This document shows positions 1 through 64,000 of a stretch of DNA of 64,000 nucleotides, piece by piece; the first letter of the stretch is position 1, and every line of letters starts with the position of its first letter. The translations under genes were made by a program, and so were the position numbers. Under the pieces are notes generated by a model. That model worked only from the letters and a program-made list of their open reading frames with translations, searched no databases and was not told the origin of the DNA. The DNA comes from Candidatus Latescibacterota bacterium (GTDB taxonomy: Bacteria > Latescibacterota > UBA2968 > UBA8231), in contig CBDCNM010000002.1 in assembly GCA_965219385.1 (NCBI GenBank), positions 2,288,936 to 2,352,935 on the forward strand, written 5' to 3'.

Positions 1-812
1 ACCGTGCTGTGCCGTCGAGACGAACTCCTGGGAAGGGCGTCGCCGCGGGGGGCGTCGCCGCGGCGTTCGCGTACGCCTTCGTGGATCGCGAGTTGCGGCT
101 CGGCGAGTTCGGTGCCTGGCTGAAGGTCCAGGAATCCATGCGCAGCGAGCGTCCGGCCGCCGACAGCATGCTGACCGCCTGCGAGGATGCCGTAGCGCGC
201 TTCCTGCCGGGTTACGGGAACCTGCGACTTGGCAGCGACGACCGCCCGCAGCTCTGGATTGACCAAGGTACGACGGCGATTCCGGTCCGGCAGCTCTCGG
301 ATGGCGAACGCGGGATACTGGCTCTCGTATTGGACCTGACCCGGAGGCTTGCGCAGGCCAACCCCAATTTCACCGACCCGGCCTCCGAAGCCGAAGCGGT
401 CGTCCTGATCGACGAGATTGACCTGCATCTGCATCCCAAATGGCAGCGCCAGATCATTCACAACCTGACCACCACTTTCCCGCGCTGCCAGTTCATCGCG
501 ACGACTCACTCACCGCAGGTCGTGGCGTCCGTCGAGCCCGATCAGGTTCATCTTTTGGCTCCTGTTGGAATCATCCATCCGGACCGCAGTCTTGGGATGG
601 ATTCAAACTGGATTCTACGCCACCTCATGGAGGCCGATGACCGACCCGAGGATGCGATGGCTGCCATTCAATCTGTTGAGAACTTGATTGCGAAAGGAAC
701 CTTCGAGGAAGCGCACGCCGCGATCTCAGAGGCTAAGAAGAACGGGCTTGACCTACCAGAGTGGTCCGTTCTTGAAGCGCGCATAGCTCGACTGGAGGTT
801 TTGGCCGAATGA
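1..812 (+). CDS. ABC/AAA-family ATPase, PtuA/Septu-like (5' end outside window)
   Basis: ABC signature LSDGER, Walker B/D-loop VVLIDEIDLHLHPKWQR and H-switch IATTHSP; Walker A not in window; stop overlaps the next ATG (ATGA). Confidence 0.9.
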   Translation, partial: RAVPSRRTPGKGVAAGGVAAAFAYAFVDRELRLGEFGAWLKVQESMRSERPAADSMLTACEDAVARFLPGYGNLRLGSDDRPQLWIDQGTTAIPVRQLSDGERGILALVLDLTRRLAQANPNFTDPASEAEAVVLIDEIDLHLHPKWQRQIIHNLTTTFPRCQFIATTHSPQVVASVEPDQVHLLAPVGIIHPDRSLGMDSNWILRHLMEADDRPEDAMAAIQSVENLIAKGTFEEAHAAISEAKKNGLDLPEWSVLEARIARLEVLAE

Positions 813-1519
813 AGTACATCCAGAAGACCGGATGCCCGCACTCTTATTCCAAGTGGTGCGCTGCAGTTGCGGGAACGAATAAGTCTGATTGGCGTGAGGT
901 GCCTTCGACCCAAAAGGACCAAATATTGGCGGCTATGATTGCAGAGCAAGGCGGGTTGTGTGCCTATACGATGCGTCGGATTGACAAGGATTCATCGCAT
1001 TTGGAGCATATCAAGCCACAGAGTCGCTGCCGGAAGGACCTGCGTGGGTCTGACTTGGACTACTCCAATTTGATAGCGTGTTTCCCACGGCGCGATGTGA
1101 AAGGACAGCCTCGCTATGGCGCACGGCTTAAGGATAATTGGTGGGAGAACGATGGCACCGAATTCGTGTCTCCGCTTCAGCCTGCTTGCGAACAGGTCTT
1201 TCGATTCAAGCTTGATGGTAAGATTGAGGCAGTCGGCAATCGAACCGAAGCCAGAACCACGATTGCCGTCCTCGGCCTCGATCACAGAAGTCTTACCGAA
1301 GACCGAAAGCGCTTCATTGAGGAGTTCATCTACGGGCAGACGGGGGATAACCCAATGTCTTACACCGCCGCGCAGCGTGCACGAGACAAGATTTGCGATC
1401 TTAACGGGAATAATCTCTTCTACGAGTTCTGTGTTGCAATACGAGCAGCCCTAGAAGAGCATATGGCAGCCCTCAAGAAACTCCGCCAGCGCAGGAGATA
1501 TGCGCGGAAGAGCAGATAA
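809..1519 (+). CDS. HNH endonuclease, PtuB/retron-associated (TIGR02646-like)
   Basis: EQGGLCAY...HLEHIKPQS...LDYSNLIAC pattern and later TIAVLGL motif; coupled to the ATPase. Confidence 0.85.
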
Positions 1520-1520
1520 C

Positions 1521-4500
1521 TTGCCGAGTGACGACAGGCATTCGGAAGCCGCCTTCGAGATCGTAATCGAAGCGCACCTGCTCCAGAACGAATACGTTCC
1601 CGTTTCCCGCGAGGGCTTCGACCGCGACCGCGCGATCTTCCCCGACACCGTCCTCGCGTTCATCCGCGAGACCCAGCCCGTGGAATGGGCCAAGCTAGAA
1701 GCGCTCCACGGCGACCAAACCGGCGAGCAGATTCTCACGGACCTGTGCAAGTGGATGGACGCCAACGGCTCGCTCGCAACCCTGCGCCACGGCTTCAAGT
1801 GCTACGGGCGAACGCTCCATGCGGCGTTTTTCAAGGCGGCTCACGAACTGAACCCAGAGCTCGAAGCCCGCTACGCAGCTAACCAACTCGGACTCACCCG
1901 CCAGCTTCGTTTCTCCCCTCAGTCGGAGAAATCGCTCGACGTAACCCTAAGCCTGAACGGCATCCCCATCGCCACGGTGGAGCTCAAAAACCCGCTCACC
2001 GGGCAGACGGTAGAGGATGCGATCCATCAGTACCGGCGCGACCGCGATCCCCGCGAGTCGATCTTCGAGTTCAAACGCCGCACACTCGTCCATTTCGCTG
2101 TTGATACCGAATGCGTGCGCATGACCACGCGCCTGGCCGGCGACGCGACTCACTTCCTGCCGTTCGACAAGGGATGTGACGGCGGTGCCGGGAATCCGCC
2201 CGATCCGGCGGGCCGCAGCTATCGGACGGCCTACCTTTGGGAGGAAGTGCTCGCCCGGGACAGCCTGCTCGATGTGCTCGCCCGGTTCATCCATTTGCAG
2301 ATCGAGGAGAAGCGTGACGACCAGGGCAGAAAGGTGAAGGTCGAGTCGATGATTTTCCCGCGCTACCACCAGCTCGATGCCGTCCGGCTGCTGGTGCAGG
2401 CGGCTCGCGACGAGGGCGTCGGGAACAACTACCTCATCGAGCACTCGGCGGGCAGCGGCAAGAGCAACACGATCGGCTGGCTCGCGCACCGCCTCGCTTC
2501 CCTGCACGACGAGGCAAACGAGCGCGTCTTCGACAGCGTGATCGTGGTGACTGATCGCGTCGTGCTAGACCAGCAGCTGCAAGACACGATCTACCAGTTC
2601 GAGCACAAGCTCGGCGTCGTGCAGAAGATCGACGAGCGCTCCCGTCAACTCGCCGAAGCCCTTGAGAACGCGGTCCCCATCATCATCACCACGCTGCAGA
2701 AGTTCCCCTTTGTGTCGCGGCAGTTGCTCAAGACGGCCAAGGAGCGAGGTATCCAGGGGACGGGTACGCTGCCCACGCGACGCTGCGCGGTAATCGTCGA
2801 CGAAGCCCACAGCTCGCAGGGAGGGGAGACGGCGACGGACCTCAAGGAGGTCCTCGGCGGCGAAGACCTGCGGGAGGAGGCTCGAAAGCGTGCGGAGGAG
2901 GAGGGGCGCGAGGATCTGGAAGAGCTGTTCCGCAGCATGGCCAAGCGCGGCCGGCAGGCGAACCTGAGTTTCTTCGCCTTCACGGCCACGCCCAAACACA
3001 AGACCCTTGCCGTGTTCGGTCGGGACGGAGAGCCGATCCATCGCTACACCATGCGGCAGGCGGTCGAGGAAGAGTTCATCCTCGACGTGCTCAAGCACTA
3101 CACCACGTACGCGACCTACTTCAAACTGCTTAAGGCCTGCGAAGACGATCCAAACGTCGAGCGGAAGAAAGCAGCGCGTGCGCTGGCGCGCTTTCTGCGC
3201 CTGCACCCCCACAACATCGCGCAGAAGACCGAGGTGATGGTGGAGCACTTCCACGCCGTCACGCGCCACAAGATCGGTGGCCGAGCCAAAGCGATGGTCG
3301 TCATCGGCTCCCGGCTGGAAGCGGTGCGATACAAGCAGAGCTTTGATCGTTACATCCAGGAGAAGGGATACGCGATTAAGACGCTGGTCGCCTTCTCGGG
3401 GATGGTTCAGGACGACAAGCTCCCGGACGTGGCGTACACCGAGGAGAAGATGAACTCCGGCATCCGGGAGAAGGAGCTTCCGGAGAAGTTCGCAACACAG
3501 GAATACCAAGTGCTGCTGGTCGCGGAGAAATATCAGACCGGGTTCGATCAGCCGCTCCTGCACACGATGTACGTGGACAAGCGGCTCGCTGGCATCCAGG
3601 CCGTCCAGACGCTGTCGCGACTCAACCGCATCCATCCGCTGAAGGAGGACACTTTTGTTCTCGACTTCGTAAACGACCGTGAAGAAATCCGCGAGGCGTT
3701 CAAGGTCTATTACGAAGGTGTGGAAATGGGGGAAGAAGTGGATCCCGCCCGAATGTACGCGGTCAAGGGAGAACTCGACGCCTCCGGGATCTATCTCGAT
3801 GAAGAGGTCGAGCGGTTCTGTGCCGTGTACTTCAAGCCAAGGCAGCGTCAGAGCGCCCAGGACCACCAGGCGATGAACGCCGCGCTCGATCCCGCGGTGT
3901 CGCGCTTTACCAGCCTGCAGAAAGACGAGGAGGACGAGGCGGAGCTCTGGCGCGGAAAGGTTCAAGCGTTCCGCAACCTTTACGGCTTCCTGAGTCAGAT
4001 CATCCCGTACCAGGACTCGGACCTGGAGCGCCTGTACGTGTTCCTGCGCCATCTGGCGGCAAAGCTGCCACGGCGCCGGAGCGGTCGGGCCTATCAGTTT
4101 GACGACGAGGTGCGACTCGAGTACTACCGTCTGCAGAAGATCAGCGAAGACTCGATCTCCCTCGCGGAGGGTGACGCGCATGCCCTGGATGGGCCGACCG
4201 AGGTCGGCAGCGGCGCTGGGCACGAGGAGTCGGTGCCGCTTTCGCAGCTTATTGACGTTGTCAACGAACGCTTCGGCACAGATTTTAATCAGGCCGACCA
4301 GCTCTTCTTCGATCAGATCGTCGAGGCGGCGGTGGGTGACGACGGATTGCGCCAGGCAGCCGCGGTGAACCCGGAGGAAAAGTTCGAACTGGTATTCAGG
4401 AATCTTCTGGAACGACTCTTTGTCGAGCGCATGGACCAGAACGAGGAGATTTTTGTCCGCTACATGAACGACGAGTCCTTCCAGCAGACCGTCAGCGGCT

Positions 4501-5090
4501 GGATGGCCTCCGAAGCGTATCGACGGCTGCGGACCGGCTCGGTCGCGGCAGAGGAATTGCCAACGGACCGGGCGTTTCCGGCGGGACTGCGTCTGGTGGA
4601 AGGCCGGCCCGAGGACCGCTACGTGACCTGCGTGCCGTTTGTCCCGCTCAGGGCCGCAGCGGGTGCCTTCGGCGACCCCCAGCACATCGAGGACGACGGC
4701 TTCGAGTGGGCGGCCGTGGATTCACGCCACCGCTTGCGACCAGGGATGTTCGTCGCGCGGATCGTGGGCCACTCAATGGAACCCGCGGTCCCCCATGGAG
4801 CGTATGGTTTGTTCCGCGCGCCCGTGGAGGGCACGCGCCAGGGTAAGACGGTGCTGGTTCAACTCCACGACGGTGTCGACCCCGAGACCGGGGCGCGGTA
4901 CACCCTCAAGCGGTACGAAAGTAAGAAGGTCCAGGATGGTGACTCCTGGCGGCACGCAAAGATCACGTTGAAGCCGACCAATCCCGAGTTCGAGCCCATC
5001 GTCCTCACCTACGCCGACGAGGGTGAGGTGGCAGTCGTGGCGGAACTGGTGGAGGTGATCGCTGCAATGCCTTCTGACGGCCGCCGATAA
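1521..5090 (+). CDS. hsdR: Type I restriction enzyme R subunit with C-terminal S24 (LexA-like) peptidase domain
   Basis: Nuclease [14 protein letters not shown], Walker [33 protein letters not shown]; tail has AAAG, GHSMEP, TLKRY. Start is TTG 1521 or ATG 1500. Confidence 0.95.
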
Positions 5091-5262
5091 GGCGCGGTCG
5101 TGACGGGGGCAGGTGCGCGCCGCACGAATGTAGAAAAGGCCGATGATATTGAAGAGGATCATCCCCAGCGGAATGGAACAGCCGATCCAGAACACCCTGG
5201 AGCGCAGGAGCCCGTGGCCCCCGCCCTCGATCCGAGCCGCGGCATTTCCATCAAGATCTTTC

Positions 5263-5291
5263 TTGACGCCTGGACCTCATAATCCTATAAT
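5263..5291 (+). promoter_or_regulatory. sigma70-type promoter
   Basis: TTGACG-17 nt-TATAAT, followed by an AAGGGGAG RBS. Confidence 0.75.
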
Positions 5292-5325
5292 GGTAATGGA
5301 ATAATACGAAAGGGGAGTATACGTG

Positions 5326-5439
5326 ATGGTTGTGCCACGAGAGAAATTCTCCAGTCAGGCCTCGCCGGAATTGCTGGCCGCAGTGCGAGAGCGGGATCAG
5401 CACAATCGCCGCGTGCGTTGCGTCAGAGTTGCGACCTGA
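5326..5439 (+). pseudogene. Truncated N-terminus of a small antitoxin-like protein
   Basis: MVVPREKFSSQASPELLAAVRE resembles, from memory, the N-termini of small proteins found upstream of Doc/Fic toxins; similarity ends after about 22 codons. Confidence 0.45.
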
Positions 5440-5494
5440 TGGGCATGCGGGAGCGCCCCACTTAATCTGATAACCCTTTGGAAAGGAATCACCG

Positions 5495-5929
5495 ATGGAT
5501 CTCAGAAAATTACTCTCAGTCCCCGGCTATTCCCCCTTTGCCGACATCGCCCTCTTGTTGCTGCGGCTGGTCGCCGGCCTCGCCTTTGTCTTCCACGGCT
5601 GGCCGAAGATCCAGAATCCCTTCGGCTGGATGGGTCCGGACGGCTTCGCTCCCGGCCTGTTTCAAGCCCTGGCCGCCCTCTCCGAGTTCACCGGCGGCCT
5701 CGCCTGGATCGTGGGCCTGCTGATACCCCTTTCCTCGTTGGGCATTGCCTGCACCATGGTCGTCGCCGTCTGCATGCACGCCTTCATGCGCGGCGACCCC
5801 TTCGTCTCCGCGGGCGGCTCATCCTACGAGCTCGCGGCGATCTATTTCTGCATCTCCATCCTGCTCCTGGCAGCCGGACCGGGGCGATTCTCCGCAGATA
5901 GAAAGATCTTCGGTTCGCGCTTACCATGA
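5495..5929 (+). CDS. DoxX family membrane protein
   Basis: LLLRL..G..F..HG..K, EF.GG and GPGRFS.D motifs; AAGGA RBS. Confidence 0.9.
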   Translation: MDLRKLLSVPGYSPFADIALLLLRLVAGLAFVFHGWPKIQNPFGWMGPDGFAPGLFQALAALSEFTGGLAWIVGLLIPLSSLGIACTMVVAVCMHAFMRGDPFVSAGGSSYELAAIYFCISILLLAAGPGRFSADRKIFGSRLP

Positions 5930-6159
5930 TCCACATCGGAACCGGTTTGACAGGTTTCGACGACCCTCTGTTACGGTCGACCTGATAGTCCGCGCAGTAG
6001 CCCACGCCGGTGTCAGGTCGTTCGCCTGGCAGAAAGCAAGTAGAGAGCTGAGTTCTCCCGGTCGGCTCGGAAACCGGTCAGACCACTTCACCTTTACTAC
6101 CCAGACTGGCTTTTGGGCTGCGTTGAGCCGTACCATGTCAACTACGCCGCACCTCTCTG

Positions 6160-7968
6160 TTAATCCCCTACCACTTGTATCTGAAGGGTTTGAGTGCCTT
6201 CGATATACAGATCGACATCTTCCTGCGTGGACACCGTTGGCGGGGGACCCGAAGAAGGAAACGGGGGTCCGAAACCCGGCCCGGAATCGGGCGGAGAGTC
6301 CGAACCCGTGTCTTCTTCGATTGGCATGACGTAGGTCAACCGGGCCTTCAGCAGGACGTTTTCGTCCGCTCCATTCACCCGTGCAAAAACATCCTCGAGC
6401 GTCTCCTCGCCCCCGAAATCATCAAACGGTGGAAACAGTCCGAACAACGGGCGATCTCCCCCGCCGGCGTCTTCTCCCAATGCCGCGGCGGAACCTGCCT
6501 CGAGCTGGTAGACGCCGGCGGGCAGCGTATCCGGCACGGCGAGCGCTAGCTCGATTTCCCGGTCGAGGCGCCGTCCCACGCGTAGCGAGGTAGTAACGGC
6601 CAACGTGCTCCCGGGACTGACAACGGTGTCCGCAGAGACCTCCACCACCTTGGCGAAGCGCGGCTCCGGGATCATTTCGACGTGGACCTCGGCGTCGCTG
6701 AGCTGCAAGGCGTAATCGTTCCTCGTCATAAGTTCCAAGAGTGCGGATGACAGGTCGGAAGAGGCACTGGAAATCAAAGATGAAAGTTTTCCATTCGGCT
6801 CCGCGTAAAGGCGGGTGCGGGCAAGCACCGAGTCGGTGCCGGAAAAGGAGATATTCGTCGTCAGGCGGAGACTGTGGTCCGGCTCGTCTTCGATCCGGTT
6901 GTCCAAGGGACTGAAAGAAGCACTGGTGACGAGACTAAGGGTGGTATACGGGTTGAGACCGATGGTGGCCATCCGGTGCGTCAGTTCGAGCTCGCTCCCC
7001 GAGGGAAACGTATACACGCTCCTGATCGGAACCAACTCCGGCCCCTCGTCGAGCACGCCGCGCACCGCGGGCAACCGGTCTTCGGTCAGGGTTCCCCGCA
7101 CCGTCGGGTTCAGCGTTGCAAACTTGAACGGAGCAGAGAGATTGGAAATTTCCCCGAGCACCTTTGCCTCGATTATGGGAAGCTCAACCGGACCGACTCC
7201 AAACATGGGATGCCCAAACCCATATATCCGGTTGCCGTCGACGTAGGATATGGTTCCGATCCCACCTCCGGTTATTTCCCCGAGCAGCAAACCAATCGCC
7301 AGCGGCCTTCCGGCTTCGAAGCTCTCCTGGCGATCCTGGGTCAGCCCGGCGGAGACTGCCTCACTCAGGAGGGACGATCCCCCTCCAGGCGGCGGCTGCG
7401 GACCGTTGAGTCCCGTGATCAGAAAGGGAATCTCCAGAGGGGTGATACGGGCCCCCTCCCACGTGGCCGCGGGTTTGGCCGCGGGTTGGGCCGCGGGCAG
7501 CGTTCCCCGGGAGCCGATCACCCATTCTATGGGGGTGGCAAAGAAGTAGAACGGCGGGCTGTCCTGGGACCCGAATCCATAGGCGATGGCGCCCCAGGTG
7601 CCCTGCTCCGTGAAAACGGGCGAGCCGCTCATGCCCTTGGCGATTCCCTTGAGCTGTATCAGAACAGGATCCGAGGCTTCGACCATGTAGACCGGCATGG
7701 GCTGCAGGAAATCGTCGACTACCTGGACGAAGGTCATCTCGAGGTCGGCGAGCTCGCCGTTGGCGAACTCGGTGCGCAGGAAAACGGGGGTTCCCGGGGG
7801 CATGGAACGAACCGAGTCAACCGGCACGATGGCGGAAAGATCCCAGGGCTGAAGTTCCCCGGTCGGCCGAAGAACCGTTTCTTCCGGAGCGGCCGGTGGA
7901 GCCTCGTCATCATCTCCACAGGACCACAGGCAAATCACGAGGGCGAGCAATGCTAAACGGATCGACAT
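6160..7968 (-). CDS. Lipoprotein with SpoIVB/S55-type peptidase domain
   Basis: Lipobox LWSC; GIAKGMSGSPV and YGFGHP motifs; GAGGAG RBS. Confidence 0.8.
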   Translation of the reverse strand: MSIRLALLALVICLWSCGDDDEAPPAAPEETVLRPTGELQPWDLSAIVPVDSVRSMPPGTPVFLRTEFANGELADLEMTFVQVVDDFLQPMPVYMVEASDPVLIQLKGIAKGMSGSPVFTEQGTWGAIAYGFGSQDSPPFYFFATPIEWVIGSRGTLPAAQPAAKPAATWEGARITPLEIPFLITGLNGPQPPPGGGSSLLSEAVSAGLTQDRQESFEAGRPLAIGLLLGEITGGGIGTISYVDGNRIYGFGHPMFGVGPVELPIIEAKVLGEISNLSAPFKFATLNPTVRGTLTEDRLPAVRGVLDEGPELVPIRSVYTFPSGSELELTHRMATIGLNPYTTLSLVTSASFSPLDNRIEDEPDHSLRLTTNISFSGTDSVLARTRLYAEPNGKLSSLISSASSDLSSALLELMTRNDYALQLSDAEVHVEMIPEPRFAKVVEVSADTVVSPGSTLAVTTSLRVGRRLDREIELALAVPDTLPAGVYQLEAGSAAALGEDAGGGDRPLFGLFPPFDDFGGEETLEDVFARVNGADENVLLKARLTYVMPIEEDTGSDSPPDSGPGFGPPFPSSGPPPTVSTQEDVDLYIEGTQTLQIQVVGD

Positions 7969-8084
7969 GATAACTCCTCTCCTTTATCAGGTAGTAGATC
8001 AAAAGATTTTAGTAAAAAGAAACGCTCTTTCTTATATTCATTTTCGTTGTAAGCAAGAACCCCGGACTCCGGCGAAAGTTCCAG

Positions 8085-8126
8085 GAGCACAAAGACGAGG
8101 TTCGGGCGTTTGGGTGCCCGTGCCAT
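8085..8126 (-). pseudogene. Sulfatase N-terminal stub
   Basis: RBS GAAGGGAG, then MARAPKRPNLVFVL (typical sulfatase start), then AT-rich non-coding-looking sequence. Confidence 0.5.
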
Positions 8127-8167
8127 GGAAGTCTCCCTTCGGCGAGGCTCAATGCTCGTGGCGCTGA

Positions 8168-8980
8168 CTACAGGGCGAGGTTTTCGGCACTGAAGAAATC
8201 GTTCGGCTGGCCGTTCTTGAAGTCGTGCACCCAAACCCCGCGGAAGAGAGTCTGCCGCTTGGGTGGCATCGTGGCGATGACCTCCAGCGGCAGGTTCATC
8301 TTGTGGTACTGCGACTCTGCTCGACTGTAGCAATTGAATACGGCGATCCGGGGGCGCTCCTCATTGGTCCAAAGAGGGCCGGCGTGACACACGCTCTCTG
8401 AGAAGATCACCACTGAACCGGGCGGGCAAACGTACGACTCGTACAGGGGCGAGTCCATCTGCCTGTGGGCTTGGTGAATCGGGAAGTTGGCCTTGTGTGA
8501 TCCGGACATGAAGAGCGTGCCGCCGTCGCCTTCTTCCACTGGGTTCAGTTCCCACACGACGCGCGTGAGGCCGCTGAAGATCCCGAGATTGACGCATTGG
8601 TACGCAAACATGCCGGTACCGACCCCGCCGCCGTGCGGATCAATCCCCTTAAAGTCGGTGCGGCGCACCATATTGAAGCCGTTTTCGCAGCGAAAACCGT
8701 AGCAGTCTTCGCTGCGGTCCTGGGCGAGAATCTCGCGCAGCACTCCAACCACAACCGGATGATCCAGCAGGATCTGCGACGGACCACTCACGGCGTAGCG
8801 CTCGAGCGGGTCCAGGGACTCCGGGTCTTCTTTCAGCGCGATCACGTGGGCTTTGACCGATTCGCTCTCCTCGTCGGTCAACGCGCCGGGAATGGCGATC
8901 CAGCCCTTGAGATCAAAGATGAACTTTTGCTCATCCGTCATGGGGACCGCATCGACCTGACCGTTCGTCTGCGTCGTCAT
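8168..8980 (-). CDS. Phytanoyl-CoA dioxygenase (PhyH) family protein
   Basis: QKFIFDLKGW, HGG, GGTLFMSGSHK and VIFSE...H motifs; start at MTTQT after GAGG. Confidence 0.85.
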   Translation of the reverse strand: MTTQTNGQVDAVPMTDEQKFIFDLKGWIAIPGALTDEESESVKAHVIALKEDPESLDPLERYAVSGPSQILLDHPVVVGVLREILAQDRSEDCYGFRCENGFNMVRRTDFKGIDPHGGGVGTGMFAYQCVNLGIFSGLTRVVWELNPVEEGDGGTLFMSGSHKANFPIHQAHRQMDSPLYESYVCPPGSVVIFSESVCHAGPLWTNEERPRIAVFNCYSRAESQYHKMNLPLEVIATMPPKRQTLFRGVWVHDFKNGQPNDFFSAENLAL

Positions 8981-9150
8981 CGGTGTCGCTTCCTCTATTT
9001 CGTGTTGGCCGTCAAAGATCGATCCGGGAGCGCAGCTTTTCCAGCTCCGGCGGGGGATCATGAGCCTCGCCACGATCTGTCCGGTCCGGTCAATCGTTGC
9101 GGTTTCGGCACGGCTAGCGTCCCCGTGAGGGCAGACCCTTGGCTGCCAGG

Positions 9151-9179
9151 AAGGTACGAATGGAACCAGGATCGGTCAA
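9151..9179 (-). promoter_or_regulatory. Possible sigma70 promoter for the PhyH gene
   Basis: TTGACC-17 nt-TACCTT on the minus strand. Confidence 0.4.
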
Positions 9180-9281
9180 GGCGGCGACGATCTTCACTAT
9201 TGCACTGGGGCGGATTTTTATCGTTGCGGGATTTCAGGCCGGCAATCATTGCTATTGTCGTCCCGCCAGGCGCCCGGCAGG

Positions 9282-11141
9282 TCATCCGCGCGATTCGGCA
9301 AACTCTCCGTAAAAGTGGTCGAAGGCACGGATCGTGCCGCAGATGTAGAGGGCGTCTCCTGCGGCCAGAATGAACGACGACGGGATGTCCATGACGAGCT
9401 CCCCGCCGCGCTCGACTGCGACCACGGAACAACCGGTGCGCTCGCGAATTCGCGATTTGAGCGGGTTGCGACCGACCAGTCGGCCGGCGTCGAGCTTGAC
9501 GAGCTTGATGCGGGCCTGTTGCGACACCATCTCACCCAGGACGTGATGGGCGAGGAGCTGTCCGGCCACCTGGCTTAGCGAGAGCGCGAAGTCGGCACCC
9601 GCCTGCTGAATGCGCCCCACATTCTCTACCAGGTCGGCGCCGGCGATGATGGGGACATCGGGGGTGTAATTGCGGACCACGGTTGCGGCGAGGAGGGTGG
9701 CACTATCTCCACGGCGAGCGAGGCGTGCACGACCCGCTCGCCGTGGGTGTGCAGTCGCCGCGCCACTGACTCGTCCTCTTCGATCACGACCGTGGATAGG
9801 CCACGGCTGTCGAGCTCTCCCATCAGGGAATTGACCTCGGGACCGTATCCGTAGATCACGACCGCCTCCTCTACGTCGGGCAGCACGCGCGGTAGGCGTC
9901 CCTCGTGGCGCTCCTCCACCAGCGGAGCCTTGAAACTTGTCGATCTGCACGACGCCGCTTGTTGCGTCGGCCTGCCGGGCCGCCTTGCCCTTGAGCAGGG
10001 TGGCGCAGCCCTTCAAAGCCAGCGGGGTGAACAGGTTCAGGAGGAAGGCGGTGAAGATCAACGCCGTGAAAATAGCCTGGTCGATGGCACCCTGGGTCAG
10101 GGCCAGCGACGCGAGGATAAAGGCCATCTCGGCGCGGCCGCACATGCCCACGCCGACGGTCAGGGCCTCGCGGGGCGGCAGCCCCATGCGCAGCGCCATG
10201 GCGCCGGCACTGGCGATCTGGCCGACGATCAACACAATCGTCAGTAGCGCTATGAACGCCACGCCGGAAGCACTGATGTCGAAGGTGATGGAAAAACCCA
10301 GCGAAATGAAGAAAATCGGGCCGAGGAATGAATAGGCGATTCCGTAGGCGCGGTCGTTGACAACCCTGACCAGGTTGGGGTGCGCGACCTTGTCCTCGAA
10401 GAAGAGGCCGGCCATATAGGCGCCGAGGATCATGTGGAGGCCGATGGCTTCGGCGAACAGGCCTGCGGTGATCGCCGTGAGCAGTACGAAGGTGAAGCCT
10501 TTGCCCCCCTCGGAACGAAACGGCAGGGTGAGCCGGGGATAGACGAATCGTCCCAAAAGCACTGCGACGGCGAAGAAGCCCACGACCTTTCCCAGGGTGA
10601 CGACGATGCTGAGAGGCTCGAAGGTGCCCCCCGAGAGCATGCCGATGACGAGGCCGAAGAACACCAGCGTCAGCAGGTCGTCGATGACGCAGCTGGCGAT
10701 AATCACGCGCGCCACCCGGGTGTTGGCCAGACCCAGGTCCTTGAGGCTCTTGAGGGTAATCACCACGGCGGTGGCCGTCATGGTCAGCCCGACGAAGGTG
10801 GCGCCGACTGGGTCCAGGCCGAAAAGCAAGGCGACTCCAAAGCTGACCGCGAAGGGCACTGTGGCGCCGACCACGGCGACCCCCAGCGAGCGCTTCAACG
10901 CGTCGTAGAATTCGAGCGGCCGGGTCTCCACGCCGGCGTGAAACATGAGAAAGAATATGCCGATCTCAGCCAGCAGCTGGATGGCTTCACCCGGCGTGAT
11001 CAGTCCCAGCACGGCCGGGCCCAACAGCACTCCGACGATCAATTCGCCCATCACCGTGGGCAGACCGAGCGGGCGCAGGGTGACGGCGATCAGCCAGATG
11101 CCGGCGAGCAGAATCAGCAGATCGAAAGCGATTTCATGCAT
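9282..11141 (-). pseudogene. Cation:proton antiporter (CPA2/Kef-like) with damaged TrkA-N/TrkA-C tail
   Basis: Many TM helices with GELIVGVLLGP and IDD motifs; the TrkA-N motif VVIYGYG lies in another frame (9626-9919). Confidence 0.75.
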
Positions 11142-11238
11142 GGCGAAGACCTAGCGGACCTGTTTCACAACTTTGACCTCTTCAGGACAGCTGGTACGGG
11201 GCGATACAGAAGAAGAAAGATCAATTGGCTGGATCGTG

Positions 11239-12429
11239 CTACCACATCGACTTGCGATCTCCCCAGGGCCGCTCCCGCAACACCTCCTCGTTCATCTCCG
11301 TCCCCCACCCCACCCCCGTCGGCACCTTCATAAACCCGTCGACAATCTCGGGATTCTCCGTGGTCAACTCCTCCCGCCACGGCACATCGTCGATATCCAT
11401 CTCCATGATCCGCACATTGGGCAACACCGCGCACAAACTGGCACCGATAAACGACGATAGATGACTGTAGTAATTGTGCGGCGACAAATTAAACTGGTAG
11501 ACCTCGGCCAGATCCCCCACCTGCTTGGAAGGCGCAAACCCGTTCCAGGCGATGTCCACCATGAAAACATCTGCCGCGCGAAGCTCGAAATAGGGAATAA
11601 ACTCGCGCATGTAGATGAGATTCTCCCCCGTGCAGATGCGCGTTTCCGTCGATTCCTTGATCTCCAGGAGCGCCTCCGGTTCGTAGATATCGATCTCCAG
11701 CCAGAGCAGCCTGTACGGCTCCAGTACCTTGGCGATCCTCTTACAGGCCTCGGGTTTGAAATTGAAGTTGAGATCGAGGTTGATGTCCACCTCCGGCCCC
11801 ACCGCGTCCCTGAAGGTGCCGATGAGGGTCTCGATGTGCCCGAGCAGCTGCGTCGACACGTTGCCGTCGGTCGTGCCCGGTCCGGGGGCAAAACCGGGGA
11901 AATGCGCCGTCGCCGGATTCCCCGGAAAGACGATATTGGTCTTCAAGGCCGTAAAACCGCGCTCGACCACTTCGCGGCCCAGGGCGGCGATATCGTCCAT
12001 CGTGCGCATCGGTGCCATGTCCTCCAGATAAGAGTGGTGCAGCGCCCGGCTGGTGCTGCAATGCGACCAGTAGACCCTCACCTCCTCCCGCGTAGGACCA
12101 CCGAAAAGTTCCACCACGGGGATCCCCAAGGCTTTGGCCTTGATGTCGATCAGCGCCAGTTCGATGCCGGCGATGCCCTTGGCGGCGATGCCGCCCGGAC
12201 TCTGGCGCGAGCCCCGGATCATGTCCCAGAAACGCATTTCGTAGGCGCGGGGATCCTGGCCGATGAGCAGCGGTTTCATATCCTGTACAACGCCGGCCAC
12301 GCCCCAGGGATTTTTGCCGTCGCTGCATTCGCCCCAGCCGGTCACACCCTCGTCCGTCTCCACCTTGACGAAGGTCCACGGACGCCAGCCGGCGTCCACC
12401 ACGAAGGTCTCTACAGTGGTAATCTTCAT
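11239..12429 (-). CDS. Mandelate racemase/muconate lactonizing (enolase superfamily) dehydratase
   Basis: MKITTVETF, VKVETDEGVTGWGE, D.K.K..G.P...L.GG, GFTALK, WLE, TGE. Confidence 0.9.
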   Translation of the reverse strand: MKITTVETFVVDAGWRPWTFVKVETDEGVTGWGECSDGKNPWGVAGVVQDMKPLLIGQDPRAYEMRFWDMIRGSRQSPGGIAAKGIAGIELALIDIKAKALGIPVVELFGGPTREEVRVYWSHCSTSRALHHSYLEDMAPMRTMDDIAALGREVVERGFTALKTNIVFPGNPATAHFPGFAPGPGTTDGNVSTQLLGHIETLIGTFRDAVGPEVDINLDLNFNFKPEACKRIAKVLEPYRLLWLEIDIYEPEALLEIKESTETRICTGENLIYMREFIPYFELRAADVFMVDIAWNGFAPSKQVGDLAEVYQFNLSPHNYYSHLSSFIGASLCAVLPNVRIMEMDIDDVPWREELTTENPEIVDGFMKVPTGVGWGTEMNEEVLRERPWGDRKSMW

Positions 12430-12514
12430 GTCGAATCCCCAGGATTGATGATGGGTATCAATGGGCGCGGATGTAACTTCGCCGGCTTCTTTGTCGCGAT
12501 GCATCCTTATGTAC

Positions 12515-12543
12515 TTGACAGGTCCGCCGCGACAGTATAACCT
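12515..12543 (+). promoter_or_regulatory. Possible sigma70 promoter for the Kelch gene
   Basis: TTGACA-17 nt-TAACCT in the divergent intergenic region. Confidence 0.45.
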
Positions 12544-12669
12544 AACAAATCCGCCAGGAACAGGCCAACGAGGCCAACGGCTAAGAGCCTATACGGAAAT
12601 TCGCTCCGCGGCCCGAGAGCGTGTGAGGAGTGGGTGCCATCAGGATCATTGACAACGAGAGGAGCCACA

Positions 12670-13590
12670 ATGGGAACCTGGATTCAACGAGCCGCCATGC
12701 CGACGCCCCGCCACGACCTGCAATCCATCGCCGTCAACGGGTCCATCTACGCGATTTCCGGCGCCGATGACCTGACCGTCGACGTGGTGGAGATCTACGA
12801 CGTGGCCACCGACACCTGGATCCAGGGCCCCCCCATTCCCACCCGGCGAGGATGGCTGGGCGCCGCCGGGATTGACCGCAAAATCTACGTGGCCGGCGGC
12901 AAGACCATCCGCACTCCGGAGGAGAAGAAGGCCTATGGCCACGACTACCACTTCACCTCCCGCGACAACCTGGAGGTGCTGGATCTGGACAGCCAGACCT
13001 GGTCGTCGCGGGCGCCCATGCCCGGTGGCCCGCGCGCCGGTCTGGCTGTGACCGCCTGCCGGGACAAGATCTGGGCCATCGGCGGCAACACCATGATCTA
13101 CCAGGATCAAAGGATAGTGGATCGCGTCGAAGTGTACGATCCGGCCACCGACACCTGGACGCCTGGCCCGGCCCTGCCCCGACGCATACAGGGCCCCACG
13201 GTGGCAACCCATAACCGGCTGATCTACCTGACCGGCGGCATCAGCGATGCCGATCCGGACCGGATCTGTCGCAGTGAAACCTACGTACTGGATCCGGACG
13301 TGGGCTGCTGGGAATCCCTGGCGCCAGTGCCGACGGGTCGGGAATCTTCCGGCGTGGTCGTGCTGAACGACCTGATCTACACCTTCGGCGGCAAGGATCC
13401 GGATTACTCCACGGCCACCGAGATCTACGATATCGCCGCCGACCGCTGGTACGTTGATGCCCCCATGCCGGTGGGCAAGGCCTGGCTCGCCGCCTGCGCC
13501 GTGGGCGAGTGCCTCTTCGCCATGGGCGGTGCCCACGGGCTGCAAGTCGGCTTCAAATGGATCGACGATTTGCACGAGTTCGTGCCGTAG
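12670..13590 (+). CDS. Kelch-repeat beta-propeller protein
   Basis: About six repeats of IY..GG....E.YD...D.W.....P..R; GAGGAG RBS. Confidence 0.9.
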   Translation: MGTWIQRAAMPTPRHDLQSIAVNGSIYAISGADDLTVDVVEIYDVATDTWIQGPPIPTRRGWLGAAGIDRKIYVAGGKTIRTPEEKKAYGHDYHFTSRDNLEVLDLDSQTWSSRAPMPGGPRAGLAVTACRDKIWAIGGNTMIYQDQRIVDRVEVYDPATDTWTPGPALPRRIQGPTVATHNRLIYLTGGISDADPDRICRSETYVLDPDVGCWESLAPVPTGRESSGVVVLNDLIYTFGGKDPDYSTATEIYDIAADRWYVDAPMPVGKAWLAACAVGECLFAMGGAHGLQVGFKWIDDLHEFVP

Positions 13591-13670
13591 CCCATGCGGA
13601 AATTCCGGCCGTTGGCCTCGGCCCCATCCCCCAATCGCCGCCCTGGCAGACGAACGCGAGGAGTAAGACC

Positions 13671-14792
13671 ATGCAGACCATCCAGATCAGCGGCCGCAGT
13701 ACCCCCCCCGAATGGGCGCTCCGGCAGCGCCACCTGTTCGACCTGATGGACCGCGCCGAGGCCAACGGCGGCATCGTCCCCGACAACGTCGGTCCCACGG
13801 GCAAGATCGGCGGGCGCATGGGCGGCAAGTGGTGGGGCGGCTACTATGGCTGGCGCTGGCCCCACGGCGGTCGCGTCATGCTCGAAGCCCTGTGCAACGC
13901 CGGCTGCAACGCCACCCTGCTCACCGGTGATGCGTCCTGGCTCGACCTTTTCCGTTCGCAGGCCGATAAGCTGTGGGAGATGCGCCGCGAGGAGGACGGC
14001 CGGCTCATGATCCCCAACAAGCACGGCGACCAGGGCTGGTTCGAGTACATCCCTCACGCCTCCAGCGACACCCTGCGGTTGCTGATGCACGCCTACGCCG
14101 TGGGCCGCCAGCAACAGGACATGGACCGCATCGACGAGCAGTACGGCGACCGTCCCTTGCCCGGGGACCTGCCCCTGCCCGGCTGCGGCAAGTCCGGCAG
14201 TTTCCGCATCCACGAGTGGTTCGAGTACACCGTGGGCCGCAATCTCGACTTCCCCGAAAGGGCCCTGGAGATCACCCACGCCGAGATGCGTCGGCGCCTC
14301 GACCGCATCGATTCGGAGACCCTCGACTGGACCACCTGGCGCGAGCGGCCCGACTGGCAGGACGTGCACCACTGGCAGGAGATCAACCCGGTGATCCCCG
14401 AGGGCCTGATGCAGATGGCCATGGGCACGCCGACGGCGGTGTATCACGGCGGCGTGGTGCACGCCGCCGTGCGCTACTTCGACCCGGCGGCAAAGCGGCC
14501 GGGCCTGCCGCCCCATGTGTCCGCTCTGGTTGACCAGGTCGAGACCGACCACATCCACGTGCACCTGGTGAACACCGACATCCTCGCAACGCGGGAAATC
14601 CTCCTGCAGGCCGGCGGTTGCGCCGAGCACGAGTTCACCGAGGCGAGCACCGACGACAGCGACGCCGCGCCGACGAGGGTCGATAACCGCCACCTGCGGG
14701 TGCGCCTCGGGCCGGCGGCACAGGCGCGGATGCGCCTCGGGCTGAAGCGGCTGGCGCACCGGCCGACCTACGCGCGGCCGGCCTTCGACTGA
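13671..14792 (+). CDS. Conserved hypothetical protein, probably internally deleted
   Basis: PPEWAL..R, NGGIVPDNVG..G..G....GKWWGGYYGW.WPHG, W...NPV..E.L and RPGLP..V.ALV motifs; GGAG RBS. Confidence 0.6.
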   Translation: MQTIQISGRSTPPEWALRQRHLFDLMDRAEANGGIVPDNVGPTGKIGGRMGGKWWGGYYGWRWPHGGRVMLEALCNAGCNATLLTGDASWLDLFRSQADKLWEMRREEDGRLMIPNKHGDQGWFEYIPHASSDTLRLLMHAYAVGRQQQDMDRIDEQYGDRPLPGDLPLPGCGKSGSFRIHEWFEYTVGRNLDFPERALEITHAEMRRRLDRIDSETLDWTTWRERPDWQDVHHWQEINPVIPEGLMQMAMGTPTAVYHGGVVHAAVRYFDPAAKRPGLPPHVSALVDQVETDHIHVHLVNTDILATREILLQAGGCAEHEFTEASTDDSDAAPTRVDNRHLRVRLGPAAQARMRLGLKRLAHRPTYARPAFD

Positions 14793-14860
14793 GGGCGCCC
14801 GCCGCCTGTTCGATGACAAACACTCAGAGAAGAAAGAAAAAAAGACCAGGGAGTAAGACC

Positions 14861-15583
14861 ATGGGAAAACTTGGCTGCGATGATACCCCGATAATCCCGA
14901 ATCAGCAATGGCGTGTGCACGATGATCAACGTCCGCAACCACGAGTGGTCCGTCCGGGCGATCGGCCCGGCGCGGCCCCCTCGGACGCTATCGTTCTATT
15001 TGACGGTACTGGCTTGAGCGGATGGCTTAACCGGGAAGGCGCTCCAGCCGAATGGAATCTGCAAGATGACTATATGGAAGTGCAACCCGGAACCGGTGAT
15101 ATTCACACCAAAGAAAATCTGCCGGACTGCCAGTTGCATTTGGAATGGGCTGCTCCAGAAGTTGTCAGAGGCGAATCGCAGGGACGCGGCAATTCAGGGG
15201 TATTCCTGATGGGTAAATACGAAATCCAGGTTCTCGACTGTTATGAAAACCCGACCTATGCTGATGGTACCAATGGTGCGATCTATGGTCAATGGCCCCC
15301 TCTGGTCAATGCCTGTCGCGCTCCAGGTGAATGGCAAACCTATGACATCATCTGGATTTCTCCAAGATTCGATGGCGCTACCCTGCTCAGCCCGGCGCGA
15401 ATCACTGTCGTGCAGAATGGCGTCCTGCTGCATCACGGTAAAGAATGGAACGGTCCATCAGGTCACCGCAATCTACTCGAGTACGAAGCCCATGCGCCAG
15501 AAGCGCCTCTCCAACTTCAGGATCACGGCGATCTCGTCCGGTTCAGAAATATCTGGTACAGGCCCCTGACCCAGTATTCATAA
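14861..15583 (+). CDS. DUF1080 / 3-keto-disaccharide hydrolase family protein
   Basis: PSDAIVLFDG, LHLEW, RGNSGVF, YEIQVLD, GEWQTYDI, LQDHG...FRNIW. Confidence 0.9.
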   Translation: MGKLGCDDTPIIPNQQWRVHDDQRPQPRVVRPGDRPGAAPSDAIVLFDGTGLSGWLNREGAPAEWNLQDDYMEVQPGTGDIHTKENLPDCQLHLEWAAPEVVRGESQGRGNSGVFLMGKYEIQVLDCYENPTYADGTNGAIYGQWPPLVNACRAPGEWQTYDIIWISPRFDGATLLSPARITVVQNGVLLHHGKEWNGPSGHRNLLEYEAHAPEAPLQLQDHGDLVRFRNIWYRPLTQYS

Positions 15584-15892
15584 GAGACTATCTTGCGGTT
15601 CGTCCAGGTAGCCCATCTCCGGCCGCAGATCCCAGCGGTAGCAGTCCGAGGGCTGGACGTGGCGGCCCCAGGCGGAGAGGATGGGGCGTTCGGCTCGCAG
15701 GGCCTCCATTTTGGCGGCGATGGCCTCGGGGTCCCAGCTGTCCAGTACCTGGGCCTGCAGGTCCTGGAGGAGGTCCCGGCAGGCCGGGTCCCGGGCGCGG
15801 TCCCAGACCTCGTGGGGATCCTCTTCCAGGTTGAAAAGTTGCGGCTCCTGGCCGTGGTAGTAGTTGAGCTTCCACGCTCCCCGGCGCATCAT
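15578..15892 (-). pseudogene. C-terminal fragment of a sulfatase (choline-sulfatase-like)
   Basis: M.RRG.WKL.YY....PQLFNL.EDP.E motif without any N-terminal catalytic region. Confidence 0.7.
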
Positions 15893-16029
15893 GGGGTGAA
15901 AACACCCTCGGTCAAGATACTTTGCAGAGCTTGCATAATGAGTTAAAATTTAGCATATAAGTATTTCTTTTTAGATGTCGAGACGAGAGCGACCATGCGC
16001 GCCTGAGAAATATCCCAAGGAGGAGAATT

Positions 16030-16896
16030 GTGGCCGCCAGCAAAGATTCGCGCAAAAAAGCAAACGCAGCTGAATCCGCACCCAAGACGTTGACCGGGGA
16101 TATTGTGGTCAGGCACAAGAGGAAGATGAAGCAGAAGGAGTATGAAAAGGAACTCGGTAAACTCTACCACGAACTGGTGAAGTTGCAGTACTGGGTCAAG
16201 CGAGAAGGATTGCGGGTGGTTTTGATCTTTGAGGGCCGGGACGCGGCGGGCAAGGGCGGCACCATCAAGCGCATCACCGAGCCGCTGAACCCGCGCGGGT
16301 GCCGGGTGGTGGCCCTGGGCACGCCCTCGGACCACGAGAAAACACAGTGGTACTTTCAGCGCTACGTGGCCCATCTGCCCGCGGCCGGCGAAATCACCAT
16401 CTTCGATCGCAGCTGGTACAACCGCGCCGGGGTGGAGCGGGTCATGGGTTTTTGTACCGATAAGGAATACCGGGAGTTCCTGCGCTCGTGTCCCGAGTTC
16501 GAGAGCCTGCTGGTGCGCTCGGGGATCATTCTCCTCAAGTACTGGTTTTCCGTGAGCATGGAAGAACAGGAGAAGCGCTTCCAGGCCCGCGCCCAGGATC
16601 CGACGCGGCGATGGAAATTAAGTCCGATGGATATGGAGTCCCGGGATCGATGGGTGGAGTTTTCCAGGACCAAGGACGAGATGTTCGTATGCACCGATAT
16701 CGAGGAAGCTCGCTGGTACACCGTCGAGGCCGATGACAAGCGCCGGGCGCGGCTGAATTGCATCGCCCACATCCTGGAGAAAATCCCCTACGAGGACGTC
16801 ACGCCCAAACCGGCGAAATTGCCACCCCGCAAGGGGGAGGATACGTACGAGCGGCCGAAAAAGTCGGATCATCCGCTGGTGACGGAGAGGTACTAG
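16030..16896 (+). CDS. ppk2: Polyphosphate kinase 2
   Basis: FEGRDAAGKGG, QWYFQRY, FDRSWYNRAGVERVMGF, WKLSPMD; AAGGAGGAG RBS. Confidence 0.95.
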   Translation: MAASKDSRKKANAAESAPKTLTGDIVVRHKRKMKQKEYEKELGKLYHELVKLQYWVKREGLRVVLIFEGRDAAGKGGTIKRITEPLNPRGCRVVALGTPSDHEKTQWYFQRYVAHLPAAGEITIFDRSWYNRAGVERVMGFCTDKEYREFLRSCPEFESLLVRSGIILLKYWFSVSMEEQEKRFQARAQDPTRRWKLSPMDMESRDRWVEFSRTKDEMFVCTDIEEARWYTVEADDKRRARLNCIAHILEKIPYEDVTPKPAKLPPRKGEDTYERPKKSDHPLVTERY

Positions 16897-16914
16897 CCTG
16901 GTCCGTCGTTGGGC

Positions 16915-16944
16915 CCCCCCATATCGCCGGGATATGGGGGGTTT
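16915..16944 (+). terminator. Hairpin after ppk2
   Basis: CCCCCCATATC-gccgg-GATATGGGGGG followed by TTT. Confidence 0.55.
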
Positions 16945-17072
16945 CGCCCGCCTTGTCCGCCGCTTTTGCCTGGCACAAGGCAGCCAATGCGCTCGGACTC
17001 GGGGGCACACCAGGAATTTTAAAAAGGCTTCTTATCATTGGGGCATGAGGCCTATACGGAGGAAAATTCAGC

Positions 17073-18009
17073 TTGAGCAGACGGGTTCTGGTTACGGGGG
17101 GCGCGGGTTTCATCGGCAGCCACATGGCGGAAAGGCTGCTGGCGGACGGCAATGAAGTCATCATCCTGGACAACGAATCCACTGGAATGCGTAGCAATGT
17201 GCCGGCAGCAGCGCACTTCATCGCCGGCGATGTGCGCAATCCAGAGGATGTAGCACGGGCCTTTGAGGGGGGACTGGACGCGGTCTTCCAGATCGCCGGC
17301 CAGACCTCCACGATTTTTTCTTTTGCCAATCCGCACAACGATCTGAGCATCAATGTCGGTGGGACTCTCAATGTCCTGCAAGCCTGCCTGGAGCACCAGG
17401 TGCCGCGGTTGCTTTATGCCAGTTCCATGATTTGTTACGGACGCCCCGAACACGTACCGATCAGCGAAGATCATCCCTGCCGGCCGGTTTCCTACTACGG
17501 GATCACCAAGTACGCCGCCGAACGCTACGCGCACGCCACGGCGGCGTGCAACGACCTCCGCCTGTTCAATGTGTACGGACCGCGTCAGAGCCTGACGAAT
17601 TTCTACCAAGGCGTGGTCGCCAATTTCGTGGCCAATATCCTCCAGGGACAGCCGATCATCATTCATTCGGACGGCGAGCAGATGAGGGATTTCATCTTCG
17701 TCGGCGACGTCGTACACGCCTGGGTCAAAGCCCTGGATTGTCCCCGGGCCCACGGCCAGGTTTTCAACCTGGGGATTGGTGAAGGGATCACCATCAACCG
17801 CCTGGCGGATATAACCCTGGCGTCCTTCGATAAAAGCCGGGACACCCACCCATACCATCCTGTACGAGCCCGTGCGGCCGGGCGACCTGCGCTACGTGCA
17901 GGCGGACATGACCAAGACCCGGGAAATCCTCGGCTGGACTCCGCTCACGCCTTTCGACCAGGGCATGGAGCACACCCTGAGATGGGCGCGCAGCGAGGCC
18001 GGCAAGTAG
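17073..18009 (+). pseudogene. NAD-dependent epimerase/dehydratase, frameshifted
   Basis: TGGAGFIG, YxxxK, RLFNVYGP, RDFIFV.D; the family C-terminus (RPGDLRY..AD..K....LGW.P) continues in another frame after about 17855 and ends at TAG 18009. Confidence 0.8.
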
Positions 18010-18078
18010 ACCGACCGCTGGAAAAATCCGCGATCCATCCTACATTGGGATGAACTACCTGCCGCGCAAACACACCTT

Positions 18079-19524
18079 CTAGTGCGGTTTCCGGACTACC
18101 GCGATCAGGGAAAGGCCCGGCAGCGGCAGGTAGTTGTCGATGCGGCGCAGTACCCAGATAAAACTGTCGAAGATCTTCAGTTGCAGCTTGCCGAAATTCT
18201 TGCGTCGGAGGACGCGGCTGTTGAGAAGCCACATAATCGAACCAACCCGATTGAAGGAAAACACCTCTTTTACCTCAAACCCCGCTTGTTCGCATTTTTC
18301 GATCAATTCCCCGCGGGAGTATCGTCGGTAGTGTTTCAGGATCCGGTCCAGGGAACCGTAGAGCCACTGTCCCTGGGGTACCAGGATGATGGCGGTCCCC
18401 CCCGGGACCAGAGCTCTGTACATATTCTCCAGGGCCTGTTCATCCCGGGATACGTGCTCCAGTACATCCAGACAGGTCACCGTGTCGAAACGCTCCTGTA
18501 ATGAATCGAAGTCAGGCGCGTTTTCGAGGTCGACCTTTCTCACATCCATCCAGGTGTAATTGCCGAATCGGCTCTGCAGGTAGTCCAGGTGGAGCGGATC
18601 CGTATCGCCGGCTGTGTAGAATTGACGGGGCAGCAATTTCAGGGTGACATTGCCGAGGCGGGCGCCGATTTCCAGCACAGTTTTGCCCACCCAGGGGGTC
18701 ACGGTGTCGGCCACCCAGGTATTGAGACGATGGGTCTGGGAAATGCGGTACTGAACGGCATGGCCGTAAGGAGTATCGTAGATATCGTCTACGAACCTGT
18801 AGTAGACGATGGTCCAGATCGCTCGCAAACCGTCTCTCCAGGTGATCTTTTTGCCCTCTTCGTAGCTGCGCGCCCTGTAGGAGATCGGAACCTCGTAGAT
18901 GCGGCAGCCGCGCTTGGCGAATTTAGCGGTCAGTTCGGGTTCCAGATCAAAGCGGTTGCTGCGGATTGGAATGGATTGCAGGATGATTGTCCTGGTTGCT
19001 TTGTAGCCGGTCTCCATGTCGGTGAGGTTCAGGTCCGTGAACAGGTTGGAAAAGATAGTGAGCAACCGGTTCATCAGGGTGTGCCAGAAGTAGAGGACCC
19101 GGCGGCGGTCGCTGGGGAGAAACCGCGACCCGAAAACCACGTCGGCATCGCCGTCCAGAATGGGTTGGATCAGCTTGGGGTAGTCCAGGGGGTCGTATTC
19201 CAGATCGGCGTCCTGGATGATGCAAATATCGCCGGTGGCATGCTGGATACTAGTGCGCACAGCAGCACCTTTTCCCTGGTTGGCGGTATGGACGTGGAAG
19301 CGGATGATGTCGGGATGTTCCCCGGCGATGCGGGTGAGAATGGCAGGGGTATCGTCTGTCGAGCAATCGTCTACAATGACCAGCTCGCGGTCGATCCCCG
19401 GGGGCAGGGGGGCCTTCAGCACCTTGTCGATGATTTGTTCCACGAAGTACTGCTCGTTGTACACAGGTATGAGGATACTCAGCTTACCCGCTGGCGCAGA
19501 TGAAGTCTCCTCTTTCTGGTGCAT
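18079..19524 (-). CDS. GT2 glycosyltransferase (DPM1-like) fused to a class I SAM methyltransferase-like domain
   Basis: IPVYNE, VDDCSTD, NQGKG, QDADLEYDP, then VLEIGA..G and VLEHV. Confidence 0.9.
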   Translation of the reverse strand: MHQKEETSSAPAGKLSILIPVYNEQYFVEQIIDKVLKAPLPPGIDRELVIVDDCSTDDTPAILTRIAGEHPDIIRFHVHTANQGKGAAVRTSIQHATGDICIIQDADLEYDPLDYPKLIQPILDGDADVVFGSRFLPSDRRRVLYFWHTLMNRLLTIFSNLFTDLNLTDMETGYKATRTIILQSIPIRSNRFDLEPELTAKFAKRGCRIYEVPISYRARSYEEGKKITWRDGLRAIWTIVYYRFVDDIYDTPYGHAVQYRISQTHRLNTWVADTVTPWVGKTVLEIGARLGNVTLKLLPRQFYTAGDTDPLHLDYLQSRFGNYTWMDVRKVDLENAPDFDSLQERFDTVTCLDVLEHVSRDEQALENMYRALVPGGTAIILVPQGQWLYGSLDRILKHYRRYSRGELIEKCEQAGFEVKEVFSFNRVGSIMWLLNSRVLRRKNFGKLQLKIFDSFIWVLRRIDNYLPLPGLSLIAVVRKPH

Positions 19525-19648
19525 GGTTCCCCGGGTGCTCGCAGTGTCTGGTTGACCGTTCAAGAAATATACTACAATACAGAATTTGCCAGAATTTGCC
19601 GCTGCTGGCGTCCTCTGATTGTCGTTCGCAACCCCGGGGCCAATTCGC

Positions 19649-19677
19649 TTGACTCGGGATTCGGTATTGCTTAGATT
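19649..19677 (+). promoter_or_regulatory. sigma70-type promoter
   Basis: TTGACT-17 nt-TAGATT in an AT-rich divergent region. Confidence 0.55.
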
Positions 19678-19760
19678 AAACACGCTGTAAGCTACATAAT
19701 TTACGGAACTTATTTAAATATAAATGATTTTTTATTGAGCCCACATCACTCGATTCCTCC

Positions 19761-21310
19761 GTGCTAAAGCTGGTCCTACTGGTATTGCTTCTGGGCGCTG
19801 TGCGTTGCTCTTTCGAGCCGCGGGAAGAAATCGGCCAGGAGTCCGCAACGCCGCCGGTTGCGCCGATGGCCTGGATCTCGGTGGATTTGGAGGTTGCCTG
19901 GAAAAGCTGGGAGAAAGCCTCTTTCCAGCAAGCTCAAGAGCGCAATTGTCCGGTTTTGCTCTACCTGGCTGCACCTGGCTGCGAAGGGCTATTTTCCCGC
20001 AGCGGGGTGCTGGTGCGCTCCTTGCTGGAAGAGCGTTTTGTCGCTATCCGGGCAGATCCTTTTCGGCGGCCGGATATTGCCCGGCGCTACGCGGCCGGCG
20101 GCTGGCCCGCCCTGGCCATCCTGCTGCCCGACGGGAGGGCTTTTACCCTGGCCGTGGACGTGCCGCCCGAAAACGTGGAGTTGTTCCTGTGGCGCATCCT
20201 GAGCAATTTCGAAAAACAGCGGCCCGTCATCGAACGCAAGCTCCGGCAAGACGAAAAACAGCAGCTGCAGGCAGCGACATTCGAAGTCGATGTGTCCGCG
20301 GTCTATCAGGAGGTTTCGGCGGCGTTTGATACCCTCCATGGCGGCTTTGGCCGGCCCTTCAAGTTTCCCGAGGTAGGGGTCCTGGGCTTTTTGCTGGAGT
20401 ACTATGCCGCAAGCCGGGACGAGGCCGCCTGGCGGATGGTGCAAAGAAGCCTCGACGCGCTTCTGGAGAGCCCCCTGCACGATCCCAAGGGGGGGTTTTC
20501 GCCTATTCCCACACCCCGGACCGGCGCACTCCGGTGCGGGAAAAAGACGCCCTGGACCAGGCAGGTCTCGCACTGGTATTATTAGAAGCCTCAAAGTACG
20601 GAGGACAACGCTACGCAGAGGCGGCCGGGGCGCTCGTCGAGTACATCGCGACTCATCTTTTCGAAAGTGAGCGCGGCTGCTTCAGGGGACGCCAGGTGGG
20701 CGTGACGGCCGCTACCGGGACGCGGGGCTGGTGGACCGATCCGGTGGTGTACGCGGATCGTTGCGCTTTGTTGATCCGCGCCTGTGCAGCGGCGGCCAGG
20801 CACTTGCAGGACGAACGCGCCGGCCGCATGGCGCGAGCCGCCGGAAATTTTCTGCTGGAACACAACATTGATGCGGAGGGGGCGGTCTATCATTTTTATG
20901 TCGATGGCGCCAGCGAGGTCTCCGGCCTGCTCGAAGACCAGGTTCTGGTGAGCGCAGCCTTGCTGGACCTTTACGAGTTGAGCGGTGAACAAAGGTTCAG
21001 GGAAAGGGCTCGGGAGACGATAGGTTTCATGGAGGAACACAATTTCGATCCAGAGCGACAAGCTTTTTTCGATCGCCCCGACAGCGTCGAGATAGAAGGT
21101 CTGGTGAGCCCTCTACTCTTCCCCTATGTAGACGGCATGTTGCCGGCGGGCAATGCGCTGGCAGCGGAGCTATACGTGCAGCTTGGCGATCTTGATCGGG
21201 CTGGCGCCCTGCTGGCGGGGAAGCGTCTCACAAAGGCGCCGGGACGAGCCAGCAGCTCGTACGCCCGGGCCATTTTGTTGTGCGACAGGATTCGGTCCGC
21301 ATCCTTATGA
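19761..21310 (+). pseudogene. YyaL/DUF255 thioredoxin-domain protein, split by a one-base frameshift
   Basis: RPDI..RY..GGWP, D..HGGFG...KFP in ORF 19761-20585; GLLEDQ and D..LP.GN in ORF 20534-21310; break at G7T4 (20489-20499). Confidence 0.75.
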
Positions 21311-22209
21311 GAATACTGGTTACCGGTGCACACGGAATGCTGGGGCGCAGCCTGATGGGACAGCAAGGGACCGCCGAACTGATAGGTTGCGGACGCGGCC
21401 CCGAGCCCGTAGAGGGAGGCGCTTATCACCAGATCAACCTCCAGGACCGCAGCGCCCTGCACCAGCTGCTCGCCGCCCTGCGCCCCGACTGGGTGATCCA
21501 CACCGCGGCCCTGACCAACGTGGACCAGTGCGAGACGGAAAGAAAACTGGCGCGTCAGGTAAACCTGGATGCGGTGGCGCACCTGATCGAAGCCTGTGGC
21601 GAGATCGAATCAGGCCTGGTGCAGTTTTCCACGGACTATGTATTCGACGGGTACAACGGTCCCTACAGCGAAGGGGACCAGACCAACCCCCTCTCTTATT
21701 ACGGCCGCCTCAAACTGGAGAGCGAGCGTCTGGTGCTGGAAAGCGGAATCAAGGGTCTGGTATTGCGGACCTTGTGGCTCTATGGCTACATTCCGGGAGC
21801 GCGGCGCAACCTGGTCACCTGGCCCTTCGAGGTCCTGTCCCGCGAAGCACAGGTAGAGGTAGTGGACGACCAGTGGGGCAATCCCACCTATGTCCACGAT
21901 CTGGCTCAGGTAGTGATGGAGTTGTGCCGCCGGGATTTCAGCGGCGTCTTTCACATGGGGGGAGCTACCTACACGACGCGCTATGAATTGACCCTGCATC
22001 TGGCTCACTTTTTCGGACTCTGCGAAAGTCTGGTCAAACCGATTTCCACAAAGGCCATGGCGCAACGAGCCCGCCGGCCGTTGCGATCGGGCTTGCAGAC
22101 AGATGCCCTCAGGGCCAGGCTGGACATGTCGCCACTGGGATTTAACGAAGGACTGGAGCGGATGGCCCGAGAGGAGAGTTTTCGCCGCGATTTTGCTTAT
22201 CTTAGATAA
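21307..22209 (+). CDS. rfbD: dTDP-4-dehydrorhamnose reductase-like SDR
   Basis: TGAHGMLG, TNVD.CE, STDYVFDG, P...YG..K, DDQ.G.PT. Confidence 0.85.
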   Translation: MRILVTGAHGMLGRSLMGQQGTAELIGCGRGPEPVEGGAYHQINLQDRSALHQLLAALRPDWVIHTAALTNVDQCETERKLARQVNLDAVAHLIEACGEIESGLVQFSTDYVFDGYNGPYSEGDQTNPLSYYGRLKLESERLVLESGIKGLVLRTLWLYGYIPGARRNLVTWPFEVLSREAQVEVVDDQWGNPTYVHDLAQVVMELCRRDFSGVFHMGGATYTTRYELTLHLAHFFGLCESLVKPISTKAMAQRARRPLRSGLQTDALRARLDMSPLGFNEGLERMAREESFRRDFAYLR

Positions 22210-22366
22210 TGCGGACGCAATCCCCTATGTCAGACTCGATCTTGCTGGGATTGGGATCGGCCGTGATGGAGGGTTTTCGCCTTGCGCAGCGTTTTGAAAT
22301 TGATGGGGCGAGGACCTGGAAAGCCGAAACAGGGTAAAGCGGCCATCACCGATAGGTGTTGATCTC

Positions 22367-24055
22367 ATGGATCTGAGCGTCGTACTGCTCAGCTATAATA
22401 CCAGGGACCTACTGGAACAGGCTTTGCGCACGGTAGTGGATGCGGCCTCGGGACTGCAGGTGGAGATTTTTGTGGTGGACAATGCCTCGCGCGATGGTAG
22501 TGCGGATATGGTGGCCGAGAGGTTTCCGCAGGTAAAGTTGATCCGCAGCGACAGGAACGTGGGGTTTGCCGCCGGCAACAACATGGCCTTCAAAGAGGTC
22601 AAGGGCCGTTACGTGCTCTTGCTCAACTCGGATACCATCGTGCGCCGGAATACCCTGTGTTGTCTGGTGCGATTTCTGGACGGACACCCGGAGGCTGGTG
22701 CCGTGGGCTGCAAAATCCTCAATCCAGATGGCACCCTGCAGCCGGACTGCATGCGCGGTTTCCCGACCCCGACGGCGGCGTTTAGCAAGGTTTCGGGGCT
22801 CAACTGGCTCTTTCCCAAAAGTCCGCGTTTCGCCCGTTACAACATGACCTACCTGGACCCTGAAAAGATCCACGAAGTAGAGGTCCTCTCCGGCTCCTGC
22901 ATGATGGTGCGCAAGGAGACCATGGACCAGGTGGGCATGCTGGACGAGGACTATTTCATGTATGGGGAAGACATCGATTGGTGTTTCCGCATGCACGCGG
23001 TCGGGTGGAAGAACTACTATGTGCCGGATACGGAAATCATCCACTTCAGAGGTGAAAGCGGCCGCGCCGAGCCGATGCGGGTGCTCTACAGGAAAACCGA
23101 GGCCATGTCCATTTTCGCGAAGAAGCACATGCAGCACCGCTATCATTTCTTTCCGCTGTGGCTGTTGCACGTGGGCATTGTCCTGCATGGTCTGTTTGCC
23201 TTTTTGAGATACCTGGGGAAGAAATTCGCCCTGTCTTTACTGGATGGCTTACTGGTTCTACTTGGGCTGAAGTTGGGACTGGCCTTGCGCTTCCACGCCC
23301 AGCTGAAGCCTCTGATTCACACGATTGAAAGTTTGAGCGGTAAAATAGGCCTGGAGGCCTTCCCAACGCGCTGGCAGACGCCGCCGCCCTACACCGATCT
23401 CCAGTGGTTTTTCATCTATGTAGTCCCGCTGGCCACCTGGTTGTTCACTTTTCATTTTTTGGGCCTCTACGATCGCTACAAATTCTCGCCTCTCCGCTCT
23501 ATCGTGGCTGTGTCCCTGGGCTTTGCAGGCATAGTGACCATGGTATTCTTCTTCAAGGACTACAATTTTTCGCGCCTGGCGACTGCCGCCGCCGGGGGGT
23601 TCAATATCCTGCTGGTGGCCGGCTGGCGCCTGGGAGCCCAATGGGCCATGTGCACCCGCTTGGGCCGTCGTCTGGATGAGCGGCGCGCCTTGCTGGTAGG
23701 TACGGATGCGACCGCGCGGCGATTCCTGGAGTACCTGGGGGAGTTGGGAGGCCTGGAGTACGAGATCGTGGGCCTGGTCGGCCAGGAACGCGAGCAGCGC
23801 GGCGGGGTGGTGGCCGGCAAACAGGTGGTAGGCCTGGTGGACGAACTCCAGCAACTGGCCCAGGAATACGCTATTGACGAGTTGATCTTTACCTCGGGGA
23901 CGGTCGCTGATGCCCTTGAGAAAGCCGGCAAATTCCGAGGGCGCAAGAGGGTGAGGATCCGCTTGGTAGCGGGATCTTTTGTCGAATTGCTGGGCGATTG
24001 GATCCCCGGTTCAGCGGATGAACTGCCCCTGATCGAAATTTTTCCCAGGGATTGA
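22367..24055 (+). CDS. GT2 glycosyltransferase fused to a membrane and Rossmann-like domain
   Basis: VVDNAS.DGS, N.GFA..NN, LLNSD, FMYGEDIDWC; C-terminal TM helices and ALLVG. Confidence 0.85.
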   Translation: MDLSVVLLSYNTRDLLEQALRTVVDAASGLQVEIFVVDNASRDGSADMVAERFPQVKLIRSDRNVGFAAGNNMAFKEVKGRYVLLLNSDTIVRRNTLCCLVRFLDGHPEAGAVGCKILNPDGTLQPDCMRGFPTPTAAFSKVSGLNWLFPKSPRFARYNMTYLDPEKIHEVEVLSGSCMMVRKETMDQVGMLDEDYFMYGEDIDWCFRMHAVGWKNYYVPDTEIIHFRGESGRAEPMRVLYRKTEAMSIFAKKHMQHRYHFFPLWLLHVGIVLHGLFAFLRYLGKKFALSLLDGLLVLLGLKLGLALRFHAQLKPLIHTIESLSGKIGLEAFPTRWQTPPPYTDLQWFFIYVVPLATWLFTFHFLGLYDRYKFSPLRSIVAVSLGFAGIVTMVFFFKDYNFSRLATAAAGGFNILLVAGWRLGAQWAMCTRLGRRLDERRALLVGTDATARRFLEYLGELGGLEYEIVGLVGQEREQRGGVVAGKQVVGLVDELQQLAQEYAIDELIFTSGTVADALEKAGKFRGRKRVRIRLVAGSFVELLGDWIPGSADELPLIEIFPRD

Positions 24056-24081
24056 TCGGGCTTGCTTCAAGACGAATATCC

Positions 24082-25869
24082 ATGAAACGCACAATGATCG
24101 CTCTTCTCATCGGTCTGGGGATTTTCTGGGTGCTGGAGGCGTCCTCCGCCCGGACCCGCAACACCATGTCCAGCCTCAGGCTGATGGTCGAAGTGCGCGA
24201 CAGGATTCACCTTCACTACGTCGACAAAGTAGACAGCGTCCGGTTGATCGGCGGGGCCATAGACGGCATGGTCGCCGTACTCCCCGAAGGAGACAACCTC
24301 TACATCAGCGCGGCGGAAATGGCCGAGGTAGGAGACCCTGGACAGGTCCCCCCTCGGCTGGCCATGGACAATCGACAGCAGATGAAACTACTGGACGAGG
24401 CCTTTCACCACGTGTACCGGAAATACGTATCGCAGGTCTCGGTTGATACCCTGAGTCAAGGAGCGGTCTGGGGCATGCTGTCCACCCTGGACCCGCACTC
24501 CAGTTACCTGGCTCCGGATAACATCGAACAGATGGTGGAACGCTTCCGCGGCGACTTTGAAGGCATCGGGATCTACTTTGAAATCCGCCAGGGCAGACTC
24601 CTGGTCATCTCCCCAATCCTGGGGTCTCCGTCCTACGGGAAGCTGAGAGCGGGAGACCACGTCAAAATGATCGAGGGGATTCCCACCGAGGGCATCACCA
24701 CGGAAGAGGTGATGAAGAAGCTGCGGGGGCCAAAGGGGAGTCGGGTGCAGCTGACGGTGTACCGGGAAGGCAGGGGTGAGCTGGAGGTCACCATCCAGCG
24801 GGATCGCATCGATGTGAGCAGTGTACCCTATGCTTTCATGCTGCGGCCCGCCACCGGCTATATAAGGATAACCCGGTTTACCGAGAAAACCGGCGCCGAA
24901 CTAGGCCGGGCCCTGGAAAACTTGCAGGATCAAGGTATCGAGCGGCTGTTGCTGGACCTGCGCGGCAATGGAGGTGGACTCTTGTCCCAGGCCGTGGAGG
25001 TGGCCGATCGTTTTGTGGACCAGGGGGAACTCATCGTCTATACCGAAGGGCGAAATCCTTCTATGCGGCGAGATTACAGGGCCCAGATGCCGCTCCGAGG
25101 TGAAAGGCTGTCGTTGATTGTGATGCTCGACCACGGCAGTGCCAGCGCCTCGGAAATTGTGGCCGGGGCCATCCAGGACCTGGATCTGGGGTTGATCGTC
25201 GGCCAGACCAGCTTTGGCAAGGGATTGGTGCAGGAGCAGTTCGAGCTTTCCGGTGGAGGAGGGTTGTTATTGTTGACCGTGGCGCGCTACTTCACGCCCC
25301 TGGGCCGGCTGATCCAGAGGCCTTATACGGAAGATCTCCGGGCCTATGTCCACGAAGGGATAGACGATGTGGACCCCAATGCCGTGGATAGTTTGCGGGC
25401 GGCGAAAAAGGTGTTTTACACCGCCCTGGGCCGCAAGGTCTACGGCGGCGGCGGCATTACCCCGGACTCGACCCTGGAAGTAGAGGAGATTTCCGATTTT
25501 ATGAGACAGGTGTTCAGTAGTGGGGCCCTGCTCGACTTCAGTGGCCGCTGGGTCGGCAGCCAGAGCGACTGGCCCGGGGAATTCGCCGAATTTCTGGATC
25601 ACTACCAGGTGACCGACGACGCCCTGGAAGGGCTGCGTGGTTTGCTGGTTGAAAAAGCTGTAGAGGTGGAAGAGGAGGTTTACACGGCTCATCGGGAAAC
25701 CCTCGAGCGCGAGCTCAAGGCGGCTTTTGCACGGGTCCTCTGGGGAGAGGAAAGGCGCTACCGGATTCACCTAGAAGGAGACCACCAGGTCTTGCGGGCC
25801 CTGGAGCTTTTTGCCGAAGCCGACGAGCTAGTGGCGCAACGCCAAATAAATAACAGTGACAGGAACTGA
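24082..25869 (+). CDS. S41 C-terminal processing peptidase
   Basis: LDPHS, GIGI PDZ, DLRGNGGG, SASASEIVAGA, FGKGLVQ, GGGI.PD. Confidence 0.92.
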   Translation: MKRTMIALLIGLGIFWVLEASSARTRNTMSSLRLMVEVRDRIHLHYVDKVDSVRLIGGAIDGMVAVLPEGDNLYISAAEMAEVGDPGQVPPRLAMDNRQQMKLLDEAFHHVYRKYVSQVSVDTLSQGAVWGMLSTLDPHSSYLAPDNIEQMVERFRGDFEGIGIYFEIRQGRLLVISPILGSPSYGKLRAGDHVKMIEGIPTEGITTEEVMKKLRGPKGSRVQLTVYREGRGELEVTIQRDRIDVSSVPYAFMLRPATGYIRITRFTEKTGAELGRALENLQDQGIERLLLDLRGNGGGLLSQAVEVADRFVDQGELIVYTEGRNPSMRRDYRAQMPLRGERLSLIVMLDHGSASASEIVAGAIQDLDLGLIVGQTSFGKGLVQEQFELSGGGGLLLLTVARYFTPLGRLIQRPYTEDLRAYVHEGIDDVDPNAVDSLRAAKKVFYTALGRKVYGGGGITPDSTLEVEEISDFMRQVFSSGALLDFSGRWVGSQSDWPGEFAEFLDHYQVTDDALEGLRGLLVEKAVEVEEEVYTAHRETLERELKAAFARVLWGEERRYRIHLEGDHQVLRALELFAEADELVAQRQINNSDRN

Positions 25870-25928
25870 TTTTTGCCGTAAATTAAATGCTTCTGGTTAC
25901 GGCATGCATCAATATGGAGGATTGGAAT

Positions 25929-26636
25929 ATGTCTGGAAGGACCATGCAATTGGCAGGGGGCAGAGATATCGTCTTGCCCTTCAGCAAGGCAGTGGAGATC
26001 AGCCTGCGGAGCTTGAAGATCCGCTTCGGCCGTTCGCTGATTACGACCAGCGGGGTGATTCTGGCCATTGCCTTTCTCATATCCGTGTGGAGCAACAACG
26101 AGATTATCGACAGCCTGAGAAACGAGAACAAGAGCGAGCTCAATCTATTGCTCCAGCAGAATGGTATAGAGACGGGGGTCACCGAAGCCGGCGAGGCCTC
26201 CCAAAAATCCCGGGCCCGGATCCAGGAAGAAAAGTCCAAACAGGCCTGGTTGATCGGGTTATCGCTGCTGGTCTGCGTGGTAGGTATAGCCAATGCCATG
26301 CTGATGTCGGTTACCGAGCGCTTTCGCGAAATCGGCACCATGAAGTGCCTGGGCGCCCTGGATTCGTTCATCGTCAGGCTTTTTTTGCTGGAGTCTACCT
26401 TCCAGGGATTCGCCGGGACCTCGGTCGGGATCCTGATCGGCCTGACCTTGACCCTGGGCCTGGCCTTGATGGATTACGGAAATTACGTTTTTGCCTATTT
26501 CCCTCTCGCCGGCATTACTGAATCGGTGCTCTATGCGCTGGTCGTCGGCACCCTGCTGTCCCTGGTGGGAGCCATGCTGCCGGCTTACCGCGCGGCCAAG
26601 ATGGAGCCGGTGGAGGCCATGCGGGTCGATACCTGA
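25929..26636 (+). CDS. FtsX/MacB-family ABC permease
   Basis: GIANAMLMSVTERFREIGTMKCLGA and PA.RAA...P..A.R. Confidence 0.9.
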   Translation: MSGRTMQLAGGRDIVLPFSKAVEISLRSLKIRFGRSLITTSGVILAIAFLISVWSNNEIIDSLRNENKSELNLLLQQNGIETGVTEAGEASQKSRARIQEEKSKQAWLIGLSLLVCVVGIANAMLMSVTERFREIGTMKCLGALDSFIVRLFLLESTFQGFAGTSVGILIGLTLTLGLALMDYGNYVFAYFPLAGITESVLYALVVGTLLSLVGAMLPAYRAAKMEPVEAMRVDT

Positions 26637-26674
26637 TTGAAAATCTTCTATTCAAACACAGGAGCAGCTTGGCA

Positions 26675-27436
26675 ATGAGCGACGAACGAGAACAGAACGG
26701 CCAGGAAGAACAGCGCACAGTGGTGCGCACCCAGCAAGTGCAGAAAACCTACCAGATGGGAGAAACCACGGTCAGTGCGCTGCGGGGCGTGGATCTGGAG
26801 GTCTACCTGGGGGAATACATATCCATCATGGGGCCCTCGGGATCGGGAAAAAGCACCCTCTTCAACATGGTGGGCGGACTGGACAAGCCTTCCGAAGGCA
26901 AGGTCTACATCGACGAGGTGGACGTGGCCCAGCTGGATGCCTATGAGCTGGCCTGGCTGCGCTGTCGCAAGATCGGATATATTTTCCAGTCCTTTAACCT
27001 GATTCCGGTGATGACCGCCCTGGAAAATGTGACCCTGCCCATGGTCTTTGCCGGCCTGACCAGCGACGAGTCGCGCGACAAGGGCATGGAGTTGCTCGGC
27101 AAGGTGGGGCTGGGGGATCGCCACTCGCACAAGCCGTTCGAGTTGTCGGGCGGGCAGCAACAGCGCGTGGCCGTGGCCCGGGCCCTGGCCAATGATCCGG
27201 CGGTGATTCTGGCCGATGAGCCCACGGGCAACCTGGATTTGCGCACCGGCACCGAGATCATCGAGCTGCTCAAGAGCATGAACGAGAGTTCAGGGGTAAC
27301 GGTCATATCCGCCACCCACGACCACAAGATGCTGAGCGTCTCGGACCGGGTGGTATGGATAGCGGACGGCAGGATAGATCACATCGCCCTGCGGGAAGAC
27401 CTGGATATCGAGGTGACCCAGGTAGAAGGAGAATAG
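26675..27436 (+). CDS. ABC transporter ATP-binding protein (LolD/MacB-like)
   Basis: GPSGSGKS, LSGGQQQR, ILADEPTGNLD. Confidence 0.95.
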   Translation: MSDEREQNGQEEQRTVVRTQQVQKTYQMGETTVSALRGVDLEVYLGEYISIMGPSGSGKSTLFNMVGGLDKPSEGKVYIDEVDVAQLDAYELAWLRCRKIGYIFQSFNLIPVMTALENVTLPMVFAGLTSDESRDKGMELLGKVGLGDRHSHKPFELSGGQQQRVAVARALANDPAVILADEPTGNLDLRTGTEIIELLKSMNESSGVTVISATHDHKMLSVSDRVVWIADGRIDHIALREDLDIEVTQVEGE

Positions 27437-28221
27437 GACCGGTTCCTGATTATTCCACTGCCTTCTGGATTTCTGCTTTTGTCGCGGTCGTGGCCGTGGG
27501 CATTGCCAAGGCCGGCTTTGGCGGAGGCGCCGGGGTAATCGCCACACCGCTGATGGCTCTGACCATCCCGGTGACGGATGCGGCGGCCCTGATGTTGCCG
27601 CTCCTGATCGTCTGCGACTTCTTTGCCGTGGGGCACTACCGGACCAGCTTTGACCGGCGCAGTGTCGGCCTGTTGCTGGCCGGGGCGGTCTTCGGGGTGG
27701 GCATGGGGGCTTTTTTCTTTGCTTATTTCCGCGACAATCATCGGGTTTTGCAGGTGGGGATCGGGGTGCTGGCCCTGGGCTTCGTGGTTTTCCAGGCCCT
27801 GCGCGCCCTGCTTCTCGGTTTCCTGCAAAAGCGCCAGCCGCCGGCGGCAGAAGGGGTGTTGATGGGGGCGGTTTCGGGGTTTACTTCCACCCTGGCCCAC
27901 GCTGGTGGTCCCCCGGTGTCCATCTACCTGCTGCCCCAGAAGCTGCCCCGGGATTTGTTTGTGGGCACCACGGTGATTTTCTACGCTGTGCTCAATCAGA
28001 TCAAGCTGATTCCCTACTACAGCCTGGGTCTGCTCAAGGTCGGCAACCTGCTGACCATTCTAATCCTGGCGCCGCTGAGTTACGTCGGGGTCAAGCTGGG
28101 CATTTATCTGAAGGAGCGGTTCACGGATGTGTGGTTCAACCGGGTGGTCTATGCTGTTTTGTTCTTCGTCGGGGTCAAGCTGGTGCTGGGGAGGAATTTG
28201 CTCGGGGCGCTTTGGGGGTGA
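27433..28221 (+). CDS. TauE/SafE sulfite exporter family protein (start uncertain)
   Basis: G..KAGFGGG, G.VSGFTS..AHAGGPP, N..KL.PY; no canonical start codon at the expected N-terminus. Confidence 0.8.
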   Translation: MGPVPDYSTAFWISAFVAVVAVGIAKAGFGGGAGVIATPLMALTIPVTDAAALMLPLLIVCDFFAVGHYRTSFDRRSVGLLLAGAVFGVGMGAFFFAYFRDNHRVLQVGIGVLALGFVVFQALRALLLGFLQKRQPPAAEGVLMGAVSGFTSTLAHAGGPPVSIYLLPQKLPRDLFVGTTVIFYAVLNQIKLIPYYSLGLLKVGNLLTILILAPLSYVGVKLGIYLKERFTDVWFNRVVYAVLFFVGVKLVLGRNLLGALWG

Positions 28222-28311
28222 GGCTCAAAGACAGAAACGCCGGGCGGCCTTGAGGCCCATATAGTTGCGGTATTTCGCGCAGTACTGTCGTTCCCATGTC
28301 GATATTCAGAC

Positions 28312-28340
28312 TTGACAGAAGAAGGTGCAATCTTTAATTT
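28312..28340 (+). promoter_or_regulatory. sigma70 promoter of the aromatic gene cluster
   Basis: TTGACA-17 nt-TAATTT. Confidence 0.6.
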
Positions 28341-28357
28341 CAAAAACTACACGCCCT

Positions 28358-28383
28358 TGAATGTCTACTGAATGTCTACTGAA
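28358..28383. repeat. 11-bp tandem repeat
   Basis: TGAATGTCTAC twice, plus TGAA. Confidence 0.85.
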
Positions 28384-28391
28384 CGAATGCC

Positions 28392-28490
28392 ATGCACGAT
28401 CGTTTTTCTTTTGTTTTGAACCGATACTGGCGGCGCTCCTGGTACAGAGTTGGGAGAGCTGAAAAGGTGCGTCCACCTGTCGAGCCATAA
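28392..28490 (+). CDS. Putative attenuator leader peptide (32 aa)
   Basis: MHDRFSFVLNRYWRRSWYRVGRAEKVRPPVEP, between the promoter and a terminator upstream of trpEG. Confidence 0.6.
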   Translation: MHDRFSFVLNRYWRRSWYRVGRAEKVRPPVEP

Positions 28491-28515
28491 ACCGGAATTT
28501 AGTTGTAGATTTCAG

Positions 28516-28557
28516 CAAAGCCGCGGACGCCTTAGATGCGTCCGCGGCTTTGTTTTT
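28516..28557 (+). terminator. Intrinsic terminator (attenuator) before trpEG
   Basis: Perfect 15-bp stem CAAAGCCGCGGACGC-cttagat-GCGTCCGCGGCTTTG followed by TTTTT. Confidence 0.85.
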
Positions 28558-28573
28558 GACGGAGAAAAGAAAA

Positions 28574-30715
28574 ATGTCTTCCAGCCGAACCTACCGGACC
28601 AAGGGGGGGGTGGAAATCACCCGGATGGTCGAAGAGTTGTCCCAGGACAGTCCCCTGGAAAGTGTACTGGCGAGTATCGACACCCATCGCGGCGCTGTCT
28701 TTGCCAGTGGTTATGAATACCCGGGCCGCTACAGTCGCTGGGATGTGGGCTTTGTAGATCCGGCCCTGGAGCTGGTTTCGCAGCAGCGGGAGTTTGTCGT
28801 GTGCGCTCTGAACCGGCGCGGCGAGCAACTGCTGGGAATCTTCGGGCTGGGGCTGGAGGGGCATCCGCACCTGGCGGCGCTCGAAGTCCAGGACGGCCAA
28901 CTGCGCGGCAAGATCCGGCCCATGCCCGACTACTTCCCCGAGGAGGAACGCAGCAAACAGCCCACAATCTTCAGTGTCCTGCGGGCGCTGGTGCACCAGA
29001 TGTACGCGGAAAAGGACCAGCACCTGGGGTTCTACGGGGCCATGGGATACGACCTGGTATTTCAGTTCGAGCCGATCGATCTGCGCCACCAGCGCGAGCG
29101 GGAGAGCCCCGATCTGCACCTGTTTCTGCCCGACGAGTTGATCGTCGTCGACCACCAGAAAGAGCAGGCCTTGAAGTATCGCTACGACTTTGAATTCGCG
29201 GGGTTTTCGACCAGGGGTGTGGAACGCAAAACAGCGGCGCTGCCGCTGCAACGCGGCATGACCTCAAAGTTGAAGAGCGATCACCTGCCCGGCGAGTACG
29301 CCGACAAGGTGCGCCAGATCATCGCCGCCACCGGGCGCGGGGACTTTTTCGAGGTCGTGCTCAGCCAGGTCTTGAGTGCCGGCTTTCCCGGGACCCCGCG
29401 CGATTTGTTCGAGAATATCCGCGAGCGCAACCCCAGTCCCTACGAGTTCCTGATCAACCTGGGCAAAGAGCAGCTCGTGGGGGCCTCCCCCGAAATGTTC
29501 GTGCGGGTGGAAGGGAAGCGGATCGAGACCTGTCCGATTGCCGGCACCATTCCGCGCGGGACCACGCCCATGGAAGACGCGGACCGGATCCTGGAGCTGC
29601 TCAACTCCCAAAAGGACGAGGCCGAACTGACCATGTGCACCGATGTGGACCGCAACGACAAGGCGCGGGTCTGCACAGCCGGTAGTGTAGAGGTGATCGG
29701 GCGGCGCATGATCGAGATGTATTCGCGTCTGATTCACACCGTGGACCACGTCGTCGGGGAGTTGCGCCCTGAGTGCGACGGATTCGACGCCTTGTTGTCG
29801 CACATGTGGGCCTGCACCCTCACGGGAGCGCCCAAGCCGGCGGCGATGCAGAAGATCGAAGACCTGGAAAACTCGGCGCGCAGGTGGTACGGCGGGTGCG
29901 TCGGCATGCTGCTTTTCAACCGCGGCATCAACACCGGGATCACCATCCGCACCGTGCACCTCGAAGGGGGCACGGCCCAGGTTCGGGCGGGGGCGACCCT
30001 GCTGTGCGATTCTGATCCGGATGAAGAGGAGCGCGAGACCCGCACCAAGGCCGAGGCCTTTATCAACGCGGTCCTGGGGAAGGCGGCAAAGGAGGGGGCC
30101 AAGTGCGCCGTTATTCCGGCGACGGGCAGGGACAAAAAGGTCCTCTTTGTCGACAACCGCGACTCCTTCGTGCACACCCTGGGTGATTATGTGCGCCAGA
30201 CCGGGGCCGGGATCGTCACGGTGCGGGCCGGGTTTCCCGAGCGCGTCTTCGACGAGGTCGAGCCCGACCTGGTCTTTATTTCGCCCGGACCGGGTACGCC
30301 CGAGGAGTTCGGGGTCCCGCAACTGGTAGGGCAATGCGTCGAGCGGCAATTGCCGGTTTTCGGGGTGTGCCTGGGACTGCAGGGCATGGTCCAGGCCTTT
30401 GGAGGAAAGCTCGGGGTGCTGCCCTACCCCATGCACGGTAAGAGTTCGCTGATCCACTGCGATTCCGAGGGCATCCTGGCGGATTTCCCCGGGGAATTCG
30501 TTGCCGGGCGCTACCACTCGCTGTTCGGCGAACCTGAAGAGATGCCCGCCTGTCTTCGGGTGCTGGCGCGCACCGAGGATGGGGTGATCATGGCGATTCA
30601 GCACAATGAGTATCCGGCGGCGGCGGTGCAGTTCCACCCGGAGTCGATTCTCACGCTCAAGGAGGATCTGGGGCTGCGGCTGATTGCCCAGGTCATCGCT
30701 CAGCTGGCCAAGTAG
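28574..30715 (+). CDS. trpE: Fused anthranilate synthase TrpEG
   Basis: [35 protein letters not shown]-terminal GATase SPGPG, GVCLG, QFHPES. Confidence 0.93.
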
Positions 30716-30719
30716 TTGG

Positions 30720-31283
30720 ATGATCTTAGTACTTGATAATTACGACTCGTTTACCTACAATCTGGTGCAGTACTTGGGGGCGCTGGGCGCCGAGGTGCGG
30801 GTCTTTAGAAACGATGAGATTTCCCTGGAAGAGATCGCCGGGCTGGAGCCCCAAAAGATCGTCATCTCGCCGGGGCCGTGCACTCCGGATCAGGCCGGCA
30901 TTTCCCTGGATCTGGTGCGTTGTTGCGCCGGCCAGGTTCCGCTGCTGGGGGTGTGTCTGGGACACCAGGCCATTGGACAGGTCTTCGGGGGCGTGCTCGC
31001 GCGCGCACCCAGTGTGGTACACGGGAAGACCACGGCCATCCACCACGACGGCCGGACCATCTACCAGGGTTTGTCCAATCCCTTCACGGCCACGCGCTAC
31101 CACTCCTTGATCGTGGAACGCGAGGGTTTGCCGGACTGTCTGGAAATCTCGGCCGAAACCCGGGACGGGATCGTCATGGGGCTGCGGCATAAAGACTACG
31201 ATATCGAAGGAGTGCAGTTTCATCCGGAGTCGATTCTCACCACCGAGGGCAAGAATTTGCTGGACAATTTTCTGAAAAAGTGA
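30720..31283 (+). CDS. trpG: Anthranilate/aminodeoxychorismate synthase component II
   Basis: [32 protein letters not shown]. Confidence 0.9.
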
Positions 31284-31295
31284 GGAGGGCCGGTC

Positions 31296-32306
31296 ATGAT
31301 ACAGGAAGCCATACAACAACTCATCGACGGGAAAGACTTGAGCCGCGTTGAAGCCCAGCAGGTGATGGACCGGATCATGAGCGGCGAGGCCACCGATGCC
31401 CAGATCGGCGCCTTCCTGATCGCCCTGCGCTGCAAGGGCGAGAGCGTGGAGGAGATTGCCGGCTGTGCCCAGGTGATGCTCGAGAAAGCCACCCGGGTCA
31501 ACACCAGCCGCGATGACTTGATCGACACCTGCGGCACCGGAGGCGACGGCTCGGGCACCTTCAACATCTCGACCACGGTGGCCTTTGTCGCGGCCGGCGC
31601 CGGACTGTGCGTGGCCAAACACGGCAATCGGGCCATGTCGAGCCACTGCGGTTCGGCAGACGTGCTGCAGGAGTTGGGGGTCAACATCGAAGCCACGCCG
31701 GAAAAGGTCGGTCAGTGCCTGGACGAGGCGGGTATCGGCTTTTTGTTCGCGCCCAACCTGCACCAGGCCATGAAGCACGCCATTGGTCCGCGCCGGGAGA
31801 TCGGCACGCGCACGGTCTTCAACCTCCTGGGACCGCTGACCAACCCGGCCGGCGCCAGGCGCCAGCTGATCGGGGTCTACGACGGTGCCTTGACCGAAAA
31901 GCTGGCCGGGGTGCTGCAGGAGCTGGGCTCGGAGCGGGCCTTTGTGGTCCACGGGGCGGGCGGACTGGACGAGATTGCCCTGAGCGGCAGGACCCGGGTC
32001 AGCGAACTGCGGGACGGGCAGGTCGCCACCTATGAGATCGGGCCGGAGGATTTCGGCATGCAGACGGCAGGGCCGGAATCCCTGCAGGGAGGCGGTGCCG
32101 CGGACAATGCGCGGATCCTGCTGGAGGTGCTGGAGGGCGAGGAGGGACCGCGCCGGGATGTGGTCTTGCTGAATGCGGCGGCGGCCATTGCCGCGGGTGG
32201 AGGGGCCGTTGACATGGAAGGGGGGCTAGAGCAGGCGCGCGAGTCGATTGCGTCGGGCGGGGCTCGGGGAGCCCTCGAAAAACTGGTAGAGGTGAGCAAG
32301 GTTTAA
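31296..32306 (+). CDS. trpD: Anthranilate phosphoribosyltransferase
   Basis: DTCGTGGDG..TFNIST, KHGNR, GSAD, FN.LGPL.NP. Confidence 0.96.
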   Translation: MIQEAIQQLIDGKDLSRVEAQQVMDRIMSGEATDAQIGAFLIALRCKGESVEEIAGCAQVMLEKATRVNTSRDDLIDTCGTGGDGSGTFNISTTVAFVAAGAGLCVAKHGNRAMSSHCGSADVLQELGVNIEATPEKVGQCLDEAGIGFLFAPNLHQAMKHAIGPRREIGTRTVFNLLGPLTNPAGARRQLIGVYDGALTEKLAGVLQELGSERAFVVHGAGGLDEIALSGRTRVSELRDGQVATYEIGPEDFGMQTAGPESLQGGGAADNARILLEVLEGEEGPRRDVVLLNAAAAIAAGGGAVDMEGGLEQARESIASGGARGALEKLVEVSKV

Positions 32307-32308
32307 GC

Positions 32309-33088
32309 ATGGCCGATATGCTCGAGGAAATCGTCGCCTACAAGCGAGAATTCGTGGCCCGCGCCCAGTATCGCAACCCCCTGGCCGAGATCCGCGCCGC
32401 GACGCGGGACGCGGAGGCGCCGGTGGATTTTACTAGGGCCCTTCAGGGGGGCGATATCGCCCTGATCGCCGAAGTCAAAAAGGCTTCGCCCTCCAAGGGG
32501 GTGATCCGCGCCGACTTCGACCCGGAAAGAATAGCTGATGTCTATGCCGAGAACGGAGCCCGGGCGCTTTCGGTTCTGACGGATGAGGCTTATTTTCAAG
32601 GAAGCGATGCGCATTTGCAGGCCGCCAGCCGGGTTTCGGGCTTGCCGGTTCTGCGCAAGGATTTTACCGTCGATCCCTACCAGATCTACGAAGCGCGTTT
32701 GATCGGGGCGGATGCGGTCCTGCTGATCGTGGCTCTGATGGACGGGGGGCAGCTGGAAGATTTCCAGGGATTGGCCCTGGAACTGGGGTTGAGTGTGCTG
32801 GTGGAGGTCCACACGGCTGCGGAACTGGCGCGCGCGACCGCGTGCCAGGCCCCTCTGATCGGCATCAACAACCGCGACTTGAAGACCTTCGAGACCACCC
32901 TGGAGACCACTTTTGAGCTGCTGGAAAAACTGCCGGAGGGCACCACCACGGTCAGCGAGAGCGGGATCGGAACCAGAGAGGACGTCGAGCGTTTGAGCGC
33001 GGCCGGGGTGGACGCCATTCTGGTGGGCGAGTCCCTGATGCGCGCAGAGGATATCGGCACCAAGATGAAGGCATTGCTGGGATCATGA
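32309..33088 (+). CDS. trpC: Indole-3-glycerol phosphate synthase
   Basis: IAEVKKASPSKG, LRKDF, GINNRDL, SESGI, LVGE. Confidence 0.96.
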   Translation: MADMLEEIVAYKREFVARAQYRNPLAEIRAATRDAEAPVDFTRALQGGDIALIAEVKKASPSKGVIRADFDPERIADVYAENGARALSVLTDEAYFQGSDAHLQAASRVSGLPVLRKDFTVDPYQIYEARLIGADAVLLIVALMDGGQLEDFQGLALELGLSVLVEVHTAAELARATACQAPLIGINNRDLKTFETTLETTFELLEKLPEGTTTVSESGIGTREDVERLSAAGVDAILVGESLMRAEDIGTKMKALLGS

Positions 33089-34068
33089 AAAAAAGGGTAT
33101 TTTCAGGAATACAGCCTTCGGGCAATCTGCACATCGGCAACTACCTAGGCTCCATCCGCAACTGGGTGGAGGACCAGGACAAATACGACAGTATCTTCTG
33201 CGTGGTTGACCAGCACGCCATCACCGTGGACTACGACCCGGAGGCGTTGCGCCAGAATACCCGCCAGCTGGTGGGGATCTACCTGGCCGCCGGTCTGGAT
33301 CCTGAGCGCTGCGTCCTGTTTGTCCAGTCCCACGTTCCCGAGCACACAGAGTTGACCTGGTTGTTCAATTGTATAACTCCGATGGGCTGGCTGCAGCGCA
33401 TGACCCAGTTCAAGGAAAAGTCGGAAGGCAAGCGCGAGCAGGTCAGCGCCGGACTTTTCACCTACCCGCTGCTGATGGCGGCGGACATCCTGCTCTACCA
33501 GACGGACGGGGTGCCGGTCGGCGAGGATCAAAAGCAGCACGTGGAACTGGCCCGCGATATCGCCCAGCGCTTCAACCACCTCTTCGGCGAGACCTTCAAG
33601 ATGCCCGAGCCCCTGATCCGCAAGGTGGGTGCACGGGTGATGGGTCTGGACGATCCCACCCGCAAGATGTCCAAGTCGGCGGAAGGGCAGAACCACGGCA
33701 TCGGTCTGCTGGACGAGCCGAACCGGATCCGCAAGAAGCTGGGCCAGGCCGTGACCGATTCGCACAAAGAGATCGAGTTCGACCCCGAGCGGCCCGGGGT
33801 CTTCAATCTGCTGAATGTGTACCAGGCCTTCTCCAGAGGTAGCCCGGCGGAGATCGAAGCGCACTTTGCGGGCAAGGGCTACGGGGACCTGAAGCGCGAG
33901 TTGGCCGACGTGGTCATCGCCGCGCTGGAGCCCATACAGGCGCGCTACCGGGAGGTGACCGCGGACCCCAGGTACATTGACGGAGTCCTGCGGGAGGGCG
34001 TGGAGAATCTGCGGCCGATCGTAGACCAGACCATGGGCCGGGTACACCGAAACATGGGGCTTAAATGA
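33085..34068 (+). CDS. trpS: Tryptophanyl-tRNA synthetase
   Basis: SGIQPSG.LHIGNY, YP.LMAADIL, VPVGEDQ, KMSKS. Confidence 0.97.
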   Translation: MKKRVFSGIQPSGNLHIGNYLGSIRNWVEDQDKYDSIFCVVDQHAITVDYDPEALRQNTRQLVGIYLAAGLDPERCVLFVQSHVPEHTELTWLFNCITPMGWLQRMTQFKEKSEGKREQVSAGLFTYPLLMAADILLYQTDGVPVGEDQKQHVELARDIAQRFNHLFGETFKMPEPLIRKVGARVMGLDDPTRKMSKSAEGQNHGIGLLDEPNRIRKKLGQAVTDSHKEIEFDPERPGVFNLLNVYQAFSRGSPAEIEAHFAGKGYGDLKRELADVVIAALEPIQARYREVTADPRYIDGVLREGVENLRPIVDQTMGRVHRNMGLK

Positions 34069-34078
34069 GGAGGATTTT

Positions 34079-34339
34079 ATGGATCTGAGTGACTGGCGGG
34101 CGCGCATCGATACCGTGGACCAGATACTGGTGGATCTTCTCAACAAGCGCATGCACTACGTCCTGGAGATCGGCAAGATCAAGCGCGCCCACGGTCGGCA
34201 GGTCCGCGATGCCGAACGAGAAAAGGCCATACTGGACGGGCTCAAGGCCTACAATAACGGCCCGCTCAGCGACGCGGCCATAGCGGATATCTTCAATCGC
34301 ATCATGCAGGAAGCCCGGAACCTGGAAGAAGGCTTCTAA
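34079..34339 (+). CDS. Chorismate mutase (AroQ type)
   Basis: L...R..ID..D..LV.LLN.R....IG..K.......D.ERE. Confidence 0.9.
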   Translation: MDLSDWRARIDTVDQILVDLLNKRMHYVLEIGKIKRAHGRQVRDAEREKAILDGLKAYNNGPLSDAAIADIFNRIMQEARNLEEGF

Positions 34340-34354
34340 AGAGGAAAGAGGAGG

Positions 34355-35458
34355 ATAACAGCTTTCTTTAAACGGATTGCAATCATTGGCGTGGGCCTGA
34401 TCGGCGGCTCCATGGGACTGGCCCTCCGGCGTACGGGGTTTGCCGGAAGCCTGGTCGGCGTCAGCCGGCCCGATACCCTGGAAAAAGCCCTGGAGCTGGA
34501 GGTCATCGACGAGGGCTGGCCCTACGAGGAACTGGAGTCGGCCTTGGTCGGGACCGACCTGATTTTCATCTGTACCCCGATTCAGCGGATCCTCGAATTG
34601 CTGGAGGAGATTCCTCGCTATGCCGCTCCTGGGGCCCTGATCACGGATGTGGGCAGCACCAAACGCCGCGTCGTGGCGCAGGCGACCGAGCGGCTGCGGC
34701 GCGATCTCCACTTCGTTGGTGGTCATCCCATGGCCGGCTCCGAAAAGGCGGGCGTGACCGCGGCCGATCCCTTTTTGTTCCAGAATGCCATCTACATCCT
34801 GGTCGAAGGCGAGGATGTGCCCGCGGAACTCTACGCGGCTTTCACCGGGTTGCTGAAGAAGGTGGGCGCCAAGATCGTGGAACTGTCGGCCACAGTACAC
34901 GACGAGGTGGTGGCCGCGATTAGCCACCTGCCGCAGATGATGGCGACCTCGCTGGTCGAGATGGTGGGGCGGATGAACCAGCAGAACGGCTGTTTCCTAC
35001 CGCTGGCCGCGGGTGGATTTCGCGATCTGACCCGCATCGCCTCCAGTCCCTATGCGCCGGTCTGGGAGGATATATGCCGCACCAATGCGGACCAGATCCG
35101 CCACATGATCAACCGCTACGTGGAGGTGCTTCAGGATGTGCGCGAGCGGCTCGAAGAAGAGAGCTTGAGCCAGGATTTCGCCTACGCCAACCAGGTCCGC
35201 GGTTCGATTCCCCGGGATGCCAAAGGGTTTATACACACCCTTTTCGAACTCCTGGTGGTGGCCGAGGACAAGCCGGGAATCATCGCCGAGATCGCCACGG
35301 CCCTGAGCCGTGAAGAGATCAATATCAATGACATAGAAATCATGAAGGTGCGGGAACGGGTAGGGGGGACCATCCGCCTGGGGTTCGATGCCGAGGACGC
35401 GGCCGTGCGAGCCCTGAAGGTTCTGAGCGGGTTGAGCTACCAGGTCCGGAGACCCTGA
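34355..35458 (+). CDS. tyrA: Prephenate/arogenate dehydrogenase with C-terminal ACT domain
   Basis: IAIIGVGLIGGS, DVGSTK, GGHPMAGSE, HD...A.ISHLP, GFRD.TRIA, EDKPG; start appears non-canonical (ATA 34355). Confidence 0.9.
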   Translation: MTAFFKRIAIIGVGLIGGSMGLALRRTGFAGSLVGVSRPDTLEKALELEVIDEGWPYEELESALVGTDLIFICTPIQRILELLEEIPRYAAPGALITDVGSTKRRVVAQATERLRRDLHFVGGHPMAGSEKAGVTAADPFLFQNAIYILVEGEDVPAELYAAFTGLLKKVGAKIVELSATVHDEVVAAISHLPQMMATSLVEMVGRMNQQNGCFLPLAAGGFRDLTRIASSPYAPVWEDICRTNADQIRHMINRYVEVLQDVRERLEEESLSQDFAYANQVRGSIPRDAKGFIHTLFELLVVAEDKPGIIAEIATALSREEININDIEIMKVRERVGGTIRLGFDAEDAAVRALKVLSGLSYQVRRP

Positions 35459-35459
35459 T

Positions 35460-36740
35460 ATGGAACAGATTGTGAGTCCGGCGCGCAAAATGGTGGGCGA
35501 GGTGACCGTGCCCGGAGAGCTGGAACCCGCCGGGCAGGCCCTGGTGCTGGCCGCTCTGGCCGAGGGCGAGAGCCGCATCCGCAATGCGCCGGCGGCTCTT
35601 GCGGATCTGGTCGGCGTCCTGAGGAAGCTGGGCGTGGAGATCGCGTCGCGCCGGGGCGGCCTGGTGGTTCAGGGCCGCGGCCCGAGCGGATTCCGGGGGC
35701 CGGATGGGGTGCTGGAACTGAGTGGTCTGGGAGAAACGGGTCTGCTGGTTGTGGCCCTGCTGGCCGGCCGGGCGTTCCCGACGCGGGTGAAGCTGGGCGA
35801 GGGCCACAATCGCTGTGGGGCGTTGCTGGAATTGCTGGCTCCAATGGGAGCTGCCCTGGTTCGAGAGACCGAGGAGGTCTATTTCGTGGGTGGGACGGAG
35901 GAACTGACAGGGGTGGCTCACCCGGTCGCGGATCTGGATCCGGTGCTCAAGCTGGCGGTGTTGATCGCCGGGTTGGGCGCCGCGGGTTGCACCAGCCTGC
36001 TCGAATCCCCTCAAGGCCGCGACCAGGTGGTGCCTCTGTTGCGCCAGCGGCAGGTCTGGGTGGAGCGTCGCAAACAGAAGAATGCCGATAGCTATCTGGT
36101 CTCTGTGGAGGGGGGGCAGCCGATCCAGCCTTTTGCAGTGGAAATCCCCGGGGAAGTGTCTCTGGCCTACCCACTGCTGGCCGCGGCGCTGGGGCTGAAG
36201 GGGTCGGAGTTGAAGATTCGCTACGTGGCCATCCATCCGGGGCGGCGCGCCTTCCTGGATACCATGCGGCACATGGGTGCGCCCCTTGCAATCGAGGAAG
36301 AGGAGGATGGGACGACTCACCTAATGGTCCGTGCCGGGGGCCTGAAATCGACCCGGATAGCAGGGCCGCGCACCGAGAAACTGGTGGAGCAGATCCCCCT
36401 GCTGGCCGTGCTGGCCACCCAGGCCCAGGGGGAATTCGTCATCCGGGATATCGGCGGCCTGCGCCAGGGCGACTTCGACTACGTGGCCCATCTGGTGGGA
36501 CTGTTGCGCCAGATTGGAGCCCGGGTGGGCGAGTTCCCCGAGGGGTTGGTCATCGAGGGCGGCTACCCTCTGCAGGGGGGCCGCATTGAGACCCGGGGGG
36601 ATGTTGGGCTGGTGCTGGCTTTTGCCGTGGCCGGTTTGCTGGCCGAAACCCAGATCATCCTCACCGAGACCGAATGTCTGGATGGAATCTACCCTGAGTT
36701 TTTCGCCACTTTAGAAGCGCTGAAGGAGAAGAAAAAATGA
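35460..36740 (+). CDS. aroA: EPSP synthase (AroA)-fold protein lacking catalytic motifs
   Basis: Collinear with class II AroA (G...VPG, LAALAEG, IPLLAVLATQA.G, YPEFF..L), but active-site motifs are replaced. Confidence 0.8.
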   Translation: MEQIVSPARKMVGEVTVPGELEPAGQALVLAALAEGESRIRNAPAALADLVGVLRKLGVEIASRRGGLVVQGRGPSGFRGPDGVLELSGLGETGLLVVALLAGRAFPTRVKLGEGHNRCGALLELLAPMGAALVRETEEVYFVGGTEELTGVAHPVADLDPVLKLAVLIAGLGAAGCTSLLESPQGRDQVVPLLRQRQVWVERRKQKNADSYLVSVEGGQPIQPFAVEIPGEVSLAYPLLAAALGLKGSELKIRYVAIHPGRRAFLDTMRHMGAPLAIEEEEDGTTHLMVRAGGLKSTRIAGPRTEKLVEQIPLLAVLATQAQGEFVIRDIGGLRQGDFDYVAHLVGLLRQIGARVGEFPEGLVIEGGYPLQGGRIETRGDVGLVLAFAVAGLLAETQIILTETECLDGIYPEFFATLEALKEKKK

Positions 36741-36877
36741 GAGGTCTTTTCAGATTGTTCATGCTGCTGTGCGTGCTGTTTGGCGGCGGGGTCGTGTTGA
36801 TTCGGGTACTCTACGGTGTCTCCTGGCGCGAAAGCCTGGACATCGCGGACCAGTTCATCGCGGACCTGCTGGATTGA
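36737..36877 (+). CDS. Small membrane protein, 46 aa (not in ORF track)
   Basis: MRGLFRLFMLLCVLFGGGVVLIRVLYGVSWRESLDIADQFIADLLD; AAGGAG RBS; overlaps both neighbours. Confidence 0.65.
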   Translation: MRGLFRLFMLLCVLFGGGVVLIRVLYGVSWRESLDIADQFIADLLD

Positions 36878-37731
36878 TCTCCGGCCGCACCCGGCTCCTG
36901 GGGGTCATCGGGCACCCGGTGGAACACACCTCCTCGCCGGCCATGCACAACGCCGCGCTGCAGGCGCTGGGGCTGGACTATGTGTACGTGGCTTTCCACG
37001 TGGCTCTGGACGGTCTGCGGGAGGCCCTGTCCGGCGTGCGCGCTCTCCAGATCCGGGGCCTGAACGTGACCGTGCCTCACAAGCAGGCGGTGGTGGAGGA
37101 ACTGGACGAGATCTCGGAGGAAGCCCGCACCATAGGAGCGGTGAATACCATCGCCAATGAAGAGGGACATCTGAGCGGCTACAACACCGACGGTTACGGG
37201 GTCATGGAGAGCTTGCGGCAGGAGGGCGGGTTGGAAGAGCTGCCTCCGCAGGTCGCCTTGCTCGGCGCCGGCGGGGCGGCGCGGGCCATCCTCTATGCCT
37301 TGCTGCAACGTCCGGAGGTGGAAAAGATCGTCCTGCTCAACCGCACGGTGGCGCGCGCCGAGGGGTTGGCCGGGGATCTGGACCCGGCGGCCAAGAAGGT
37401 GGAGGTGGGGGGACTGGACGGGCGGTGTGGTAATGAGATTCGCGCTGCGGGTTTGCTGATCAATTCCACTTCAGTGGGCATGCATCCCCACGAGGACACC
37501 TCGCCCCTGGAAGATGAGGGCTGTCTACGGCCCGGGATGCTGGTGCTGGATATCGTCTACAATCCCCAGCGCACTCGCCTGATGCAGCAGGCCGAGACGG
37601 CCGGGGCCCAGGCTCTGAACGGGTTGGGCATGCTGGCTTATCAGGGGGCGCGTTCGTTCGAGCTCTGGACCGGCCACAAGCCGCTGGTGGAGGTTATGAA
37701 AAAGGCGGCGCTGGAGCGGTTGGGCGGGTAG
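36874..37731 (+). CDS. aroE: Shikimate dehydrogenase
   Basis: G.PV.H..SP.MHN, G.NVTVPHK, GAVNT, NTDG.G, GAGGAA, ML.YQG. Confidence 0.95.
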   Translation: MISGRTRLLGVIGHPVEHTSSPAMHNAALQALGLDYVYVAFHVALDGLREALSGVRALQIRGLNVTVPHKQAVVEELDEISEEARTIGAVNTIANEEGHLSGYNTDGYGVMESLRQEGGLEELPPQVALLGAGGAARAILYALLQRPEVEKIVLLNRTVARAEGLAGDLDPAAKKVEVGGLDGRCGNEIRAAGLLINSTSVGMHPHEDTSPLEDEGCLRPGMLVLDIVYNPQRTRLMQQAETAGAQALNGLGMLAYQGARSFELWTGHKPLVEVMKKAALERLGG

Positions 37732-37749
37732 TATTGCGGAGGTTGTGCT

Positions 37750-39450
37750 TTGGATCCATTCGTAGATGAACTAGTAGAAAAAACAGCCGTCGCTGCCGCA
37801 CTGGACGAGAACAGGGTGCGGGAATTGTTGGCCGTGCCACCCAGACAGGAGATGGGGGACTACACCCTGCCCTGTTTCACCCTGGCTAAGCCGTTTCGCA
37901 AAAATCCGGCCGCCATTGCCCGGGAGTTGGCCGCCAGGATAGACGCCGGGGAAAACATCGACAAGGTCGAAGCCGCCGGCCCCTACGTCAACTTCACCCT
38001 GAACCGCAAACGCTTCATCGTCCACGTCCTGCAACAGGTCACGGCGCAGGGAGCAAACTACGGCAGTCTGAACCAGGGTGCGGGCAAGACCCTGGTCATC
38101 GACTTCTCCTCTCCCAACCTGGCCAAGCCGTTTACCATTGCTCACTTGCGCTCCACCGCCATCGGCAATGCCATTTACAGGATCCACGCCTTTCTGGGCT
38201 GGCACTGCGTGGGCATCAATCACCTGGGCGACTGGGGCGCCAATTTCGGTCAGCTCCTGGCCGCGTACAGGAAGTGGGCCGATGTCGAGCAGGTGAAGGC
38301 CAATCCAGTGCCCGAGTTGCTGGCCCTCTACGTCCGTTTCAACCAGGAGCTGGAGAACAATCCCGCCCTGCAGAACGAGGCCAGGGAGTGCCTGCGGAAG
38401 CTAGAGGCGGGCGACGAGGAAATGCAGTCTTTGTGGCGCTACTTCGTCGAGGAAGGCCGCAAGGAAGCCGAGAGAATCTACCAGATTCTCGCAGTCCACT
38501 TCGACGCTACCATGGGCGAGAGCCACTTTGCCGACAAACTGGAAGAGGTGGTGGCGCCGTTCGCGGAAAAGGGCCTGGCCGTGGAAAGCGAGGGAGCGCT
38601 GATCGTGGACCTGGAGGAGTGGGACATGGCCCCGTGCATGCTGCGCACCAGCAGGGGCACCACCACCTATCACAGCCGGGATCTCGCCGCCTTGTTTTAT
38701 CGCTATGAGAACTTCGAGTTCGACAAGATGGTCTACGTGACGGATGTGTCGCAGAGTCTGCACTTTCGCCAGATATTCAAAGCAGTGGAGTTGCTGGGCG
38801 TGGACTGGAGCGACCGGTGTGCGCACGCGCCCTTCGGCCTGATGACCTTCAAGGGCGAGAAAATAGCCACCCGCAAGGGCAGCATGGTCTTCCTGGAGGA
38901 TGTGCTGGACCAAGCCGTGCAGCTCACGCGCGAGCTCATCGCCGAGAAGAACCCGGACCTCGAGGACAAGGAAGCCATCGCTTGTCAGGTCGGCATCAGC
39001 GCGGTGATCTTTGCGGATCTGGATTCGCGCCGTACCCGGGACGTGGTTTTCGACTGGGACGAGGTGCTCAACTTCGACGGCGAGACCGGGCCCTATGTCC
39101 AGTACACCCACGCCCGCTTTTGCAGCATCCTGCGTCGCTACGGCAAAAGGGTGGATCCGGGGATTGACCTGGCGGTTCTGGAAGAGGACGCGGAGATGCG
39201 GGTGGCGCGCCAGCTCTCCCGTTTCCCCGAGTGCCTGGAACAGGCATGCCGCGAGAACGAGCCTTCCCTAATTTCCACTTACTTGATTGAACTGGCTACC
39301 GTGGCCAACAAATTCTACCACGAGGTGCCGGTGCTGACCCGAGAGGATCAGGGCCTTGTACAGGCGCGGGTCGTGCTGGTGGATTGCATCCGCACAGTAT
39401 TGCGGACGGGGCTGTCCCTGCTGGGCATGCAAGCCCCGGAGGAGATGTAG
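37750..39450 (+). CDS. argS: Arginyl-tRNA synthetase
   Basis: DFSSPN.AK....HLRST.IG, NHLGDWG, GETGPYVQY.HAR, LG...PE.M. Confidence 0.95.
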   Translation: MDPFVDELVEKTAVAAALDENRVRELLAVPPRQEMGDYTLPCFTLAKPFRKNPAAIARELAARIDAGENIDKVEAAGPYVNFTLNRKRFIVHVLQQVTAQGANYGSLNQGAGKTLVIDFSSPNLAKPFTIAHLRSTAIGNAIYRIHAFLGWHCVGINHLGDWGANFGQLLAAYRKWADVEQVKANPVPELLALYVRFNQELENNPALQNEARECLRKLEAGDEEMQSLWRYFVEEGRKEAERIYQILAVHFDATMGESHFADKLEEVVAPFAEKGLAVESEGALIVDLEEWDMAPCMLRTSRGTTTYHSRDLAALFYRYENFEFDKMVYVTDVSQSLHFRQIFKAVELLGVDWSDRCAHAPFGLMTFKGEKIATRKGSMVFLEDVLDQAVQLTRELIAEKNPDLEDKEAIACQVGISAVIFADLDSRRTRDVVFDWDEVLNFDGETGPYVQYTHARFCSILRRYGKRVDPGIDLAVLEEDAEMRVARQLSRFPECLEQACRENEPSLISTYLIELATVANKFYHEVPVLTREDQGLVQARVVLVDCIRTVLRTGLSLLGMQAPEEM

Positions 39451-39451
39451 C

Positions 39452-39622
39452 GTGGAACGCAAGAAACAGGTTTGCGATACCTGCGGCAAGGAGGTCGAAT
39501 TCCTGCGCCGCGATGTGGTAGACCAGGGCTACAATGCCCTGTCCAAGCCGCCGTTGTGGAACTGCCAGGAGTGCTACCAGAAAAAGCGCGCCAGGAGGAT
39601 CCAGGAGAAGGCCGAACAGTAA
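39452..39622 (+). CDS. Small zinc-ribbon-like protein, 56 aa
   Basis: CDTC...CQEC; GGAGGAG RBS; TAA overlaps the aroK ATG. Confidence 0.65.
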   Translation: MERKKQVCDTCGKEVEFLRRDVVDQGYNALSKPPLWNCQECYQKKRARRIQEKAEQ

Positions 39623-40167
39623 TGGATGAGCCGATTTTTCTGACCGGTTTCATGGGCACTGGAAAGAGCAAGATCGGCTTTTTGCTGGCGCGTTTGCTCG
39701 GGCGGGATTTTGTCGACACGGACCGGTTGATTGAGGAGCGCGCCGGCAGAACCATTCCCGAGATCTTCGCCGGCCAAGGCGAGGAGGGCTTTCGCCAGGT
39801 GGAGCACGAGTGCGTGGCGGAGGTGGTCAGGCGTCGCAATGCAGTGGTCGCCTTGGGGGGCGGGGCAATTGCCCAGGAGCGCAACTGGGAGGTGGTGCGG
39901 AAAGCGGGTGTTCTGGTGTGTCTGGAGGCCAGCGCCGAGGCCATCCTCGAACGGGTCAGCCGCAAGGAGGACAGGCCTTTGCTGGCGGGGCTGTCGCAAC
40001 GAGAAAAACTGGAGGAGATCCGCCGGCTCCTGGCCGAACGCGCTCCGTTTTACCAGCGGGCGGACATCAAGATGCAGAGCAGCGATGAACAGGCTCCCGA
40101 AAAGGTTGCCGAGCAGCTGAGCGAAATACTGGAGTACTGGTATGCGGAAAATAGATGTGGGGCTTGA
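39622..40167 (+). CDS. aroK: Shikimate kinase
   Basis: GFMGTGKS, DTD, GEEGFR..E, GGG, RPLL, R.PFY. Confidence 0.95.
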   Translation: MDEPIFLTGFMGTGKSKIGFLLARLLGRDFVDTDRLIEERAGRTIPEIFAGQGEEGFRQVEHECVAEVVRRRNAVVALGGGAIAQERNWEVVRKAGVLVCLEASAEAILERVSRKEDRPLLAGLSQREKLEEIRRLLAERAPFYQRADIKMQSSDEQAPEKVAEQLSEILEYWYAENRCGA

Positions 40168-41242
40168 AGGACGGGGGTACGCCATCCACGTGGGCCACGG
40201 CATCCTGGCGCAACTGGGCGCGTTGTGCCGGGCGTTGAAACTGGGGCGGCAGGTAGCCGTGATCACGGACGAGGCCGTGGCTGCCAGGTACCTGTCTTCG
40301 GTATCCGCCGGCTTGAGCGCCGCCGGGTACGAGGTCCTGGAGGTGGTTTTCTCCGGGGGGGACGCGGCCAAGAATCTGGAGCATGCGGAACAGATTTTCG
40401 CGCGTTTGATCGAGGCCCGGATGGACCGCGGCGCCTGGATCCTGGCACTGGGCGGGGGCGTGGTCGGGGATATGGCCGGTTTTGTGGCCGCGACCTTTTT
40501 GCGCGGAGTGCCCTACGTACAGGTGCCGACTACGATCGTGGCCCAGGTGGACTCCAGCATCGGCGGCAAGACCGCGGTGAACCACCGCCTGGGCAAGAAC
40601 CTGATCGGCTCCTTTCACCAGCCCGAGCTGGTCTGCATCGACACCGAGGTCCTGCGCACCCTGCCGCGCGGCGAGCTGGTGGCCGGCCTGGCCGAGGTGG
40701 TCAAGCACGCCATAATCCGGGACTCGGAGTTATTCGCATTCCTCGAAGAGCATCTGGAAAAAGTAGTCGCTCTGGAACTTGACCCAGAGTCCCTGGACTG
40801 GCTGATCGCCCGCAATGTGCGGATAAAGGCCGGGGTGGTGGAGGCTGACGAGCGCGAAGGCGGACTGAGGGCCATTCTCAACTACGGCCACACCATCGGC
40901 CACGCCATTGAGGCGGCCACCGAGTACCAGAAGTACCGGCACGGGGAAGGGGTGATCTTGGGCATGATCGGCGCCGGTCACATCGCCCGGAGTCAGGGGT
41001 TGTGGTCCGCGGCCGCCCAACAGCGGCAGGACGGGCTGCTGAAACGGCTGGGGGTGCCTCCGGGTATCGGGGAAGTGCCGGCGGAGCGGGTGGTGGAGCG
41101 CACGCGGGCGGACAAGAAGCGGATCGGCGGCAAGACGCGGCTGATTCTGGGGCGGGAGATCGGGCAGGTGGAGATCGTGGACGGTCTCGGGGAAGAGGTG
41201 TTGCGGGAAGGGGTCGATTATATTCGACAAAAGTATGGGTAG
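40142..41242 (+). CDS. aroB: 3-dehydroquinate synthase
   Basis: GGGVVGD..GF.AA...RG, PTT..AQVDSSIGGKT, LNYGHTIGHA.E, HGE. Confidence 0.96.
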   Translation: MRKIDVGLEGRGYAIHVGHGILAQLGALCRALKLGRQVAVITDEAVAARYLSSVSAGLSAAGYEVLEVVFSGGDAAKNLEHAEQIFARLIEARMDRGAWILALGGGVVGDMAGFVAATFLRGVPYVQVPTTIVAQVDSSIGGKTAVNHRLGKNLIGSFHQPELVCIDTEVLRTLPRGELVAGLAEVVKHAIIRDSELFAFLEEHLEKVVALELDPESLDWLIARNVRIKAGVVEADEREGGLRAILNYGHTIGHAIEAATEYQKYRHGEGVILGMIGAGHIARSQGLWSAAAQQRQDGLLKRLGVPPGIGEVPAERVVERTRADKKRIGGKTRLILGREIGQVEIVDGLGEEVLREGVDYIRQKYG

Positions 41243-41377
41243 GGTGGTGGCCGTGATTGGGGCTATGGTCAGTAATCGCATAACGAAACCGAGTGACCAT
41301 AAGAAGCTGTCTAAGACGCCAGAGGCAATCTCCCTCTTCGGCCGTTCGCCCATTTCGTCAAGTACCGATGGTGGTTT

Positions 41378-42700
41378 ATGTCCAATAATAAAACTCGAAA
41401 AGTACACCTAGTCAGTCTAGGGTGCCCCAAAAACACGGTGGACTCCGAGCGCATGCTGGGTCTTTTGAAAGGCAATCAGTACGAGCTTACCACCGACTCC
41501 CACGCGGCGGATGTGGTGGTGGTGAATACCTGCGGGTTTATCGGCCCGGCCAAGGAAGAGTCCATCGACGCGATCATGGCGGCCCACAGGCTCAAAGAGG
41601 AAGGCCGCTGCGAAGGCGTGATCGTGACCGGGTGCCTGGCCCAGCGCTACCAGGAAGAACTCCAGAGCGAGCTGATCGAGGCGGACCAGATCCTGACCAT
41701 AGATCAGGAAGCCGATATCGTCCACCACGTAGACCAGGTCCTGGGCGCCACCCGGGCGCACTACGTCGCCACCCTGCCCAGGGACAGGCTGACGCCGTGC
41801 CACTGGGCCTATTTGCGGATCTCGGACGGGTGCGATCACAAGTGCGCCTTTTGCGCCATCCCCGCCATCAGGGGACGGCACAAGAGCGAGCCCATCGAGC
41901 AGCTGGTGGCCGAGGCCGAGCGTCTGGCCGCCGGCGGGGTGCGCGAGCTGGTGCTGATTTCCCAGGACTCGGTGCGCTACGGCGCCGACCTTTACGGCCG
42001 CCCCTGGCTGGTGCCCCTCATGCAGCAGTTGTCCGAGGTCGAGGGCATCGACTGGATTCGCCTGATGTACACCTACCCGGCGTTCTGGACCGGGGAGATG
42101 ATCGAATTCTACGCCACCAACCAGAAGATGTGCTCCTACATCGACATGCCTTTGCAGCACATCTCCGATCCGATCCTGCAGCGCATGAAACGCGCCACCA
42201 CCAGGAAGAAGACCCTGGCTCTTCTTCAGCGCCTGCGGCAGCGCCTGCCCGGCGTGGGACTGCGTTCCTCGTTTATCGTGGGGTTTCCCGGCGAGACCGA
42301 GGCGCAGTTCGAGGAGTTGCTGGATTTCGTCGAAGAGACCCGCTTCGACCACGTCACCGGCTTTGTGTACTCCCCCGAAGAGGGCACTGCGGCCTATGAG
42401 CTGGACGGGGAGGTTCCCGAAGAGGTCGCCGAGGAGCGCTACAGCCGGTTGAGCCAGCTGCAGGAGAGGGTCTCGGCACAGCTCAACGACGAGTTGATCG
42501 GCACCCGCCAGGTGGTGCTGGTGGACGAGGAAGATGGGGAGGGAAGCTACTTTGGCCGCATGGAGCGGGATGCCCCCGAGATTGACGGCCAAGTCCAGAT
42601 CACCAGAGGAGAAGCCCGGGTGGGGAAGTTCGTCGAGGTGGAGGTCACCGGGGCCTATGCCTACGAATTGAGCGGGCGTGCCGTGGGCGTGCCGTACTGA
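41378..42700 (+). CDS. rimO: Ribosomal protein S12 methylthiotransferase
   Basis: SLGCPKN.VDSE, NTCGFI, GCDHKCAFC, APEIDG TRAM domain. Confidence 0.95.
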   Translation: MSNNKTRKVHLVSLGCPKNTVDSERMLGLLKGNQYELTTDSHAADVVVVNTCGFIGPAKEESIDAIMAAHRLKEEGRCEGVIVTGCLAQRYQEELQSELIEADQILTIDQEADIVHHVDQVLGATRAHYVATLPRDRLTPCHWAYLRISDGCDHKCAFCAIPAIRGRHKSEPIEQLVAEAERLAAGGVRELVLISQDSVRYGADLYGRPWLVPLMQQLSEVEGIDWIRLMYTYPAFWTGEMIEFYATNQKMCSYIDMPLQHISDPILQRMKRATTRKKTLALLQRLRQRLPGVGLRSSFIVGFPGETEAQFEELLDFVEETRFDHVTGFVYSPEEGTAAYELDGEVPEEVAEERYSRLSQLQERVSAQLNDELIGTRQVVLVDEEDGEGSYFGRMERDAPEIDGQVQITRGEARVGKFVEVEVTGAYAYELSGRAVGVPY

Positions 42701-42709
42701 GGGATTCAC

Positions 42710-43045
42710 ATGAACCGGAAGAAGAAGCGGCCTGCCAAGATTGAACTGGACCATGAAAAGGGCGATCTGGTCATCGTCTGGAAAGACGGCGACGAGAGCC
42801 GTTTTGCCCTGGCGGAGCTGCGTCGGAATTGTCCCTGCGCCGTGTGCCGGGATCTGCGCGCCCGCAACGACGTAGAGACTGGAGAGCTGAAGCTCCTGGA
42901 CGGGGAGGCAGCCACGGCCACGGCCGCGGCACGCGACTTTGTGTACGTGGGGCGCTACGGGATCCGCATCACCTGGGCCGACGGCCACGACACCGGGATC
43001 TACACCTTTGAAGCCCTGAGACAGCAGGATGAGGAAGCCGGGTAA
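42710..43045 (+). CDS. DUF971 (GBBH N-terminal-like) protein
   Basis: LR..CPCA.C and VG.Y.....W.DGH.TGIY. Confidence 0.88.
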   Translation: MNRKKKRPAKIELDHEKGDLVIVWKDGDESRFALAELRRNCPCAVCRDLRARNDVETGELKLLDGEAATATAAARDFVYVGRYGIRITWADGHDTGIYTFEALRQQDEEAG

Positions 43046-43047
43046 TG

Positions 43048-44829
43048 CTACTCAGAAGCCTTCTCAGGTCCCTGCCGCCAGCGGCCCTCGAAAACCTGCT
43101 GGAGCCAGAGTTCGAGCGTCAGGTAGCGGCAGAGTTGTTCGGTGTGGTCGCTTCCGTTCAGGTGGGCTTCGAAGGTGTTGATTACTCTTTTTGCGGGGAC
43201 GTAGTTCCGGTACAGGGCGTCGGGACTGGAGAGCAGGGTAGAAAAGGTGGTGCGGGCTGGATCCTGGCGGATCCAGTCGGGGTAATCGAACAAACCCTCC
43301 GGACGCGCACTCCGGCTTGGGGAGCACAGCCGCACCCGGAGCCGGCGGATCTTTCTGTGTGCCCGAACCGCCCACAAAGGCCAGGTGAGGGGCAGGCCCG
43401 TGGCCTGCCAGGGGATGTTTTTGAAATAGTCCGGGAAGGTGGTTAAAAGCATGGTCCGGTAGAGCCGGTTGTGTCGTTTCAGGGCCGTGGGGATGGCATA
43501 GAGCAACTCCTGAAAATGGTTGTCCAGAAAGGGCAGACGGTATTCGACGCCCCTGGAGATCCCCAGTCTGAGGCCATGGAGGGTGAAACAGCGCATGCGA
43601 TGGGTTATGTAAAAGACGTGTGCAGAGCCGGCGCGGGTCAACTCCTCCTCCAGGACCGCGGGGAGGGCGGGAAAGGTCTCCGGATCCAGATAAAGCACGC
43701 TACGGACATAATCCGCAAAGCCGTCTGCTTCGAACAGGTGGCCCCCGCCTGCGATTCCGTCTCCGCCGGCGCCGGACAGGGCCGTTTCGAACAGATCCCC
43801 CAGGTTGGGATACTCGACGCCGTGCATGTGGTACAGGTCGAGCTGGCCGTCCGTCGCCCAGATGCCGCCGATGCGGGGGAGAAACCAGTTCCGGGGGCCG
43901 ATCTCGAAGGTGTGGTGCCGGGCCCCTTTGCGCGCCGCGGCCATGGCTGCAATGCGGACCTCGCTGCTTCCTTCGGAGCCGAAGGTCAGCGCCGGGATCG
44001 GGGCCTGATGTTGCGGCATGGCCGCGAGGATCGCCCGGGAATCGAGCCCGCCGCTGAGGGTCAGGCCCACGCGCTCACCCTGGCTGCAGCGCCGTTCGAC
44101 GGCCCGGACAAAACGTCGGCCCAGTTCTTCCGCCAGTTCTCGGGGAGAGGGTTTGCCGATATCCAGGGAAATCCTCTCCCATTCCCAGTAGCGTCTTCTC
44201 TGTATCGTCTGGTCGTGGAGGCCGTAGGTCAGGCAGGTGGCCGGCGTCAGCCGCTCGATATTTTCCAGCCAGGTGCGGTCCCCCACTAGGTAGCCAATGC
44301 CCAGGAAGGCTTCCAGGGACTGGCGATCCAGGACGGGGCTGAACCCGGGCAGTTGCAGCAGGGCCTTGGGCTCCGAAGCCCAGGCCAGGACGTCCCCGCG
44401 GCGGGTCCAGCACAGCTGGCGTAGCCCGTAGCGATCCGCAACCAGGTGGATCTTCCCGCACCGGGCGTCGAAAACGGCGGCGGCGTAGATGCCGTCCAAG
44501 GCGGCCAGGGCGGAAAAGGGATCGTCGGTTTGAAACACAGCGAGGAGAAGGGCCGGGCCGGTCGCGGCTGCAATGCCCAGATTCTGGGCGATTTCAGCGC
44601 GGTTGTAGCATTCTCCATCCATCCAGACGGTGAGATCAGCAGTGCTGAAGACCTGGCTCTGGAGGGGGTAGGTAGAGACACAGGCGGCCCGTACCCGGGG
44701 GGAACAAAAACAGGTAGCGGCCCGGTGTTTTGCATGGTACTCAAGGGCCGCCCGCATCTTCTGGAGCGCGGCGTCCGCGTCTTTTTCGCTCCAGTTGATG
44801 GGCGGAGTAAAGCCGACTATTCCAGGCAA
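43048..44829 (-). CDS. Asparagine synthase-related amidotransferase-like protein
   Basis: DRYG, ASE.KA, LSGGLDSR, SG.GGD, PFLD; N-terminus MPGIVG lacks Cys2. Confidence 0.8.
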   Translation of the reverse strand: MPGIVGFTPPINWSEKDADAALQKMRAALEYHAKHRAATCFCSPRVRAACVSTYPLQSQVFSTADLTVWMDGECYNRAEIAQNLGIAAATGPALLLAVFQTDDPFSALAALDGIYAAAVFDARCGKIHLVADRYGLRQLCWTRRGDVLAWASEPKALLQLPGFSPVLDRQSLEAFLGIGYLVGDRTWLENIERLTPATCLTYGLHDQTIQRRRYWEWERISLDIGKPSPRELAEELGRRFVRAVERRCSQGERVGLTLSGGLDSRAILAAMPQHQAPIPALTFGSEGSSEVRIAAMAAARKGARHHTFEIGPRNWFLPRIGGIWATDGQLDLYHMHGVEYPNLGDLFETALSGAGGDGIAGGGHLFEADGFADYVRSVLYLDPETFPALPAVLEEELTRAGSAHVFYITHRMRCFTLHGLRLGISRGVEYRLPFLDNHFQELLYAIPTALKRHNRLYRTMLLTTFPDYFKNIPWQATGLPLTWPLWAVRAHRKIRRLRVRLCSPSRSARPEGLFDYPDWIRQDPARTTFSTLLSSPDALYRNYVPAKRVINTFEAHLNGSDHTEQLCRYLTLELWLQQVFEGRWRQGPEKASE

Positions 44830-44880
44830 GGTTCCGGATTGCGCAGGGTACAGGTGAGATGGGGTATAACTTATATAAAC

Positions 44881-45311
44881 GTGTGAGCTTTAAGTCGCTT
44901 AAGTTGAGTGAAATCCAGTATGGATTTCTTAACCAGTGTGCAGGTTAATTGCCAGCCTCTCTTGCGTCCCTGGTAACGGGGGGGATTGATTTTCTGAAAC
45001 AAGAGGCGAAAAACCTAATGTAAAGATAGCCACAAATCAATACAGGGCAAGGCAAAGACCGGTAGGGGGAACGAAAGTGAATCTATGTAAGCGTCGTAAA
45101 AGTTAGCTACCGAAATGTGGATGATACGGTAGTATTGGGTCAAATGTGAAAAAGGCAATGTTTATGGCCTTAATCACCTCGGTGACAAGGGAAGTGTTAC
45201 AGTCCCTAAGCGCACACCACAGGCCCCGGCGTAGAGTAGGCTCCTAACCCGGTCGTATCTCACACGGTTCTGAGGGGGCCGGGAGGTGGTGACACTTCCC
45301 GGCTACCCGAC
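44881..45311 (+). mobile_element. Group II intron remnant (no RT ORF, internally deleted)
   Basis: 5' GTGTG; domain I motifs GAACGAAAGTGAA and CCGGCGTAGAG; EBS1/EBS2 complementary to the 5' exon; 3' CGGTTCTGAGGGGG-hairpin-CTACCCGAC. Confidence 0.8.
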
Positions 45312-45453
45312 CTACACAGTGCTAAGGGAAGTGTCAATTGCGGGAGGAGATTCGTCCGAGATGAAGAGGTTCTTCAAGAGCGCTTTGAAGACAGTGGTTG
45401 AGAAAGGTTGAGGACCTATGCCGATGAACAGATTGAGCGCTACCGCGTCGGAT

Positions 45454-47589
45454 TCATCGAAAACCTGGCCGAGCTTCCGCTGGAGCTGAAATTTCCTCTC
45501 TGGCCGCCGTGTGCCGAGTCCGGCCGTGCGGGGCGCGGGCGATCCACAGCTCTATTAGAAGCAGGACCAGGGCGAGGATCAGGCACTCGCGCCAGAGTTC
45601 GCGGCCGTAGCGCCGGCCCAGGATCTCAAAGCGCAGGTCGTCGCTGGGCTGGATGAAATGGGTGCGGTCCGGGCCGAAGATCCGTCTCAGGTGGTCCCTG
45701 ACGACGGGGGTCAGCACGGATTCCCTGGTGTCGAGGTTCACCGGAAAGCGATCCACCACCTCCCCTTCCTTCCACAAACGCCACAGCCCCGATTCGCCCA
45801 CCCGGGGAATCTTCCAGTAGTAGCGGCCCCCGACCAGGTCCGGCGAGATCAACAGGTGGTTGCCCTCCGGGCTCTCAGCCTCGATGGCGCTCTTGAGGGA
45901 GACACCGTCCAGGTAGCGGTGCACGGTCCGGCCCACCTGGTAGGTGGTGCGATGGTCCGGGGGTAGACTCAGATGGCGCGTGAGCCGGTGCAGCAGGGGA
46001 ACGAAGAGCCCTTTTATGGGCAGGTCGTTCCAGTCCGAGGAGAGGGGCGCGGCAAAAAGAACGGTGCGGCCTCGATCTTTCCAACCCGAGGCCAGGGCGA
46101 TGTGGCCGTCGGCGAAGTAGATTAGAGGGTGCAGGTTGTTCTTGGGAGCCAGTTCGAAGGTGGCGTAAAAGCGCGGCTGGTCTTCGGGCTTTTGCGGCAG
46201 GAGGTCCTGGAAGAGGGCGTGGTGAGGTTGGTCCCGATCCAGGAGCTGAAAGGTCGTCTTCTCTTTGATATCGCCGAGCACCCCCTTGAAGAGCACCGGT
46301 ACCAGGCCGGGCAGAAAGTCCCGGTTGTAGAAATTCAGATCGGCCTGGGGAGAGGGGAAGACGGTCAGGCCTCCACCCGCGGCGACAAAGTTGTGCAGAA
46401 GCGCGGTTTTTTCGGCGTTGAGCCACCGCAGATTGCACAGGTAGAGGATGTGGACTCCCTCCAGGAAAGCCGCCTCCAGATCCTCCAAGAAACCAGAGCG
46501 TATGCTCAGAACAGGATCGGACTGCGCCGCAACACTGAGCGCCCGACGCGGGAAGTAGGTATCGCCCGGCCGGTCTCCGAGGATCAGCACGTTGATCTCT
46601 TCTGGTATATCGAGGGCAAAGTAGCGCCGATTGTCTAGGGTCAGAGCATCGTCCTCTACTTCCACGTACCCGGTCAGACGGCCGGCCCGGCGCGGGGTTG
46701 CGATGAATTCGATCCAGGCCTGTTCGCCGGGAGCCAGGTCCACTTCCCGGCGGCGCACCCGCTCGTCGTCGATATACAGATCCAGGTAGGTGCCGGGGGC
46801 GCTCTGTGCCGAAGAATTGGTGAGGCCGACCTGTACTGTGAGCTTGCTGCCCGGAGCCGGCATCCAGCTCGAGGCGCGTACCCCGTCGATGTGGATATTG
46901 TCCCTTTGCGTGGTTTCCGGGGCGCTGATGTAGACCCGGGCGTCCGGCAGCCAACCCTGTTGGTCTTCCACCGCCGCCCAGTTGTAGCGGGCCAGGTCGG
47001 TGAACAGGAATACCTCGCGGTTCCACGCCTGTTTGTCGGCCAGTTGCCGGGCGGCGCTGTTGAGGGCTTGGGTGAAATCGGTGGACTCTTCGGTCGGGAG
47101 CAGTTCCTTTACCTTCTCTTCGAGTTGCTCCCAATCGCTGCCGAAAGGGTCCAGTGGGGTGGGGTGTCCGGCAAAGGGGATGAGGATCACCTGATCGCGG
47201 TCGTCGAAGAATTTCAGCGCCGCCAGTACCTGGGTTTGCAGCTGCTCGAAGAGCCGTCCTGTGGGCTGGCGGTAGGTCGTGCTGTAGGAGCGGTCGAGCA
47301 GGAAAACGGCCGCGGTAGGGACGCTGCTGCCGCCCCAGCCGCTGGCCCCGGCCTGGTAGGCCGGCCGGGCAAAGGCGGTGGCGATGAGCAGGATGATCAG
47401 GGTGCGCAGCAACAGGATCAGCCACTGCCGCAGCTGTACGCGGCGCATGCGGGTGTGGTGCAGGCGGCGCAGAAATTCGAGGTTGCTGAAGGGCAACGGG
47501 CGCGCCCGGCCCCGGTGCAGGAGATGGATAGCGAGCGGGATGGCCGCCGCCGCCAGCCCCAGGAGCATGATGGGATTGAGGAAGTGCAA
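45454..47589 (-). CDS. BatA/aerotolerance N-terminal and VWA-like domain membrane protein
   Basis: F.NP..L.GL....IP..IHL, PFS.L.FL, LLL.LR, D.S.S, FTD, D.L..DN.R. Confidence 0.85.
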   Translation of the reverse strand: MHFLNPIMLLGLAAAAIPLAIHLLHRGRARPLPFSNLEFLRRLHHTRMRRVQLRQWLILLLRTLIILLIATAFARPAYQAGASGWGGSSVPTAAVFLLDRSYSTTYRQPTGRLFEQLQTQVLAALKFFDDRDQVILIPFAGHPTPLDPFGSDWEQLEEKVKELLPTEESTDFTQALNSAARQLADKQAWNREVFLFTDLARYNWAAVEDQQGWLPDARVYISAPETTQRDNIHIDGVRASSWMPAPGSKLTVQVGLTNSSAQSAPGTYLDLYIDDERVRRREVDLAPGEQAWIEFIATPRRAGRLTGYVEVEDDALTLDNRRYFALDIPEEINVLILGDRPGDTYFPRRALSVAAQSDPVLSIRSGFLEDLEAAFLEGVHILYLCNLRWLNAEKTALLHNFVAAGGGLTVFPSPQADLNFYNRDFLPGLVPVLFKGVLGDIKEKTTFQLLDRDQPHHALFQDLLPQKPEDQPRFYATFELAPKNNLHPLIYFADGHIALASGWKDRGRTVLFAAPLSSDWNDLPIKGLFVPLLHRLTRHLSLPPDHRTTYQVGRTVHRYLDGVSLKSAIEAESPEGNHLLISPDLVGGRYYWKIPRVGESGLWRLWKEGEVVDRFPVNLDTRESVLTPVVRDHLRRIFGPDRTHFIQPSDDLRFEILGRRYGRELWRECLILALVLLLIELWIARAPHGRTRHTAAREEISAPAEARPGFR

Positions 47590-47595
47590 GCCTGA

Positions 47596-48066
47596 TTAGC
47601 CGGCCAGGTTGTTCTTTTCTTCGGTTTCGATCACGCTCAGCAGTTCCGCGGCCGTGGAGGCGGCGATCAGCTTCTTTTTGAAGTCGTCGTTTTTGAGCAG
47701 GCGCGAAATTCGGGCCAGGGCTTTGATGTGAGGACCGGATATATTGGCGGGCGAAACCAGGAGGAAGAACACGTAGGCGGGTTCGCCATCCAGGGCTTCG
47801 AAATCCGCGCCTCTTTTCTGCGTGCCCAGAGCCGCGGCCAGACGAATCACGGCATCGGATTTGCCGTGGGGAATGGCAATGCCGTCGCCGATGCCCGTGC
47901 TCATGATCTTTTCGCGTTCGCAGACGGCCTGCAGGACCTTATCTTTGTCGGTGAGGACTTCCCCTTCCTCCAGAGAGTCGACCAGTTCTTTGATGATGTC
48001 TTCCTTGGTCTCGCCCTGGAGGCCGACGATCATGGACCTGGGGGAGAGGATATCCAGTAGATTCAT
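47596..48066 (-). CDS. PTS IIA component (PtsN/fructose-type)
   Basis: RE...STGIG.GIAIPH, DF..LDG, H...LA.ISR. Confidence 0.92.
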   Translation of the reverse strand: MNLLDILSPRSMIVGLQGETKEDIIKELVDSLEEGEVLTDKDKVLQAVCEREKIMSTGIGDGIAIPHGKSDAVIRLAAALGTQKRGADFEALDGEPAYVFFLLVSPANISGPHIKALARISRLLKNDDFKKKLIAASTAAELLSVIETEEKNNLAG

Positions 48067-48236
48067 TTGTTCGCTCCGGTGTGTTCATACCTTTCACGAA
48101 GATAACAGATCCCCGGAGTATAAGTCAAGCGTTTGCCCACATTTTAGTTGGTCCTCGACATATTTTATCCGTTGCTGTAGATTCAAAATGGTTGCAGATT
48201 TATGCGCATTTCACGCTATTTTGCAGGAGCGAAAAA

Positions 48237-49559
48237 ACGGCCGCGCCGCGAACAGCTTTCTTCATTGCCTACCACTACCCGCCTATGCGTTCGACCGGCG
48301 GCGAACGCACCGTCCGGTTTTTGCGCCATCTCCCCGAATTCGGCTACGAAGCCAGGGTGCTTACGACCTCTGCCTTTGGCGGCGAGAGCGCCGGGCCCGT
48401 TCTGCGCGCCTGGGAACCCCTAAGGCTGTACCGTTGGCTGTTCAACAAAGGGGTGCGCGCCGGCGCAACCCTCTCCTATGGGCGCACCGATGCCGGTTTG
48501 CTCAGGTACCCGATCCGCTGGCTGCGCCGGACGGTGCTGGTGCCCGACGGCCAGATCACCTGGCTGCCGGCGGCCCTGCTGAAGGGGGTGCGGGCCCTGC
48601 GCCGCGATCCTCCGGACCTCCTTTATTCTACCTACCCACCCGCCAGCGCCCACTTACTGGCCCTGGTGTTGAAGGGGATAACCGGGCTGCCCTGGGTGGC
48701 CGACTTTCGCGATTCCTGGATCTACGACCCCCTCGACCCGGCACTGGAGGAGTTGCCCTACCGACGGGCCCTGGAAAAGCGCCTCGAAGAGGCTGTGGTG
48801 CTGGGAGCGGACCAGGTGATCGCAGCGACGGAAATCAGTGCGGACTACCTGCGGCAGGCCTACCCGCCGGCAGCCGGCGCCATCGAAGTCATCCCCAATG
48901 GCTTTGAACCGGACGAGTTTCCAGAGACCAGAGCCTCCCGCTCCCGTTGTGGACAAGGCCCGTTGGAAATGGTTCACACCGGCTCTTTTTCCCACAGTCA
49001 CCCCAAACGCACCCCGCAGCCGATTTTTGCAGTCCTGGAGGCCCTGATCGAGGAGGATCCATCCTGGGCTTCCCGTCTGCGCCTGGTGCTGGTGGGCCAT
49101 CTCAGCATTCCCGAACAGAGAGCGGCCAGGCGTCTCGAGCGGGCGGGCGTCGTAGAGATCCGCGGGGTCCTGGAGCGGGAGGAGACCCTCAAGTGCCAGC
49201 AACAGGCACACGTTTTGTTGCTGGTGGATCACGTGCGCAACCACCCTGCTTCCAACGTGCCGGGCAAATTCTACGAATACCTGGCCAGGCGGCGACCTAT
49301 TCTGGCCTTGTGCGGCCCCGGGATGGTGGAGCGCATGGTGAGGGGACTGGGGGCGGGGCTGCACGCGGATCTGGACGATCCACAGGCCATTCGCGCAGGG
49401 TTGATGCGGCTCTACGACCTCTTTCAACGGGACCAGCTCGAGGTTGGCGTGGACGAGGCTGCCCTGCGCCGCTTTCACCGCCGTGAATTGACGCGCGAAC
49501 TGGCTCGCTGCTTTGATAGGCTCGTAGAGCCATGGACCAGCGATTCCCTGCGCAAGTAG
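48237..49559 (+). CDS. GT4 glycosyltransferase (start uncertain)
   Basis: AY.YPP....G..R, PD....W, PWVADFRD.W, IPNGF, PGK.YEY. Confidence 0.85.
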   Translation, partial: TAAPRTAFFIAYHYPPMRSTGGERTVRFLRHLPEFGYEARVLTTSAFGGESAGPVLRAWEPLRLYRWLFNKGVRAGATLSYGRTDAGLLRYPIRWLRRTVLVPDGQITWLPAALLKGVRALRRDPPDLLYSTYPPASAHLLALVLKGITGLPWVADFRDSWIYDPLDPALEELPYRRALEKRLEEAVVLGADQVIAATEISADYLRQAYPPAAGAIEVIPNGFEPDEFPETRASRSRCGQGPLEMVHTGSFSHSHPKRTPQPIFAVLEALIEEDPSWASRLRLVLVGHLSIPEQRAARRLERAGVVEIRGVLEREETLKCQQQAHVLLLVDHVRNHPASNVPGKFYEYLARRRPILALCGPGMVERMVRGLGAGLHADLDDPQAIRAGLMRLYDLFQRDQLEVGVDEAALRRFHRRELTRELARCFDRLVEPWTSDSLRK

Positions 49560-49568
49560 TTCACCTTA

Positions 49569-49892
49569 ATGAATACAAGAAAACGATCAATGCTCATCAA
49601 ATCCAAAAATCGCAATCTGATTGGGTATGTACTCTCTGGCGCTTTCTGCATTAGACTCTTGGTTCCTCTACTCGCCCTGCTCATTGCCAGGGATTATTCA
49701 GTATTCCACTCCCGAGATACAGCCTCCTACTTAGAACCTGCAAGACAACTGTTGTCGTTCGGTAGATTTTTCAGCAATGGCTTGCCCGAGCTCTTCCACG
49801 CTCCGGGATATCCGCTATTCTTAATTCCGGGAATTGTGCTAGCCATTGGGCGTTTTTCCGCAATCAAGGTAGCCGGGTCTCTTGCGGACTAG
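49569..49892 (+). pseudogene. N-terminal fragment of an ArnT/GT39-like membrane glycosyltransferase
   Basis: TM helix, D...Y...A, PGYPLFL, then an early stop. Confidence 0.55.
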
Positions 49893-49907
49893 GATGGATC
49901 GGCGGCT

Positions 49908-51500
49908 TCATGGGGGCGGACCTGGGCCGTGGGTCACCAACGCTCGCATCTCGGGGTAGTACCTGCTGTCCCGGTCCAGTGCCACCCCCATCTCTACTCC
50001 CAGGGTCGCGGCAGGGAAGTATTCGTAATGGGCGATGAAATGTGGGTGGTTGGAGATTTGCTCGATGACTCGCTGATAGTGCGGGTGGGGCATGTAGATC
50101 AAATCGGGGCGGTATTCTTGAAACAGATAGTCGGGGGAGAATCCATAGCGTGCAAAAGTTGTCTCGTTCAGCCCCGTCAGGTCTACAATGGTCTTGTGCG
50201 GATTCATGGCCGCGGGCATGCCCACCTCCGTGGTCGCCATTACCAAGTCGTCCGGCAAGAGCGAGAATTCATCGAGGCGAAACCAGTAGGTAGAGCCTCT
50301 TTTAAGATAGGTGTCGCGGACATCGAAGTTCAGAAAGTCGTCCCTGTAGAATTGCGAACCCAGACCTCGGGCGACCGATACGGCCGCGGGAAAGAGGAAC
50401 CCCAGAAAGACGAGGGTGGCGAGGAAACGAAAAGGCTGGAGTTCCCGCTGGAGGAGCGGAGGAATCCTGTCGATCAGTCTGGTGGCGCTTTGCGCGGCCA
50501 GGAAGAGGAGCGCGGGAAGCGTAGGGTAGTAGAAGCGCTGGTGGTAGGGCATGATTTGCAGGACGAAAAACAGGTAGTAGAGCACGAAGAGGCAGGTCGC
50601 CATTAGCAGGCCCTTGTCGACGGCGGAGACCCGGGACTTCCACTGTCTGCCACCGAGCATTAAATCGGCGCCGATAAGCGTCCATAAATACCAGTAAGAG
50701 GCGAGAAAAGAGAGAAATTCGGCCGCGGGAACAAAGCGGTACTGGGCTGCCAGGAAAGCGCCGTAGAGCTGGGTTCCCTTGGCGTAGAAGGGGAGCGGCA
50801 GGGGGGTGTTGAAGTAGTGCCAGGCAAATAAGACCTGGGCACCGACGGCGACGACCGTGAGCAGTAGAATCAGAACTCCGTTGCACCTGGTCTTTGAATC
50901 CGCACCAAAGAAGGCGATGGCCGCAGGGACGAAAAACGAGTAGATCAGCAAGTCGGGCCTGGCGGAAAAGGCCAGCCCTCCCCACAGCCCCATCCAGGCG
51001 ATGCTCGCCGTACTAGGGGTGCGTTCGTGCCGCCTGGCCACGAGGATATAGATGCTTAAAAACGCACAGGCGAAGAGGGTATCCATGCCTCCGACAAAAT
51101 GACCCGCCAGGTAGTAAATCGAAGCCGCCAGAGAGCCAAAACTCAGAAGCATCAAGAGACGACCAACACCGGGGCCGGCGTCGGTGTGGCGCTTCACCAG
51201 GATGGCCAGCGAGACGAGAAAAAGAATCCCCCCGAGTAGACTGGCCAGTCCGGCGGTTAAAGCCGGATCCGCGGGCAGAAAAAAGCGGATGGGCAGCACC
51301 AGACTTAAAAACAGCCAGGAGGTGAGTCCGTAGGTCGGCTCGCCTGCGGGATTCCAGGATATCTTTGCACCTGCGAGCACGCTGTCCGCGTAGCGCACGA
51401 ACATGAAGGCGTCGTCCAGGATAAAACGGGCCGCAAACTGCGACAATACGCCCAGAACGAGGATGGCGCAACAGGCGATCAGAGCAAACCTCGAGTACAT
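49908..51500 (-). CDS. Polytopic GT-C-like membrane protein
   Basis: DDAF...RYA....G...WN.....G.TS, GM(D)T, RPD, P..FYAK, D..GL. Confidence 0.7.
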   Translation of the reverse strand: MYSRFALIACCAILVLGVLSQFAARFILDDAFMFVRYADSVLAGAKISWNPAGEPTYGLTSWLFLSLVLPIRFFLPADPALTAGLASLLGGILFLVSLAILVKRHTDAGPGVGRLLMLLSFGSLAASIYYLAGHFVGGMDTLFACAFLSIYILVARRHERTPSTASIAWMGLWGGLAFSARPDLLIYSFFVPAAIAFFGADSKTRCNGVLILLLTVVAVGAQVLFAWHYFNTPLPLPFYAKGTQLYGAFLAAQYRFVPAAEFLSFLASYWYLWTLIGADLMLGGRQWKSRVSAVDKGLLMATCLFVLYYLFFVLQIMPYHQRFYYPTLPALLFLAAQSATRLIDRIPPLLQRELQPFRFLATLVFLGFLFPAAVSVARGLGSQFYRDDFLNFDVRDTYLKRGSTYWFRLDEFSLLPDDLVMATTEVGMPAAMNPHKTIVDLTGLNETTFARYGFSPDYLFQEYRPDLIYMPHPHYQRVIEQISNHPHFIAHYEYFPAATLGVEMGVALDRDSRYYPEMRALVTHGPGPPP

Positions 51501-51506
51501 CTAGAC

Positions 51507-52952
51507 TCACTTTTCCGCCAGGTTCGCAGCGGCAGGAGCCGGCATCCGCCCGGATGCGACCACCGCGATCATTCCGAACAGGATTCCATGCACCAAGGCG
51601 AAGCGTCCATTGATCATGGAGCCATCGCTCAGCCCCAGGGTGTACATGGCCATCAGCACGGCCGTGGCTCCGCTGGCAAAAGCGCGGCCGGAGGGGTCGT
51701 CGGTGTGTCTGAAGGTGCGGTAGGACAGACGCAGCATGCGCAAGCCCAGCCAGGCGGCGGCCACCAATCCGACCAGTCCCATTTTCCACAGCAGCATCAG
51801 GTAGAGGCTGTCCAGGCTCCAGGTTGTCCAGATTTCGAAGCGACCCTTGGAAGGATTGAAAGTCGGAAAGGTGAGAGAGGATCCCAGGCCGTTGCCCAGG
51901 AAGGGATGTTGGGCAATGGCCTGCAGGGCGTTCGAATACGATATAAGCCGTCCCAGGACGTGAAGATCGCGCTGGTAGTCCACAAAGGTGCGCGAGCGCT
52001 CCAGGACATGGGCGTCGACAGCCGTGCCGGTGAGGCCTTGAAAGAGGGCGACCGTGGCCCCCAGGACCACCAGGATGGCCAAAATTAAAAGGAGGGTGCG
52101 CCAGGGGCTCCGCCGGCCGGTGGGCTGGTTGTAGTAGTGCAAACATGCTATGGTTATGAGACCGATTCCGAAGGCCACCCACATGCCCCGTCCCACGGTC
52201 AGGACAAAAGCCAGGCCAATGGGCAAGAGCAGGCCCAACAGGACGAGGCGGCCGTAGCGGCGTGGATCGTAGATGAACTGGTTGATGATAAAAAGCAGGG
52301 CAATCGGCAAAATAATGCCCTGGAGGCGGGCGACGCGGACAAAGCGGGTGCCGACGGAAAGGTCAATGGCGTCGAGAAATTCCAGGATGTACTCGACGCT
52401 GACGATAAGCCCGGCAAGCGCGAAAACAACCAGAAAGATTCTCAACGCGGTTTTGGCATCGACAAAATTAGTGACCAGGAAGAAGACCATGTAATAAAGT
52501 GGGAAGCGGACGTCGTAGAGGACCAGCGAGAAGGGGGTGTCCCTTGCCAGACCGACTACCGTCGAAGACAAGATCGCCAGGAAAAAAACCAGGACGGGAA
52601 GATCGGCGCTGCTGCTCCGGATGGTCAGCGAGCGTCGGTGGATCAGCTCGATCAGGGCAAAGGCAAGTGCCACCAGAAAGAGGGTCTCCTGTAGTTGAAA
52701 GCCGCCTGGCAGGCGCAGCTTTGTGAGCACCTTGACCGGCAGTACGATATTGAGCAGGAGGAGAACCAGGAGGGTGCGCTGCACGGAAAACAATATGAAG
52801 CAGATGCCCAGGAGTACGGGTCCTACCAGGGCCATCCACTTGATTGAAAACAGGGCGGGCAGACCGATCAGCAGCACCAGACTCAAACAGACCACCAGGA
52901 TCAGTAATTTGTTGTCCGGCCGCACCCACCCGAATTCGGCCTGTACGGTCAT
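51507..52952 (-). CDS. O-antigen ligase/Wzy_C family protein
   Basis: Many TM helices, T..RG.W, HPFLGNGLG, S.YL..L...G..G. Confidence 0.8.
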   Translation of the reverse strand: MTVQAEFGWVRPDNKLLILVVCLSLVLLIGLPALFSIKWMALVGPVLLGICFILFSVQRTLLVLLLLNIVLPVKVLTKLRLPGGFQLQETLFLVALAFALIELIHRRSLTIRSSSADLPVLVFFLAILSSTVVGLARDTPFSLVLYDVRFPLYYMVFFLVTNFVDAKTALRIFLVVFALAGLIVSVEYILEFLDAIDLSVGTRFVRVARLQGIILPIALLFIINQFIYDPRRYGRLVLLGLLLPIGLAFVLTVGRGMWVAFGIGLITIACLHYYNQPTGRRSPWRTLLLILAILVVLGATVALFQGLTGTAVDAHVLERSRTFVDYQRDLHVLGRLISYSNALQAIAQHPFLGNGLGSSLTFPTFNPSKGRFEIWTTWSLDSLYLMLLWKMGLVGLVAAAWLGLRMLRLSYRTFRHTDDPSGRAFASGATAVLMAMYTLGLSDGSMINGRFALVHGILFGMIAVVASGRMPAPAAANLAEK

Positions 52953-53231
52953 TTTTGATTCCTCTTTATTTTTCCACGGATCCTTATAAAAACTGGGGCA
53001 GGAGATTCTACCCGGCGCCGAATTCGTTTTGCCAACCGAGGTACATACAGCTTAGAAGCCTTCTTAACTGCATCATCGGAACGGGTCTCCTTGCCTAGGT
53101 GGCACGTGGGAAGAGGGAAGAAAAGTAAAGAATAAGGAATCCAGCCGCGCTTGCCCAGACTTCCGGAGAGCCAGTGGTTTGCCCGTGGTGCGCATTTGTG
53201 CTATTTTTTCGGCTCTGAAGCAGAGGTATGC

Positions 53232-54194
53232 ATGAAAGACACCCTGTTATCTATCTGTATCGTCAACTGGAACACCAGAGGGCTGTTGCAGGACTGCCTG
53301 ACCTCCATATACGCCGATCCTGCAGCGGTCGATTGGGAGGTTCTGGTGGTCGACAACGCCTCCGAGGACGACAGCGCGTCCATGGTCGAGGCCGGTTTTC
53401 CGCAGGTCCGGCTTTTCTCCAGCCGGAAAAACCTGGGTTTTGTCGGGGGTTATAATCTGGCTCTGGGGGAAGCCAGGGGCAGGTACCTGCTTTTGCTCAA
53501 CTCGGATACCCGGGTGGAAAAGGGGGCTCTAAGTGCGCTGGTGGATTTTATGGAAGCGTGTCCGGTCGCCGGAGTTGTGGGCCCCAAACTGCTGAACGCG
53601 GATGGTTCACTACAGTTATCGTGTGGTGTATCACCCAGTTTGTGGACTGAATGCATCAATAAATTATTGTTGCATAACTTATTCCCCTTCTTTAAATTAG
53701 GTAACTGGCACCACAGCGAAATCCGGGAAGTGGGGTGGGTTGCGGGGGCCTGTCTACTGGTCCGCAGAACGGTTGTCGAACAGCTCGGTCCTCTGGATTC
53801 GGGTATTTATATGTTCTACGAAGATCTCGAGTGGTGCATGAGGATCCGCAGAGGGGGTTGGAAGATTTTCTATCAACCGCAAAGCTGGGTCTATCACCTG
53901 GGAGGGCAGAGCACCCGGAAAAACCTCGGGAAGATGCTGGTCATCAGCCAACACAGTCTGTTCTACCTCTTTAACAAATACTTCGGTCGCCGGCAGGTGT
54001 TTGTTCTGCGCCTGCTGACTATAGTCGAGATGCTACTCCGCTCTGTGGTGTGGAGCGGATTTTTTATGTTGTTTCCATCGCGGCGGGACGAGAGCCGTCA
54101 GCGCCTTCGGGCCTATCGCGAAATCCTGTTCAAAAGTGTCGGGGAACGGACTTATTGGGCTCCTTTACAACCCGGCGCAATGGAGCATCGCTAG
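53232..54194 (+). CDS. GT2 glycosyltransferase
   Basis: IVNWN, VVDNAS.D.S, N.GF, LLNSD, GAC, MFYED. Confidence 0.9.
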   Translation: MKDTLLSICIVNWNTRGLLQDCLTSIYADPAAVDWEVLVVDNASEDDSASMVEAGFPQVRLFSSRKNLGFVGGYNLALGEARGRYLLLLNSDTRVEKGALSALVDFMEACPVAGVVGPKLLNADGSLQLSCGVSPSLWTECINKLLLHNLFPFFKLGNWHHSEIREVGWVAGACLLVRRTVVEQLGPLDSGIYMFYEDLEWCMRIRRGGWKIFYQPQSWVYHLGGQSTRKNLGKMLVISQHSLFYLFNKYFGRRQVFVLRLLTIVEMLLRSVVWSGFFMLFPSRRDESRQRLRAYREILFKSVGERTYWAPLQPGAMEHR

Positions 54195-54205
54195 AAGTGT
54201 ACTCC

Positions 54206-55393
54206 ATGGATGAACGCATCCCTATTTGCAAACCCTTGTTCGGCGAGGAAGAATATCAGGCGTTGCGCCGGACCCTGGCCTCGGGCTGGGTGGGACGCGG
54301 GCCCCAGACGCTTGAATTCGAAGAGCGCTTTGCCGAGTTCATCGGGGTCGAGCACGCGGTGGCGTTGAATTCGGCCACCGCGGCCCTGCACCTGGCCCTG
54401 CTGGCGGCCGAAGTGGAGGGCCAGGAAGTGCTTACCACCTCGATGACATTTGTGTCTACCAACCATGCCATAGTGCACAGCGGCGCCCGTCCGGTTTTTT
54501 TCGATGTCGAAGCGGATACCCTGAACATCAGTCCCCGGGAGATTGAAAAAAATATTGCGCCGACCACGCGGGCCATCCTGGTGATGCACTACGGCGGCCA
54601 CGCCTGTGACATGGATCCCATTCTGGAACTGGCCGCTGAAAACGGCCTGTGGGTGATCGAGGATGTCGCCCAAGGGTGCGGAGGGCTCTACCGGGATCGC
54701 AAATTGGGGTCCATGGGACATATAGGCTGTTTTAGTTTTCAGGCCACCAAAAACCTGACCACCGGGGATGGAGGCATCCTGGCCACCAGCGACGGGGCCC
54801 TGGCCCAGCGCATTCGCAAGTTGCGCTGGGTGGGTATCTCAAAACCCACCTGGGAGCGCTTCCGTCCGGGGCAGCCGAAAAGGGACTGGATGTACGAGGT
54901 GGAGGAATTTGGTTTCAAGTTCGAAATGAACGATCTGGCCGCGGCCCTGGGCCTGGTGCAACTGGGCAAGCTGGAACAGGCTAATACAGAGCGCCGCCGG
55001 CTGCTGGAGCGCTACCATCGGGCCTTCTCCGAGGTCGAAGGCATCGAGGTTCTGGCCTGTAGAGAATACGCGCAAAGCGCCTGCTACAATGCGGTGGTCA
55101 GGGTAGAAAGACGCGATGACTTGCACGACTATCTACACGCGCACGGCATCGACTCCAACGTCCACTATTATCCCAATCATCTGCTGCCTATCTACAGACC
55201 GTACACCACGCGTCTGCCTGTTTTAGAGGCCGAGTGGCAAAGCATTCTGACCATTCCCCTCTACCCTGGTCTGCGCGAGAAAGAACAGGATCGGGTTATA
55301 GACTGTGTGCGCAGTTTTATCACTGCCCAAAGCAGGGGCGATGAAAACCAGAGAGGGGTTGTAGCAAGTAGCGGCACCGTGTCGTCTGCATGA
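54206..55393 (+). CDS. DegT/DnrJ/EryC1/StrS aminotransferase
   Basis: NSATAALHLAL, IED.A, FSF.ATKNLTTGDGG, G....M. Confidence 0.93.
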   Translation: MDERIPICKPLFGEEEYQALRRTLASGWVGRGPQTLEFEERFAEFIGVEHAVALNSATAALHLALLAAEVEGQEVLTTSMTFVSTNHAIVHSGARPVFFDVEADTLNISPREIEKNIAPTTRAILVMHYGGHACDMDPILELAAENGLWVIEDVAQGCGGLYRDRKLGSMGHIGCFSFQATKNLTTGDGGILATSDGALAQRIRKLRWVGISKPTWERFRPGQPKRDWMYEVEEFGFKFEMNDLAAALGLVQLGKLEQANTERRRLLERYHRAFSEVEGIEVLACREYAQSACYNAVVRVERRDDLHDYLHAHGIDSNVHYYPNHLLPIYRPYTTRLPVLEAEWQSILTIPLYPGLREKEQDRVIDCVRSFITAQSRGDENQRGVVASSGTVSSA

Positions 55394-56490
55394 AATTACT
55401 TTTTGTAACTCAGTATGGATTCCTGGCGGCGAGCAGCCGGACGCGAGTATTCCAGTACCTGCCGTACCTGCACCTGCATCGCATTCAGACCTGTGTGATC
55501 ACGGTGCTGCCCGACAGGGGGATTGCCGGTTCGCAAATCCTGGTAACCCGCAACCTGTGGCGCAAGATAACCTATTATTTCTGGGCTACCTGCCGGACCT
55601 TGATCTGCGGAATTCGAGCCTGGTTGAAAGCGGGTGGCTACGATATCCTGTTTATCCAGAAGGTCATTTTTCCCGCTCCGGTTCGCTGGCTGCTGAGCTG
55701 GCGTCGTCCTCTGGTGGCCTACGATTTCGACGACGCTATTTTTACTACTGAGGTACAACAGCACAACTGGCTGGCGGCCTGGAAACAGCGGCGCAATACC
55801 CTGGGGCTGCCGGCCATGCTGAAGCTGGCCGACCTGGCGCTGGTCGAAAACCACTACACCGCCGAATTCGCCGCCCGTTACTGTCCCGCGGTATCGATCA
55901 TTACCGGGCCGATTGATACCGAGCGCTATAGCGCCCCACGGGAGGGGCTGGGAAGAGCGAACCGGGTGGTTCTGGGATGGATCGGCAGTGCCACCACTCT
56001 GGCCTACCTGGACCTGATTCGGGCGCCTCTGGCGCGGCTGGGTCGTCGTTTCCCCAACCTGCTCTTCCGGGTGATCGGCGCCGACGCCGTGGACATGGAG
56101 GGGATTCAGGTCGAAACCAGGATCTGGAGCCTGGATCGGGAGGTGGAGGACCTAAAAAGTTTTGATATTGGATTAATGCCCATGCCCGATGATTCCTGGA
56201 CTCGAGGCAAGGGTGGGTACAAACTGCTCCAGTACATGGCCATGGGCTTGCCCGTGGTGACCAGTCCGGTAGGAGTCAATCGGCAAATCGTCGACGATGG
56301 AAAAGACGGATTCTGGGCCCACAGTCCCGAGGAGTGGGAAGACTGCCTGGCGCAGCTGATTCAGGATCCTCAACTTCGGCTCGAAATGGGGCAGCGGGGG
56401 CGTGCGAGAGTGGAAGCAGAGTATGCTCTGGATATCAGCAGTCAACGTCTTTTGGACCGGCTGCGGAAACTGGCACGGGGCGGGGGATGA
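55390..56490 (+). CDS. GT4 glycosyltransferase
   Basis: ASSR.R..QY, YDFDDA, GWIGS, DIG.MP, GK...K..QYMA.G.P. Confidence 0.9.
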   Translation: MKLLFVTQYGFLAASSRTRVFQYLPYLHLHRIQTCVITVLPDRGIAGSQILVTRNLWRKITYYFWATCRTLICGIRAWLKAGGYDILFIQKVIFPAPVRWLLSWRRPLVAYDFDDAIFTTEVQQHNWLAAWKQRRNTLGLPAMLKLADLALVENHYTAEFAARYCPAVSIITGPIDTERYSAPREGLGRANRVVLGWIGSATTLAYLDLIRAPLARLGRRFPNLLFRVIGADAVDMEGIQVETRIWSLDREVEDLKSFDIGLMPMPDDSWTRGKGGYKLLQYMAMGLPVVTSPVGVNRQIVDDGKDGFWAHSPEEWEDCLAQLIQDPQLRLEMGQRGRARVEAEYALDISSQRLLDRLRKLARGGG

Positions 56491-57318
56491 ATGAGCGGAT
56501 TAGAACAAGTAGATAATGCCTTTACGGTTGATCTCGAGGACTGGTACCAGGGCCTGGAAATCGATATGGCCGAGTGGGACGGTTTTGAAGATCGTCTGCA
56601 TGTCGGCGTCCGGTGTCTGCTGGATCTGCTCGAAGAGGCCGGTGTCAGGGCTACCTTTTTCGCGCTCGGGTACGCCGCCGAGCGTGCTCCTGAACTGGTT
56701 CGCGAGATCCGCGACCGCGGCCACGAGATCGCTACCCACGGCTACAGCCACCGCTTTGTGTACCGGTTGGGCGCAGAAGGTTTTCGTCGGGATTTGCAGC
56801 GCTCACTGGATGTGCTCGACAAGATACTGGGCATTCCGGTTCTGGGGCATCGGGCGCCTTTTTTTTCTCTTACTCGGCAGGCGGAATGGGCCTTTGAAAT
56901 CCTGAGGGACTGCGGTATCTTGTACGATTCCAGCGTTTTTCCAGTGTATAACTATCGCTACGGCATACCCGATGCACCGCGCTGGGTCTACCAGGTTCGC
57001 AAAGGCCTGATGGAATTCCCGCTTTCGACCTACCGCATCTGGAAGTGCAATATCCCCGTGGGAGGGGGTGCCTATTTCCGTTTATTCCCTTATACTTTCA
57101 CCCGGCGCGGTATGCGGAAGATAAATGCCGGTGGACGGCCCGCGGTGTTTTACATACATCCCTGGGAGCTGGATCCGGAACAACCGCGCCTGGCCTTGCC
57201 GCGGCGCATCGGCCTGACCCACTACTGGAATCTGCAGAGTACCAGGAAACGTCTTCGCACCTTATTGAAAGAGTTTCGCTTTACCACCATGAGCAGAATT
57301 CTGGGAATGGATTCGTGA
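56491..57318 (+). CDS. Polysaccharide deacetylase (DUF3473-type)
   Basis: TVD.EDW, ATFF.LG, HEIA.HG..H, RAP.FS, YDSS, GGG.YFR, Y.HPWE.DP.QP. Confidence 0.92.
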   Translation: MSGLEQVDNAFTVDLEDWYQGLEIDMAEWDGFEDRLHVGVRCLLDLLEEAGVRATFFALGYAAERAPELVREIRDRGHEIATHGYSHRFVYRLGAEGFRRDLQRSLDVLDKILGIPVLGHRAPFFSLTRQAEWAFEILRDCGILYDSSVFPVYNYRYGIPDAPRWVYQVRKGLMEFPLSTYRIWKCNIPVGGGAYFRLFPYTFTRRGMRKINAGGRPAVFYIHPWELDPEQPRLALPRRIGLTHYWNLQSTRKRLRTLLKEFRFTTMSRILGMDS

Positions 57319-57965
57319 ACAGCGAGCAAGTCCGCCGTCATTTCGACAACCAAGCCGAGCGTTTCGACGCGATTTACAGGGAGGAAAAGAGGCTTTCCCA
57401 GAAGTTGGTAGACCGCCTTTTCCGCTCTGTGATTCATCGGCGCTTTCAGCTGACGTTTGAGTTGTGCGGCGAGGCGGCGGGCAAGCGGATTCTGGATATC
57501 GGCTGCGGTTCCGGGCGCTATGGGGTCGAATTCGCTCGCCGGGGGGCCGAAGTAGTCGGGCTGGACTTTGCTCCTGGTATGATAGAGATAGCACGGGAAG
57601 CGGCAAGGGCTGCTGGTGTAGGCCATCGTTGTAGATTTTTGAACCATGATTTTCTTACCTGGTGTGAGCCCAGTCACTTCGATATTTGTCTGGCAATTGG
57701 ATTTTTTGATTATATTGAAAAGCCGGGGGTTTTTCTGGAGAAAATCCATGGCTTGGGCCCTGAACAGGCGGTGTTCAGTTTTCCAGCGCGCTGGACCCTG
57801 CGATCTCTGCCGCGCTGGATACGTTTGAGGCTAACTCATTGTCCAGTATACTTTTACGATGCTAAGGAAAGTATGCAATTACTTGCGGATGCGGGTTGGA
57901 AATCCGTGACCCTCCACCGCTTGAGTCGAGATTATCTGCTTCACGGACGCCTGGACAAAAATTGA
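57315..57965 (+). CDS. Class I SAM-dependent methyltransferase
   Basis: ILDIGCGSG, GLDF...M, G.FDY; GTGA overlap with the upstream gene. Confidence 0.88.
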   Translation: MNSEQVRRHFDNQAERFDAIYREEKRLSQKLVDRLFRSVIHRRFQLTFELCGEAAGKRILDIGCGSGRYGVEFARRGAEVVGLDFAPGMIEIAREAARAAGVGHRCRFLNHDFLTWCEPSHFDICLAIGFFDYIEKPGVFLEKIHGLGPEQAVFSFPARWTLRSLPRWIRLRLTHCPVYFYDAKESMQLLADAGWKSVTLHRLSRDYLLHGRLDKN

Positions 57966-58039
57966 TAAGGAACCCTTGTATGGTTGCGGATTGATGGTTT
58001 TATACCGCTTTCCCCAGGACTCTTCAACTCTCTAGTTTC

Positions 58040-58791
58040 TTGACACTTAGTGCTTCAAAACCTTGTTTTAGGGTAACGAATGCACCCAAAGGTAAAAAAA
58101 ATTCAACCATGAGAACCCGAATCGCCCCCATCGTCCCCTCGGGTCGCATTGCCTATTTTCTGTTCAGCGCCCGTCTAGTGAGGCTGCGCGAGGTTGTTCG
58201 GCTCACCGCCCTGCGGTGCGCTTTGGGGCTCTACCGCACCTTGCGCCGAGAATGCTTCAATATCGTACATCCCCACAATCCCCAAGGCGGTCTTCTGGGA
58301 CCCCTGACAGGCCAACTGGCCCGCACCTCCTTGGTCGTGCATACGGTCCACGGCTTTCCATCCAATGAGAACAGCTCTCCCGGCTCCACCGTTTGCTGGC
58401 TGTGGGGGCCGAACAGTGGACTGCTTTCTGGTGCGATCGCCTCCTCTTATAGAGTGCCGAGGACCACGATTACGCATGCAACCACCGTTTCAAAGCTTCG
58501 GAGCGGCTGCATTTGATTGGCAACGGAATTGACCAGCATCGTTTCGACCGGAACCAGCATCCACGGGCACGCCAACTAAAGCGTGGGGAATTGGGTCTGG
58601 AAGAGGAGCAGTTGGTGGGAGTGGTCGGTCGTCTGGTAGAGGAGAAAGGCCATGGTGAATTTTTTGCCATGGCCGGCCGCATGGCCCGGAAGTTTCCTCG
58701 GGCCCACTTCCTGGTGGTAGGCATCACCGAAGAAGATCAGTCTGAGGTCCTCGGTCCTCAATCAACAGACATCAGGGATATAAAACTATGA
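58040..58791 (+). pseudogene. Degraded GT4 glycosyltransferase
   Basis: IVH.H....G.LG, VHTVHGF, IGNGID and VGRLV.EKG are spread over different frames with a stop; C-terminus missing. Confidence 0.75.
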
Positions 58792-59753
58792 AGGTGTTGA
58801 TTACTGGAGGGGCGGGTTTCATCGGTTCGCATCTGGCCGAGCGCCATCTGAGCATGGGAGATGAAGTGGCGATTATCGACAATCTCTCTACGGGTAGTAT
58901 CATCAATGTTCAGCACCTTGAGGCCCACAGCGGCTTCAGCTGCGTGATCGACGATGTATTGAACGGCGAGGTGATGCGCAGTCTGGTGGAAGACTGCGAT
59001 TTAATCTATCATCTGGCTGCTGCCGTAGGGGTGGATTTCATCATCGACAACCCCCTTCAGTCCCTGACCACCAATATACGGGGCACGGAGATCGTCCTTG
59101 AATTAGCCAACGAAAAAAAGAAAAAAGTGGTCCTGGCTTCCACATCTGAAATCTACGGCAAAAAAAATGGTCAGGTGCCTTTTAAAGAAGATAGCGACCG
59201 AATTCTAGGACCGACCACGGTAATCCGCTGGAGTTACTCTACCTCCAAGGCCGTAGACGAATTATTTGTCCTGGCGTATTGGCGAGAGAAACGTCTTCCG
59301 TGCGTGATCGTCCGGCCTTTTAATGTGATTGGGCCCCGGCAGACCGGGGACTATGGCATGGTGGTGCCCACCTTCGTCAAGCAAGCGTTACTGGGCCATC
59401 CAATCAGAGTGCATGGAGATGGGTCCCAGCGTCGCTGCTGGACGTATATAGACGATGCTCTGGACGGGCTAGTGGCCCTGGCCCTGAGCGATAAAGCCGT
59501 GGGGGATATCTTCAATCTGGGTTCTCACTTTGAAATGAACATCAAGGATCTGGCCGACAAGATCAGGGAATTGACAGACAGTAGATCCGAAATCCAATAC
59601 ATTCCCTACGAACAGGCCTGGCCCAAGGGCGCTTATGAAGATCTGGTGTACCGCGCCCCGGATCTGGAGAAGATCCGCGCCTGCGTGAACTATGATCCCA
59701 AAGTAGATCTGGAGGAAGCGTTGGTCAGGATCATTCAGTACTACGAACGTTGA
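58788..59753 (+). CDS. NAD-dependent nucleotide-sugar epimerase/dehydratase
   Basis: TGGAGFIGSHL, HLAAAVGV, STSE.YG, YxxSK, GPRQ...YG.V.P.F. Confidence 0.92.
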   Translation: MKVLITGGAGFIGSHLAERHLSMGDEVAIIDNLSTGSIINVQHLEAHSGFSCVIDDVLNGEVMRSLVEDCDLIYHLAAAVGVDFIIDNPLQSLTTNIRGTEIVLELANEKKKKVVLASTSEIYGKKNGQVPFKEDSDRILGPTTVIRWSYSTSKAVDELFVLAYWREKRLPCVIVRPFNVIGPRQTGDYGMVVPTFVKQALLGHPIRVHGDGSQRRCWTYIDDALDGLVALALSDKAVGDIFNLGSHFEMNIKDLADKIRELTDSRSEIQYIPYEQAWPKGAYEDLVYRAPDLEKIRACVNYDPKVDLEEALVRIIQYYER

Positions 59754-59763
59754 GTTGCCGGGC

Positions 59764-59790
59764 AGGCAGTGCCGCCCGGTGCTGCTTTTT
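59764..59790 (+). terminator. Probable intrinsic terminator
   Basis: AGGCAGTGCC-gccc-GGTGCTGCTT (with G-U pairs) followed by a T run. Confidence 0.5.
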
Positions 59791-59814
59791 ACTTCTATCC
59801 TCATAGATTTTCCA

Positions 59815-60312
59815 TCAAGCTACAGCCCGTATCAGACGCGGGATTACAAACCACTGTAGCTGGCCTCTGGCCGCCTGGATACGGGCCCAGCGGGGGACGT
59901 TTAGATGGAGTGCGACCAGGCCGGCCGTGGGCAGGCGCAGCTGGCCGCCGCAAAGCCGTAGAATCCACTCCTCAAGGCCTGGATTGTGGGCCACGACCAG
60001 TGCGGTTTCACAACCGTCGGGGAGTTCGGCGGTCACCTCGGCCAGGGTCTGGGGAGCGGCCAAGTAGAGGCGTTCGTCGAAGAGGATGGTTGGGGCCAAA
60101 CCCATGCCGGCGGCCATGCCTTCGGCCGTCTGGCGAGCGCGCCGGGCCGGGGAGCTCAGGACCTGGTCCGGAATCAGGGCCGTCCCCTGCAGAACGCCGG
60201 CCATGCGGGGCACGTCTTTGTTGCCCCGCTTGTTCAGCGGACGCTCGAAGTCGTTGGCAATATGGGGAGGATAATCCGACTTGGCGTGTCGCATAATCAG
60301 CAAGGTCTTCAT
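59815..60312 (-). CDS. sixA: SixA-type histidine phosphatase
   Basis: MRHAKS, D.ERPL..RG, SSPA.RA.QT, VAHNPG, PTA. Confidence 0.88.
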   Translation of the reverse strand: MKTLLIMRHAKSDYPPHIANDFERPLNKRGNKDVPRMAGVLQGTALIPDQVLSSPARRARQTAEGMAAGMGLAPTILFDERLYLAAPQTLAEVTAELPDGCETALVVAHNPGLEEWILRLCGGQLRLPTAGLVALHLNVPRWARIQAARGQLQWFVIPRLIRAVA

Positions 60313-60398
60313 AATTGTAGTTGCGCCTCTGGGATTAGGGTGGTATTTTTATGCAAAATAACGCGTATTTCACACCTCGTTACAACAGAAAGTAAGGG

Positions 60399-61469
60399 AT
60401 GACCACACAGCCCGTTGAAATCAATCTGAATATAAACCCCCAAAAACGATTTGAGATTATCGATATAGCGCAAAGGCTCAGGGAAGAAACCGACGATGCC
60501 GTGGCCGGCTTCCGCAAGACATTGTACTGCTCTTTTCACACCACAGCCGGGTATCTCGAGCAGGGCGTTTGCGCCCGGTTGGGCCATAGCAGAAAGCAGC
60601 TCGATCCCTTTTTTAAGATGTTCCAGAAGATATTCCCCCCCAATGCCGGCTACTTGCACGACCGCATACAGCTGCGCGACGAACTCAGCGAGAGCGAAAA
60701 GCAACGCGAGCCGATCAACGCGGACTCGCATCTCACCTTCATCAGTGCCGGGCTAAAGAATTGCGTTACGTACCGCAATAAAGCGGACCAGCCGGTCTAC
60801 TTCATAGAACTGGACGGAGTCTACAAAGATCACTACCGGCAACGCCGAACCACGGTGCTGGCCTACGATAAAGCAGAGATGGTGTACCGCGGCAGATTGG
60901 CCATTCCCATGGGCACCGAGCATCTGATCAACTCGTTTAACCTCAAGGATCCGCGCTATGGGTTGTTCGAACAACTGGACGAATGGCTGGATATCTATGG
61001 CATCGAGCAAGGACAAATCGATGTACGGCTGGCCCCGGAAGAGCGCCATGTTGGTCTGATAGTGAACGAGTACGAAACCTTGCTGATGCGCAACGATCTG
61101 CCCCAGGTGCTGGCCGATCCCCTGCGCTACATGGTGCAACGGGGCAAGAGACTACTGCGTCATCCGGGCTCGATCCCGGTCAAAACCCGCAATTATGCCG
61201 CCTTTGATCTGATTCACCTCTACAACGAACTCATGGACACGGTGCCGCTGGGTCGTTCAGTTGTCGATAAGATCCTCTCGGTGTTATCGATGCCTGCCTC
61301 TCGCATTCTGCGGCTGAAGCGGCACATCACCCTGCTGGTTTCCACCAGCGCGGAAACCGGCCCCAAGCGCGTTGTCCAGGGGCCCTACCAGAGCCCCATC
61401 ATGGTACAGCACCAGGCGGCCGACTCTGGTGTTCGCTACCTGGATATCACCCTGCGGCGTTTCAAGTGA
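60399..61469 (+). CDS. Hypothetical protein with YjbQ (UPF0047)-like motifs
   Basis: HTTAG, Y.HD, NADSHL, FIELDG...R; about twice the usual YjbQ length or more. Confidence 0.6.
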   Translation: MTTQPVEINLNINPQKRFEIIDIAQRLREETDDAVAGFRKTLYCSFHTTAGYLEQGVCARLGHSRKQLDPFFKMFQKIFPPNAGYLHDRIQLRDELSESEKQREPINADSHLTFISAGLKNCVTYRNKADQPVYFIELDGVYKDHYRQRRTTVLAYDKAEMVYRGRLAIPMGTEHLINSFNLKDPRYGLFEQLDEWLDIYGIEQGQIDVRLAPEERHVGLIVNEYETLLMRNDLPQVLADPLRYMVQRGKRLLRHPGSIPVKTRNYAAFDLIHLYNELMDTVPLGRSVVDKILSVLSMPASRILRLKRHITLLVSTSAETGPKRVVQGPYQSPIMVQHQAADSGVRYLDITLRRFK

Positions 61470-61485
61470 AGAAAAGACAGGGCGC

Positions 61486-62826
61486 ATGCAGGTAGACCCT
61501 TCTATTTTCAAAGCCTACGACATTCGTGGTATTTATCCGGATCAACTCGATGAAGACGCAGCCTACGCCATAGGCCGCGCCTTTGTCGAATTGCTGCAGA
61601 TGGACGAGGTCGTAGTGGGCCGGGATATGCGGGTTTCGGGTCCACAACTCTTTGCGGCCCTAGTGCGCGGTCTGGCGGATCAGGGGGCGGATATCATCGA
61701 TCTGGGCATGGTCAGCACGGACCAGTACTACTATGCCTGCGCCACCCTGGACAGGGCCGGCCTCATGGTGACGGCTTCCCACAATCCGCCCGCATACAAT
61801 GGTTTCAAGATGGTCCGGCGCATGCCTTATCTCCTCAGCGGCGACGCGGGCATCCAGGACTTGCGCCGTCTGGTCGAAGAGGATGACTTTGCCGCGCCGC
61901 AGGGCAGGGGACAGGTCGCGCACAAGGAGTTGAGTCAGGGGTTTGTCGACAAGGTCCTGGGGCTGGTCAATCCTGCCGAACTCAAGCCCCTCAAGGTGGT
62001 CGCCGACACCGCCAACGGCATGGTAGGCCCCATTCTTCAGCAGGTCTACCAGCGCCTGCCCGTAGACCTGATCGGCATGTACCTGGAGCCGGATGGTCGG
62101 GTACCCAATCACGGACTCGATCCCCTGATGCCCGAAAATCGGGCCGAATTGCAGCAGCGGGTAGTGGCCGAGGGCGCCGATATCGGTTTTGCCTTTGATG
62201 GGGATGGGGACCGGTTTTTTGTCATAGACGATCGGGGCGAATTCATCTCCGGCGATTTCCTCACGGCCCTGATGGGCGGGTACCTGCTGGAAAGGCACCC
62301 CGGCGCCCCTATCGTTTACGATGTGCGGGCTTCATGGGCGGTGCCCGATACCATCCGGGCAACGGGCGGCACGCCGTTGATGGAGCGCGTCGGACATGCC
62401 TTCATGAAAGCGCGCATGGTCAAAGAAAGAGGGTTGTTCGGAGGCGAGGTGACCGGGCACTATTATTTCAGGGATTTTTTCAACGCGGATTCGGGCATTG
62501 TGCCGTCGCTGTTTATGCTGGAAATGCTCTCCCGCAAGGGACAGAGGCTTTCTGAACTACTGGTTGCCTTCGAGAGCAAGTACTTCATCTCCGGGGAGAT
62601 CAACTCCACGGTTGCCGATCCTCTGGAAAAAATACGGGCCCTGGCCGAGTGCTACGGGGACGGCGAGATAGGACGATTGGATGGGATTTCAGTGGACTAC
62701 GGCGACTGGCACTTCAACGTGCGGCCGTCCAATACCGAACCTTTGCTACGCCTGAACCTGGAAGCCAAGAGCAGGGAGTTGATGCAAGAGAAAAGGGACG
62801 AAGTACTGGCCTTTATCCGCTCTTAG
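61486..62826 (+). CDS. Phosphomannomutase/phosphoglucomutase
   Basis: FKAYDIRG, TASHNP..YNG.K, FDGDGDR, GE..GH, R.SNTEP. Confidence 0.95.
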   Translation: MQVDPSIFKAYDIRGIYPDQLDEDAAYAIGRAFVELLQMDEVVVGRDMRVSGPQLFAALVRGLADQGADIIDLGMVSTDQYYYACATLDRAGLMVTASHNPPAYNGFKMVRRMPYLLSGDAGIQDLRRLVEEDDFAAPQGRGQVAHKELSQGFVDKVLGLVNPAELKPLKVVADTANGMVGPILQQVYQRLPVDLIGMYLEPDGRVPNHGLDPLMPENRAELQQRVVAEGADIGFAFDGDGDRFFVIDDRGEFISGDFLTALMGGYLLERHPGAPIVYDVRASWAVPDTIRATGGTPLMERVGHAFMKARMVKERGLFGGEVTGHYYFRDFFNADSGIVPSLFMLEMLSRKGQRLSELLVAFESKYFISGEINSTVADPLEKIRALAECYGDGEIGRLDGISVDYGDWHFNVRPSNTEPLLRLNLEAKSRELMQEKRDEVLAFIRS

Positions 62827-62850
62827 ATGAGATACAGTTGAGGATGTCAG

Positions 62851-62880
62851 AAAGGAGGAAGCCCGGCGCTTCCTCCTTTT
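62851..62880. terminator. Bidirectional intrinsic terminator
   Basis: AAAGGAGGAAGC-ccggc-GCTTCCTCCTTT between convergent genes. Confidence 0.8.
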
Positions 62881-62910
62881 GTTTATTCACCTCGACTAGT
62901 GTTCCCAGAA

Positions 62911-63651
62911 TTAAATTGGCGAAGCACTAGTAGGTGAACCGCCTGGTTTCCGCAGGGTAAATACCATCACGCTACGCAGCCCCGCATAGATGGCTGCCGA
63001 ATTGACAAAGCGTTCGTATAGAAAGCCGATCAGGTACAAAGGCGCTATCAGGCGCAAATAAGTGGGGCGCCCTTCCCACATCTGCAGCTCTTCAACCGCG
63101 AATCCAGTGCGCCGGGCATACCTTCTAACAACTCGTGACGTATTGCACCTGTACAGAGTTGGAAAGGTGTCGTGTTCCTGGCGTCCGAGGAGCACCTTGG
63201 CGAGTCGTTCGTGAAAGGCATGAGGCAGCAAACGGGCCACGATGCCGGCGTAGTGCCATTTGTTGGGTGTTTTTGAGATAAAGAGTCCACCAGGTTTTAA
63301 GATCCTGTATACCTCCGCAAAGCAAACTTCTGGTGCGGGCAGATGCTCCACGACACTGTGGGAGAATGCGAGATCAAAGGTTTCGTCTGCAAAAGGTATT
63401 CGAGCATCGGGCAGTTGCAGGATCTTTGCTTCATCGAGAAAGGGGTTTCCAAGCACATCTTCATCGACATCTATACCTGCCACTAATTTTGTTTTTCCTT
63501 TGAAGTTCATGGCTGCGAGACGACCGCGTCCTGCCCCGTAGTCCAGGACGCAATCATCTGGATTTATCCGGTTTTCAAGCAGCCTTCCGAATTGCTCTAT
63601 ATACCCCAGATGATTCGGATACAGGGTTTTGTCCATCCACTCCCTTATCAT
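62911..63651 (-). CDS. Class I SAM-dependent methyltransferase
   Basis: VLDYGAGRG, PF.DE.FD, VVEHL, RILKPGG, TPN; visibly AT-richer than its neighbours. Confidence 0.88.
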   Translation of the reverse strand: MIREWMDKTLYPNHLGYIEQFGRLLENRINPDDCVLDYGAGRGRLAAMNFKGKTKLVAGIDVDEDVLGNPFLDEAKILQLPDARIPFADETFDLAFSHSVVEHLPAPEVCFAEVYRILKPGGLFISKTPNKWHYAGIVARLLPHAFHERLAKVLLGRQEHDTFPTLYRCNTSRVVRRYARRTGFAVEELQMWEGRPTYLRLIAPLYLIGFLYERFVNSAAIYAGLRSVMVFTLRKPGGSPTSASPI

Positions 63652-63768
63652 AAATTCGCGCGTTCTTTGCGTTTATATCCCCTGGCTACTATATTTATAT
63701 TTTTTGCTGGTACACGGTAAATACCCACAAAAGAAGGTTTGACAGGCTGATTCAGTTCCAGGATTGAA

Positions 63769-64000
63769 ATGTCTCTTCTCACCCAACCAGAAACCCTCAG
63801 ACTGGAGATAGACCGCCGCTGGTTCATCCTCTGCCTCCTTCTGCAAATCGCGGTTCTGAGCGCCTTTCTGACGGACTCCTTCAAGCTTCTCTTAGTGGCG
63901 GCAATCGGAATCACCGCCGGCCTGTTCGCGGTCCTGATGTTGATCTATCCATGGCTACTGGTGCCGGTTATTCTGGGGACTACAGCTCTGGACAGCACCG
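63769..64000 (+). CDS. Membrane protein, 3' end outside window (possibly O-antigen ligase-like)
   Basis: AGGA RBS, open frame MSLLTQPE... with consecutive hydrophobic helices. Confidence 0.55.
   Translation, partial: MSLLTQPETLRLEIDRRWFILCLLLQIAVLSAFLTDSFKLLLVAAIGITAGLFAVLMLIYPWLLVPVILGTTALDST

Follow-up and report, generated by a model that had tools for sequence, protein, structure and literature searches.

Does an ATPase-nuclease pair of Septu type, found inside a type I restriction-modification (R-M) operon, act as an independent defence system that happens to reside there, or is it tied to the R-M enzyme itself? The locus extends into a 64,000-nucleotide stretch of a Candidatus Latescibacterota genome (the window). 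The question matters as little is understood of what triggers Septu, and descriptions of guards for type I restriction are few (PrrC, Ronin). Moreover, a PtuA lineage tied to one R-M subfamily offers a direct test of whether an ABC ATPase effector can switch from retron DNA to a methyltransferase as its partner.

Layout of the operon

The complete gene order is hsdM-hsdS-ptuA-ptuB-hsdR. Outside the window, upstream and in the same operon, lie hsdM (662 aa, L001:14318-16306; PADLOC MTase_I, 2e-259) and, directly before ptuA, hsdS (435 aa, L001:16303-17610; Specificity_I, 3e-101). The ABC ATPase gene ptuA (401 aa, L001:17607-18812, + strand; PADLOC PtuA, 3e-108) begins 394 bases upstream of the window, whose base 1 is L001:18001, and occupies positions 1..812; GTGA and ATGA overlaps chain it to hsdS and hsdM. 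The HNH nuclease gene ptuB (236 aa, 809..1519, + strand; PADLOC PtuB, 6e-56; TIGR02646, 86.4 bits for a cut-off of 52.15) starts at 809 in an ATGA overlap with the end of ptuA at 812, and its stop codon (1517-1519) is separated by one base from the TTG at 1521 that starts hsdR (1189 aa, 1521..5090, + strand; Pfam HSDR_N, SWI2_SNF2, T1R_D3-like and Peptidase_S24), with an in-frame ATG at 1500 as alternative start. The contiguity of ATPase, HNH and hsdR genes claimed in the earlier note is thus borne out, as is its remark that the ATPase tail and the HNH gene are AT-richer than hsdR: GC content is 0.556 in the ptuA tail and 0.529 in ptuB, versus 0.620 in the ptuA core, 0.625 in hsdR and 0.598 in the genome.

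The R-M set of hsdM, hsdS and hsdR is complete with intact catalytic motifs, namely DPACGTGG/NPPF in HsdM, and D140/E154/K156 and DEAH in HsdR, the latter carrying an added S24-like domain (Pfam Peptidase_S24) at its C-terminus. HsdS has no additional C-terminal domain, and its end is normal throughout the PtuA loci listed. PtuA retains all its motifs intact (Walker A, signature, Walker B, D-loop, H-loop), and PtuB has E66-H67 and N87, the second cysteine pair being degenerate in this HNH type. An assembly chimera was rejected, since the layout recurs in other loci and contigs assembled from other public runs agree without a difference at both junctions, hsdS-ptuA and ptuB-hsdR, the whole operon being spanned by no single piece. 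Five RNA runs contained small shares of matches; the single run examined gave one exact contig of 184 bases within ptuB (depth 3), which is uninformative on transcription or habitat.

A PtuA lineage dedicated to type I R-M

PtuAB pairs homologous to this one are the effectors of type I-A retrons (Ec78/Eco7, Ec83), in which a reverse transcriptase (RT) lies upstream. Here the upstream DNA holds hsdM and hsdS, which settles the choice that the earlier note had left between hsd genes and an RT: the three RT matches in the genome are each more than 1 Mb away or on another contig. Rfam, with its limited coverage of msr/msd RNAs, gave no match in 12 kb, and there is no intergenic gap before ptuA. 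The NCBIfam retron PtuA profile scores 221.9 bits against a cut-off of 500, only 29 residues precede Walker A versus 93 in retron PtuA (no N-terminal extension), the insert has 216 residues versus 260, and retron PtuA rows form a branch separate from the R-M-linked ones. A type I-A retron was rejected on the missing RT, the missing extension and the shorter insert.

We then compared PtuA homologs by phylogeny and gene context. In a 131-row tree, all 70 R-M-linked homologs fall on one 77-row branch (SH-aLRT 95), and none of the 50 readable homologs outside it has hsd neighbours; a thinned, more careful tree groups 34 R-M rows with support 100/98, both trees being built without the solved Septu sequence. 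The earlier note had named a lack of recurring linkage to hsd genes as a refutation; for this branch the linkage proves near-exclusive. The hsdS-ptuA spacing runs from -19 to +11 nt in all but one of 60 loci, and 59 of the 61 loci with readable downstream DNA contain hsdR sequence. Across 168 genomes of the host phylum, PtuA adjoins hsdM at 14 of the 22 loci with at least 61% identity and at 0 of the 106 with 56% or less, so that it accompanies one HsdM subfamily only. Other PtuA lineages vary in context (stand-alone, BREX, retron), whereas the R-M branch almost never does: its two clear escapes, L014 and L036, are damaged or lack PtuB, and no intact stand-alone copy of the clade was clearly seen in the 131-row tree or on inspection of the escapes. 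Residues characteristic of the clade occur in the subdomain following strand 126-130, such as F129 (81% of 62 rows versus 0 of 44 other non-retron rows), and the clade has no N-terminal extension and a median insert net charge of +4 versus -1 and -4 in the others. Phage genomes yielded seven distant matches, the best full-length identities being 24-27%. Overall, this PtuA lineage is dedicated to type I R-M, with a near-exclusive position between hsdS and hsdR.

Within the operon, the pair itself is a mosaic. Over the bin 301-500, identity is 80-93% for 11 of the 12 PtuA-bearing relatives compared and 69% for the remaining one, while 9 of these 12 have a flank, on one side or the other, that cannot be aligned. 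The bin lies in a conserved DNA block (301..516, + strand) that codes for the signature-to-H-loop segment and is the putative zone where crossovers join an ATPase N-core to a tail+HNH module. The C-terminal tail (517..812, + strand, ~98 aa) goes together with the HNH type: over 66 loci, the identity of the tail correlates with that of PtuB (0.81), neither tracking HsdM or HsdR. This covariation fits the known Septu interface, a PtuA hexamer that binds PtuB between its C-terminal domains; in solved complexes, PtuB is held by the PtuA tails (PMC12819146). Core identity, in turn, tracks HsdM (0.59) and HsdR (0.53), and this combination is the phylogenetic signature of retron co-option, where PtuA clusters by partner and PtuB is scattered (PMC12819146). 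Judged by these alignments, two modules, the ATPase N-core and the ATPase tail with HNH, exchange independently around the conserved block, which accounts for the AT-rich ptuA tail.

The methyltransferase as a possible sensor

The best reading of the locus, with a probability of about 0.45, is a self-inhibited Septu-type pair of a dedicated R-M lineage, for which the methyltransferase is the likely sensor. PtuA, predicted to dock on the methyltransferase, would read its state; PtuAB would be self-inhibited even without the R-M complex, so that orphans would decay rather than kill. Anti-restriction proteins or DNA events disturbing the methyltransferase would activate PtuAB: a phage attack on restriction would turn the nuclease on and halt the infected cell, the target being tRNA or DNA, probably as set by the HNH type. 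Work on Septu and retrons established that the tail binds the HNH subunit and that both activities are required for defence.

This sensor role draws on the single branch holding 70 of 70 R-M rows, the link to one HsdM subfamily, the tight hsdS-ptuA junction, the core's tracking of HsdM and HsdR, the residues characteristic of the clade, the damaged escapes and a predicted complex of HsdM with PtuA(1-318) that scores 0.43, with 0.02 for the best of three controls. In these runs, computed on alignments that we built from co-inherited genes, at least 63% of contacts agree and partner pLDDT is at least 77. Note that the mark for this score is reached by 116 of 157 solved pairs versus 2 of 215 mismatched pairs, of which only 18 solved pairs and both mismatches reach it at 0.60 or below; a score of 0.43 is thus in the weak band, and PtuA docking on HsdM is only weakly predicted. 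Four HsdM-like::PtuA fusions occur, all in other PtuA lineages; inside the R-M clade, among 8000 candidates scored, no PtuA is fused to an Hsd subunit besides P0140, a multiply deleted chimera and the sole long match with HsdS sequence. Against a sensing methyltransferase, in 53 pairs of loci whose HsdM catalytic domains are more than 85% identical, core identity spans 31% to 99%, a spread difficult to reconcile with a single tight interface. The tracking of HsdM by the core may moreover reflect linkage, as the part that tracks it best (0.65) is the conserved recombination block. In addition, an intact PtuAB stands beside a frameshifted hsdM (L008), and stand-alone Septu protects E. coli without partners (PMC13096335).

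The main rival, quite possible though we are inclined to doubt it, is an independent Septu with its own phage trigger, resident in the R-M operon and borrowing its promoter. It would move solely by homologous recombination via hsdS, the conserved block and hsdR, which would trap the lineage, and its variable N-core would be a phage-facing sensor under diversifying selection. The high variability of the core on near-identical HsdM speaks for it, together with a mosaic that follows conserved DNA blocks as it does for hsdS recognition domains. In close hsdM orthologs, the same slot bears other cargo, e.g. a cytosine methylase with a GHKL ATPase, and embedding is common in type I R-M according to the text of 10.1101/2024.01.29.577857. 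Promoter and terminator scans, which remained at chance level, gave no promoter-like site ahead of ptuA at its junction with hsdS. Recombination through the hsd flanks could by itself confine the PtuA clade. However, the free switching of context in other PtuA lineages, the damage in both escapes and the weakly predicted HsdM contact argue against independence.

The earlier note had proposed that the R-M complex may replace the retron as guard or partner of the pair, giving a composite backup defence. Such a composite defence is likely; strict guarding, in which PtuAB is toxic alone and the R-M complex acts as antitoxin, as in retrons or PrrC, is unlikely. A PrrC-like position, the tight junction, the weakly predicted HsdM contact and the precedents of Ec78 PtuAB, Ronin and PrrC favour such masking, but four loci with a PtuAB that looks intact weaken it: in L009 and L035 hsdR is decayed or absent, L049 lacks hsdS, and the hsdM of L008 carries a frameshift. 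All four are metagenome assemblies, in which errors or paralog rescue are possible. Very unlikely is an auxiliary nuclease that the Hsd complex would load onto unmethylated phage DNA for cutting without cell arrest: the net basic insert of the R-M clade, DNA nicking by PtuAB in vitro and two loci that keep hsdMS-ptuAB without hsdR would suit it, but the near-constant presence of hsdR makes a second cutter usually redundant, and Septu, where tested, works through abortive infection and tRNA cleavage (PMC13096335).

Relation to known systems

Septu type I (stand-alone; PDB 8EE4, 8EEA; Septu Ec-B88, PMC13096335) shares with this locus the ABC ATPase and HNH in the same order, the overlapping genes and the lack of a PtuA N-terminal extension. 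The PADLOC best families here are PtuA (over residues 1-400) and PtuB, and the predicted PtuA model matches PtuA structures (Foldseek 8eea, E 1.7e-24, TM 0.70). In contrast to Septu type I, the branch described here is restricted to a single type I R-M subfamily and has residues peculiar to it and an exchangeable core and tail+HNH.

PrrC, almost exclusively embedded in type I R-M operons such as EcoprrI, is an ABC ATPase-driven nuclease at a shared position. It is a single chain with an anticodon nuclease domain (HEPN), whereas this locus encodes its nuclease separately, as an exchangeable HNH protein, and its ATPase is a 401-aa protein with a helical tail; the PrrC family is absent among the best 25 of 147 PADLOC families. 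Latency imposed by R-M is demonstrated for PrrC and is a proposal for PtuAB here. Ronin (HsdMS with RonA) provides a precedent for HsdMS sensing Ocr/ArdA on behalf of a linked effector, but lacks hsdR, which is usually kept here, and its effector is a 61-aa membrane toxin.

Defences embedded in type I R-M are published as a general class, with Septu inside Hma and the backup-defence idea, in the text of 10.1101/2024.01.29.577857, which singles out no R-M-specific PtuA lineage or module shuffling, though its figures or supplements may list Septu in type I R-M. Tentatively, the pair may represent a third PtuAB regulatory class next to stand-alone Septu and retron I-A, namely a guard docked on a type I methyltransferase, fired by phage anti-restriction proteins and diversified by HsdS-type cassette recombination. 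If so, one operon would recombine DNA specificity, sensor and nuclease warhead independently. The natural core and tail+HNH chimeras could tell the sensing part of PtuA from the part that picks the target. The same five genes are carried on a plasmid of Ketogulonicigenium vulgare, a cultured and non-pathogenic host.

An operon of PtuAB inside a type I R-M locus

The window opens inside the ATPase gene (ptuA, ending at 812), followed by the HNH gene (ptuB, 809-1519) and hsdR (1521-5090), coordinates that bear out the adjacency noticed on first reading. Upstream in the genome lie a DUF4062 gene, hsdM, hsdS and then the start of the 401-aa ATPase, joined to the hsdS stop by an ATGA overlap. Between the two upstream contexts weighed in the earlier note, hsdM/hsdS or a reverse transcriptase (RT), the former is found; no RT lies close to the operon, the three RT matches of the genome all being far off, and 12 kb around the junction gave no Rfam match. 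The catalytic motifs checked in HsdM, HsdR, PtuA and PtuB are all present. PADLOC returns PtuA and PtuB as top families, as the note had supposed, and the AlphaFold2 model of the ATPase (pLDDT 82.4, pTM 0.78) matches PtuA of retron Ec83 (E 9e-26) and of Septu (E 2e-24).

A single-protein search gave nine genome loci (Ca. Latescibacterota (7), Nitrospinota, Desulfobacteraceae), with hsdR sequence downstream in 9/9 and hsdM-hsdS upstream in 8/8 with readable upstream DNA; an alphaproteobacterial plasmid carries the same five genes (ATPase identity 41%). To these we added the top 80 of 571 metagenome loci, 48 loci on viral contigs and 20 regions of the host phylum. Among the 159 pooled loci, 152 had an ATPase match: 74 hsd-linked, 68 not and 10 unreadable. 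Because these same loci had supplied the hsd profiles, PADLOC was also run on 54 of 78 picked neighbours of non-linked loci; it identified retron RTs, BREX, DISARM-like and other genes, and no type I hsd gene. Two further phyla (401 + 51 genomes, the larger set limited to four scored candidates per genome) contributed two new loci of high score, each lying between hsdS and hsdR, and lower-scoring matches that were not hsd-linked. The composite operon is real and recurrent. Defences embedded in type I R-M are already a published class (10.1101/2024.01.29.577857, available portion); the literature searched, in the parts accessible, showed no R-M-specific PtuA lineage, module shuffling or Hsd contact, and Krishnan et al. 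(2020) may describe such neighbourhoods.

Several neighbouring features were recorded. HsdR carries a C-terminal Peptidase_S24-like domain (window about 4650-5045); a tail of similar length occurs in 16/45 full-length homologs, the others stopping near residue 1000. The DUF4062 gene (L001:12804-14267, upstream of the window) adjoins hsdM, matches PADLOC candidate PDC-S60 and recurs in only 1/9 related genome loci (L008, frameshifted there); upstream of it, a PIN-domain gene and a small ORF (L001:11483-12546) stand behind a strong sigma-70-like site (11/12). Elsewhere in this genome are another PtuAB-like pair, which stands alone, and another type I R-M operon, which contains a different ABC ATPase and DUF4276 (entered as L160, G000:C2:1462246, and L176, G000:C1:254376). 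At loci L082, L084, L089, L185 and L186, PtuAB of other branches lies beside or inside BREX (PglX, PglZ; PglZ by sequence likeness in L185/L186).

An R-M-linked PtuA lineage

A quick tree, built on 131 ATPase cores after 32 short, duplicate, low-scoring or motif-lacking rows had been left out, places 70/70 hsd-linked rows on one 77-row branch (SH-aLRT 95), and hsd neighbours occur in 0/50 readable rows outside it, which upholds the recurring linkage of close homologs to hsd genes. The other seven rows are three unreadable contigs, two long-branch rows, placed outside the branch by a mixture-model tree, and two escapes: L014 (HNH lost, Walker B altered, internal deletions) and L036 (motifs altered, without PtuB). 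L061, left out as short, has PtuAB; its upstream DNA is unreadable, and hsdR is absent downstream. A careful tree thinned to 61 rows, without escapes, long branches and unreadable rows, supports the 34 R-M rows at 100/98 and sets seven retron rows on a separate branch. The R-M clade has residues of its own (F129, G149, L165, R161) and, unlike retron PtuA, lacks the extensions. On sequence grounds, this is a dedicated, R-M-linked PtuA lineage.

Across 168 host-phylum genomes, a PtuA match adjoins 14/22 hsdM loci at ≥61% identity and 0/106 at ≤56%, counts that include relatives and so are not independent. Eight close hsdM loci are without PtuA; six, examined, have other cargo or are broken, and one is at a contig edge. 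The dependence runs one way: the R-M system does not need PtuAB. In 59/60 loci, hsdS and ptuA are separated by -19 to +11 nt. Extra genes occur in 3/49 hsdM-hsdS and 6/54 ptuB-hsdR junctions, both small counts. At L163, L166 and L167, the hsdS-hsdR slot of close hsdM orthologs holds cytosine methylase and GHKL ATPase genes.

Exchange of modules within the operon

Over 66 loci, the identity of the PtuA tail correlates with that of PtuB (0.81), and neither correlates with HsdM or HsdR (-0.03 to 0.06); the PtuA core correlates with HsdM (0.59) and HsdR (0.53). In the nucleotide comparison, 11/12 relatives are 80-93% identical to the window over bin 301-500. The window shares tail and HNH, with a different N-core, with L010, L011, L013 and L144, and shares the N-core, with a different tail and HNH, with L007, L009, L142 and L143; hsdS variable domains display the same mosaic pattern in this comparison. 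The AT-richer ATPase tail and HNH gene seen on first reading are confirmed (GC 0.620 in the core, 0.556 in the tail, 0.529 in ptuB), and we attribute this step to the exchange of N-core and tail+HNH as modules. Such a module agrees with the structures, in which PtuA C-terminal extensions sandwich PtuB (PMC12819146; PMC12065111; available text of both). The insert of this ATPase (residues about 100-105, encoded upstream of window base 1) is 16 residues shorter than in most close relatives (401 vs 417 aa), with a similar gap in L007.

Possible control by the R-M complex

The reading that fits best, to which we give a probability of about 0.45, is a self-inhibited Septu in which the R-M methyltransferase would be needed to switch PtuAB on, not to hold it off, since the R-M system does not need PtuAB, orphaned copies degenerate and cells can survive losing an Hsd subunit. 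Its trigger and target would follow, by analogy, PrrC (PMC12707154), Ronin (10.1101/2023.04.06.535777) and Septu, as far as the accessible parts of these sources go. The earlier proposal of the R-M complex as guard or partner in place of the retron is favoured by the hsd-linked lineage, whose pattern resembles that of co-option by retrons, with PtuA grouping according to partner and PtuB dispersed (PMC12819146, available text). It also gains from a predicted contact of HsdM with PtuA(1-318), scoring 0.43 vs 0.02 for the best control (contact agreement ≥63%, partner pLDDT ≥77), a score rated weak by the tool (at ≤0.60, 18/157 solved pairs and 2/215 mismatches passed); this prediction yielded no interface. 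In addition, four proteins from the fusion searches (P0149, P0150, P0153, P0160) carry an HsdM-like domain fused to PtuA-type ATPases from other lineages.

Against R-M control, loci with a decayed or missing hsdR (L009, L035), no hsdS (L049) or a frameshifted hsdM (L008) still have a PtuAB that looks intact. Core identity also spans 31% to 99% among 53 pairs whose HsdM is near-identical, and the core part that tracks best is the recombination block. Nearly as likely as the self-inhibited Septu is an independent passenger Septu, confined to the operon by recombination; stand-alone Septu works without a partner and cuts tRNA-Tyr (PMC13096335, available part). Strict masking by the R-M complex is improbable, and an auxiliary restriction nuclease slightly more so.

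The NPPF motif is altered in 3/4 HsdM-like fusions. Other PtuA-type ATPases (P0142, P0143, P0145-P0148, P0151) are fused to PF18145, which we take to be SAVED, a possible cyclic-nucleotide-gated form.

Follow-up and report, generated by a model that had tools for sequence, protein, structure and literature searches.

Locus and gene context

The window, by which we mean the whole 64,000-nucleotide stretch of Candidatus Latescibacterota DNA that was analysed, opens inside a type I restriction operon whose gene order in the genome is hsdM, hsdS, ptuA-like, ptuB-like and hsdR. The genes hsdM (662 aa) and hsdS (435 aa) lie immediately upstream of the ptuA-like gene, outside the window, and their products carry the Pfam domains N6_Mtase, HsdM_N and Methylase_S. 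The ptuA-like product is 401 aa long, its gene starting about 393 nt upstream of the window, while the ptuB-like product is recognised as PtuB by PADLOC (E 6e-56) and scores above the cut-off of TIGR02646. Within the window, the operon comprises:

1..812, + strand: ptuA-like ABC/SMC ATPase, 3' part (PADLOC PtuA, E 5e-81)
809..1519, + strand: ptuB-like HNH nuclease, 236 aa; part of the variable cargo that separates hsdS from hsdR
1500..5090, + strand: hsdR, type I nuclease-motor subunit with a C-terminal S24 domain, 1,196 aa

Pfam assigns HSDR_N, SWI2_SNF2, ResIII, T1R_D3 and Peptidase_S24 to HsdR, and its nuclease motif (D147...E161-x-K163), Walker A (at 316) and DEAH box (at 434) are all intact. 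Against TIGR00348 it scores 200.3 bits (E 5e-59; cut-off 284.55), making it a relative that falls below the cut-off of that subfamily model. A promoter pattern found upstream did not rise above chance.

Directly 5' of hsdM, about 3.7-5.2 kb before the window, lies a gene for a 487-aa DUF4062 protein (L001:9804-11267), preceded by small ORFs that are possibly antitoxin-like. The host genome (G000) also holds eight other HsdR-like matches (C1:261303, C1:1247877, C2:803098, C2:1635893, C2:2182831, C2:2701510, C2:2979625 and C2:3650816). None of the eight has an S24 tail, and two contain an in-frame stop in the alignment.

An S24 autopeptidase domain at the end of HsdR

The HsdR body passes into its tail within a single open frame (1500-5090), with no stop between them. 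The features of the tail are:

4533..4589, + strand: linker (aa 1012-1030) from the last conserved HsdR residue to the S24 module, low conservation
4590..5060, + strand: S24 (LexA C-terminal-type) autopeptidase domain, aa 1031-1187 (Pfam, AlphaFold model, fold search, profile alignment)
4647..4661, + strand: L-R-A-A-A (aa 1050-1054), the HsdR C-terminus if cleaved; predicted latent ClpXP tag
4659..4664, + strand: predicted scissile bond Ala1054-Gly1055, 38 residues N-terminal of the catalytic Ser
4773..4775, + strand: catalytic Ser1092 (396/396 full-domain family members)
4869..4892, + strand: acidic insertion D-x-x-D-P-E-T-G (aa 1124-1131), family-specific, in a hairpin before the catalytic Lys
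4908..4910, + strand: catalytic Lys1137 (394/396 full-domain members)

PF00717 matches the whole HsdR with 26.0 bits and the tail alone with 30.7 bits, against a cut-off of 23.3. When a profile of the tail family was compared with the LexA-like proteins of carrier genomes, the two matched with 98.7% probability (E 3.5e-15). The profile alignment brings the AAG, G-SM and TVK motifs into register and places Ser1092 and Lys1137 on the LexA motifs as a Ser-Lys catalytic dyad. It also reveals two conserved insertions in the tail family relative to LexA. Within the acidic insertion, which LexA lacks in the alignment, Asp1127 is found in 394 and Glu/Asp1129 in 384 of the 396 full-domain members.

The AlphaFold model of the tail domain (mean pLDDT 88.2) superposes on RecA-bound lambda CI (8gmu; Z 13.4, rmsd 2.3, 125 aligned) and on the cleavable form of LexA (1jhe; Z 13.1, rmsd 2.5, 123 aligned; Foldseek E 1.5e-6). 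The best structural matches (8gmu, 1jhe, 8trg, 8s7g and 8gms) span Z 12.5-13.4 and other LexA chains reach 10.5-12.7; since rows within 1 Z count as tied, the model's preference for the cleavable form is no more than suggestive. Searching solved structures with the tail sequence returned unrelated matches only, while a search with the tail alignment brought up LexA and CI, only at E 0.006 or weaker.

The tail is not the LexA of the host, a candidate that was rejected on two counts: a true lexA lies elsewhere in the genome, and HsdR scores far below the cut-off of the LexA model TIGR00498 (12.2 bits against 110.95). A DNA-binding domain of the LexA type at the N-terminus is missing from HsdR.

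The initial annotation had read this region as an intact LexA-type S24 domain on HsdR, and the HMM scan, dyad, site and fold agree in bearing this out. Its motif codons were also right (Ala1052-Ala-Ala-Gly1055 at 4653-4664, Ser1092 at 4773 and Lys1137 at 4908). The tail domain does lie in the span it gave, 4600..5090, but the conserved domain begins slightly earlier, at about 4590 (aa 1031). At the level of sequence profiles and a structural model, the tail is thus confirmed as an intact S24 autopeptidase domain fused to HsdR, with a predicted capacity for self-cleavage.

Conservation and dispensability of the fusion

The fusion is widespread. Among 3,002 candidate proteins in the size range 657-2,093 aa, the tail was detected in 1,488 at E<=0.001, and a library clustered at 50% gave 1,848 tail matches at the same threshold. 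Carriers include Latescibacterota, Acidobacteriota, Nitrospirota, Chloroflexota, Myxococcota, Gammaproteobacteria and Planctomycetota. These homologues speak for a real fusion, one of the points on which the initial annotation would have given way, and together with the conserved residues they led us to reject a frameshift, fusion or assembly artefact. Four contig sets cover 30 of 30 bins with no indels listed; no listed piece spans the HsdR-tail junction.

Among the 150 matches listed from the 50% clustering, 107 full-domain sequences served as representatives and 43 partial ones were left out; site and dyad are intact in 103 of the 107. In the query and its best 120 matches, Ala1053, Ala1054, Ser1092 and Lys1137 are present in 121 of 121 sequences and Gly1055 in 116, the other five having Ser, figures that are inflated because family members were picked by similarity to the query. 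In 36 full-length genes the linker measures 13-44 aa, and the distance from the HsdR end to Pro1046 is 28-59 aa. Across the same number of full-length genes (168 unsaturated of 630 pairs), the median dN/dS was 0.23 for the tail (range 0.08-0.38) and 0.13 for the HsdR body. Judged by these substitution rates, the tail is under purifying selection.

The tail can also be missing. Among the 120 proteins nearest to the HsdR body, it is present in 107 and absent from 13, of which at least two end within the linker and are possibly broken. Tail-less rows are scattered on the HsdR tree (12 changes for 14 rows, of which starred branches require at least four). For example, the same five genes, ptuA-ptuB included, form an operon on a Ketogulonicigenium vulgare plasmid, where HsdR is 79% identical and ends at aa 1012. 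Such tail-less relatives show that HsdR can stop near aa 1012 and be a normal protein, and the tail is therefore an add-on control outside the catalytic machine. Its distribution is patchy: the module was found in only four of 41 genomes searched (the host and relatives), it gave no match in 50,697 phage records, and 72,556 plasmid records yielded one weak match.

Four close HsdR relatives are much shorter (P0123, P0016, P0018 and P0020; 648-702 aa). In P0123 and P0016 most of the motor is deleted in frame, with the nuclease domain and S24 tail intact.

Between hsdS and hsdR lies a slot for cargo. A ptuA-like gene occupies it in 21 of the 35 loci where hsdS and the tailed HsdR type are both visible, and the 29 other cargo ORFs scanned (of 48 listed) include IrrE-like M78 peptidases, DUF4411, RhuM, DUF6575 and extra methyltransferases. 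The IrrE-like M78 metallopeptidase is a frequent cargo (L010, L011, L019, L028, L038 and L055), followed by DUF4411 in L010 and L011; it represents a second protease in the same operons, possibly a damage-responsive one.

The initial annotation had further proposed that the tail might control the adjacent ATPase/HNH pair. This finds no support, as other cargo fills the slot elsewhere and the tail-less operon retains ptuA-ptuB; ptuAB and the S24 tail occur independently, and an obligatory coupling of the switch to PtuAB was rejected. An indirect link, in which destruction of HsdR would free the effector in the manner of PrrC, is conceivable, but nothing in our analysis supports it.

A portable module on defence enzymes

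Other enzymes carry the same S24 module. A Pfam scan of 80 of the 150 matches listed found it on two HsdR types, methyltransferases with a type ISP specificity domain, MmeI-like proteins, McrC, LlaJI, a type III-like endonuclease, DEAD/MZB helicases, SLFN-g3 helicases, Schlafen AlbA_2, PLD nucleases, methyltransferase-HNH proteins and three HTH proteins; in many of the scanned carriers, Pfam called no second domain. Going by these domain calls, the module caps at least ten unrelated types of defence enzyme and is portable. Host types are intermixed on the S24 tree, which requires 55 changes against a minimum of 18. The tree (167 rows, built by a quick method) is weakly resolved, with 17 of 163 branches starred and some BLAST host labels wrong, and was used solely for the intermixing of hosts and not for any ordering of events.

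Several architectures in this survey depart from the common one. In methyltransferase-specificity fusions, the S24 domain is followed by an additional conserved domain, about 200 aa in length, to which the Pfam scans made here assigned no family (P0129, P0142 and P0153; L045:4926-9524, L079:9716-11077 and L081:1-1017), which cleavage would free together with the protease. Small HTH proteins of the CI-like repressor kind carry the same S24 subfamily (L083:9659-10492; P0166, P0174 and P0244) and could be a source or a sink of the module. P0210 (287 aa) has two tandem S24-like domains, the first without the catalytic Ser and Lys. At L104 (G027:C340:26500-29400), a 788-residue open frame ends in a canonical LexA-like C-terminal domain that falls outside the tail family.

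In a second HsdR lineage, the S24 domain sits inside the protein, in the first motor domain (L068:9020-12754 and P0273-P0334). A search with the L068 region returned 120 proteins, of which 71 have internal insertions, 48 are C-terminal fusions and one is unclassified. The insertion point lies between the Q-motif (Y-H-Q) helix and Walker A, and all 71 have Ala-Ala at the cleavage site. With a looser pattern, 72 internal insertions were counted; Walker A and DEAH are present in 72 of 72, the Q-motif in 69 of 72, the full N-terminus in 66 and a match to the nuclease pattern in 55. To judge from this layout, a cut in the internal form would part the nuclease from the motor and leave most of the S24 domain on the motor.

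Probable self-cleavage and a predicted degradation tag

From what was computed (that the fusion exists, that its dyad and site are intact, its fold, its purifying selection, its portability and the internal-insertion form), we infer a course of events made up of cleavage, RecA as its trigger, a ClpXP follow-up and restriction alleviation as its purpose. RecA filaments on ssDNA would stimulate the cut at Ala1054-Gly1055, and the newly exposed L-R-A-A-A is predicted to mark the nuclease-motor, 1,054 residues long, for destruction by ClpXP. The chromosome would thereby be spared when repair and recombination create unmethylated sites. Where the domain is inserted internally, this cut would instead separate nuclease from motor.

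The steps differ in how far we trust them. Self-cleavage at Ala1054-Gly1055 very probably occurs, and its outcome is probably to turn the enzyme off. For a RecA trigger combined with an off outcome, we see roughly an even chance. The complete scheme, in which RecA-ssDNA triggers cleavage and ClpXP removes HsdR as built-in restriction alleviation, we likewise put about midway between likely and unlikely. One weakness of such an off switch is that an ssDNA trigger could be exploited by phages.

The case for a tag starts from the residues before the scissile Gly. HsdR has L-R-A-A-A there, 208 of the 396 full-domain members have L-K-A-A-A, and Ala-Ala precedes the Gly in 392 of the 396; among the 150 matches listed, 104 of the 107 representatives have Ala-Ala and 99 have [LFYW]xxAA at the site. 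In an E. coli screen of C-terminal tags, 91% of the top 100 tags end in Ala-Ala, the strongest ClpXP tags follow the consensus [L/F/Y/W]-[L/A/R]-L-A-A, and weak tags make up 39% of the Ala-Ala tags (PMC10862746). L-R-A-A-A agrees with this consensus at four of five positions, a match of sequence only. Latent C-terminal ClpXP tags beside a cleavage site are described for LexA and IrvR (PMC5742171; PMC10584840).

Portability points the same way. Because the tail sits on many unrelated enzymes, its effect should need no host-specific contacts, and a degradation tag would be the simplest effect independent of the fold of the host protein. In 100 of the 107 representatives among the 150 matches listed, no more than 25 residues separate the S24 domain from the C-terminus, so that the enzyme itself would inherit the new Ala-Ala end.

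In the same genomes, 25 of 33 LexA-like proteins likewise have Ala-Ala at the site, but only six of 19 other S24 proteins do (27 examined, with sites picked automatically and some of them wrong). As Ala-Ala is common in LexA, and is kept where severing might suffice, the chemistry of cleavage, and not selection for a tag, may be what it reflects. The 2014 work of Mo et al. on LexA cleavage specificity reportedly bears on whether cleavage needs Ala at P2.

The initial annotation had supposed that DNA damage or phage ssDNA could switch the motor on or off through loss of the tail. The intact S24 domain and the conserved fusion survive from that proposal. Where it left the direction open, the Ala-Ala ends and internal insertions favour off, by way of a degradation tag or severing more than by mere tail loss.

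Candidate triggers of cleavage

The pocket that receives RecA Phe203 is formed by Phe111, Leu113 and Val153 in LexA, Tyr52, Leu54 and Phe94 in UmuD, and Phe141, Leu143 and Phe189 in CI. It adjoins an acidic patch, and Ala substitutions in pocket residues impair LexA cleavage (all from PMC9926225). With pocket positions mapped by offset from the catalytic residues and not from a model of the complex, the tail family has Phe at Ser-8 in 395 of 396 members (Phe1084 here) and Tyr/Phe at Lys-3 in 387 of 396 (Tyr1134 here), and replaces the pocket Leu at Ser-6 with Ala in 372 of 396 (Ala1086 here). The acidic patch positions, Lys-6 to Lys-4, read G-A-R in the HsdR tail, with no acidic triplet there; the nearly invariant D-P-E/D-T-G insertion (Asp1127 and Glu1129) lies a few positions upstream of the canonical patch.

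These departures bear on a rather unlikely alternative that retains the off switch and changes its trigger. Cleavage would then need no RecA. It might follow, for example, when two HsdR subunits come together on DNA, or go on slowly and constitutively, and would thereby time how long the active enzyme lasts. The exchange of Leu for Ala at Ser-6, the displaced acidic patch and the two tail-family insertions missing from LexA would all be in keeping with this, and the LexA-like IrvR cleaves by homodimerisation without RecA (PMC7101444). Against it, the aromatic residues at Ser-8 and Lys-3 are kept, as in the CI and UmuD pockets, and a dimer trigger would have to suit each host enzyme, which vary in oligomeric state.

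Two further observations concern RecA as the trigger. An alanine scan found charged LexA-RecA contacts to be individually minor, and bulky MBP in place of LexA's own N-terminal domain blocked RecA-dependent cleavage unless the linker was lengthened (both in bioRxiv 2023.10.30.564768). By analogy, the 28-59 residues from the HsdR end to Pro1046 would fit this need for a long linker. The host genome encodes lexA, two recA (G000:C2:1271112-1272080 and C2:1234667-1235641), two clpX (C1:74843-76021 and C1:1030046-1031251) and clpP, the recA and clpX copies scoring above family cut-offs, and the host RecA at L006 keeps the Met-Phe of the L2 loop. Among carrier genomes, recA was found in 48 of 50 and clpX in 49 of 50, which is uninformative because both are near-universal. 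RecA dependence of HsdR tail cleavage is plausible, with two of the RecA-contact features differing from LexA, UmuD and CI, and RecA is the likeliest candidate for the trigger.

Activation, binding or passenger

Cleavage might instead turn the enzyme on, a reading we regard as unlikely. Here the tail would keep the enzyme inactive by dimerising or blocking it, and RecA on phage or damage ssDNA would bring about a cleavage that frees an active or toxic nuclease. UmuD offers a precedent, being activated by cleavage (PMC9926225), and some partners of the module (Schlafen AlbA_2, PLD and SLFN-g3 helicase) look more like effectors than classical restriction enzymes. Moreover, a cell that lost a methyltransferase-specificity partner might be killed by the loss and not protected. 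However, the 71 internal insertions are hard to read as activation, because the cut would split nuclease from motor with most of the S24 domain left on the motor. The freed enzyme would also carry an ssrA-like terminal tag, and for one domain to autoinhibit at least ten unrelated folds would take contacts of which no evidence was found.

Still less probable is a role in binding alone, with the S24 domain dimerising the enzyme or tethering it to RecA filaments or recombination intermediates and the catalytic residues being structural. LexA C-terminal domains do dimerise and bind the RecA groove (PMC9926225; bioRxiv 2023.10.30.564768). Yet the Ala-Gly, Ser and Lys are jointly near-invariant (103 of the 107 representatives among the 150 matches listed), as would be expected only if the chemistry is under selection. 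Finally, a neutral passenger or mis-assembly, to which the absence of the tail from 13 of the 120 nearest HsdRs and its presence in four of 41 genomes might point, is largely refuted and highly improbable in view of conservation, 1,488 long tailed proteins from many phyla and a tail dN/dS of at most 0.38 across 168 pairs.

Relation to known systems

The closest relatives of the HsdR tail are the domains at the C-terminus of LexA and lambda CI (MEROPS S24, PF00717), with which it shares the fold, the Ser-Lys dyad and a partner N-terminal of the cut. Between the Ala-Gly and the Ser lie 38 residues in the tail and 36 in the host's LexA, while the Ser-to-Lys spacing is 45 against 37 in LexA. The tail differs in its two insertions, in the exchange of the RecA-pocket Leu for Ala and in its partner, a 1,011-aa nuclease-motor instead of a DNA-binding repressor. 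LexA and CI control transcription, whereas the HsdR tail would control an enzyme directly. Such regulation of an enzyme at the protein level is known from UmuD/UmuD', through the RecA-stimulated S24 cleavage proposed here for HsdR. UmuD, in contrast, is small, stands alone and is activated by cleavage, where the tail is fused in cis; its structural match to the tail is also weaker (Z 9.1-9.8). IrvR and HdiR of streptococci undergo LexA-like cleavage that exposes Clp tags (PMC5742171), and IrvR is a precedent for a RecA-independent trigger (PMC7101444); unlike HsdR, both are transcription regulators.

After DNA damage, repair gives rise to unmodified sites, and cells suppress type I restriction for this reason (PMC3874165); in types IA and IB this alleviation consists of ClpXP acting on HsdR (PMC12707154). 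EcoKI HsdR has no simple terminal tag and is attacked while translocating, a ClpXP tag having been sought and not found (PMC4231737). EcoKI alleviation persists in a non-cleavable lexA mutant and so needs no LexA cleavage (PMC11109961). EcoKI and the proposal have in common the destruction of HsdR by ClpXP after DNA damage (PMC4231737, PMC12707154), but in the tailed HsdR the tag would be made by self-cleavage, a direct way to that end. The operon layout also has parallels, EcoprrI-PrrC and Septu (PtuAB) placing an ATPase/nuclease effector between hsd genes as here (PMC3874165). No S24 domain is reported for those systems, and in our locus ptuAB and the tail are independent.

A full-text literature search, covering mainly freely available papers, brought up no description of S24 fused to a restriction or defence enzyme. 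A 2025 restriction-modification review contains no occurrence of 'LexA' or 'peptidase' and the ARMADA preprint none of 'peptidase'; mentions of 'S24' in bioRxiv 2022.05.11.491447 proved to be table numbers and not the domain. Databases already label some tailed proteins with LexA, so the domain call exists without the interpretation. The parts are known; what appears undescribed is that they are joined to make a portable switch, working at the protein level, on enzymes of defence.

Implications

How restriction enzymes spare their own chromosome after damage is an old question, and in EcoKI the ClpXP tag resisted identification. The module suggests an explicit route, a self-made tag controlled by a damage sensor, in which Ser1092, Gly1055 and the terminal alanines are single residues that make each step testable. 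A cultured carrier of the tail is available in Corallococcus sp. RDP092CA (L058).

More broadly, and more tentatively, with the chances a little below even, the LexA-type protease may be a mobile cassette by which RecA filaments cut, and ClpXP destroys, a whole class of DNA-attacking defence enzymes. This class would take in type I, III and IV restriction subunits, type IIG/ISP-like methyltransferase-specificity proteins, YprA-like and Schlafen helicases, and HNH and PLD nucleases. The S24 family would be widened from repressors and UmuD to the direct control of defence enzymes, and the module may serve as a ready-made damage-inducible degradation tag. If true, this direct link to the SOS signal, which bypasses transcription, would give bacterial immunity a general and evolvable fuse against autoimmunity, and phages might set it off deliberately.
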